A stretch of DNA of 64,000 bases, taken from contig OZ024741.1 in the NCBI GenBank assembly GCA_964016885.1, positions 44,392,001 through 44,456,000 on the forward strand, written 5' to 3'. The notes below the pieces were generated by a model. It ran no database searches and had not been told where the DNA came from. It saw only the letters and a program-made list of their open reading frames with translations. Source of the stretch: Eledone cirrhosa. Lineage: Eukaryota. A program made the translations under genes and the position numbers. Positions 1 through 64,000 of the stretch are shown in pieces (the first letter of the stretch is position 1; each line of letters opens with the position of its first letter).

Positions 1-64
<64 letters not shown>
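1..64. repeat. (TA)n microsatellite
   Basis: Pure TA dinucleotide run. Confidence 0.95.
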
Positions 65-206
65 CTTATTCACTTCTCTACAATAATTTACATTTTATTA
101 AACTAAGAGTAAAGTTATTTACAGAAATCAAAAGTTTTCCTTCTTTTAGCTATATTGTATATACTCTCTTTACGTACAGTACACTATAGTTGTCGTTATT
201 AATAAT

Positions 207-385
207 TCGGACACCCTGCTTCGTTACATAGAGTTACGGCCCTTTACGTTCTGAGTTCAAATCCCGCCGATGTTTGCTTTGCCTTTCATCTTTATAAGCT
301 CGATAAAATAAAGTACCACTGGGATCGTTTAAGTGATTTCCCCACAAATTTCTGCCCGTGTGCGTATAGTAGAAATAATTATTAT
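207..385 (+). mobile_element. tRNA-derived SINE, 5'-truncated/diverged copy
   Basis: B-box GAGTTCAAATCCC, then CTTTGCCTTTCATC...GATAAAATAAAGTACCA core and TAGAAATAATTATTATT tail, as in the copies at 900-1090 and 51170-51361. Confidence 0.75.
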
Positions 386-387
386 TT

Positions 388-548
388 CGGATACCCTACT
401 TCGTGGCATAGAGTAACGTCCCATTACGTTCTTTGTTAAAATCCCACCGTTGTTAGCTATGTCTTCAATTCAGTGTTGCACTGGAGTCGATTCAATCGAC
501 TTTCACCTTAAAAATTGTTAACCGTGAGCCTAAATCAGAAACTATTAT
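388..548 (+). mobile_element. Degenerate SINE copy, tandem to the previous one
   Basis: Repeats cggatacc..cttcgtggcatagag..tacgttct..aaatccc..ctggagtcgattcaatcgac..gcctaaatcagaaactattatt. Confidence 0.6.
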
Positions 549-576
549 TTTAATTATTATTATTACTATTATTGTG

Positions 577-1090
577 ATGGTGCTGGATTGGCAGTATCGG
601 TAGAGGGTCGGACGCCATGCTAGGGTGGTGGATTGGCAGTATCGGTAGAGGGTCGGACGCCATGCTAGGGTGGTGGATTGGCAGTATCGGTAGAGGGTCG
701 GACGCCATGCTAGGGTGGTGGATTGGCAGTATCGGTAGAGGGTCGGACGCCATGCTAGGGTGGTGGATTGGCAGTATCGGTAGAGGGTCGGACGCCATGC
801 TAGGGTGGTGGATTGGCAGTATCGGTAGAGGGTCGGACGCCATGCTAGGGTGGTGGATTGGCAGTATCGGTAGAGGGTCGGACGCCATGCTAGGGTGGTG
901 GATTGGCAGTATCGGTAGAGGGTCGGACGCCATGCTTTCCAGCATAGTTACGTACCTTTATGGTCTGAGTTCAAATCCCGCCGGGGTTAACTTTGCCTTT
1001 TATCCTTACGGGGCCCATAAAATAAAGTACCAGTAATGCACTGGGGTAATTGCAGGCCTTGTGCCTAAAGTAGAAACAATTATTACTATT
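577..1090 (+). mobile_element. tRNA-derived SINE with tandemly amplified head
   Basis: A-box-like TGGCAGTATCGG, B-box GAGTTCAAATCCC, core GCCTTTTATCCTTACGGGG..ATAAAATAAAGTACCAG (Meta-domain-like) and (ATT)n tail. Colinear with the reverse complement of 51170-51361. Confidence 0.85.
585..936 (+). repeat. 45-bp minisatellite, 8 copies, built from the SINE 5' head
   Basis: Unit GGATTGGCAGTATCGGTAGAGGGTCGGACGCCATGCTAGGGTGGT starts at 585, 630, 675, 720, 765, 810, 855 and 900. The last copy runs into the SINE body. Confidence 0.95.
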
Positions 1091-1989
1091 ATTATTGTTG
1101 TTGAGTCTTTTGAGACGTGTGTACAATCGCTCCGTAAGTTTTAAGTGTGATTTGTTGAAATATTTGTGTTACCACGTGTTAATAGGGTGCTATAGAATGC
1201 CTTCTGTGAACACTGAAAAGAGCCCTGACCAAATTAGACTTCCATGTGCCGTGAAGCTAATGTCCATTATTGAGAGCAAAAATCCTTGCGTCCATCTTCG
1301 CAGGATAACCAGACATTTAAGAGCTGTTTGCTCACAACGGATGATGGAAAACCACAGGGTTTCCTTGCTACTAACAACGTGTCCTCCACAACCACATCAA
1401 CAACAATAACAACAAAGAACAAAAGCAGCAAATGCAGAACGAATAACAGCAGCAAAGTCAGCACAATAACACCAATAGCAGCAACTAAACCACAACCACC
1501 AACGAGTAAACTATCGCATAAACTACCAACTAAACCAAGAGAGTAATTATCCTCTGAATAATTGATTCTTATGAATTCCTTAACTGAGCAAAATTGGTAC
1601 CTGTTGGACTTCCTCATATGTATGTCTATACTTATGTATATATGTATTATATCTTCAGTATATTTGTTAATTACTCCCTTACGGCCGAGTAAAGAATTTG
1701 GCCGAATAATACTGTTATATTATAGCAGCCCTTTCACTTACCATTGTCCACATATCACTGGCCTTCTGTAGGACGTTAATCACGTGATAATTATCCCGTT
1801 CCAAATAGTCACGGGTAGCGGAGTCTGTTGAAACATTTCTTGTTTGAAAATGTTCCACGACGAGTTGAGATTTTCACAACACTTAATTCTGAGCTTTGCT
1901 CAATAAAACTGCAGTATATTTAAACTCAAATTTGGTATGGAATACTCTTTTCTTTCACCCGTCAACCACATACGGATATTATATATATG

Positions 1990-2026
<37 letters not shown>

Positions 2027-2998
2027 GAGAGAATGTTAAGAAGTGACACAGGAGAATAAGAAAACACGTAGAAAATGATAATAGGATTTTCTCATTGAAT
2101 AAACGTAAAACACTTTTTAAAAAGTAATTTATAATACCAGTTTCAGCCGATAATTATTTCGGCTTCTTAATGGTACAGGAAATATGATAAAATGTATATA
2201 ATAAAATTAAGGGGTATATAAAAATTCACATTTTCGTTTATCTCTTTCTCTCTATCTCTTCATTGGTGGTTTGGTGGTAGGAGCAACTAAAATAGAAGTT
2301 GGGTTGTTCCCTGTTACCAACAATGGAAATTATATCACACTAATAATGTGTGGAGCTCGGACTACCTAGAGTTAATATACTCGTAACATACTCTAACATA
2401 ACTAATAGAAACAACAGAGAAAAACAATGAAGAAATGGTACAATATTATATTAACACTCAATGAGCGTTTTTTCCCCACAATCGTCTCCACCAGATGTAA
2501 TGATATTCAACAATTATGATTCGATTGTTATATATCTTTAATCTCCATCATTTGGTATACTGACGGTAATACATCGTCACTATATAAAGGTGATAATATC
2601 ATTGGGTATACATTATAAGTGTTATTCGTTTTAATTCCCTTAAAACACGTAACATATATATGCAATAGCTTCAGTTGATTACCCGTCTCTTTTTACCTGT
2701 GATAAATATTCATAGGCCGAGAAGTGAAAGAATCGTTTAAACATTGGATTAGATGCTCGTACTGCGGCATTTAATCCAACACTGACGATTGTAAAGGTAA
2801 AATCCCGTCAAGCTTAGAGAAAGCGAGAAAAACAAAACGTATATAAATACGAAAGCAGTTATATGGTTTGAAGTTACCGAATTCATTATTCATTTCTCTC
2901 TACGTTAAATATATGATTAATTGAGATACACTAGACAAATGTCTCATATAAAAAAGAAAGCCTTATATCTCTCTATCTATCTCTCGCTCGCTCTCTCG

Positions 2999-3054
<56 letters not shown>

Positions 3055-3338
3055 ATATATATATAAACAATATATATATATATACGTATGTACAATATAT
3101 ATACATATATATATATATATAATTATGTAATACACAACAATATAATTATTGTGTCAGACGATTGTAACAGATGCGTCTGAATCCGTTCATCAGATAGAAA
3201 TCTTTAATTTGGATATAAGACATGAAATAAAAAATCTATTATAGACGAAAGTGAGTCTGAATTAAAATAACGGGAAAAAATTAATTTCTACATAAAATCA
3301 GAACGTAAAATTAGGGATGAAGATATACACACACACAC

Positions 3339-3389
<51 letters not shown>

Positions 3390-3662
3390 AACGAGTAGGA
3401 CCCCGACGGCTGAGATTAATTAAGTGTAAACACAAAACCAACCACGCATATCTTTACTATCTCTAATCCTTCTATAGATTTAGAAAAATAACCAATAATA
3501 TATTCTATGAAAAATGTCAAAACAACAGATGGTAATCTAATTACTCACTGCCACCAAGAATTCTCACTGCTATCGAAAAACCACTCCTTCAACTATTCTT
3601 CTAACAACTTCACCCCTCCCTCCTAATATTCTCTATAAAAACTAAATAGGTCCTCAGTAATA

Positions 3663-3782
3663 TTATTCTGATGAAATGACAGTAAATAATAACATTGAAA
3701 TATTGAATGTCTGCATAACTAAAAGTTTGTAGATAGCAGCTGTTTTAGGTTATGTAACTGTTATAGAAACACGTGTCAATAA
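3663..3782 (+). ncRNA. Minimal type I hammerhead ribozyme motif
   Basis: Stem I TTATT/AATAA, core CTGATGA (3668-3674), stem II ATGACAGT/ACTGTTAT, and GAAAC-ACGT-GTC with palindromic stem III and GUC triplet. Confidence 0.8.
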
Positions 3783-3851
3783 ATTCCTTTCAACTAAACT
3801 GTATCCATTCAAATCTTTCTATATATATATATATGTATATATACATATTTA

Positions 3852-4458
3852 TGTCAGGTCACCAGTTGGTGCTACTGGTAACTTGTATCCCAGTACAACC
3901 TGTCTCATGGTCGGGTCGTTGGCGACTAAACTGGAAACCCCACCAAGGTTTCTTGGTGAGGAGGGTGACTTTGGACATCCTGCAGGACTAAAAACATAAC
4001 CCGTCAAAGGGCAACGGAGTTCTTAAGAGTCAATGGCCATCCAAAATCACCGGGAGAGATGACCCCTTAGCCTTTGTCAAGGCAGAATACTAGGAGAAGG
4101 AAAACTCTGACATAACACCTGCAGCTCTGATGGTATCCAATGAAGTTGACTTGTTCTACTTTTTGGTAAATATCATCTTGGTTAAGAGACTGGGACTGGC
4201 TTTGTGCAGTGCCTTTGCTCACTATAAAAGCTTCACGGCACAGGCATTGCTTTAAATCTGGAGATCTCTCTGCACTTGTCGTCACATGGTACCATAGGCC
4301 CAGCACTATGTGTAAATAATTGTCACAAGTGTAGTGTTAGTACCAGAGTTTTCAAGTCAATGTCTGGACTAAAAAGTCACACTCGTTCAGCGCATTGGTA
4401 GGGGTTCTCCTACATGGATATAAAGTAGTGGCCGTACTCGAAAACGAGTTGGCAGCCA

Positions 4459-4461
<3 letters not shown>
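3852..4461 (+). mobile_element. ~610-bp non-autonomous element, probably RTE-derived
   Basis: Near-identical inverted copy at 30139-30747. Contains GGAGAAGGAAAACTCTGA, which I recognise from RTE 5' UTRs. No coding capacity; ends in (TA)n. Confidence 0.65.
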
Positions 4462-4489
<28 letters not shown>

Positions 4490-4496
<7 letters not shown>

Positions 4497-5443
4497 AGAT
4501 CAAAAGATGGTTAAAAGAATTCCATGTATTTTATTATGCGCATTTCAAAAACAAATATCATCATGCAATAACATTTGTGTTTTCATCAGATGAAATAGGA
4601 AGTCATGATATGAAGGTTAAAAAACACTTGTGGATAGTGCAGTTTTAAATCAACATATGAGAAGTAGTTTTAGGTTGATGTGTGATATTTTTAGAAAAAA
4701 ACTTGTTGAGGGGTGGGGGGTTTGGAAAGGATGAAAAAAAGGAGGAGATGAGAGTAAAAGGTGGAGAGGGAGGAGTATAATGAGGAAGGATGAGATAGGA
4801 GGAGAGATGGCTGATAGAGAGAGAGAGATAGCTTTTATAACTGAGAAAATTATATTGTTTTACATAGAGAGGTTGAAAAACCGTTGGAAGATAATGTATA
4901 AATTAAAAGAATTTGAAAATTAACGAAGAGAAAAATAATGTAAAGTTAAGGTTTGTATATTGAAGGGTTTAATAATATGTGCGATGAAAAGAAATTGTTA
5001 ATATGTATTAAGAATAATATTTAAGGGTTTAATAATATGTGCGATGGAAGAAAATGTTGATATGTATTATTAACAATAGCAAAGGTAATGTAAGTAAAGA
5101 TATATTGTGAAAAAAGTAGAAGATAGGATGAAACATGAAAGTGAGTAAAAAAAATAATGAATTGAGGATGAATAATCTAACGTCAAAAATGTTTGTTTAC
5201 GAAGGATTTTTTCAAGGTGATATAAAGTAAGAATATATTGTATTGTGTAATAATTGTTTCTATGTTAGGCACAGTGAGAAAAGGTACAGATTAGGGGTTA
5301 GAAATTAAAAGAAAAAGAAAAGAAAAGGAAAAGGAAGAAAGGGAAATGATAAATAGGAGTGATATAGTAACAAGTATTATATAATGTATAATAAATAACT
5401 TTGAAATAAGGTAGAAAGATGGGTATATTTTTAAAGAAGTATA

Positions 5444-5507
<64 letters not shown>

Positions 5508-6820
5508 CCTTTGAGAAAAGGATTCTAAATTGATAAAGTTTTGGATATTAGCTGTATACTTTATGGAATGTTCTGTGGAATTTATGCAAGCAGAGAGAAA
5601 ACAAGTCAGTGCCTCTATTTATTATAGAATCTAAATTAGATATAATGGTAAATGTTTCATTTGAAGCAGCAGAAGAAACCTTTTTCCAAGAGATTTTATA
5701 TTTAATATTTTTTTCTTTCAAGGACCATATGAGTTCTGAGAGAGCCGTGTTGGTTCTTTTAAGTTGGTATTTAAAAGACGAATGATGATTATAAAGACGA
5801 GCTTTAAAGGAGGTGGAAGTGGAGCCAAAATAGGTGAGGGAATTGGTGTCAGTTATAACTTTACATTCGTAGATTAAGTTTTTATCAAGACAATGGTTGT
5901 TGAGAGGACATTTATTTTAGCAGGGCAATTGCAATTGCGATTAGAGAGATTATTAACGAGTGACCTAGTGTTATCTATAGAAGGAATTGGATTGGAGAAG
6001 TTATTTGCGATAGGAATAATAGTTTCTTGATTTAGAATGGGATTAAGAACATTTAGCGAAGTTGTGTTTGACGTTGTATTTGGGTTTGCAGAAATTAGCC
6101 TAGAGTTTACAATGACGTCGGGAGTACTATTACTATTATTATGATATTCAGTGTTGGAAGGAAGAGATTTAGTATTTAGTATTTTATTGTTGTTTAGAGA
6201 TAATGTTGGAAATGTTGGAGGATGTCGAATAGGAAAATTTTATAGTGTGTTTGTTAAATATTTTACTATAGATATGTGAGGGATGGAAGCATTTATTTAA
6301 GGCACTAAAGAATAATTTAGGAATATTATTATTAATAGAGATGGAGAAAGGAGCATTATACCAGATTATGTTTTTTTATCTAGGTCTTTTATTAAAGTTA
6401 TTGGAATGATCATGATTAATTATTCTACTGTAAGATCTCCTAGAATTTGTTTCTTTATTATATTTGATTTTATCAGGAAAGCCGGCTTTAGAAAACGCGT
6501 TATTATAGTAATTGGCGTTAGCATGAAAGATGTTTTTATTAGAAGATAGGTTAGATATTCTTTTTCCAATATTACTAAATATAGCATTCTTAATATTAGT
6601 AGGGTGGTTAGATTTAAAATTAACATAACTTAGGTTCTCATTGTTTTTATGGTAAGGGTAATATAGGCCAGTGTCAAGATTAAGAGATACATCCAAGAAA
6701 TTAGCTAGTTTGATGCTGTTATCAAATTCAATTTTTACGTTATGTTGGTTAAAAAGATTACGTATATTGTTCTTAATAACATACATGGAACTCTTTTAAC
6801 CTTCTTTTGATCTTATATAT
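4490..6820 (-). mobile_element. Penelope-like element, 5'-truncated (RT thumb, CxCx5C linker, GIY-YIG remnant, hammerhead tail)
   Basis: ORF 6376-6786 has FLDVSLNL..YYPYHK..SNHP..RISNLSS. Frameshifted CNC..CPLNNHCLDKNLIYECKV..FKARLYNH lies at ~5780-5940. The tail at 4490-4530 recurs inverted at 6780-6820. Confidence 0.85.
4528..4596 (-). ncRNA. Minimal type I hammerhead motif in PLE tail
   Basis: Minus strand: atttcat-CTGATGA-aaacacaaat...atttgttttt-GAAA-TGCGCA-TA-ataaaat. Palindromic stem III and AUA triplet. Confidence 0.7.
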
Positions 6821-6906
6821 TATGTATAGTCCAGTCCTACAAACTGTAGAGTGCTTCTTATCCGATATCTGCATTGCTTTATTGTATTACAATAAAACTC
6901 ACCTCC

Positions 6907-8512
<1,606 letters not shown>

Positions 8513-9097
8513 CATAGGCACAATTATATGAATATGTAAGTCTACACATACATACAACAAACATTCATATACATAAATAAAGCTATATACATATAGACAC
8601 ATGGACGCATGTCTGAAAACCGTCATAGTTATGTATACACACTTAAAATACGGACGATCTCTTATATATATATATATGTAGACATAAATAATAAATAAAA
8701 TCAAGTGTTATAAAAAGTAAATAAAAACATGTGCAAAATTGAGGGTGATGTAACTACACACGTGTATACAACTGCGTGTGTAAAAAAGGCAGCTTCAATA
8801 AGTACGTGGACTCACATATGTATACACAGAATAAGCAGACATGTATAAGTTAATAAAGTAAAGTATAAAAACATAATCACATGGATATAAAAAAAATGAA
8901 TATTGAGAAATATAAATATACATATAAATATATATACAAATAAATACACATAAATATATAAATATATATATATATAAATATATATATATATAAATATACA
9001 CACACATACTATATATATATACGTACAAACACATACACACGCACACACAAGCACACTCACAAACACAGGCGCGTGCGCGCATATATATATATTTAAT

Positions 9098-9287
9098 TAG
9101 AAAGTGAACAACTCAATATATACCTACTCCATTACCAAGGTTTCACAATATTAACATACGTCTAGTTCGCTCATAAGATTCATAACCCTTCTATCTGATG
9201 AGCGAACTAGACGCATGTCAACATTGTCTAGGTTCCTGAAACGTTTGGTAATGGAATAGTTACATATGGTGATCTTCACTTTCTAAT
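9098..9287. repeat. ~190-bp foldback of a PLE-tail family with a hammerhead in the right arm (9189-9256)
   Basis: Arms TTAGAAAGTGAA..CTCCATTACCAA..TCTAGTTCGCTCAT and ATGAGCGAACTAGA..TTGGTAATGGAA..TTCACTTTCTAA. Hammerhead ttctat-CTGATGA...GAAAC-gtttg-GTA-atggaa. Related sequence at 44850-45003 and 3130-3200 (-). Confidence 0.8.
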
Positions 9288-9358
9288 GAAATAGCTTTGT
9301 TTTATACATAGAGTACTCTTTTTTCCTTTGCTTTTTTTTCAGGAATACTTAACCTGTA

Positions 9359-9442
<84 letters not shown>

Positions 9443-9492
9443 GTAAAAAGAAATAACAACACAATCGGTACAGATATATATATATATATATA

Positions 9493-9710
9493 TAGTAATA
9501 ATAATCAATTTGAAGACTAAAATCCAAAGAGGGCTCGATAAGGATAAATATATATCAAATATATAAGAACCGTAGAGCAAACATTTATTAAAATAACAGA
9601 TTAAAGTTTAAGCAAAGAATCGCTGCTTTCACCCTTAACGTGATCTTCTGAAACTAATGGTGAAAGCAGCGATCCTTTGCTTAAACTTTAATCTGTTAAT
9701 TTAATAAATA
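9493..9710. repeat. Short dispersed repeat with terminal foldback; second copy at 43240-43404
   Basis: 9493-9657 matches 43240-43404. 9584-9633 is inverted at 9659-9710. Confidence 0.8.
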
Positions 9711-9720
9711 TATATATATA

Positions 9721-10497
9721 TACAAATAAAGATTGAGCGAGAATCGCATTTCGGCGGGCAGGAAAAGTGAAGCGAAACGCAAAAATCAGAAATGATACTG
9801 GGAAAAGCCTCCATAGTTAAAAACCAGAGCTAAACAATGTGTTAAGAAGCCATACAAAACTGAAAAGTTGGTCAAGAAGGCATTAACCACCCAAGCCAAA
9901 AACCAAAACAAGCTAAACATGTCAAAACAAAATAAATGATAAAAAAATAACCAGACCTGGATCCCGGAATTGCTGTTAAAATCCGATGTAGAGTTTCTGT
10001 GACACCTAAATCAAAATACAGTCTGCTTAAAAATATAAGCTTTGTGTATAACTATCGAACAAGGAATATCACGTTATCAACAGGTATTTCGCTCTGTACC
10101 AAATAAGTGAATGACACGGTGGTAAGTTAAACCACGTGTGGAAATCACAAGGGTAATAACCCCAGATTTTGCAAAGTAATTCAGTTAGTGTAAATCATGC
10201 GAAAAATAGCATAAATAGAACAAATCGAATAAGTTCTCAACCGAGTAGTTTTAAAATAAACTTATACAATTAACCTGTCAATAGAAATTATTGACAAGTT
10301 AATTGTGAGACACGCGAGATTAATACAAATAAAGATTCAGCGAGAATCGCATTTCGGCGGGCAGGAAAAGCGAAGCGAAACGCAAAAATCAAAAATGATA
10401 CTGGCAAAGTGTTGCATAGTTAAAAGCCAGAGCTAAACAATGTGTTAAGAAGCCATACAAAACTGAAAAGGTGGTCAAGCAGGCATTAACCACCCAA
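9721..10497. repeat. ~175-bp direct repeats about 600 bp apart (pLTR-like partial tandem)
   Basis: TACAAATAAAGATT..GGCATTAACCACCCAA at 9721-9894 and 10324-10497. Confidence 0.8.
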
Positions 10498-10555
10498 TGA
10501 TTCTATGGATTTACACTCTTATGTATATATACGAGTGTAAATCCATAGAATCATT
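10496..10555. repeat. Perfect 23-bp inverted repeat
   Basis: AATGATTCTATGGATTTACACTC - 14 nt - GAGTGTAAATCCATAGAATCATT. Confidence 0.9.
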
Positions 10556-11099
10556 ACATAAAATATATACAGTATTTCTTCTCCCAATCAGGATAATCAA
10601 CCATACAAAATATCATTTAAACGAGGCTATAAGTTTAAAATATACCTATGAAGAAATAATAGATAAATAAAAGATTTTTCTTAAATGATCCTCGCGAATT
10701 CAAAATGGCTAAGAATTGTCGCATGGCCAGTGGTCAAGTCAGAAAGCTGGTGATTGGTGCCTGTCGGCGAGTAGGCTGGTTGCTAGAAAGCGCAGCCGAA
10801 TACTGCCTAAAGCTTTACTCAACCTTACGGGAGTATATATAATAAACTACACATAAACTAGACAGAGCCATAGATATATATATATGTTTTTGGCAACCAT
10901 TCACGGTGTTGCTCAATAACGAATTAATTAATTAAATAATCAACAATCAGAGCAATATATCAGGAAGTAAGTCCATATATATATATATATATAAATATAT
11001 ACACGTATATATATATACACGTATATATATATATACACACATATATATATACACAAATTCATACATATACATAAAAAACATATATATATACTCGAACCT

Positions 11100-12750
11100 G
11101 TCCCAGAGGGAGAACAGCGACTCCGTAATTGACTCCTTAAAATCCCAAAAAGCGAAATTCACAGTTTGACATTGTCGAATTTTACCCGTCGATCTCAGAG
11201 ACCCTGTTAAACAAAGCGTTGGACTGCGCTACCACTTATACCACCGTCGATGGTTTAGACAGGGAAATCATCGCTCACTGACGGAAAACCCTCCTCTTCA
11301 ACGACGGAGTAGCCTGGGCAAAGAAGTCTACAATTTCAGACCTATTCGACGTCTCCATGGGATCGTTTGGCAGTGCTGACGTATGTGACTTGGTTGGCCT
11401 ATTTATCTTAGACATATTACGTGTTAGATTCCCGGATTTCCACACGGGAATATACCGCGACGATGGGCGGACTTTATCGAGCCATAAAAGTGGTCACGAC
11501 CTCGACCGGTTTAAAAAAGACTTAGCTTCTACCTTCAATGAGTTAGGATAACAGTAGCTACCAACCTCTCTAGCGTAGATTTTTTAGACCTTCGCACACA
11601 CACACACAGACACTTCCATAAGCTAAACGAGAAAATCAATTATATTCACAAGGACTCAAGCCACCCTCCCACTGTTTTTAGAAATTCGTTAAGAATATCA
11701 GTACTAGAATCTCAAACCTCTCCTCTAATAAGGCTATCTTCGACAGGGCGGAACCCCACTATAATACGGCGTTGGCTAACAGCGGCTTCTAACAACCTAT
11801 CACTTACTCTCCCACTAGCAACAACTCCATTAAGAAAGGTAAGCTCAACAATAGACAAACTATTTGGTTCTCTCCTCTCTTCACACTCAACGTTAAAACC
11901 AATGTAGGAAAAAAATTTCTAGCCCTCTTAGATAGACACTTTCCCATAGGTCATAAATACCGCGCCATCTTTTACCGACACAAAGTTAAACTAGGATACT
12001 CCTGCGCTAAGAACATGAAGGCCCACATCACCAGCAGCCCTAGGAGCAACACCCCACCAGGGTGCTCTTGCCGTAAGTCTGAAGCTTGCCCCCTTCCACA
12101 GCAATGTAACACACCAGCTGTAATTTATGAAGCTGTGGTCACATCCAACCGACCAAACGAACCACAGGAGGTCAAATCCTATGTGGGCATGGCGGAGGGC
12201 CGATTTAAGGAACGTTTCCTGAACCACCAATCTACTTCAGGTACCCGGACAGACGTTCATCCACGAAACTCGCGACCCACGTATGGTCCCTCAAGGACTC
12301 AAGTATAGACTACTCCATTCAATGGAAAGCCATCACTAAGTCCAAGCCATACGCAAGGGGAAATCCGACGTGTGGCTTATGTATTGACGAACGAATAATT
12401 ATTCCAAAGAGATTACGCAATAGTGATTGCCTAAACAGGAGGATTGAATTTTTCACACGCTGTCCATACGTCGCCAAACACCTATTGCACAATTACAAGG
12501 CTCCAGACTGATTCTTTGTAATTTTATTTTCAACCTAAAAACTTTTCGGACTTTCGCAGTTATCTCCCTTACACCTTTCGCACGCAGTTTAGTATTGTCT
12601 GTGTGAAGTGACCGGGTTTCTGCGCATGCGCGTTCGTACGGTTGTCGTTCCTGTTCCTATAACCATGCCCATTCCCAGCTGAGGATCCGCTAAGGGGAAA
12701 CAATTGTTCTCTCGGTATGGTGAACTAACTGTTGTGTAACCACTTATATA
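11100..12750 (+). mobile_element. Penelope-like element, decayed (RT core to GIY-YIG)
   Basis: MGSFGSADVCDLVGLFIL..GIYRDDG (RT motifs B' and C); CSCRKSEACPL..VIYEAVV..YVGMAEGRFKERFLNH; degenerate hammerhead CTGAGGA..GAAACAATTGTT at 12679-12708. TA-flanked. Confidence 0.88.
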
Positions 12751-13039
12751 TATATATATATATATATATTGTATATCTATATCTACGCATGCACACATAC
12801 AAAGGCCCACGAAAATTACATATACACATGTATGATGGTTGCCCCCTAGCTATCGAGTGTGGACATTGCACGATATAACATTATTAATAATTATCAATTA
12901 ATGCTATCGTGCAATAACTGTGCGTGAAGATTTTTTTTTAAAAATGAGTAAAGGCTGTGCACTGAGGCAATCCCACTCTTTGAACAACAGTAGCTATAAC
13001 CCGAAAAGAAAAAAATATCAACATCATCGGTAACTACTA

Positions 13040-13190
13040 AGCCGTAGCTTTTATGTCGGAGTTATCCCAGTTTCCTGAGTTGCCTTCTCTTAGAAGAATG
13101 CCCTTACAAAGGATGGGGGGGGGCTTCACTCCCTGTGGTTTAACTGCGTGATCGGGTATCCAGCCCGATTGTTGCTGTGTCCCAGCGCAT
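13040..13190 (-). mobile_element. RTE-like 5' UTR fragment
   Basis: Minus strand ..CTAAGAGAAGGCAACTC..CCGACATAAAAGCTACGGC resembles the motif in the 3852-4461 element. Confidence 0.4.
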
Positions 13191-13242
13191 ATACATACAC
13201 ATGTATATATGTATACACACACACACACACACACACACATAC

Positions 13243-13290
<48 letters not shown>

Positions 13291-13352
13291 ATATATATAT
13301 ATACATATTTACACATGCATACATATATATATATATATTTATATATATACAC

Positions 13353-13443
<91 letters not shown>

Positions 13444-13712
13444 ATATATATATCAAATGTTGTACACACAGATATTTTTTCAATTTCCAATTGAGTTCTT
13501 AGCACGTGGCCTGAATTCCTTTCAGAGTTCATTGTCACGCGCATGTATTGTTTTTTTTTTGGCGGTAATTCACTTCCTCATTTTTTGAATCAGTTCGAGC
13601 ACTTCTTTCAGAACTGCTGGAATGGCTACCTGACAGATACCTCAGGCACAGAAAGTGATTATCGCTAAATGCTGATGTTGGTTAGATTATCAATATTAGT
13701 ATTATTGGGGCA

Positions 13713-13839
13713 CCCACTGATGAATTATAGGAGCCCACTTGAATATATATCTATTGATGGTATACAAGATCCTACATAAATTGGTATAATTTCACCCAAA
13801 TCGTAGGAGCGCTATAATGAAACGAGACGTCCGTCTGGG
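13713..13839 (+). ncRNA. Type I hammerhead ribozyme motif, core intact
   Basis: CCCA-CTGATGA-ATTATAG...CTATAAT-GAAAC-gaGACGTCc-GTC-TGGG. Perfect stems I and II, GUC triplet. Confidence 0.82.
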
Positions 13840-14014
13840 AAGAGATATGTTAGATATGTCTCATTTGAAATAATACAGCCAATTTTACACGCAATACCTT
13901 TAGTTAGCACCCCGAACACATAATAGGAAATATAACCACGTATTTCCTAATGTTTGTCGAGTGAGTTGGAATTTGGCCGGAGTATCGCTAAAAAGCTTTC
14001 TCCGATATTGTATT

Positions 14015-14075
<61 letters not shown>

Positions 14076-14080
<5 letters not shown>

Positions 14081-15000
14081 GTAAATGATCACGCCATGAA
14101 TATAAACCATCCGGGCTTAAGCAAAACGGACAACGCCACTAACGTTAATAACGGAACCCTACAAAATAGCACGCACAGTAGCGAGACTCACCCCACAGAT
14201 AAGAAAAATAGAAGAAGGAAAAACATGTATTTTAACCCACCTTTTAACTCTGAGGTCCTCACTAACCTCCCCAGAGTATTCTTCTCCTTATTGGAAAAAA
14301 ACTTCCCACCAGGCAATAGATACCGCAACATAATTAACAAAAACGTAATTAAATTATCCTATTCGACCACACCTAACCTCGCATCACACCTAGCACGTAC
14401 GAACATTAGAAAAACTAAGGAGGGATTCGAAGCAATTAAAATGGCAGTTAACCACCAGCAACCGACTACACTAGAAAATGGGCAACATAATAGCATCAAT
14501 GAGCCATCTAATGATATAGAGGTACCTAGTGATAATGCGAGTAACCAAACTTCGGGAGGTAAGCTAACTAATCGAACCCGCAGTTGCAATTGTAGGCGGA
14601 GTAGTAACTGTCCCCTAAGGGGGGATTGCCTCACGAAAAACATAGTATACGCATGTGACGTAACCACACACAACTCTACCAAAACATATATAGGAGCAAC
14701 GTCCAATACATTTAAAACTAGATTTAACGCGCATATGTACACATTTAGACACGACAGACATAAGAATGCCACCTCACTGGCGGGATACATCTCCTTCTTA
14801 AAAAATAATAGTACCCCATACAAACTTTTTTGGAGGAAGCTTACTAAATCCACGCCATACCGACCGCAGAGCGGAAGTTGTGACCTGTGTTTACTGGAAT
14901 GCCATGCCATAATACACTCTAAACTGAACCTGCTTAAAGGAAATCGGAAATTTTCTCCTCATGCCAACACAAAATCCTGAGTTCCTTCTTCTATTTTAAA
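14076..15000 (+). pseudogene. PLE C-terminal ORF fragment (linker plus GIY-YIG endonuclease)
   Basis: YFNPPFN..IKLSYS..CNCRRSSNCPLRGDCLTKNIVYAC..YIGATSNTFKTRFNAH..CDLCLLE. RT is missing and the fragment starts at a TA run. Confidence 0.88.
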
Positions 15001-16099
15001 CCTAGCACATAGACGTAACATATATCACGCACCCCCCCCCCCCAACCTAGACTATAGTTTCCCCCCCCCCAACCCGTAACCTAGATAGATAGGTACCATA
15101 AGGGTGGTGCAGTCCCCTACAAGGTTGGTGCTCTTGCGTGTGTGTGTGTGTGTGTGTATTCTCCTTTTATCTCTCACGCGCACGCGCACGCAGACATTTG
15201 TGTGGGTGTGCGTGCGTGTGTGCATGCATGCACGCATGTGTGCGTGCATTCTGTGTAAGTATATTGTGTGTACATGTATGTATATATATGTATGTGTATA
15301 TATATGTATATGCATGTGTGTGTGTGTATATGTATATTGTATGCATGCGTATTATATTGTGTGTATGAGTATGTGTGACATGTATGTGAATATATGTATG
15401 TAGGCGTATGAGTGGGTGGGTGTAAGTGTATAATGTATGTATGTGTGTATATATATATGCATACTCTTCTGTAGAAATTCTCTCTATGTGTGCTGTGTGG
15501 CATGAATTCCCCCTATAATACTCTTCTCTGAGAGGAGCACGATATGCAGAGTAACACATATGTATTGTCGAAGTTGAAACTGAGAACCACCACCCCTCCT
15601 GCTGACCTGGATGTTTACTGAGGACCAGAACACCATTCTACGCAATATAAGAGCGAAATGCGCTTGCCGAACTATTGATGACCATAACATCACATTCCAA
15701 TGTAGTGGCAAAATACAGTGAATGATATGCACGACCAGAACACCACAGCATGCATATCCAAACAGCACAGATATGATATCAATGGGGGAATCAACTGAAA
15801 CTTTTTGGGTTGAAATACATGTGGATATGTGTCTGTGTGTATCGAACACACGGACACATAAGGAGGCTCTTGACCTAAATATACCTGTCATGCCTGTCTG
15901 AATCCCTAAGGGAACTGTCGGCCAGTTACTGTCTTGACCGATCGTAGTACCACTGGGTGAATCATTTGAGTTTTTTGGGTTGAAATACATATAGATATGT
16001 GTCTGTGTGTGTCGGACACACATAAACACATAAAAAAGCTGTTATGGCTGCCTGAATTTTCGGTCAGTTGCTGACTTGACTGATTGACCACACAATTAC

Positions 16100-16620
16100 T
16101 ACGTAGCGGTTCTTGCACGTGACTACTGGACCCGGATGAAACGAAGACGAAGAATTTCCTTCCGTACCGTTTTGTACCACAGATGCGATATCACCCTGCT
16201 TCGTTGATGTCCTATCGACACCAAAGTTCAACGTTTGGGCGAATAGATTTGAATCCTACCACCAACAACATAGCTGGATGACCGATAATCACACCAAACC
16301 GGAGTACTGTGATCCTTGTGACTTCTAAATATACCACCAATGACACTGTCACGAAGACCAGGAAACCATACTCCATATATTGAACCAATTGATTGATTTG
16401 TGCGAACAAAATAACACCAAACACATATTGAACTAGGAATATTGGATCCTCGGTCAATGTCCGGGTGAGCAAAAATTGACTTCTATCTGCATTGGAATTT
16501 ACAAACTTGTGCATCTGCTGTGGTGTCAAAAACAAACGCACATGACCGCACAGATAAACAATGAACCATGCCACGTGGCTTGAACCCGTAAGTGAATTGA
16601 AGGTTCTGCAACTCTGATAC
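16100..16620 (+). pseudogene. Possible decayed L1/Tx1 ORF2 C-terminal zinc-finger fragment
   Basis: Stop-ridden YCDPCDF..HCHEDQETILHIL resembles the CxxC..ETxxH motif. Weak. Confidence 0.3.
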
Positions 16621-17305
16621 ACATATTGTTTATTATTTATTATTAAGATGTATAAACTGGACACAACTGTTATCATCCTATATTCTCTCAACGAATCACA
16701 CTTGATCATATTTCTCTATCCTGTTTTCTCCCCCCATAATTATTATATTTTTATTACTTTTATTATTTTTTATTATTGTTTGAAAAAAATCGGTTTTTTT
16801 ACATTGTGTTTTCCCCTCCAAATATTCGCTTATATTTCCTTATATATTCTCTATATATTTTTTATCTTTATTATTATTTCCACTTTTATCCTCCTTTATA
16901 TTTTACCTTATTCTTACCTTTACACCTTATTATAGTGTAATCTTCCCCATGCCTTATTATACACTATTAATTATAGATTATTATTATTACTCTTCTTCCA
17001 TTTCTAATTACCTCATGTACCTTCTCCTCCGCTATATGTATATATGTATTCTACGCCCTTCGTGTTTGCGTAGCCTCTGCGCACCCTCTGCACCATACTA
17101 CCCACGCCACCCCATCTATGGATCAGCTAACCACCCGACCCCCGGGAATGAATATGATCGCAGCTAGTAAACTAGGACCAACACCCCACCCTCCCGCACC
17201 AAAATTAGACTTATCGTCCCCTACTTTTGCTCTTTACTCTCTCTACCCTTTGTTCTTGGGTGTTTGGTTGGTAGAGTCCATAACACCAATCAAACCCCTT
17301 TTATA

Positions 17306-17352
17306 GCTCTGATGAATCCTACAGTTACACGTAAGGAAGAAACATTGTTAGC
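17306..17352 (+). ncRNA. Minimal type I hammerhead motif
   Basis: GCT-CTGATGA-a-tcctac..gtaagga-a-GAAAC-att-GTT-AGC, followed by AATAAA and then (TA)n. Confidence 0.65.
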
Positions 17353-17454
17353 CAATAAAACTCTTTTGATGTTGTAGACGCTCTTGTGTTCTTTTTCATA
17401 TATATATATATATATTTATTTACACATGCATACATGTATATACATATTGACACA

Positions 17455-17650
17455 TTTTGGGATGGCCGTTGACACTTATGAGTTCCTCCGCCCTTGTCAG
17501 GTTTAGTTTTTTTGTCCTGCAGGTTATCTAAAATCCTCCTCCTCATCAAGTAAACTTGGCGGCGTTACCGCTTTAGTCGCCGACGACCTGAACAGGGCGA
17601 CAGGGTGTGCTGGGTTAAATGTTACTATTAGCACTCACGAGTGGTAGGAC
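17455..17650 (-). mobile_element. Diverged 5' part of the RTE-derived element
   Basis: Minus strand taacatttaacccagc..ggtcgtcggcgactaaa..ccaagtttacttgatgaggagg..cctgcaggac..tcaacggccatcc aligns with 3870-4045. Confidence 0.65.
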
Positions 17651-17747
17651 AAAACATATATCTATATATATATACATACACACGTAAAACAAATTTAAAA
17701 AAACGAAGATATAAATCGATAAATATGTACGTATATAAATATATATC

Positions 17748-17862
17748 GTGGCACTCTTGAGTCCTACTGGTAACATTTATCCCGGTACAACATGTTGCAT
17801 GGTCGGGTCCTCGGCGACTAAACCGGCAGCCACACCAAGTTTACTTGGTAAGGAGGGTGATT
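17748..17862 (+). mobile_element. Diverged 5' head of the RTE-derived element
   Basis: ctactggtaacatttatcccggtacaa..ggcgactaaaccggc..ggagggtga aligns with 3872-3970. Confidence 0.7.
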
Positions 17863-18387
17863 TTATACACATAAATACGCATATATTAACATTTATACAC
17901 TTAAATACGCGATTAGTAGGACATATATAGAAATACGTACATAACTATATATATCTTCGTATGCATATCTTCATATACAAAAGAACATTCATATATGTTG
18001 ATACAAAAAGTAGATTTATGTAAGTATATATACTCACAAATCAAAATCTACTTATACACACACATATTTAAACCTATAATCATACGCACACGCATATATA
18101 AACATACGTACATAAATGCGTACATACACACGTAAACAACATGCACATATATAAATATATACACATACACAGACATATACATACATTATATATATATATA
18201 AATGGAATAGAATGAAACGAAATTTCATTTCTCACTCTTAGTACGGCACTTACTTAAATGTAAGTATGTATGTATGTATACGTACATACATATATGTATA
18301 CAGACGTACAGTAGTATGTATATATATATACACACATGCACATATATATATATGCACGTATCGGTTTACTGAACATTTATTATAATG

Positions 18388-18451
<64 letters not shown>

Positions 18452-18739
18452 TCACATACCACGTACACACGCACACAAGTACTTAAGTGTACACAAGTAC
18501 TCACATGCATACGTAATACACATTCAATGTCCAAAAAGAGATATATACATAAAAAGTTAAGGGCGCACATATACACAATGCGTAGGTAAAGACGGGAACA
18601 AGATACAGATAAGTACGGATGCAAACTTGCACATACAGGCATACACAGGCATATGCATACATTTATATACACATGCATATACACATATATATATGCATGC
18701 ACATGCATACACATATGTCCATGCATATACCAGCACACA

Positions 18740-18778
<39 letters not shown>

Positions 18779-19508
18779 TAATAAAAACAATGAATAAAAA
18801 CAAAGAAACAGTTCCTTATATTAAAAAATTCATCATGTTCCGATCGTTTCTAGGATATATATGTGTGTGTTGGTATGTATATCAAGATCTATGTACAAAT
18901 TTTACAAACTATCAGAGAAAATATACATACCTACACATATATATGCTGTCTTCAGAAATATATATATACATATGCATACACACACACACACACATATATA
19001 TATATAAATACACTTACAGAGGAAATCGACGTGTACACAAAAGTTATGAATAATCCCGTATATATAAGGTAAAAGTACATACACATACAGTTCAACCATA
19101 AAAGAAAATATATAAAATAAGTTAAAGATATCCATATGTATCTATGAATATGTTAAGTAATTTGTAGAGAGGAGTTCCCGGTGTTATAGTAAAGAATTGG
19201 TAAGATATGTGTAAAGAATATAATTGTTAAATAGAAAGATATGTTCAAAGACTCTAATTGAGTGTGAAAATTGGAAAGAATGAGAGTTATCAATGTATGG
19301 GATTTAAAGGTATGACAAAGAATATGTAATTATAATAAATCTGGGAGTGATTTTGTGTTATGGTTATAGTTAAATGTATGTGTTCATAAAGAAAAAGGTT
19401 TCATAGTAGTGAATGTAATTGAATAGCACTGTACAATACATAGAGCACTCTTCTTTCCTTTTGCTTTTCCACGGAAATAATTCACATATATACATTTTAA
19501 CATTTATT

Positions 19509-19677
19509 AGGGTCGGACGCCATGCTTTCCAGCATAGTTACGTCCCTTTACGGTCTGAGTTCAAATCCCGCCGAGGTTAATTTTGCCTTTCATCCTTACG
19601 GGGTGGATAAAATAAAGTACCAGTAATGCACTGGTTAATTGCTGGCCTTGTGCCTGACGTAGAAACAATTATTATTA

Positions 19678-19678
<1 letters not shown>
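19509..19678 (+). mobile_element. tRNA-derived SINE, 5'-truncated
   Basis: Matches 920-1090 including B-box and core. Confidence 0.85.
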
Positions 19679-19725
<47 letters not shown>

Positions 19726-19726
<1 letters not shown>

Positions 19727-19824
19727 CCATATATAATATAATAAAAATATGTTTATATATTGGTTGGTTGCCAGAAACTACACACTCACTCACACACATA
19801 CAAATACACATCTAATGAGAGAGT

Positions 19825-19908
<84 letters not shown>

Positions 19909-20120
19909 CCGTTATACAGAGCGATATACAATTAAAATGTTAGATATTCAGAACAGAGAAAGTGTGTGTGTGTGTGTGACGCCCACAAAAGTCTTTGATT
20001 TTACAGAACAAAGAAAGAATTGATAATATTTGAAATTAATCTACGGTGTATATTAAGTTAGACCTTTTAGGATAGTGTCGTGTTATTATTTACATTTACT
20101 TCTGTTTTTTTATATTGCCG

Positions 20121-20156
<36 letters not shown>

Positions 20157-20917
20157 CAAGATATCTTCCAAGAAAATTTATTTCATCATATCACCAAAAC
20201 ACCGCTCATCTATCGGCGGGTACAATGTCCGCCAAACGGTTGAAATCTGCAATCGAAAGAGAATCTCACGAACAATATAAAAAAAAAGACTTGGGATTAA
20301 AGGTTAAAATAAGCATTGTGACATTCAGCAGGATATGAGACGGGAAACAGAGAGGTTAAGACGACAAGAATGAATGGCATCTTTCTGAAAGTGTACAGAA
20401 CCTAAGACAGGAAACAGAAACATTAAGGCAAGAAGAAAGACTATGGCAACAAAGAGAGGCTCAATATGAAAATAACCAAGGGGCAAGGAGAGCTGCCATG
20501 CAAACTCGACGAGCACAACGGACTCTTCAAGGCAGAACAAACTGGCTAAGAGCTGCGTTTTCATATGATCCATCGAAGAATTATAGAAATGGTCATAAAG
20601 TCGCGATTTGTAAGCATGGATATTACACTTAGCATGTGTTGCTTAGGAAGAAAAGTCAGACATATATTGATAGAGGATCCTCCAGCTTTTATCCAGTTAC
20701 AGACCGTACAAACGAATCTGAACACTTCAGGAGCAATTTTACGCGGTATAGATGCGTTTCAGATGACGTTCTTTGGAGCTGAAAAAGATCATACTGACTG
20801 ATTATTTCACAACATTTAAAATCCAAGACCAATGCTACTATTTAATCGGCAGTTTACTCTCCCAGCCTAATGTGGAAGTTTTATGATTGTTTTTTTTTTA
20901 TCTCTCCCTCTCTCTCT

Positions 20918-20948
<31 letters not shown>

Positions 20949-21057
20949 TTTACGGTCTCACCTCATACTGCAATCCAGATAACACAATACAGTCGTTTTC
21001 TCTTTTATCCGCCTTCTCTTAACTGTCCTCACAGGCGAAGACGGTTACCTTAGCTAG
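19726..21057 (+). mobile_element. Internally deleted Helitron with RepHel N-terminal remnant
   Basis: Decayed AFSYDPSKNY, MCCLGRKV..IEDPP, AFQMTFFGA and TTFKIQDQCYYLIGSLL at 20150-20885. 3' end CAGGCGAAGACGG..CTAG|T (21054-21057); candidate 5' end A|TC at 19726. Confidence 0.72.
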
Positions 21058-21080
21058 TATAATATAAAATCGAGAAATGG

Positions 21081-21123
21081 CTTCGACTAGAAACTGTTTC
21101 ATTCGACGGAAATCATCAGGAAA
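21081..21123 (-). ncRNA. Hammerhead motif, partly degenerate
   Basis: Minus strand: tttc-CTGATGA-t-ttc-cgtc-gaa-t-GAAAC-agtttcta-GTC-gaag. Confidence 0.55.
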
Positions 21124-21999
21124 TATTATATATACATTACTATATATTGAGTACCTTACTTACTGTGGTTACCCCCAATTGAACCCGGGATACACACATA
21201 TATGTATATTAATATATATATTACAAAATAACAGGAGGCATGTACTGGGGTAAATCCTTGAAAAGGACGAAGCAGCTGTTCCGAGTAATTTCGTTTATCG
21301 AAAGAAGGGGAAATTTATTTTTCCAAGCACTAAAGGAAGGCTAAAATGCTTGATTGCCCAGCGCGCAAAAAAGAAATCAGCCACATCCGTCATATCATCG
21401 CGTCGTATCAGGCGATTAATATTTATTCACACTCGTGGGTGAGGTTGAAAATGGTAAAACGCGATGAAATGCGCAATTAGACTATAACTAGTCCCCACTT
21501 AGTACAGGTTATATTGGTGTGGTTCTAGGGTGGGTATAGGCAGTGAATAAGGAAACAGATATATGGGTACATAGAGTAATATTCCAGGGTCGTGTGCTAA
21601 TAATCACAGTGGTAGTTATGTACTGGGAATAGAGCGAGTAAGTAGATACATAAGTAAAAGGAATAATAAGCAAAATACAACTTAAAAAATAAAAAGCCAA
21701 GTACGTAAATAAATAAAACAATAAAAATACATAAATAAAATGTAGTCATAACTAGGGTGGTGATGCATGGAGTAAAACGGAAGTACAGAGAACATATCGA
21801 GGGAATCGAAACACAGGGGAAATATAAGAAAGATTTAGGGGTATTCGGATAATACAAGCTTATACATATAGATAAAGAGGATAGAAGAGAAGGAGTGGTA
21901 TCAGGTGATACCTGGTGTATGTTCGAGTCTTAATATTCAACGTGGATCACAAATGCCCTGAAGTATAGGATAGAGAAATCAGTCATTACAATGCACGCT

Positions 22000-22134
<135 letters not shown>

Positions 22135-22183
22135 CAAAAAGGGTAAATCAGCAGGTTAAATTTAACTTCGTTTACCGATATTC

Positions 22184-22242
22184 GCCATTATATATATTTC
22201 GGTGATAACCATTATTCAACAGCTATGACCTCATCAGACAGC
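22184..22242 (-). ncRNA. Minimal type I hammerhead motif
   Basis: Minus strand: gctgt-CTGATGA-ggtcatagc...gttatcacc-GAAA-TATATA-TA-atggc. Palindromic stem III and AUA triplet. Confidence 0.7.
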
Positions 22243-22504
22243 TAGAACTTGAACAGAAAAAAAACAGAAAAAAACATAATGATGAAACAAAGTTTACTTC
22301 AGTTATTTCAATCTTTTTTTATTCCCTGTCTCGAAGTATGGTGTTGTTTTCTCAATGAAGTGGTAGCATATAAATTACTCCGTATTAAACAGACCCACTT
22401 GTGCACTTCATTGAGTGCTCTACCCTGCATACTAAAATATCTGCTAACTAACCAACACATACTCAAATTTATATATATATATATATATGTGGGTGTGTGG
22501 GTGG

Positions 22505-22572
<68 letters not shown>

Positions 22573-24934
22573 GCGTGTATATATGTGTGTGTGTGCGTGT
22601 GCGTGTATATATGTGTGTGTGTGTGTCTATGTGTATGTGACTGTGTCTATGTGTCTGTGTAATTGAACACTGTGTTCATAACCTGCCGAGGGCATCTTTG
22701 TCACTGATTCTTTGTCATTCATCGAATGAAATGTTTTGCAGTTTCATTTCCAGGAGTGTACATTCTACCCACATTTTGAAAGATTAGATAGGATTTGCAA
22801 TGGAATAATTGGTGCCATTTTCTTTTTATTAGCGTCTATTATGAGAAAAAACAAAATTAATCAAAAGATAATGATAGCAAACATAACTCCACAAACACAA
22901 ATGTCTCAAGAGATATATACACATATATATACGAGGGTTTACTGGAAAGTTCATAGTCTAGCCAAGATACTCCCAGTGAATTGTTCCGATTCATTTTTAT
23001 TTTTATTTTCATTTTTGTTTGTATTGCTGTTTTCAATGTCAAATGTACCCCCCAACCCCATTTATCAATCAAGGTTTCCTCCATGTTATGTGATGGTCAC
23101 AAGCAGAAATTAATACAAACTATTTCATTTTAATTTCCCACGTCAACAACTAAACGTTTTACAATTGACTGCAGGGCATATCAGTTTTATTATATATATA
23201 TAACATCTATACTTTCCTCTATGTATGGAGTACCAAGTTGAACATTGAAAACTGTCTTTACTAGTTTTAATTGTGAACGTCTTATTCATGTTGTCGGAAG
23301 GAATCTGCAGTTGTATCAGTTGTATCATAAACATTACAGCTTCCCTAGTTTTAGAGAGATTTACACAACAAAAACACCCAATACACTCTGTAAAGTAGAT
23401 GGTGTTATATAGTGTTGAATAAGGGACTTGTTTCAGGTGGTACCAGAGGACATGTGCCCCCCCCCCCCCCGATTTTTTTTTAAGTTTATTTTTTATATCC
23501 GAAATCTATTTGAATATATAAAATTTAACTACCGTAAAATTTTCTTTATCTGATAGTGTCCAGGAAAGACACCATAAACAATACTAACATTTTCCTTTAA
23601 GAATCAACAATGTTGGTTTGTCACCCTCCCATTTTTAAGGTAAACGAGGCCCCTGTTGTTGAATCTAATTTTTCATATTGCTGACAGGTGGGACAGATGG
23701 AATAGATCCAGTATTGTGTTGAAAACGTCCGAAATAACTCCTAACCGAGTAATGTTATGCTTTCTTTCATAATATTCCCTTCGTTCCCTATTACTATCTT
23801 TTCATCATTTAGGTTCTACGTTTGATAACCTATGTACTTTCCAAGGTCTCTGTACAACCATTTCATTTTGATTCTCGTCTCATTTCGAACGCTCAGATCC
23901 TGCGTATCGACGCTGACCTCTAAAAAAGAGTTGACACGCGAACAAATGAAAAAGTATTAAATAATAAATATAATATTCTGGATAATTAAAAAATGTCCAT
24001 GTTTCATGTAATATATATCTAAAATGATATGGAACCCCCTGGATTGAGAGGACCAGGGTTGTTGTCCACTTAGCTCTTATGGAAATCCGGTATTAGTCAA
24101 AACATAATATTTTACTGTCGTTAATCGTTAAACGCAATATCCCGATGAAATAGATGCTGGTTACGTAGCATAAAACCGCTTTCGGCAATAATAGAATATA
24201 AAACTGCTTGATTACAATCAAACCAGCAATTTAGATATACGAGGTTTTGTATTATCAACGACACGATCTATATATCAAACTACTAATAATAACATTTGAA
24301 ACTTTCTTTTTTTCTTTTCCTCCAACTAATACCAACTGATGAAATTGTAATATGCAATTTATAATTAGAATTTCGTATTGAGAAATATTTATTATGTATT
24401 CAATACTTATAAGCCGATATTAGGAATTTGGAATTAGGTGTCGGTGGAAAGTCGTAGAAGTTTATCTGTCGAAGAACGTAATCAGTTAGATGAAAGGAAT
24501 AGACTTTATGGCAATTAGATAAAATGTCCATATACGGTAATACGCAGCAAGGCAAAACTAATAATCTGTTTTAAAGCGGGATGGTAATTAATATCACGGC
24601 GTTTCTTATAATCCTTATTCATGAGAAAATAAAGTATTTAGAAAGCTTTCTTCATTTACATGAGAAGTTTGTCAATTGCATTTGATATAATTAACGTAGT
24701 GAGAAATAAATAATGGATTTGGTAACTTCAAACCATACAACCGTTTTCATAATTATATTCTTTCTCTTCTCGATTTCTGTAAGCCTCCCGGGCGTTTAAA
24801 ATTGCAATCTATATTGTCTCTCTATGCATTCGTTGAAACAAACATTCATGTGGAAATACATATATGTCACAATCTTACATACACACACACACACACACAG
24901 ACACACACAGACACACATATATATATACATATAC

Positions 24935-24978
<44 letters not shown>

Positions 24979-25073
24979 AAATGTGTGAGATCCTTGGTTA
25001 GGTGTATTTGAAAAAAAGGAAAAGAATGACTTCACTTGTAGTGTTAAAAAATCTTATGATTTAATGTTATAAT

Positions 25074-25177
25074 ATAATTGTTTCTACTTTAGGCACAAGG
25101 CCAGCATTTACCCAGTGCATTACTGGTACTTTATTTTATCGACCCCGTAAGGATGAAAGGCAAAGTCAACCTCGGCG
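25074..25177 (-). mobile_element. SINE 3' half
   Basis: Reverse complement of the SINE core and tail. Confidence 0.8.
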
Positions 25178-25492
25178 TATGTATGTCATATATATATATA
25201 TATTTAATGTTATAATATAATATTATAATATTATGTGAGTTGGTAGATCCAGTAAGTTCTTTGTTAACTTAGGTGGAAAGCATTTTAGAGAATCCTGGTT
25301 CACTTGGGTTGGAGAACTTTCTCGCATTCGTCTGTCGGTGGCGATTGTCAAACTGAGATCAGGTTGTGTTGAAATGTGTGACTATATATAAGAGAGATAT
25401 GGATGTGTCTGGGGTGTGGCGTGTGGTGTTAATGAGTGTTGATGATGATGAAGGTCCTGAGGAATTAGAGTTTACATACATACACACACACA

Positions 25493-25873
<381 letters not shown>

Positions 25874-25874
25874 A

Positions 25875-28800
25875 CTCTTTTACTCTTTCACCTGTTTCAG
25901 CCATCCGGCTGAGGCCATGCTGGGGCACCGCCCTTGTTGCTATACATTTTATCTCCAGCCTGTATAGGTAGGCCACTGGTGTAGGAGGGAGTTTGTTGCT
26001 GCTGCTCTTAGGTTTCCCTCGTGTCTTGCTGTGGGCTCATCCGGGATCCGGGATAACAAGGTGTCGAGATGTTTCTTGAAGACATCCACCTCCACGTCAT
26101 GCAAATCTCTCAGATCCCTCGGCAGCTTGTTGAAGAGTTGAGGGCCCTTGAATCCCAGGCTATTGCAATACCTGCTCCTTATTCTAGATGTGAAAGACGG
26201 GAGTTTTGGCACTACACTGTGACGTCCTGTTCGACGGTTGGTCCAGCTCCCAATGCCAAAGTTTGGTGCTAGTCCCTCCAGGATTTTCCACATGTAGATA
26301 TATGCGTATCTCTCCCGTCTTCGCTCCAAGGAGTAGAGGTTCAGTTCCTTTAGCCTCTCCCAGTAGCTTGTCTCCCTCATCTTGGCAATCCTCTTGGTGT
26401 ACCTTCGCTGGATTGCCTCAAACTCCGTGGTTAGTTTGACACTATGGGGTGACCACAACTGGGAGCTGTAGTCCAGGCGGCTTAGGACAAATGTCCTCCA
26501 TAGTGTCAACATGGTGTCTCGATCTCTTGTCCGGAAAGTCCTCAAGATCTAGCCAGCGAGTCGTCTGCACATTGTCGCCACTTTCATGATGTAGGAAGAA
26601 AAAGATGCATCATCGCTCATGTCTATGCCCAGGTCTCGTATCGATTTTGACACGGGGATATCGGTCCCTCCTGGTCCTGTGTAGTTATGTTGTACTATAT
26701 TTGTGTTTGCAGGTTTGTTTGGAGGTTTGTATTGTAGGGCTTGGAATTTGCCAGAATTAAACTGCATGTTGTTTTCTTACGCCCATTTGTATATGGCATC
26801 CAGATCCTGCTGTAAAAGGGCAGCGTCAGCCGGGTTTTTGATTGCCTGTGCTACCTTAGTGTCATCAGCATAGCTAGTGAGGGATATTGCTGTATGTACT
26901 ACAGAGGGCATGTCTGAGAGAGCCACCAAAAACAGTAGTGGTCCCAGGACTGCCCCCTGGGGCACCCCACTTGTTATTGGTGTTTCCTTTGAGAGGGCCC
27001 CATTTGCTGCGACAGCCTGGCTTCTGTCCCTTAGGTAGCGATGCAGCCACTGACCTACTTTTCCAGTTATGCCGAGTCCGTTTAGTTTGTGACATATCAT
27101 TCCGTGGTCGTCCTTGTCAAAGGCCTTCGCAAAGTCAAGATATATCACGTCCACATGTGAGCTGTCTAGTAGTTGTCTCAGTACCCAGTCGTAGTGATGT
27201 AGCAGCTGTGTAAGGCAGCTTCTTACTGGGCGGAAGCCATGTTGATTGCTAGTCAGGCGGTCATTTTCCTCGAGGAAAGTGATCAGTTTATTTCTGATGA
27301 CTCGCTCCATGACCTTACTGATATGCGACGTCAGGGAGACTGGCCTATAGTTCTTGGCCTCCGCTCTGCTACCTCCTTTATGGATAGGGCATATTGTGTC
27401 TTCTTTCAGCTCCCTGGGTAGTACACCGCTAGCCAAGGAGCTTCTGAAGAGCATCTTCAGTGGAGTTGCTAAGGCCCGCTTACATATTTTTAAGAGAACT
27501 GCTGGGAATCCATCAGGTCCAGCAGCCGAGTCTGTTCTAATTTCATCAATGGCGTACACGACATCCTCCTCCGTTATGTCTATGTGGTTGATGGTTGCCA
27601 TTTCTTCATGTAGTGTTGTGGCATCAAAGAACTCTTCTGGCTTCGTTATTTGCATGTGCCTCAGTGGACATGTGAACACACTTTTGTACTGTTCGTTCAG
27701 TATTTCACATATCTCTTGGGGGTTTTCGGTTAATGAACCGTCCGTATGGAAGAGTGGCCCAATCTTGCAGTGTACTAATGCAGTTTATTTTGCAAATTTA
27801 AAGAAGGCCTTAGGATTTGTTTTAATGTTTTCTATGGCCCTGTTCTCTTTCTTTGCCCTCTCATTCTCGTGGGAAAGCTTGAGTGCAATCTCGGTGCCAA
27901 GTAATGCACATTTCAAATAGGATTCCTTCTTGCTTTTGTTTTGTTGACTATTCAACTGGTTTGAGAGTTTGGTTCTACGTCTCATAAGGATTTTCCTATC
28001 TCTGGGAATAAGATTTTTGTGTCTGTTTGCCTCTTTCTCCGGGACAAACTGTTTGTGTATATCGTTGTGTATCGTGTGTATCGTGTGTATCGTTGTCATG
28101 AAGTGTTGAAATTGTGTGTTAGTGTCTTGTGTCGCGGTGTTTTCACTCCATGTTTGCTTCCGGATTTCTCTCTTAATCTTTTTCCAGTTAGCCTTGGAGA
28201 AGATAAGTCTGGATAACGTCCCGGAGCTTCTTGGTGGTTTTGTCTCCGTTGGTTCTCTTGGACCACATATCATTAGCTCTACTAAGTTATGATCCGAGAG
28301 AATTGTTGGTGTCACCTTTACATTGTGGATGAGCACTTCGTTGTTTGTAAAACAAAGGCCCAGGACATTTTCGCTTCTTGTTGGGAGGAGTATTGCTTGC
28401 TCCATGAACAGCCTGTGTGTGAGGGCCAGCAGGGATTCCGTCTGTCTCTGTTCTATTGACGTAATTTCAGGGAGGAGGTGGCCCTCAGGCCATTTGACCA
28501 GCAGTAGAATGTTGAGACCCTGGTCCAGTTTGTCAAGGACCTCTTCTATCCTACTTAGGCTATCCTCAAATTTACCCTCATGACTGGGGGCATCGGGCGG
28601 CCGATATGTGACACATATTACTGTCTGTAGTTGCTTCATATGTACTATCAGTGTGTCACAGACTGAGTTTGAATGTGTCAACAGTACAATTGGTGTGACA
28701 TCTTCACGGATATACAGAGCAACCCCACCACGAGTTCTCTCCTTCCTGTCCGAACGAAATACAGTATATTTCGGTATATGTATTTCTGCATCTGCTATAC

Positions 28801-29855
28801 TGCTTGTCAGGTGCGTTTCGATTAGTGCCATGCATAGTGCTTGATTGCTTATGGCTAAGTCTCCGAGGTAGGACATTTTACTCATGTTACTGAGTTTCAC
28901 CAGGCCTCTGACATTCAGCAGCAGCACTGGTGTGACTTTTGGGGTGCCAGTAATGGCTGTCGGTATGACACCTGGTCTGGTGTCAGCGGCGGCCACTCTG
29001 GGTCCCTTAACTGTGGTGGTCTCGAGTGCTGGTGTGGATGACCCTGGCTCTGGAGACGATGCAGCCAGATCAGCTGTCCCACAATCTTCTCTGCCATCAC
29101 TAAAAAATGTTTCTGCTCTGCTGCTGCCATCTGTATCTCGTCGGCATGTGCGTGCCTTCTCCTTGTTGGTACGGCACGCGCGACATCAGCATACTTCTGG
29201 AGGCGGCGTATTTCGGCTTTAGCTGGGGCATGTTGCGCGAGTAGGATGGGCATAGTTCGTTTGAGACCTAGGGTGGGTGAATCTGCATCCCATCCCTGTC
29301 TCTCCATGCCAGCATGTCCTGTTCTTGAAAAACTTGCACATTACTTGTTTTTTTTTGTTCCCAGTGTCTCGGTGCTTTCTGTTCTTCCAGTTGTCCACTG
29401 GTCCCTCTGGGCTTGGTTCTCCTTCGGAAGGTGATTTCGCTTTTCACCTTTGCCCTTTGCTTTGTTGGTTGCCCGGCCTGCCCTCCCTGACTGTGGTGGA
29501 TGGTATCTCATTTTCTTTCAGGTCCGTGCTTGTGCTCTCCTCCTTTTATTTTTCCTTCTCTCTCTCCTCATCTTTCTCTTCGGTTTTCTCCTCCCTGAGG
29601 ACACGGCTTAGCATCGCCATATGTGGCGCTATGAGAACATACGCCTTCTTAATTTATTTTCTCTTTCTCTCTATCTGTGCCAGGGTCCCAGAAACCCATG
29701 GCTCTTCAGGTTCTCCGCCATCTGTTTGCTTGGTGGAGAGCCATCAGCCATGGTCCACCCCTTGATCAAAACCGCTAGTTCCATCTTTGACCAGTTTCGC
29801 TGACTCCTAATTTCACCTTTTTCCTGTATGCAGTCCATTTCGCTGTGGAGGGGAG
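25875..29855 (-). mobile_element. APE-RT LINE (CR1/L2-like group), decayed, 5' end lost in the gap
   Basis: ORF1 remnant with CKFFKNRTCWHGETGMGCRFTH (CCCH), ORF2 fragments, and a 3' UTR stem-loop CAGCC-GGAT-GGCTG-AAAC. Confidence 0.92.
25949..28996 (-). pseudogene. LINE ORF2 (AP endonuclease plus reverse transcriptase), disrupted
   Basis: LLLNVRGL, IETHL, GGVALY, LSDH (APE); NYRPVSL, QHGF, YLDFAKAFD, GVPQG, YADD, LYSLERRRERY (RT). Split over four ORFs. Confidence 0.92.
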
Positions 29856-30055
29856 NNNNNNNNNNNNNNNNNNNNNNNNNNNNNNNNNNNNNNNNNNNNN
29901 NNNNNNNNNNNNNNNNNNNNNNNNNNNNNNNNNNNNNNNNNNNNNNNNNNNNNNNNNNNNNNNNNNNNNNNNNNNNNNNNNNNNNNNNNNNNNNNNNNNN
30001 NNNNNNNNNNNNNNNNNNNNNNNNNNNNNNNNNNNNNNNNNNNNNNNNNNNNNNN
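29856..30055. other. Assembly gap (200 N)
   Basis: Run of N. Confidence 1.
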
Positions 30056-30138
30056 TATATATATACATATACATATATATATATATACTATATACATATA
30101 TATATACATACATATACATATATATTTACATATATATA

Positions 30139-30747
30139 TGGTGGCTGCCAACTCGTTTTCGAGTACGGCCACTACTTTATATCCATGTAGGAGAACCCCT
30201 ACCGATGTGCTGAACGAGTGTGACTTTTTAGTCCAGCCAGCGACTTGAAAACTCTGGTACAAACACTACACTTGTGACAATTATTGACACATAGTGCTGG
30301 GCCCATGGTACCATGTGAGGACAAGTGCAGAGAGATCTCCAGATATAAAGCAATGCCTGTGCCGTGAAGCTTTTATAGTGAGCAAAGGCACTGCACAAAG
30401 CCAGTCCCACTCTCTTAACCAAGATGATATTTACCAAAAAGAAGAACAAGTCAACATCATTGGATACCATCAGGGTTGCAGGTGTTATATCAGAGTTTTC
30501 CTTCTCCTAGAATTCTGCCTTGACAAAGGCTAAGGGGTCATCTCTCCCGGTGATTTTGGATGGCCATTGACTCTTAAGAGCTCCTTTGCCCTTTGACAGG
30601 TTTTGTTTTTAGTCCTGCAGGATGTCCAAAGTCACCCTCCTCACCAAGAAACCTTGGTGGGGTTGCCAGTTTAGTCGCCAACGACCCGACCATGAGACAG
30701 GTTGTACTGGGATACATGTTACCAGTAGCACCAACTGGTGACCTGAC
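30139..30747 (-). mobile_element. Second full copy of the ~610-bp RTE-derived element
   Basis: Reverse complement is colinear with 3852-4461; flanked by TA/CA repeats. Confidence 0.8.
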
Positions 30748-31050
30748 ATACACATATATACATACATATATATATACATACACATATACACACGTACACA
30801 CATACATACACACATACATATATACACACATACACAAACACACACATACATACATATATATATATACACATATATATATGTACATAGACATGCATATATG
30901 TATGTATATATACATGAATGCATGCATGCACGCATATATATATGCATGTATGCATATATATATGTATGCATATATATATATATATACATACATACATATA
31001 TGTATATACATACATATACATATGTATACATACATACATATATATATACA

Positions 31051-31130
31051 TGGTGGCTGCCAACTCGTCTTCGAGTACGGCCACTACTTTATATCCATGT
31101 AGGAGAACCCCTGTAGGGGTTCTCCTACAT
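31051..31130 (-). mobile_element. 3' tail of the same element with a 16-bp foldback
   Basis: TGGTGGCTGCCAACTCG..ATGTAGGAGAACCCCT-GT-AGGGGTTCTCCTACAT. Confidence 0.8.
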
Positions 31131-32006
<876 letters not shown>

Positions 32007-32477
32007 AGCAGTTGAGCAGTTGAAGTATAAGGACGTGTTTTTACTTCTCTCCCCGAGTAAGCAGCAAGTCACACAGCCACAAAACAAAACCACAAGACAA
32101 AACCAAACAAACAAAAATTGACCGGTTAATACATTTTCATACATCTATATTATTATATATTTAAAAATTGACCGGTTAATACTTTTTTCATACATCTATA
32201 TTATTATATATTTGAAACCACGTGTTTTCGAACTTGTGAGTACATTTTCCTTTAACTACAAATTATTATTATATACTTTCGTCTTTTCATTAACTTAATT
32301 AATTTCAAATAACCAGAATATACATATATATATATATATATACTCATATTTATATACATACGCTTCTCACTCACACACAAGAAAAACAAAAAACAAAAAT
32401 AAATCAAAAATAAATTAAAAAAAAAATATATATATATTGAAATACTTAACTAAAACACACACACACTCAAAACTAGA

Positions 32478-33542
32478 ATGGCTAACCAGCAAAAATCCAA
32501 ACAGAACTGGTCTGATAATGAAATCGACATTCTAATAAACACATGGCATTGCCTTTCCCAAACTGAAGACATACATGCTTCATCTCTGAACGACATTGCT
32601 AAACGTACAGTTCAATTTTTGAAAACTCGATCTGAACAACAGATTCAAAATAAATTAAAGCAAATCGAAATTGCTTTTAAATTAATCAATAAACATTTGG
32701 ATAAACTACGGTGTGTTTTCTCTTCGAATGCTGTCCAGCAGCAGCAACAACAACAACAGCAGCTACAACAGCAACAACAACAACAGCTACAACAACAACA
32801 TCAACAACAGCTACAACAACAACATCAACACCAGCAACAACAACAACAACGACAACAACAGTGTGAACCACTCCTTGATTCATCAACAATGGCCGATCTA
32901 CTAAATGAAACTATTGACCCACCAGTAGCCTCTGTCTCACAGCATGAAACGCCACATCCTTTCTCTGGCCCAGCAGTCCAATCATCACCACTGCCAACAT
33001 CTCTGCCTACTACTACTACTACAACATTTTTGTCTACTGCTATGTCAAGGAATTTACCTTCTAATACCAGAACAAGAACTCTCCCTCCCACAGTCCACAA
33101 AGGTCGTCAAATCCTACCCAAACCATCATCTACACCTCTCACAACACCCACACCCACATACCCACCCACTCGAAACCCCATCATTTGCCGCTACTCTCTA
33201 CGCTATAGAATATGTACGGATAGTGGCTGCAAATTCACCCATTTACCTAGGACAAAACGATCTATCCCCACAAACAGCCACCACCATAATACATACTCTA
33301 ATTTAACACCAACACAACCACCAATAACTCAAACAAGGAATCCACAAATCTGCCGTTTTTCCCTGCGAGACAGATTGTGTTTAGACCGGGATTGTCCCTT
33401 TACCCATCTCCCGGGGACCCGTCGGATAAATGAAAATAAAATTAAAATAAAAGCAAAAACAAAAACCATAACCTACATAAAAATAACCACTACCACAGTC
33501 ACCAACAGTCTTCTAAACAGGAAACTTCTTCCTCTTTTTTAG
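32478..33542 (+). CDS. LINE ORF1: Myb/SANT-like N-terminus, polyQ, two CCCH zinc fingers
   Basis: WSDNEIDILINTW..IA..RSEQQIQNKLKQI; CRYSLRYRICTDSGCKFTH and CRFSLRDRLCLDRDCPFTH. The true C-terminus may lie in frame 33446-33646. Confidence 0.8.
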   Translation: MANQQKSKQNWSDNEIDILINTWHCLSQTEDIHASSLNDIAKRTVQFLKTRSEQQIQNKLKQIEIAFKLINKHLDKLRCVFSSNAVQQQQQQQQQLQQQQQQQLQQQHQQQLQQQHQHQQQQQQRQQQCEPLLDSSTMADLLNETIDPPVASVSQHETPHPFSGPAVQSSPLPTSLPTTTTTTFLSTAMSRNLPSNTRTRTLPPTVHKGRQILPKPSSTPLTTPTPTYPPTRNPIICRYSLRYRICTDSGCKFTHLPRTKRSIPTNSHHHNTYSNLTPTQPPITQTRNPQICRFSLRDRLCLDRDCPFTHLPGTRRINENKIKIKAKTKTITYIKITTTTVTNSLLNRKLLPLF

Positions 33543-33633
33543 CCATAATGAATCTGGCAAAAGAACTGGAAAAAAACATTCGAGCTATCACCCAGCACCA
33601 CCCTCCACTATCACCCCACTGCACAAACTCCCA

Positions 33634-36600
33634 TTGCTGCCATTAACAAACAAACAAATTAACAACACACCAAAACAATTAAAACCATCCACTCTCGCCT
33701 CTACATTTTTGCTTAACGCCCAAGGCATCAGCCCTTCCACCAATACTCAAAAATGGAAGATCAAATTCCTGGAGGACTGGATTGATGTCCATCCAAACCA
33801 CATCCCTTTCTTCGTCCTCACTGAAACCCATCTCAGTAACCTCCACTTGGAAGCTGAGGTGAAAGTGAAAAATTTCAAAGCCATCCGTGCTGATCGCGCT
33901 GGCAGAAGAAAGGGCGGAACTGCCATTTATGTCCATAATTCTTTCTCAACAGAGGCTATGAACATATTCACTAATGGATACTGTGAGGCAGTCACTGTAT
34001 TCAGTCAAACCAACAACCTATTAGTAGTTGGGCTCTATAGGCCACCCCAAACGCCTGTACCATGCTTCAAGGAATGCCTCAACAGCATAAAGTGTTTCAT
34101 CCAAGAGTGTCACCCTGACAACATCTTAATGATGGGGGACTTCAACCTCCCCGGAGTTGACTGGTCCACAAACACCCTGCCACCAGGTTCTTCTGCCTCA
34201 ACCTCTGACAGGGAAGCTGTGGAATCGCTTCTTGACTTCATGGATTATTTCTTCCTATCCCAACTAGTGCTCGAACCAACGAGGTGCCACAAAAACGTCC
34301 TAGACTTAATTTTCAGCAATCACACTGACAATATCCACAATATTGCAGTGGAGAAAACTCTACTCTCTGATCATGACATGGTTCTCTGTGATCTGAGATT
34401 CCACCGTCCAATATACAAACCCAATGTCATCTCTCCTGTCCATCCGTTTGACGCTATGGATTTCCACAATGCAAACTGGGAAGCGATCAGTCATGATCTT
34501 GCACATGTCGACTGGTCCTTCACGCACACTCATACACCCACTAACATCAAAAAGTCCTGGCAGACATTTGTGGACACTGTTACAAACATATGTGCTAAAC
34601 ACACCCCATTAAGAACTATAAACAAATCTAAGAGCAGAATCCCTAGAAATAGAAAAACGCTCATCAGAAAAATTAAGAGAACGAACAAAAAAATCAACAA
34701 GCTGAAATACTGTCAGCAGCAACACATCAACTTGACTGCCATTTCATCACTAGAGATTAAAAAACATAACCTCCAAAACAACATAATGTCCCTCATCAAC
34801 AATCAGAGAAGAGCTGAAGAGGCCTGGGCCATTGAGAAGATCAAACTCAATCCCAAAGTGTTCTTTTCATTTGCAAAAAAACACAAAATCACTGGCTCTA
34901 CTGTTGGCCCTCTAATTGATGAAAATGGCACTCTTCAAGACAATGCTAAAACCATGGGTGAGATACTGCAGAAACAATACTGCTCTGTTTTCAGCAATCC
35001 TGATATGGCCGATCTGGGCTGTATCGGCGATGTTACTCCCCATTACACCTTATCGGACATAACGTTTGGCGCCCCTGATGTCTTGGCGGCAATAAAGGAA
35101 ATCAAGCATAATTCAGCAGTAGGTCCCGATAGGTTCCCTGCTTGTGTCTTGAAGGCGTGTCAACACCAACTTGCTTCTCCTCTTGCCAATCTGTGGCGGA
35201 ACTCACTGGATGCTGGATATGTGCCAGAAAACCTTCTATCCCAGTCTGTTGTCCCAGTTTTCAAAAAGGGAAACAAATCCCTTGCCGTGAATTACCGTCC
35301 AATCTCACTCACCTCTCATATCATTAAGGTATTTGAGCGAGTGGTGAGATCGCGAATGACCCACTTCCTTGAGAGTAACAATATGCTGAACTCCAACCAG
35401 CATGGATTCCGTAATGGAAGGGATTGCCTGACGCAACTACTGCATCACTTTGATGACATTTTGAGAGCCTTGGGAGAGGGTTCCAACACTGATGTTATCT
35501 ACCTTGATTTCAGCAAGGCCTTTGACAGGGTTGATCATAACATTCTACTGAGAAAGCTGTCCAATATTGGTGTCATTGGAAAGCTGCTGCAGTGGATCAA
35601 GAGCTTCCTGTCAAACAGAACCCAACATGTTGTAGTTGAGGGAGTCAAATCAAGCCCAGCCAAAGTCAGTAGTGGAGTCCCACAAGGCACTGTGTTGGGC
35701 CCACTTCTCTTCATCATCTATATTAATGACATCACTGACATCATCAAACACAGCAACATTAAAATTTTCGCTGATGATTCCAAGCTCCAAAAGGTCATCA
35801 ATGGCGTGGATGACCGGATAAGCCTTCAGTCAGACCTACTGGCTGTTACCCAATGGGCAGAAAAGAACAACATGTTACTGAACGAGGACAAATTCGAACT
35901 GATCCACTTTGGAAAAGAGGATGCTCTGAAACTCCCGTACTCCCTTCCCTCCGGGGAAACTCTCGTGGCATCTAACAACATCAGAGACTTGGGAGTAACC
36001 GTGGACAGCAACATAAGCTGGACCACGCATATAAGCAGCAAAGTTGACATGGCCCGCAGAATGTGTTCCTGGATCCTCAGAACCTTCCAGTCGAGAGATT
36101 CCCGCACCATTATCCTTCTCTTCTCTACTTTCGCCCGACCACAACTTGAATACTGTTGTCCACTGTGGTCTCCCCACACGAAACAAAGTATCATGAAACT
36201 TGAAGCTCCTCAAAGGGCAATCACGAAAAAGATAGATGGCATGTCAGACCTTGACTACTGGGGTCGATTGGAAAACCTGAAACTTTACTCACTCCAACGT
36301 CGCCGTGAGCGTTATATTATCTGCATGATGTGGAAAATGTTCCATCATCACTGCCCAAATGATGTTGGCATCGCCTTCAAGATACACCCAAGGCTTGGGC
36401 CCCGTGCTATCCGTCCCATTCAAAAATCTAAATCGCAACTCATAACAACAATACGGCACAATTATTTCACCTCAATCGGCCCTGCTCTCTTCAACATCAC
36501 ACCAGGACACGTCAAAACAGAAACTGACCACACAAAATTCAAGAAGTCGTTGGACAAATTCCTCCAAGTAATCCCGGACGAACCACCCACACCCGGATAT

Positions 36601-36654
36601 GTCTCCGCAAACAGTAATTCTCTTCTCGAATGGGCCATGTTGCCCAAATCCTGA
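33634..36654 (+). CDS. LINE ORF2: AP endonuclease plus reverse transcriptase, uninterrupted
   Basis: LLNAQGI, LTETHL, GDFN, SDHD; [29 protein letters not shown]. Frame is open from 33517. The listed start is TTG and the first ATG is at 33958. Confidence 0.95.
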
Positions 36655-36738
36655 ATTGAAAGACTTCGCCAGGTGGTGCTATTAAGTTAGACATGGCCTG
36701 GGCCAACACTGGCCAAAACATTTCAAAGTTATTCAAAG

Positions 36739-40712
<3,974 letters not shown>

Positions 40713-40871
40713 TGAGTATATGACATCCTTGGTTAGGCATTTTTTATCTAAAGGGCAGGTTCTATTAGCTCTACAGTTACAATTATTCTGTGCGTTAGTC
40801 CGCTGGTTATAATGCAATGCGGAAGTCTGTGTGGTGGATATAGGATTTTGGGTGTTCAGGTTGATACCCAT
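40713..40871 (-). pseudogene. PLE linker fragment
   Basis: [25 protein letters not shown] (CxCx5C), truncated at the TA array. Confidence 0.75.
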
Positions 40872-41479
40872 TTATACCTCTACGGCAGGTGTGACAACAT
40901 CCACCCACCTGGACGGCACTACACCGCTCTAAGGGTAATTTGAGCATGAATTGATCGGTTGGATGGTGTTGGGCAGAGGAAACACCTTCCTTAGACAGAT
41001 GTAAAATGATTTAATCGAGTAGCGCTGTTGACCAGTAGGACCGGGCTGCTGAGCGCAGTGAGTGAATGCAATGCAACTGCCGTGCGGGTTGTACGTATAT
41101 GGATGATCCGACGGTCAGAGAGGGGTCGCGAGGACTGCGGATTGACCTTTGGCCTGCCTGGGGACGATTATCTTTCGACATCCAATGTAGCAAGCGATGA
41201 CCCAGATCTTACCAGAGATCATTGGGTCCTGAAGCAATCCTGCAATCACCGCGCCTGGTCATATGAGCAGACTACAACCACAGAGATCATTAATTTAGAA
41301 TCCTCGCTCATCATCTATAATTTCCATTTGTAGCACCTTAAGATGGGTTAATCCACCTTAATAATAATATGATCACCTTCAGCATAATTTAGTTAAACTA
41401 CTCTATAGTTAGTACACTTTATGCTTTAAAAGTCTCTCTTGGAAGGTGCACCTCACCATAGAATTTAGGGTCCATATTG

Positions 41480-42290
41480 GGACACATTTTAATGGCTAGA
41501 TATAGAAACCCCAGAGTTACCTCCCCGCATGCATTAACTCCCCTTAGCCACACACACACTTCCGGTATTCAATGGCGTCTCTCGAAACGTAACAACCTCC
41601 TGTATCGAACTAAAGAACACCAGACTACGATCTCTAACTGGATTGTCGTGGATTATGTGAAAGGCATATAATCGAAATATACACTCCCTTGACCATGAAA
41701 ATGCCGAAGTACATGAATTACTTGACATCCCTGCGTTGTGCATCTCCAATACTTATAACACTTTTAATGCTTGCACTATCTTTAATGCTTATAATATTTC
41801 TCCACACACAGACTACATCAATCATATAAAGACTTTGCCACCAGATCTACCAACCTAACACTCTTATTTACCTACCTAAGTGCCTCTACCACACATATCT
41901 CTCTGCCACACTATATAAACAAGACGCACATGCGTGCCACACATATAACATTTGCACTATATAACCACTTATCTTCATGTTGTACTTTAACCTATATCTT
42001 TGATTTTTGATTGTACCTATTAATATAAATGTAATCTCGAAGTGTGTACTGCCACTCTAAATTTTGTAATGAATGTTGACCCACAATGTTTGAATATGTA
42101 TCAATGTTTGAATATGTATTGGTATGTCTCTCGGCTGAAAAGGAGGTCATATAACTGTCCATGCATTAATAAATTGCTCCGAAGAATCCAAACCTCGGTT
42201 TGGAGGAAACAGCTGTAAGCACAATAATGTTTTGAACAGTTCTTTGATTCTTATATTTCATATATTTCATATATTTCATATATTTCATGT
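41480..42290 (+). mobile_element. PLE 3' fragment (GIY-YIG remnant and tail with mutated hammerhead at 42175-42221)
   Basis: RTKEHQTTISNWIVVDYV..HSLDHENAEV. Hammerhead TGCT-CCGAAGA-a-TCCAAACC-tc-GGTTTGGA-g-GAAAC-AGCT-GTA-AGCA has a core U-to-C change. Confidence 0.6.
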
Positions 42291-42337
42291 ATATATATAT
42301 ATGCATATATGTGTGTGTGTGTCTGTGTGAGTGTGTC

Positions 42338-42406
<69 letters not shown>

Positions 42407-43166
42407 AGTGACAGTAAGAAGTCAGATAAGAAATCGATTGAAAGTCGGAATCCGATCACTTGATAAAACCCAAGGGGGTCGATATCGACACATTTGTAAT
42501 ATACGATGAAGTTTCATAACAAACTGCACATCTGACTTCTTATTGTCACTCTATACTCCCCAAACTATATCCGCATTAAACCTGGAGCACAATCCAACGA
42601 TAGACGGACCCCGTAACAGCATTGAGTGCTTTAATCAGTGTCGCCGCTTGTAACCACAAGTTACTCACATAACATATATATAAATATATATGCAAGTTTT
42701 AGTGGTAATAATGCTGTCAATTATATAGGTGATGGTGGCAAGGAGCAGTATATAAATCGCGACGGTATTATCAGATTAATGAGGAAAATCCAGGATTCGG
42801 AATTGATATTAGCAATAAAATATATTTCTTAATTAAAAAAAAATACAATTAATTAGCATCTAGGTTTGTGAAGTGCTTTGCGATAATTTAGATGGCCTGT
42901 TTTAATTTCTGATTGGAAATCTCTCCGATATCGATTTCGAATTTTATAATTTTAGATTAATTAAATTACAAGACCATATATGTGATTGAAATGAAATGGG
43001 GTTTATTATTTCAATCTTTTTTCTCAAAAAAAAGTGTCGCCTTCAAGCTGAAGCTAGAAGTTCTCAGTTATGATAGATTGTGTTTACTGGGAAAATTAAT
43101 AGAATTCCATCGGACGATTTTTTATAGTTTTATTTTCATATGCGGACTTGATCGACTGAACCCACA

Positions 43167-43242
<76 letters not shown>

Positions 43243-43539
43243 TAATAATAATAAATTTGAAGACTAAAATCCAAAGAGGGCTCGATAAGGATAAATATAT
43301 ATCAAATATATAAGAACCTTAGAGCAAATATTTATTAAAATAACAGATTGAAATTTAAGCAAAGAATCGCTACTTTCACTCTTAACGGGATCTTCTGAAA
43401 CTAAAAAAAATCATTCTGTGAAGGTAGAAGTAAACATTTCAAAAAACGTAGCAACCGGAGGAAGACAGGAAGACGATAATTTGGTTCGTGGAATCGTTCC
43501 CTGGAAAAAAACGGGAAAAAACGAAGAAGTCATTATTTG

Positions 43540-43760
43540 GAGCGGTGCAAAACAATTACACGCAAAGACAAAACCACGTTTATGGTATAAAAGAAGTCGT
43601 AGACTAATATTCTATTAGATGGTTCGTGGAGACGTTCTCTGGCAATGAACGGAAAATACGAAGATAATACGTCACTATGTGGTACGTGGAGAACAATTGT
43701 ACGCAAAGACAAAACCACATAAATGGTATAACTGAAGTCGTAGACTAAAATTCTAACTAG
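43540..43760. repeat. Imperfect tandem duplication (~140-bp period)
   Basis: ACGCAAAGACAAAACCAC..ATGGTATAA..GAAGTCGTAGACTAA occurs twice. Confidence 0.75.
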
Positions 43761-44849
43761 GAAATCGAATGATTCTCGGCTTCAGAGTTAAGAATAAAGT
43801 AAATAAAATACAGAGGTAATTGAAATTAAATAACTACATACAAGCATCCAAATACGTACATACACAAGCATACGCGAAAACACTCGCCATGGGTATACAA
43901 ATACAAGCACGTACACAAAAAACCGCACGCACATACAGAACCCACGCAGCGCCTGTACCCGCATATATACGAATGTATACACCAAATACACGTAAAAATA
44001 TATATAAAAATATATATATATATATATATGTGAGTGTGTGCACGTGTATAATTAAATATACGTATATAAATAAATAAATACGTATATAACGCGCGCACAC
44101 ACGTACCTACATGTAAATACACATATGTTCGGAGACGTAAGCACAAAGTACACATATACATACACCCTGCATACGTACGAACCCGCATGCTCACATAGAC
44201 GCAAAACTCGCGTATACACATAACCAAATGCCTATGTACCAGAATATATAATATCTACGCCATAACATATACAATCAAATATACGTACGAGAAAGTATAC
44301 GTATAGTTCGTTAGGGTATAATGTGGGGCTGTAATACAGGAAGGTTTTGTGCAATTTATGTTTACAAGCCGAAATTGTCTCAGATTTTTTGTTTAAGATG
44401 TGGTCTTTGGCGTAGAGTATTTCCAGGGCCTCAGCAGCGCAGAGGTCACATGGTCTTTTATTTCCGTTATACGATCTAGCCCTAGCTAGGATCTCCCAGT
44501 GTAACTTATATTGGGTGTGGTTGTCATTAGACTCTAGATATAAGCTGAAAGTGACGTCATATTCCTTCTTAAAGGGTTAAGAAAAGAATGGCTATGCATG
44601 TAAAGACGCTGCTTGAATCTATTGGCGGTTAACCCTATGTAGGCCCTACGGGACGTGGGCGTTTCAACCTTACATTTGTAGACAATGTTACTAGGGAGGA
44701 ATTTCGCGGATAGGGATTAGTCAACCCGATTCCTACAATTACAGTTAGTACTAGCTACGCGCGCTTGCGTGCGTGCGTTTGTGTGTTAAGTATTTCCGAA
44801 GAAAAAGCAAAGGAAAAAAGCGTGCGCTATGTATAGGACAGAGCTATAT

Positions 44850-44997
44850 AATTAGAAAGTGAACAACACAATATATACCTACTCCATTACCAAGGTTTCA
44901 GGACCCAGACAATATTAACATACGTCTGCATGTTAATATTGTCTGGGGTCCTGAAACCTTTGGTAATGGGGTAGTTATATATTGTGTTGTCGCTTTC

Positions 44998-45003
<6 letters not shown>
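44850..45003. repeat. ~150-bp foldback, same family as 9098-9287
   Basis: ATTAGAAAG..CCATTACCAAGGTTTCAGGACCCAGACAATATTAACAT and ATGTTAATATTGTCTGGGGTCCTGAAACCTTTGGTAATGG..CTTTCTAAT. Confidence 0.85.
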
Positions 45004-45064
<61 letters not shown>

Positions 45065-45701
45065 CCGATGGCTCAGTTCTTGCTGTTCCTACAGCAAATT
45101 ATAGAGACTGGACTTCGTTGTAGAAACGACAAGAGCTTAGCAGTCGGGCCCTGACTCTGTACTCTATGTATTCTAAAATATCCCAGTAATCTGCTGAATA
45201 ATGGTCTTACTAGTTTAAATCTGGTATAATTCTGATCTCTCTCTCTCTCGCTGTCTCTCTGTCTCTCTCTCTCTCTCCCCCCTCGCTGTGTCTGTATATA
45301 TATCATGACTACATATCTCTCCCTATATACAGAAGAATTCATCCTCCAGTACACTTCTGAGCAAGGAAGATGGGAAAAAAACTTACTCCAACACTTAATT
45401 TTAAATCTTTAATCTTTAGTTGTTAATTCCTATTAATTCCTTTTAATTGTAATACTCAACATTTGATAAGATTGAATTTTAATAATCCATCGAAACCGGT
45501 AATACTTTATATACTTCATATACTTTATATACATTATAAAACTTTTTTTTAAAAGAATTGTCCCTCTCATTTTTTCAATAATGTCCCTTGACGAAATAAA
45601 TAAAGAAAAAAAATAAAAACAGACCCTAAAATATATTTTCCGTGCTATTCCCAACTTCACCTTTTCTCTATATTCACTGTTTTGTATATAACCTTAATTC
45701 C

Positions 45702-45747
<46 letters not shown>

Positions 45748-46335
45748 GCAGACAAGCGGTGTGATGAAGTGGGCATGAAACCATGTGCGCCCTTATATCT
45801 ATAGGGGTCATAACGTTTCATTTAGGCATATATGGACGCCCCATATCGTTATTTATATTTCGGTGTTTTAGTGATGGACTTCACATCAAAAAGCATCGAA
45901 ATAGGAAACATTCAGAATAATATGTGTGAAATGGAGGGTTAATGGTAAAATCCACCTTCATAAGCGATCAAAAGTTTATAATAATTAGATAAAAAATCTT
46001 ATATTAGGCATAAAGAGACAAACGTTGCTTAGCCAATAATATAGACATTTTACTGTCAATATTCAATTTTGGTGGTAATGTAGAGAGCAATCACACTACT
46101 TATAAAGCAACAATACAGTCCCAAATAGCTTCATCCTGAAGGTGGAGCTGGGAAGATCTAGAAATGTCAATGATATATTTGGTATCATTATTCTTTCAAA
46201 GGGATCGCAATGACTTCATACGAAAATATTAACAAAAAAGACTTGATGAAAACATAATATAATAGAACTACCATATAGTTGTTTATCATTGCAACAAGAC
46301 GCACACACGGAATATGTATTCATATATATACATAC

Positions 46336-46381
<46 letters not shown>

Positions 46382-46503
46382 GTACACACATATATATATA
46401 TGAGTACATATTCTGTGTTTGAGTCTTGTGTACGCACACACAGAATATGTATTCATATACATATATATATATACATATATATATATATATGTACTTATTT
46501 ATA

Positions 46504-46548
<45 letters not shown>

Positions 46549-46631
46549 ACTTATATATAGACATATATATATATATATATGTACTCATATATAGACATAT
46601 ATATATATATATATATATGTACTTATATATA

Positions 46632-46691
<60 letters not shown>

Positions 46692-47244
46692 AGTGTGTAT
46701 GTGCGTATAGTGGCTACCTGTGTGTGCATGGGTGAGCGTGCTTGTGATACAATATACAATACATTGAATAAATCATTGAAGTCTATTTATATGATTTATA
46801 AAACACAGCATCTATGTAGACAAGAACGGAATTTTTGATTGTATAAATACGTAAAGCAGTCCATGATCAATGAGGTATATTAGTCTCTCATGGTTTATAT
46901 CAATGGAAATTGTATATCGATATGCATACTTAAGTTTGTACAAAATTGTATATTTAATCATTCTTGGAAATCTCTTGGCAGATATCTACAATTCATATAT
47001 ATAGGTTTGAAACTTTACTGCGTATATCAGAACTTTCCCGATTATATTAAGAGGAATATCTTTCATATACAGTATATATAATGCAACAATATACGAATTA
47101 ATAAAGATTTGTATATAATCTGCTGTAATTTAACCATCTTAAAACAATGTTCCTTGGGTAAAGTCATGGAAAAGCCAGGAAAGAAAACTGATTATAATTC
47201 TAGTTTTTTATCTTCTTCGTTCTTTACTTTTAGTTTAGCGGTAA

Positions 47245-47725
47245 GGGAGGCAGATGGGCAAAATCGGTAGTGCATCGGGTTAAAGGCTTTGTGCTATTAA
47301 GTTACCACTCCTTTATGTTCTGATTTCAAATACCAACGATGTCAACCTTAGTTTCTATTCCTCCGGGTTCGGTAAAATTGAGTACTAATTAAATACTAGG
47401 GTCGATATAATTGCCCCCCCCCCACACACACACACACTGTCCCATTAAAATTGCTAGTTTGTGCTTAAATTAGAAAACATCATCTTCGGTATTGTTATCA
47501 TCGATAGAGCGTTGGATTGGCAAGTAGCGTTTAAGCTTCTGAAATCATGCTTCGTGGCATAGTTACGTCGGTTTAAGGTCTGAGTTCACATCCCGCTGAG
47601 GTTAGCTTTGCCTTTCTTACTTACGCGGTCGATAAAATAAAGTACCAGTAATGCACTAAGGTCGGTTTAATCGACTTCCCTTTCCCTCAAATGTTTTGCA
47701 TTGTGCCTAAATCAGAAACCGTTAA
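47245..47725 (+). mobile_element. Two adjacent diverged SINE copies (47245-47480 and 47511-47725)
   Basis: B-box-like TTCTGATTTCAAATACC and CTGAGTTCACATCCC; core CTTTGCCTTTC..GTCGATAAAATAAAGTACCAG. Confidence 0.7.
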
Positions 47726-47789
47726 TATTGTTGTTGTTGTTCTTCTTCTTGTTTTTGTTATTGTTGCTGCCGCTACTGTTACCGTTGCT

Positions 47790-48330
47790 ATTATTACCAG
47801 TGTACACAACATATCAGTCTACATCCCATCTTCAAGGACAGATACATTCATGTTCTTACTGCATAAAGTATATTACATATTGTCCTCAATCTCCCTATCT
47901 GCACCCATCTTCATCGTGGCACAGACAGCATTAACGGAGATGCTAGACAAAGGTAGACGTCAACACAAATGTTATGACAAAGAAATGAACCATTGTTTGG
48001 ATCATACGATGTACACTATGGATGATTTACAACTAGAAACATTACTACAGGCAGTACGCAGATTTACAAGAGACATATATAAGAAATTTGTAAAACACTA
48101 ATGTCGTGTTGGCTAAGGAAACTGGCATAGAAGTATTAGATCAAGCACAAGCATACACGTACATAGAAATCTTCCTGTGTACAAGAACCACAAACGAAAG
48201 AACATATTAGAACGCAATAATACAGAACTAAACATAAATAATAGTGTAACAGTCTTCAATACTCTAACTCTCCTAGCAATAATTTACAGATTTAACGTTT
48301 TAAATGGATACTAAGAAAATCAAGTAGTAG
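47790..48330 (+). pseudogene. R4/Dong-clade RT fragment
   Basis: SLSAPIFIVAQTALTEML..MDDLQLETLLQAVRRFTRDI. Confidence 0.55.
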
Positions 48331-48419
48331 CGAGAAAAACAAGAAAATTAAGGGAACGAGTGCGTGATCTGGAATGGTGTTGATAGGTAGCCGTTGATTT
48401 TGACCACCGAGCAGATACC

Positions 48420-49330
48420 GCTGTGCATTGCTGTGATCCAGCTTCAGAAGGCAGGACCGAAGTCAACTGCTTTGTGGACAGCATTCAAGTAGCGATGGTC
48501 GACCCTATCGAAAGCTTTAGATATATCTGCACCTCCCCTACCAGGTTCTCGACAACAATTGCCAACCGTATTGCTAGCACCTCGGCCAAAATGTTAAATT
48601 CTATGTTGAGCAGACTTATGGGCCTGAAGTTATCTAAAACGTCTATCTTGTTCTCGTCTTTCCTCATCAATGTAACTACGCCACAACTCACAGTACTGCG
48701 AATTATCCTGCTCTGCTGAATGTTGCAGTAGACAGCTTTGATGAGATCGGAGAACAAGTTTGGCATATCTACATAAAACTCATAGTGCGGCCATTACAAA
48801 CCGGGTGATTGCCACCTAGTACAGTCAACCAGGGATTCCTGAAACTTGTCTGCTGATATAGGTTTATTGTAGAACGCCGCATCAATTGCTGACAGTCGTG
48901 GAATGCCGTTGAGGTAGGAACTAAAGTCCACTACCGTCTTCGATCCCCCGCTTCCCTGCTCCCTTCGAAAAGTCGTGGAAAGTTTCGCGAAAAGCCACAC
49001 ACATATCTAGAATCGACCAGCTCGCATTTACCTCCGTCTGTCAGCGACCGAATTTTGGTTTTGTTGCCACGCTACGCCTCGGTCACTAACAAACAGCTTT
49101 CCTTCCCTCGTTTATAGTGCACACGCCTTAGTTCTGACAATGCAACCTTCGTGTTTTGCATTGAAGAAATGGTCTAGTGCCATTCTCGCCTCTAATATAT
49201 CAGTTGCAATGCCACTTCTACTCGCCTCATCTGATTTAGCTAACTCCCGCGACTTTCTATGTTTTCCTATCGCTGCTTCTTTACTAAAAGGTATTGATCC
49301 TACTCTAATGTGTCGAGAGAGGTTATAAAA
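48420..49330 (-). pseudogene. Tx1/L1-clade ORF2 fragment, related to 57115-62985
   Basis: GVVTLMRKDENKIDVLDNFRPISLLNIEFNILAEVLAIRL parallels ORF 58926-59396. Confidence 0.85.
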
Positions 49331-51160
49331 AACGAATGGACAACATCTGGAAGCAGAGACAAGAGTTGAAAGTGACGGATTGAAAAATTAACGGAAGCAT
49401 TGTTTCTGTGTTTCTTTCTGTCAATCGGCTCCTTTCTGTTTTCTTTGACAAGCTCGATGTGTTTCCTTGATCTCTCCGTGTTTATTTAATCCTATGCTAG
49501 AATTAATTCTATCCAGTCAAACTCTTGGTAGTTTCTGAAATGTCTTAAAAAAGGAGAGACAAGACGTATGATTCGAAAACGGCTAAGGAACGTCTATTTT
49601 TGAGAAATATCAACGAGATATATATCTGTAGATGTCACCGCTGAGGACGATGATCATAAGAGTGGTGAAATTATATCAAATAAGTTGAACGAAAGGGAGT
49701 TTGAAAGGAAGTCAACGATCAATATACTAGAGAAGAATGAATGATTTGAAAGGGATAATGTGTTGATTAATTAGAACTTTGACAGCACGAAAGAGGGTAA
49801 TCTGAACCAACTATATGGTTTGAAGAAGGTAGATATAACATCTCCGAATGAATGGAGAAAAAAGGGTGAAAGTGGGACTGAAAGACATTTGAAGGCAAAA
49901 TATATATTTGTGCTGCGGCTGCGTTTGTTGCAAGGAAAATAGGAGTTGTGGAAGAGAAGTAATAGAGAATCCATTAACGAATTAAGAAGACATAGTAGCA
50001 TCTTGGAATGTAAAATGCGAACGGAAATAAAGAAGAAGAATAAACACCTTCAAATAGAAAAGAAGGAGAATGTAAAGAAGATAGGTATAAACGTCGTTAT
50101 TGTGATGTTTAAAGAAATGATGCAGGACAAGGCTTCAAAGTTGAGAAGATTTAAACAAAGAACATGTCAATATAACATCAGTAGAATGTTATAGTATGAT
50201 CAGAAAATAGTGTACCGAGACCTCTGGGGTAAAAGTAAGAAATAAAGAGTGACTCCGGATGCAGAAGAAAATAAAAGGTTTTGGTCAAACATAAATAAGA
50301 AAATTGAATGGCTGAAGGAATTGGGGAAAAAACAAACGTGAAGAAAAGTGATATTGCAAAAACAACAGAAATGGTATGCCTGCAAGTAGAAATGATTAAG
50401 AATCTGTTATTCATGGACAATTTAAAGTTATTTGCGAAAAGAGAGGACACTGACAGATTAACATCTACTGTAAACTTGATCAGTTAGGATTTTGGAATGG
50501 AGTGTGGGATTAACAAAATGAGGTGTTCTAACACTGAAACGTGGGAAACTAACACACAATTGAGGCGCTGAGCTTACAAATGGACAGACAATTAAAAAAG
50601 AGGGAGGGGAAGGATACAAGTATTTGGTATTCTTTGAGTTAGAGAAAGAAATGAAGACGATGTGTAAAAAGAATATCTTAGGCAGATAAAACTTGTAATC
50701 GAGACATCTAAATTGAATGGAAGAAATAAGATGAAGGCAAAATCTACATCGGAGAATGACGAATTTAAGCTTTTGAGGGACATAGAATGTTTAGAATGAT
50801 TGAAACGGGAAGGCCAGAGATTTTAGTTGTGAACAATAAAAGGGCCCAAATTATCGACATATTTGTCCCAGGAGACAGTAGAGTGGAGAATAAAGAGCAG
50901 GAAAAGATTGCGAAGTATGAGCCACTGAAGGAGGAGGTTGAAATGTTGTGGGAGTTGAAGAAAGGTTTTAGTGATCCCAGGAGCATTGGGATACACACCA
51001 CACAGTTTTGAGGACTGAGTATATAGACTCGGACAGCAAGGATTCAAATGAAATTATTGATTTTGTAAGACACAGGAAAAGATGCCGTGAGGAACCTTTA
51101 TCAAATTGTTGCTCACTGCTCCTTAAATTATCCAGCTCGTTTATCATCTAAATTTCTGTG
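49330..51160 (+). mobile_element. Internally deleted R4/Dong-clade LINE (RT and RLE remnants)
   Basis: NLLFMDNLKLFAK and YKYL; restriction-like endonuclease RPEILVV..IIDIFVPGDSRVENKEQEKIAKYEPLKEE..LW (50787-51011). Confidence 0.75.
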
Positions 51161-51169
51161 ATAAGCCAT

Positions 51170-51361
51170 AATAATTGTTTCTACGTTAGGCACAAGGCCA
51201 ACAATTACCCAGTGCATTACTGGTACTTTATTTTATAGACCCCGTAAGGATGAAAGGCAAAGTTAATCTCGGCGGGATTTGAACTCGGACCGCAAAGGGA
51301 CGTAACTATGCTGGAAAGCATGGCGTCCGACCCTGTACCGATACTGCCAACCCACCGCCAT
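51170..51361 (-). mobile_element. Full-length tRNA-derived SINE
   Basis: Single head TGGCAGTATCGGTACAGGGTCGGACGCCATGC, B-box, core and ATT tail. TGATAAGCCATAATAAT is repeated near both flanks. Confidence 0.9.
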
Positions 51362-51479
51362 GATTCTAATGAAATTATTGATTTTGATAAGCCATAATAA
51401 TAATACCAATTAATGAAATAAATATGAGAAAATTAATGAAACAAAGACTATGGTGATCCAAATCTAGAAACCTCTGAAC

Positions 51480-51960
51480 TGTAATAAACCACACCAAAAT
51501 GTCGATGTGTGTCACTTCTATCTTCCTAGAAAGGCAGAGTTAGTAGCTAAATCAGATGTACTATCTAGCTTGAGCTTTCCGGCAAAATATCAATCATTTG
51601 ACTTGAACAATACCATAAAACCCATAGTTGACTGGATCCTGAAGATGTTTGCAGATCATGAGAGGAAGAAGAATTTACATTCAATAATGAAGGAATGTTG
51701 GGAGTTTGCAAAGGAATTGGGAATACATACATAAAAAACATCAAAATGTAGGCAAAACATGAAGATCATTGGAGACTGTGCACTAATTGGGATCAACAAC
51801 ATCCGCACGACCAGTATGTCCTTCGTAGCAAAGAACATGAGGCAGATCAAAAACTCACTCATCAGTGGCGATGGAATTCTGAGCTCTAAGCAGAATTCAG
51901 AGGTTTCATTTTGGTTTCACAAGACAAGTGCCTTTCAACTGTTAAGGAAGTAATCTAGCA
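51480..51960 (+). pseudogene. R4/Dong-clade post-RT fragment
   Basis: FYLPRK..KKNLHSIMKE..FAKEL; HDQYVLRS..DQKLTHQW..GFILVSQD. Confidence 0.6.
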
Positions 51961-53566
51961 AAAGATTCTTCCATGAAATTACGATGGAAAGTTTAAAATT
52001 ATATACAAACATTTTAATGGGAGTGGTTTTATATTATAGAATTAATTATATTTGGTTTTATGCAGGTTGACATCGAAATAGTTGAAATAGAAACATGCAA
52101 GCGCATGCTCCATGAATGATTGTTCCTTCTATGATCGTTTAAGTGTTTACAAGAAATTCTTGTTGTTACTGTTATTCTAACCACACTGGAGAGATTCTAT
52201 GTGATTGGATGTTGATACCGCATAATGGAAACAAGTTAAATACAGCGTGACAAGAATAATTTGCCACCTATGAATTGAAAGTGGGATTGGTGTATTAAGC
52301 AAGTATTTTCTTATGGTGCACAATTTCATTTAGTCTTTTATTCTCACTGGAGCCTATTTTGCGTTAAATAGTGCTTCTACGTCTCATATCGTACATTGTT
52401 CACTAGCATTTAATTACTGTGTAGAGAGAATTAGCTTAATAACATGTATGACTTTAAATTTATATAATGATCAAAATATTATTTGACACGTTTCTATTTT
52501 GTGCTGGTAATAATAACAATCAGAATAATGTCATGGACGCTATATTCAATGCCTCCGTCTTTCTCGCTCTCCCCATCTCTCGTTATTATAAGTAAATGCT
52601 GGCCCATGCACTCGGCACCCCGTGGCCTCGGTGGGCAGGATAGAGATGCCGCTTCCAAGAAGGATGATGAGGGAGCAACGTTTTAGCTTGTTAAGGAGAG
52701 CTAATATCAACAGGTATTGCAGGCACCTGTAGACTGTTGACATTGACAAAATCATATCAAACGTGAACATATATAAGGAAATTTATGCAAGGTAGGGATG
52801 GGTAAGATTTAGAAAAAAAAGAAACATTTAAAGTTCATTGATGTAATTTGTGTTTGGTACGGCGTTCCATACGTGGGATATTTTGGGATCAACAGTAGAA
52901 ATTGTTTAGATGTTAGAAGATAGAGCGATCTGATTCATTGAGTCGGTGGGCTGCAATGTATTGGCGCGTCTAGAACTCACAGCTCGTCGTAGATATATTA
53001 TCTGCGTGCAGAGAAGATAGGTTTTGTGGGGCGCCATTTTCTTTCTAATGGGAGTCAACTATTTGGTTTGAATATATCAATCAAGACATATATTAATTAT
53101 ATACGTGTTATAGAAATAAATATAACATATGTGTTAACTAGATGACATGACACATATATACAAGACGGAAAGTTATTATAATATCGATCATTCTTTATTT
53201 CTGCATGTATTTCCCCTATTAAATAAGAGCTGTAATAACTATAGTGTTCTATTTCATCGTTATTTCTGTGAAATAGAGAAAGAAAAAGCACAGAACATGC
53301 ACGACTCTATTTACATCACGACAACAAATAATGTGAATCTATGAATTAATATCGTGTTAATTGGAAACTGATGATTTGTTCTGTAGTTTACAGTGACTAG
53401 ATTGAATCTGTCACACAGATCTATTATAAAAGATTTCCATTACATAGAAGCAGAAAGATTTCTCTATACTGCCAACCACATAGGATAACAACACACAGGA
53501 GGCCAAACCTAATCTATCTGCAAAAATCAGTTTCCAAGCAGAAAATGATTGTCTCTCACACATACA

Positions 53567-53609
<43 letters not shown>

Positions 53610-54589
53610 TATATACATTATATATATATATAAATGTGTGTGTGTGTGTGTAAAGAAGATACGAATAATTGTTTGGGTAAAAACCAAGAGAAAGAGAATC
53701 AAGACAAGAACTCGCAGTTATTTGCGAAAGAAACGTTATGTAATTCACAAAGTTGAATAGAATGTTGTTTGTAAGGAAAACTTTATCAGTGAATAATTCA
53801 ACCATATGTTTGGAATCTCATTGGGAAAGTAATATTGAAAGGCAAAATTATGATATATTTTCTGCAATGTTGCACAAAGGGTGAACGTATAGATCAAACG
53901 AATAATTATGTAAAACTAATGCTAAGTTCATATGAATAATCTGTAAATCAATACAGCTAACTACTAAAACTACGATCGGTATTTGTAATCGAGAAGGACT
54001 TGGATGTATGTACTATGTTTTCGTTAATGGGTTTTGTCGGCCTATACGGTTTCGAGAAGATATAAACACTTTCTTGGCTCTTTATTATCTTTTGAACCGA
54101 GCGGAGCATCCAGGATGTGACAATTGAAAGAGGAAGGGAATTGTGCCACCAAAGTTGCGTTATGTATCCTCTGTAAAGGATCAAAAGCAATGTGACCATG
54201 GAGGCATTTGAGCCCACGATATATATATCCGGAACATACATCCAACGCAGGAACTGTCGAAAAAATGCATAGTAACTCCTTAAATGACAATTTATATCAA
54301 ACATATGATAAAAAGTGTGAGTTCAATTTATATGATGAGCATCATTATATATAACAAACATACGTAGTGTCGCACAGTATGTGAGAAGATTATCAATACG
54401 ATATATCGATAATCTGTAATTGACAGGTAGATATTTAAACCTTCATCAGAATAATGTAAAGCAATTTGAAATCTCTTATATAAAGACGGGTTAAAATGGT
54501 GCGCAAATGAATAAGGCTAATTCAATGACGCGATGCTAATTCTGATGAAACTAATTTACGATGGAAAATAGATATATGAACCTCTTGTT

Positions 54590-55930
54590 AATACTCCTAC
54601 GTCTGCTGAGATACTTGCCGCAGTGTGAATATTTGGTCGGCTGAGCTGCGTCCAGGGTGAAAAGCATACTAGCCATCTGATAACTTGGAGTTGACAATCC
54701 CCCTACATTTCTTTGCTAGACACAGTATAGATTTTATCAGGAGTGGGTGGATTGCTTTACAAGGACATCCCTTGCATAATTAGAATTTCTCTTGGCTCCC
54801 TTTTTGAAAATTGATATTATCACTCCCGATTGTCAATACTTAGGTGTCTTTCCAGAGATCCAGGCCACACGGCACACATACATAGCCAGAGAATACTTTC
54901 TCAATTGAAGGCCCAAATTTCTCCCGCCCATCCTGCAGTGACCTTGACACATTTGAGCTCTTTAATTGCTCTTGTGACCTCAGACTCCAACATATTAGTC
55001 ATCGCCCCCAGATGCACCTGGCGCACAGCAGATGATGCTGTTGTGATCGGGTTTAAGAGATTAGCAAATTATTCTCTCCAATTCGCGAGGATGCACGTCT
55101 CCGATGAGAGGAACTCCAGACGCATTCCTGAAGTCCGCCAATGTCTTAACTTTGGACGCAAAATCTGCTGTGATATTTTCTGCCTGCAGGAAAAGGACTT
55201 ATTTCCAAGCCAAGATTTGTAGGCCTCCCTCTTTACTCAGATGATTATTCAGGGGGACATCCTGCCATCCGGCATCAATCCAAGCCTATTTCGCACGTAA
55301 CCTTTATCAGCTGAAGCAAAAAGTCATGAGCGGAACAATTTTGTCTCCATTTCAACATTCTCTATTTTGGCGGTGACATCTCTGAATTTGGATGCAATAG
55401 TATTTGCATAACTAGTCCTGATTTGTTATCCACTAAAGATTCCCACTTTATCTTGTAAGTCACCCTGTACCTGTTAGGTTTGTGGACAACTTTTTTTAAA
55501 TGTAGTCTCAAGGTGCAGATAGCAAGAGATGAATTCTTGCTTTGTAGATTTCGAAAGTGCATATTGCAGAAGACATGGTATTACTTACACCGACAGAAGT
55601 TGATCTCTGAAGTGCACTTGATAAGTTTGATGCCAAGTGCTGCATACCTGGAATTAAAAATCAATGCTGCGAAAACTAAGACACTCGTCCTTTCAAGGAA
55701 GCCAGCGTAGAGCCCTCAACATGTGAATGGGGTTCCACTGAAGCAGGTGGAGTTCAAGTAACTCCGTTCACTGTTCATGAGTGATGGAAGGCAGAATGGT
55801 GATTTAATTACAAGAAGTGCAGAAGCTGGTGGAGTAGTGCGCCAGCTTTAGCATTCATAAATCAGAAGACGGACGCACTATCTTTTATTTGGTAATCGTG
55901 CCAACCCTTACCTATGGTCTTGACTGAAAG
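54590..55930. mobile_element. Decayed RTE-like RT fragments in opposite orientations
   Basis: Plus 55560-55930: LHIAEDMVLL, LKINAAKTKTLVLSRKP, LKQVEFK.LRSLFMSDGRQ. Minus 54600-55500: weak N-terminal RT motifs. Confidence 0.5.
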
Positions 55931-56013
55931 AAAACGATTGCGAATATGGTCATACTCTATATCCCAGTATCGAGTACTCGACTTAATAATGGTCCTACTG
56001 GATTAATACTAGA

Positions 56014-56093
<80 letters not shown>

Positions 56094-56118
56094 TGTAATA
56101 AACAACATAAGATAATTA

Positions 56119-56178
56119 TTTCATTTACCAGTGGTTTCTTGAAAGCAACAAAAATTGCTTTCTTTCATCAGAATGAAA
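56119..56178 (-). ncRNA. Minimal type I hammerhead motif
   Basis: Minus strand: TTTCATT-CTGATGA-aa-GAAAGCAA..TTGCTTTC-aa-GAAAC-cactg-GTA-AATGAAA, then (TA)n. Confidence 0.75.
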
Positions 56179-56294
56179 AAATCCTGGTGTCTTTATTGAC
56201 AGTGGATTTGAAAAACAAAAAATATAACATATGAAAGTGAGGCTGGAGGTAAAAAAAAAAAGGGGGGGGGGTAGAACAATAAATAAGATTATAT

Positions 56295-56540
56295 GACAAT
56301 ACACACGTATACACACGCACACACACATATGTATGTATACACATATACACGCACATATACACACACATACATGTATATATATAAATATATCCATATATAA
56401 AAACACCAACACACACATATATATATACATATATATACATATATATATACATACACACACATACATACATATATATATATACATATATATATACATACAC
56501 ACACATACATATATATATATATGTACATATATATATACAT

Positions 56541-56581
<41 letters not shown>

Positions 56582-56634
56582 TATATACATACACACACAT
56601 ATATATATATATATATATACATATATATATACAT

Positions 56635-56667
<33 letters not shown>

Positions 56668-56780
56668 CATATATATATACATACACACACATACATATAT
56701 ATATATACATATATATATACATACACACATATATACATACACACACATACATATATATATATACATATATATATATACAT

Positions 56781-56865
<85 letters not shown>

Positions 56866-56940
56866 CACACATACATATATATATATACATATATATATAG
56901 ATACACATAAATACACATATATACACACATGCATACGTAC
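56295..56940. repeat. Mixed TA/CA microsatellite
   Basis: Low-complexity repeat. Confidence 0.9.
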
Positions 56941-57387
56941 TCAAATATAAAAGGATACATATGCACACACACTAATACAAATAAATAATCAGAATAGGCC
57001 GTCACATACAAATAAGCAAATAAAAAATAAGGATTAAGAAAATAAAAAATAAAAAATATTAAGTTGACAGCGATACAAGACGGCAAAATTTAAAATAAAA
57101 ATAAAAATAAGTATAATAATAATGATTTCATTTATTAGCCACAAGGGCCGACATATAGGGGACCATACAAAAGACTGGGACAGTTGGGTTTTACAGAAAA
57201 ATCGAGTAAACAATATGAATAAACAAAGTAACAGTAAAGTAACAATAAAATTACAACAAGAAAAAAATTCCCCAATAGGGGGGGGATGACCACCTAGGGT
57301 TCGCTCAGGTACCCCACCAGTCCTGAACGACCAGACGCTTCGAGAGCGCCCTTGAAGGGCACCCCTCTCCTCTTCAAATTTACCTAC

Positions 57388-60300
57388 CTACAGCCGCATG
57401 ACCATTCTCGCCACATTCACCCACCTTTCAGCAAATGTACTGGTGGGCAGCACTTCTCTCTCCACCCTCACCTTCCTTTCCAAGTGAAACTTGAAAAAGT
57501 TGATGAGGGATTGGCCGAAGAGAAAAGTGTCTGTCTTCAGTCCTTTCAACCTCGTCCGCCATACAACCTCTTTCGCTACTGCTACCAGGCAGAGGAAAAT
57601 TGCCTGCCTTTCCTGGCCAAAAGAAGGCGGCGGGTCGATCTTCACTATGGACTCGGCCGATAGCCGGATCCGTTCTACACGCGACAACAGCTGTTCAACA
57701 TAACTCCACAAGTCAGTAATGCACGGACACTGGATGAGTGCGTGCAGAACGGTTTCGTCGCTCTGCGCGCATCTCGGGCAGGCCCGTCTGACAGTACTTC
57801 CGTGCCTGTAGAGCTTATTTCGAACCGGCAGTGCCCCCCGGTAGCACTGCCAAGCGAGGGATTTTTGGAAATTATCCATCGTCCCCGGCTCGAAAGTCCT
57901 CCGGTACAGACTGGTTAATTCGACTTCGTTGACTCCAAGAGCCTCTCCGAGTGCGTCGTCGCACTTGCCCACCACTAATCCTCTATAGAACTCGAGAGTG
58001 GAAGTTCCACTGACCGCATTGCCCGCCTGATAGAAGGCAGTGAGTGCCTGGCAACATTCCAAATGCCCGTCACCCAGTCTCGGTCTCTTCTTGACCCAGG
58101 ACTGCAGCTCAGTAAAAAAAACGAGCTGCGGAAAGGCCCGTCTGACAAACGGCGACCACACCTGTTCACCGTTTAGGCATAAAATCTGGAGATGCCGCAG
58201 CCTCAGCGCGTGCCTGCGCATCATTAGCCACGGCATACCCAGCCCTCCATGTAGAGGGTGCTGGCAGCAGATGGACCGCCTCACCAGCGGAACCTGACCC
58301 CTCCACAAGAATTTGAAGAGGAGCCGCTCCAAGATGGCGAGGCATGAACGGGGGCAAGGACGGTAGTAGATGACGGACGCGATGTACGCGTTCGCCACCT
58401 CCGCCCGACATTTCAGTGATAGCGTCATCCCAGCCCATTTCTGGGTGAGACTGGCTACCCTGCCCGTCACCTCGTCCCAATTCTTATCCACCTGGAGGTC
58501 TGGCCCGAAACAAACCGCTAGCAACTTTACCGGTCCGTCCTTCCAGCGCCTAACGACGCTGTTGGACGGCATGGACTTGCCTCTCCAGGTGCCGTGTTGC
58601 AAGCCCACCGACTTTTCCGGGTTAAGTTTTGCTCCCGTCAACCTTTCACATTCCTCCAATAAGTTGCCAATCACATCGATTTCTGAGGTGTCCGACACCA
58701 TCACGGTGAAGTCGTCCGCATAAGCTGACACAGCCTTTCCGCGTCCCGGTTCGAGCGGGATGCCCTGCAACAGCTCCAGACTCCGCACTAAAGGCTCGAG
58801 AGTCAATACGTACAGAAGGGAGGAGAGAGGGAACCCTTGCGGACCGATAGGGAGACCTGAAACGGTTCCGAGAGGTAGCCATTCATTTTGACCATCGAGC
58901 AGGTGCCGCTGTGCATTGCAGCGATCTAGCTTCTGAAGACGGGGCCGAAGCCAGCCGCATTGAGGACAGCCTCCAGGTACCGATGGTCGACCCTATCGAA
59001 TGCTTTCGATTGATCTAAATTGACCAGAGCCCCACCGAAGCCAGGTTTACACCCTACCTTCTCTATGATGTATCGCATTAGGTGGATGTTGCCGTGTATG
59101 GACCTGGTTGGGTTTGCGCAAGTTTGCGCCTCCCCAACCAAATCCCCGACGACAAGCGCCAACCTCTTCGCTAACAAACAGGCCAAAATCTTAAACTCAG
59201 TGTTGAGCAGAGTTATGGGCCTGAAATTGTCTAATGTGTCCCTCTTGTTCTCGTCTTTACTTATCAGCGTCACTACGCTCCGGCTCACAGAACTGGGAAT
59301 ACACCCGTTTTGCTGCCAGTTGCAGTAGAGGGCTTCGAGGAGATTGGAGAACAAGTCTGGCATATTTACGTAAAGCTCGTAGGGCAGACCATCCAAACCG
59401 GGTGCCTCATGCAGCCGACAAGGGTATCCTGAATCTCGGCTGAAGGAATTCGCCTTTCGCAGCGCCCAGCGTCAGCCGTCGAGAGTTGCGGCAAGCCATC
59501 GAGGTAGGGACTGAAGTCTGCCCCCATCTCTGACCCGCCACTTCCTCCGAACAACCGAGCAAAATGTTGGCGAAAGGCCTCACACATCCTCTTGGAATCG
59601 CTTAGCTCGTGCCCGTCTCGGTCCGTCAAAGACCGAATCGTGGTTTTATTACCACGGTGCGCCTCTGCCACGTGGGCCCATCGAACAGCTTTGGTTCCCT
59701 CGTTTCTCAGAGCACGCGCCTTAGCTCTGACAATGCAACCTTCACATTTAATGGTCTAATGCCATTCTCGCCGCTAGCACGTCAGTTGCAATACCACTAC
59801 CAATAGCCTCGTCTAACTTATCTACCAACTCCCCCTCCTTTCTATTTTTCTCTAACGCTACTTCTTTGCTAAACTCTATCGACATTACTCTAATTTCTCT
59901 TTTGATAGCCCCCCACCATCTATTATTGACGACTCCCCTTGACAACATTTTCTTAACTAAATTGTTGACCTGGTCCCTGTAAGCCTTATGTGCCGGACAT
60001 GACATGTTTAGCTTCCAGTAACCAGGTCTTAACCTACGCGTTCAATCTAGGTCGACCATACAAATCACAAACTTGTGATCTGAATAGGCGACCTTTTCAA
60101 AACGTGGACAGTTTACAACATTTCTGTCTATTTGCTTAATGAATATCCTGTCTATATTCGATCTAGATGACCTATGCGGTTAGCACACACCTATGCGGTT
60201 AGGTCCACACTGGCGCATTAGGGAAATCTAGTCGGTACCTGTCAGACAGTTGGAACTGGCTGATCAGGTTCTTGAAGCTTTTGCACCCCCCGCTCCTATC

Positions 60301-60768
60301 GGATACTCCCACAGAGTCCTAGCGTGCGTCTAAGATACTGTTCCAGTCCCCCGCTAACAGTAAAGGGCGAGACGTACCCAGAAAGGCTTCCAGGCGTCTA
60401 AAGATGTCCGGCCGATCTGCCCCAGTAGGAGCATACACGGCAACCAGTCTAACGGCACCACCTTCGTTATTGTTCCCGTCCAGAACCACCAACTTCCCGT
60501 CCGGGTCCCGGAAGATCGACCTTACCCTGAGATCCAGGCCTTTCCTAAACAGCACTGCCACCCCGCCTCCCATTCCCGACCGGCTAACAGATGCAAAGAT
60601 CTGATAGTCGTCGAAAATGTGGGCTAGTGCGCGCGTGTCAGAAATCCTGGTCTCGCTGACGGCAATTACATCCATTTCTATAGACCTGAGGTCGTTGAGC
60701 AGGTGACCCTGCTTCTAGGACGATCCCAGGCCTCGAACATTTAAACATCCTACTCTTAATACGGCCAT
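57388..60768 (-). pseudogene. Tx1-like ORF2 (APE, RT, C-terminal zinc finger), frameshifted
   Basis: MAVLRVGCLNVRGL, SET, GDWN, NFRPITLLN, DQSKAFD, YADD, CPRCAQSDETVLHALIQC. Confidence 0.92.
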
Positions 60769-60799
60769 GTTGCTAGGTTAAATAGAGAGAGAGGAAGGT

Positions 60800-62781
60800 T
60801 TACTTACCTTCCGGGTTCTGAAGGTCGGATTGTTCGACCTCCATAGTTGGTGGGGTTTCTTTGGGAACCCCTTTAAAAGTCTTGAAGTGGATTTTACGTT
60901 CGGGTTCCCACGTCCCGAGGAAAGCTGTCTCGTATTTCTTTGAATATATCGAGCGACATTCGCACCAGAACCAAATCTTCCGGCACGCGAAATGTGCTCG
61001 ATTTAAACATTTCCCCCTCTTTTTGTATATTTTCACTTCGTGCTACGAGGGCCATCAGTTCCTTGTTGGCCCTCCTGACGAGCACGAAGTATTGTATGTT
61101 TTGTTGGTGTGATTTTATTTGTTTGCGTGGCTGTGGTGGTGATGGTTTTGGTGGTGTTGTTTCGGTTGTATTTATGCTTGTTGTGAGTGCGGTGTCTGTG
61201 GTTTCAGATGTTTGTGTGTATATTTGTTCTTGCGTCTGTTTAGGTTGTTTGCGTTTGGGGAATTCTGGTTATGGTGATGGTGGTGTTGATGTTGGTGTTA
61301 TTGGAGAGATGTTTGCGTGGGTGGTGTCTGCGTTTTTTTATTGTGGGTAATTTTGTGCTTTGTTGAGTTGTTTTTTTCCTTTTGTGTTTCCTTTTTTGTA
61401 TTTTGGGGGATTTTGGTTTTCCCTCATCTTCACTACTGGTAGATGAGGGCGTCTGTGTCTGTAAGTTTGTCTGTATGTATGTTTATGGTTTTATTGGTGT
61501 GTGTATTTGGGGGGCGAGATTTGACAGCTTTCCTCGTTTCTCCCCTGGGTGGTCAATATTAGTGGTGGTCTTTCTATTGGTGTTGTTGTTGGTGGTTTTG
61601 CCGGTGCTAGTGTTGGTTGTGGTCCTCGCCCCGGCGTCAGCAACAGTGGAGCCTTTCGACCCCTTGCCTCTTTCAGCAGTTGAGGGCAGAAGGCTCGCAA
61701 ATGGCTTTTTTTCCCCACAAACAAAACACTGCGGCCTTTTGCCTTCGGTGATAATGTGAATGACCGTCCCATTCTGAAGGCGGATGTGGTCCGGGATTGT
61801 CTTCACATTCTTGGGTCTGATCTGGAGAAGGATCTCCAGGTCAACCCCGGACCAGTCCTCTCTGGCCGTTCTGGTCACTTCTATAGCGACGGTATCCGTC
61901 CCCTCCACAATCACACATCCCAGAAGCCACCACATGTCAAGTCCTGGTGGGATTCTGGGAATGCGGAGACGGGCTGTTCTTTTTCCTATGTGGGAGGGGT
62001 ACATTATGACCTTGCTGGTTTTGCAAGGAGTCATAGCGTGTTTCATAGCGAGGGCTTCTGACTTGAACAACACCGAAATGGTGCCGTAGTGTCTGCCCCT
62101 CTCTATGTATTCGGTGTCTTCTCTGATGCACCTCAGCGCGACTTCGACATCTTCTTGTGGGATTAAAGCTGCCCTTTTGGTTTGTGCTGAGATGCAACTA
62201 TATTGCACCGTTCTGCGCTCCACTGCCACAATAACTTCTACCGGGACAGTTAAGTTGGCCCAGGTTTTCTCTTGCTTGATGAGCTTCCATTCCTGGGCCA
62301 ACTTTTCATCTTTGTTTGAGAGGTCCATGTTGAAGCATGGCCTCTTTTTTGCTGCTGCCGCAGCGAAAGTGTTCTTCTTGTTTTCCTTGGGGGTGTTGTG
62401 GGCGTTGTCGTTGTTCTTGTTGGTGTTATTGTTAGCAGTGTCGCTGTTATCATTGTTGTCTTTGTTCCCACCGTTGTTCTAGGTGCAGTTGGTATTGTTG
62501 CTGTTGGTGTTGTCGCTATTTGTTTTCATGTTAGTGGTGTTGATATTGTTGTTGTATTTGTTTTTTTTTGTTTTTTTGTTATCTGTATTTTCGTTGTCGC
62601 TGTTACTGTCATTTTTTTCAAAGTTAGAGTTCTCATTGGTATCATTGGTGTCTTTGTTTACATTGTTTGTGGTGGTGTTTGTGTTATCAATGTGTGTTAA
62701 TTTCGCTGTAGCGCTCCTCTCATTTTCCACGTCGTTGTCGCACGACAGCAGACATATCGCTGGGTGGCGTGGCTCAGCCAT
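60800..62781 (-). pseudogene. Tx1-like ORF1 (N/T-rich, CCHC knuckle), frameshifted
   Basis: ATG at 62781. EGKRPQCFVCGEK continues as SHLRAFCP in the adjacent frame. Confidence 0.75.
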
Positions 62782-63039
62782 GTTTTTTTTTCTCCGTAAA
62801 TGTTTTAACATGTAAAGAAATTCAAATATTTGGGCCAAAAGGCCCAAATATTATACATTCTCCTTCACAGGACAAAGTCTAAGGGCTTATATCCCTTACA
62901 CAACAAGAAATATTTAACAGCAAATAATTTTAACCGGCAAATAAAGTGACTTACCGTGAGCGAGCTAAATACGTCCGCTTAGACCAATAATAATAATAAA
63001 TGACCCAACGCACATGGTAAGCAAATGCACAAAAAAACA

Positions 63040-63333
63040 CTAAATATATAAAATATATATATATATACAGACCCATACACATATATATATATGTGTACAT
63101 ACACACACACACATACGCATACATATAAATATACAAGCACACCCCATACATATAAACACAGCACAGACACAAAAGAGTATACACATACAAATACATATAC
63201 ACGCACACATAAATGCATACAACCACATACACACATATAGTATAAACATTTCTTAAAGATAAAAACATAAATATAAAAACTATAAAGTTACATACGCACA
63301 TACGCATAAGTACGTACACACGCACGCACACAC

Positions 63334-63364
<31 letters not shown>

Positions 63365-63765
63365 TTTATATATATATATGTTAATACATATATATATGTA
63401 TACACACATATACACACACATATATATATACACGCACACATATACATGTATATATACATACATACATACACACATATACACACATATATACACACACACA
63501 CATATATATACACACATATATATATATATATATATACATACACAAAATAAAAATAAATGGAAGGAAGGGGTATTCAAATAGTAGGGCATACGACAAATAA
63601 AAAATAAAAAAGAAAAGTATAAATGTTTATAGCTGATTAAGAGCAATCAACAGTTCCTGGAGCAAATAATCAATAAAAGTAAGCATTAAAAATCTCTGTA
63701 TGTAATTATGCATATACATACAAAACCATACACACACACAACCAACTACATACAAATATATATAC

Positions 63766-63804
<39 letters not shown>

Positions 63805-64000
63805 TACATATATATGTATATATATACACACAGTAATATACACACACATAAGTACCAAGGGTTACAACACCACATAAATAAAAATACACACACAGACACA
63901 CATATAAACATACACACACATATAATATATATATACACATACATACACATATATATAAATGTATACATACATATACACATATATATATATACATACACTT
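63040..64000. repeat. Mixed TA/CA low-complexity repeat
   Basis: Microsatellite-derived sequence. Confidence 0.85.

Follow-up and report, generated by a model that had tools for sequence, protein, structure and literature searches.

The way in which ORF2 is translated in LINEs with two ORFs has been settled for few elements. In zebrafish ZfL2-1, a member of the L2 clade, ORF2 is reportedly reached by readthrough of the ORF1 stop codon, which also yields a fusion protein; this is suppression of an in-frame stop and, unlike the arrangement described here, involves no change of frame. A −1 junction is known from gag-pol of HIV-1, which shares with the LINE of this study the heptamer U UUU UUA, its phase and the passage from a structural ORF to a polymerase ORF. 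Among LINEs, TRE5-A and TRE3-A of Dictyostelium have overlapping ORF1 and ORF2, and one review states in its available text that both need a −1 frameshift for ORF2 (PMC5911963); the available part of a second review mentions overlap only (PMC5633606). These are amoebal APE LINEs of the L1 clade, targeted to tRNA genes and equipped with a C-terminal zinc finger, and in this they differ from the present LINE. Drosophila HeT-A is likewise listed as needing frameshift and is the only non-LTR element so named in the accessible text of a 2016 review (PMC5009743), but its shift lies inside a gag-only element that has no reverse transcriptase. Human L1 and silkworm SART1 resemble the present LINE in their bicistronic RNA and low ORF2 output. 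However, the sources, as far as their text is available, give unusual initiation for L1 (PMC5009743) and termination-reinitiation for SART1 (PMC10275272), with neither a long −1 overlap nor a fusion protein. Zorro3 requires its AUG, according to the accessible part of its description (PMC1965478), and a preprint on octopus LINEs makes no mention of CR1 or frameshift in the portion available (10.1101/2021.01.24.427974). No slippery site in animal CR1-type LINEs was found in the literature search; older subscription papers may hold such a remark.

The LINE analysed here occupies positions 32008-36741 (plus strand) of a 64,000-nt stretch of Eledone cirrhosa DNA, called the window below, where it is inserted full-length in a (TA)n tract; the same 5′ end adjoins TA in copies L018 and L028. 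It is an APE-type non-LTR retrotransposon with two ORFs. Its ORF2 encodes an APE endonuclease followed by a reverse transcriptase, it has no LTRs, its 3′ end is simple, with a 10-nt unit repeated twice at 36722-36741 and no poly(A), and its copies are dispersed, many of them being 5′-incomplete. There are 612 exact matches to the ORF1-ORF2 junction in the 3.0-Gb genome. The group is presumably of CR1 type, judging from its motifs and the short-repeat 3′ end. On an endonuclease tree built by a quick method, this family (family 1), three others of the same genome (families 2, 3, and 5) and the outside element L162 form one group with SH-aLRT 99. Relatives of the ORF1 of one sister family, at 88-95% identity, are labelled Octopus vulgaris by their source. 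The 5′ UTR (32008-32477) contains no ATG; GTAAGC and GTGAGT in it are strong candidates for splice donors, and an AG immediately precedes the ORF1 ATG, so that an intron in the 5′ UTR is possible judging from these signals. Elsewhere in the window, a distant reverse transcriptase fragment of 26% identity lies on the minus strand at 58815-59396.

ORF1, as it is read in the family, extends over 32478-33646 (plus strand), from an ATG at 32478 to a TAA at 33644-33646, encodes 383-395 aa, and is broken in the window copy. It is composed of a weak Myb/SANT-like N-terminus, poly-Gln, two C-x8-C-x4-C-x3-H fingers, and FL with a helix-like tail; its domain matches, PF13837 (E 0.002) and PF10650 (E 0.011), are both below the Pfam cut-off. 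The break is due to an A-run at 33444-33447 that has four A in the window and five in the family. This one-base loss sends the window ORF1 to a TAG at 33540-33542, where it ends in LLPLF* and meets the heptamer in the third frame. The earlier note had recorded this ending correctly and offered two ways out, a 1-nt indel in the A-runs or a +1 slip at UUU-UAG. The indel proved to be the right one. All 29 other top copies compared, 29 of the 39 other matches listed, have five A and are mutually identical over 301 nt, and an extra A behind 33443 is present in four of four public runs compared. The shortened run is either a mutation or a homopolymer error. The +1 slip fits the frame of the window copy only and is refuted for the family, since with the extra A none of the 29 other copies reads UUU-UAG; the −1 arrangement holds once the lost base is accounted for, the slip is therefore unnecessary, and we give it virtually no credence. 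In public run X1, summed contig depth peaks at about 10,000 over 33299-33640 against about 70-480 elsewhere, contig depth not being a measure of expression.

The ORF2 frame runs for 1045 codons from stop to stop (33517-36654, plus strand). A TAA at 33514-33516, six codons 5′ of the heptamer, closes it upstream, and the endonuclease begins with FLLN at 33706; entry into ORF2 must therefore take place between 33517 and 33706. The first ATG of the frame is at 33958, inside the endonuclease and 3′ of its LLNAQGI and LTETHL motifs, and the coordinates given for all of this by the earlier note hold. As the note had also supposed, there is no upstream AUG: no Met precedes the endonuclease in the ORF2 frame in any of 30 copies. 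The reverse transcriptase lies at about 35269-36000, and the domain matches of ORF2 are PF14529 (E 2e-13) and PF00078 (E 1e-30).

The heptamer U UUU UUA, the predicted −1 shift site, is at 33535-33541 (plus strand) in the family ORF1 frame, 36 codons 5′ of the ORF1 stop. It is part of TTTTTTAG at 33535-33542, and the frame 33446-33646 reads ...SSSFLAIMNLAKELEK...SHCCH*. The start anchor of ORF1 was matched in 19 of the 29 copies. Three of these are broken further upstream, and in the other 16 ORF1 runs uninterrupted for 383-395 aa. In all 16, T TTT TTA is in frame, ORF2 is at −1, and ORF1 ends SSSFLAIMNLAKELEK...SHCCH*. The claim that ORF2 lies in the −1 frame of ORF1 at this site is thus true of the family, for which no fused ORF was found. 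A second shift-competent heptamer, A AAA AAC, follows in the same phase 36 nt 3′ of the first (33571-33577, plus strand); it is present in 30 of 30 copies and is not canonical in the sister family. In one natural copy, L067, the A-run of this second site has an indel, by which ORF1 and ORF2 become a single frame of 714 codons. ORF1 ends in Cys-rich sequences (CCH, CCC, GQC, SQC, CHACT) in families 1, 2, and 3 and in the outside elements L188, L211, and L221, which may be no more than a reflection of Leu codons in the ORF2 frame.

Since the window holds 51 instances of TTTTTTA, both strands counted, presence of the heptamer alone is at chance level, and the signal lies in its phase and conservation. 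Families 2 and 5 were chosen regardless of the site, the former as the second LINE of the window and the latter from ORF2 protein searches with two relatives as queries. In the endonuclease, they are 31% and 29% identical to the present LINE, and each of them carries T TTT TTA, its phase unchanged. In family 2, whose ORF2 is 35% identical, the site is at 29101-29107 on the minus strand, and the heptamer is intact in 19 of 20 copies although the preceding codon varies. In family 5, AGT TTT TTA stands two codons 3′ of the stop that opens the ORF2 frame, an arrangement seen in all nine copies that reach the site (seven of the 16 loci fall short of it). The Met-free run is 62 codons long in family 2 and 74 in family 5. 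Going by each family's own codon use, the x-Phe-Leu residues would be spelled T TTT TTA with a probability of 0.015 and 0.009, respectively; nucleotide conservation thus exceeds what the protein needs. Across families 1, 2, and 5, the overlap is kept open from heptamer to ORF1 stop for 36, 63, and 72 codons (odds of an ORF2 frame open that far, 0.04, 0.04, and 0.006), and the ORF2 frame is closed 2-26 codons 5′ of the heptamer. In the sister family 3 (65% identity), the heptamer is retained by five of eight older copies. The conservation of TTTTTTA expected by the earlier note therefore extends to divergent families. In family 4, a high-copy LINE outside this group (loci L061, L068, and L075), G GGA AAC TAA ends ORF1, and ORF2 follows at −1 without Met in three of three copies. 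The junction of family 1 has the X XXY YYZ heptamer in the frame of the upstream ORF and an open, AUG-less −1 frame leading into the downstream protein.

A stimulatory element is the part of a classical −1 site that was not seen. In HIV-1, a stem-loop lies a few bases 3′ of the heptamer, whereas none was found at the LINE site: 3′ of the heptamer, z was −0.3 to 0.0 for local folds free of pseudoknots. In the canonical viral type, a stem-loop or pseudoknot would be placed 5-9 nt downstream. The second family likewise shows no stable fold 3′ of its site (z +0.1 to +1.0), and z falls below −2 in only one of 15 heptamer elements. For this reason the site is not classified as a canonical structure-stimulated one. 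The junction is real, family-wide and conserved, and it is likely to be a site of −1 frameshifting that is free of structure.

LINEs outside this genome were surveyed with an alignment of 43 ORF2 proteins, which gave 160 loci on metagenome and bacterial-bin contigs that we infer to be animal DNA. Among L161-L240, many contigs of bacterial or archaeal bins carry animal-type LINEs, likely as host contamination. A recognisable endonuclease start was found in 62 of the 160 loci; removal of five whose contig contains no upstream stop and four at 70% identity or more left 53 elements. ORF1 overlaps ORF2 at −1 in 20 of them and at +1 in 10 and is in frame across one stop in eight; the remaining 15 have no long ORF1. 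A canonical heptamer in shift phase is present in 11 of the 20 −1 elements, against 0 and 1 in the other two phases, in none of the 10 +1-type elements, and in one of the eight in-frame ones. If the amino acids of ORF1 are held constant and neither frame may be interrupted, 5.3 would be expected (p=4e-4), and under random codons 3.1 (p=2e-5), relatedness among the elements being ignored in both values. With the five families of the present genome, the count becomes 15 of 25, where family 3, represented by a decayed copy, is scored as lacking the heptamer. In three elements dropped from the survey (L165, L181, and L182), the ORF1 stop closely follows one of the heptamers T TTT TTA and T TTA AAC, and the heptamers that replace U UUU UUA elsewhere are G GGA AAC, A AAA AAC, and U UUA AAC.

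The spelling of the site can be followed into a second group of the quick endonuclease tree, formed by L188, L211, and L221 (SH-aLRT 99). Both groups have a CCCH-type ORF1 with x-Phe-Leu and a helix-like tail; the site reads T TTT TTA in L188 as well as L221, and T TTT TTG in L211. Multiplied over seven U6A elements, the codon odds come to 4e-13, a value given no weight as a test since several of them were selected for the heptamer. A search with ORF1 found seven proteins, and all five that include the tail keep Ser-Phe-Leu, at the level of protein sequence only. A word-based ORF2 protein search gave two matches, a metagenome scan with a single endonuclease gave 122 pattern matches and no confirmed case, and none was found in the viral contigs scanned.

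The other junctions of the survey are described here without statistics. Eight are in frame across a single stop (L087, L094, L099, L151, L174, L176, L177, and L186); in four of them the stop is followed by CAA or CAG, and a TAG G context is found in three, which resembles viral readthrough contexts. In four of the seven +1 overlaps displayed (L090, L098, L173, and L204), TTT C stands in the ORF1 frame, resembling UUU-C +1 motifs. Among the −1 overlaps, G GGG GAA T at the start is common to L101, L167, L170, L185, and L191, and in three cases it makes GGA ATG G in the ORF2 frame; this group may use either a non-canonical slip or AUG reinitiation.

From the missing AUG, the conserved in-phase heptamer and the overlap at −1, ORF2 is probably made as an ORF1-ORF2 fusion by low-level −1 ribosomal frameshifting at U UUU UUA. 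Most ribosomes would finish ORF1 (about 390 aa), and a few per cent would undergo a tandem slip of tRNA-Phe and tRNA-Leu into the ORF2 frame. The fusion would have about 1,390 aa, of which 357 are ORF1 residues (counted in L010) and 1,037 follow the slip, with a junction ...SSSFL-SHNESGK (or FF-S); the predicted junction peptides are QETSSSFLSHNESGK or QETSSSFFSHNESGK beside the unshifted QETSSSFLAIMNLAK. The shift would set a high ratio of ORF1p to enzyme, as it does for Gag to Gag-Pol. The LINE has no protease, so the fusion would likely stay uncut. Since no downstream structure was found, the shift would rest on the slipperiness of the heptamer itself, perhaps with help from the A AAA AAC site. 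U6A is described as inherently slippery, and in the accessible part of that study it caused 4-6% of ribosomes in reticulocyte lysate to shift by −1 with no stimulator present (PMC3458567). A LINE enzyme may need no more than this. Apart from the missing fold, several results of the survey were counted against frameshifting. Nine of the 20 −1 overlaps from outside this genome are without a canonical heptamer. Of the 11 outside elements that do have one, seven, the nearest relative L162 among them, show a Met between it and the endonuclease, and the heptamers of L083, L084, and L162 are largely explained by ORF1 amino acids (0.77-0.87).

The main rival is reinitiation at CUG or UUG near the ORF1 stop. 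ORF2 would then start alone, from a near-cognate codon reached by internal initiation or by reinitiation that needs no AUG, and the heptamer would be a by-product of Phe-Leu. Near-cognate ATC, CTG, TTG, and CTG codons do stand in the ORF2 frame at 33610-33637, just 5′ of the ORF1 stop, TTG CTG recurs in the sister family, L1 and SART1 provide precedents for such starts, and the lack of a stimulator at the heptamer suits it. However, a start near the stop leaves unexplained why three families keep 36-72 codons open 5′ of it and close the frame just 5′ of the heptamer, why the codons for Phe-Leu should be T TTT TTA at odds of 1-3% each, and why the same heptamer stands 5′ of the stop in the unrelated ORF1s of L081 and L237. 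We regard reinitiation as unlikely on this account.

Two further explanations act on the RNA. TTTTTTAG could be a 3′ splice acceptor, from which spliced RNA joins the start of ORF1 to ORF2; a long pyrimidine run (33525-33542) ends there in TAG, two weak GT sites of the right phase are present in ORF1, and G directly follows the heptamer in all seven exact U6A cases, a splice-acceptor-like feature that was also counted against frameshifting. Because of cis preference, a spliced RNA that makes ORF2p and keeps its 3′ end would be expected to leave retrocopies. Against 612 intact junctions, no copy has non-T at both −5 and −4, a pattern that would catch about half of splice joins, and no retrocopy spliced at UUUUUUAG was found. 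Moreover, the matching Phe-Leu of L211 is encoded as T TTT TTG G, without AG, and AG is also missing where the heptamer is A AAA AAC or G GGA AAC. Splicing is accordingly left with a small chance. No joint at 33542/33543 is seen among 15 of 17 shown from the four public runs, whose contigs are of unrecorded kind and give no evidence either way. Alternatively, RNA polymerase could slip on the T6 run and add a base, giving a minority of transcripts with a fused frame. The homopolymer is at the right place, and T7 does occur in six genomic copies; however, T5 is about equally frequent (four copies) and T7 amounts to about 1% of some 600 copies, so insertions show no preference for fused templates, and the G GGA AAC sites offer no run to slip on. 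This makes slippage in transcription very improbable.

The −1 fusion at U UUU UUA may belong to a wider pattern. The endonuclease tree does not separate the three junction types, which are scattered among one another, and a CCCH-finger ORF1 is accompanied by the U6A site across two ORF2 lineages. CR1-type LINEs across animals might thus make reverse transcriptase as ORF1-ORF2 fusions and switch among the full retroviral recoding menu (−1 on several heptamers, +1 at UUU-C, and readthrough of a single stop), a proposal to which we give somewhat less than an even chance. A conserved, structure-free U6A site in young, high-copy animal LINEs is open to testing, as it offers a defined heptamer, a junction peptide and natural variants. 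If frameshifting is indeed used, the enzyme would bear the RNA-binding fingers of ORF1 at its N-terminus, and protein ratios of these LINEs would be set as in retroviruses. ORF2 annotations that begin at the first Met would then lose part of the endonuclease, and cell assays with ORF2 alone would use the wrong protein.
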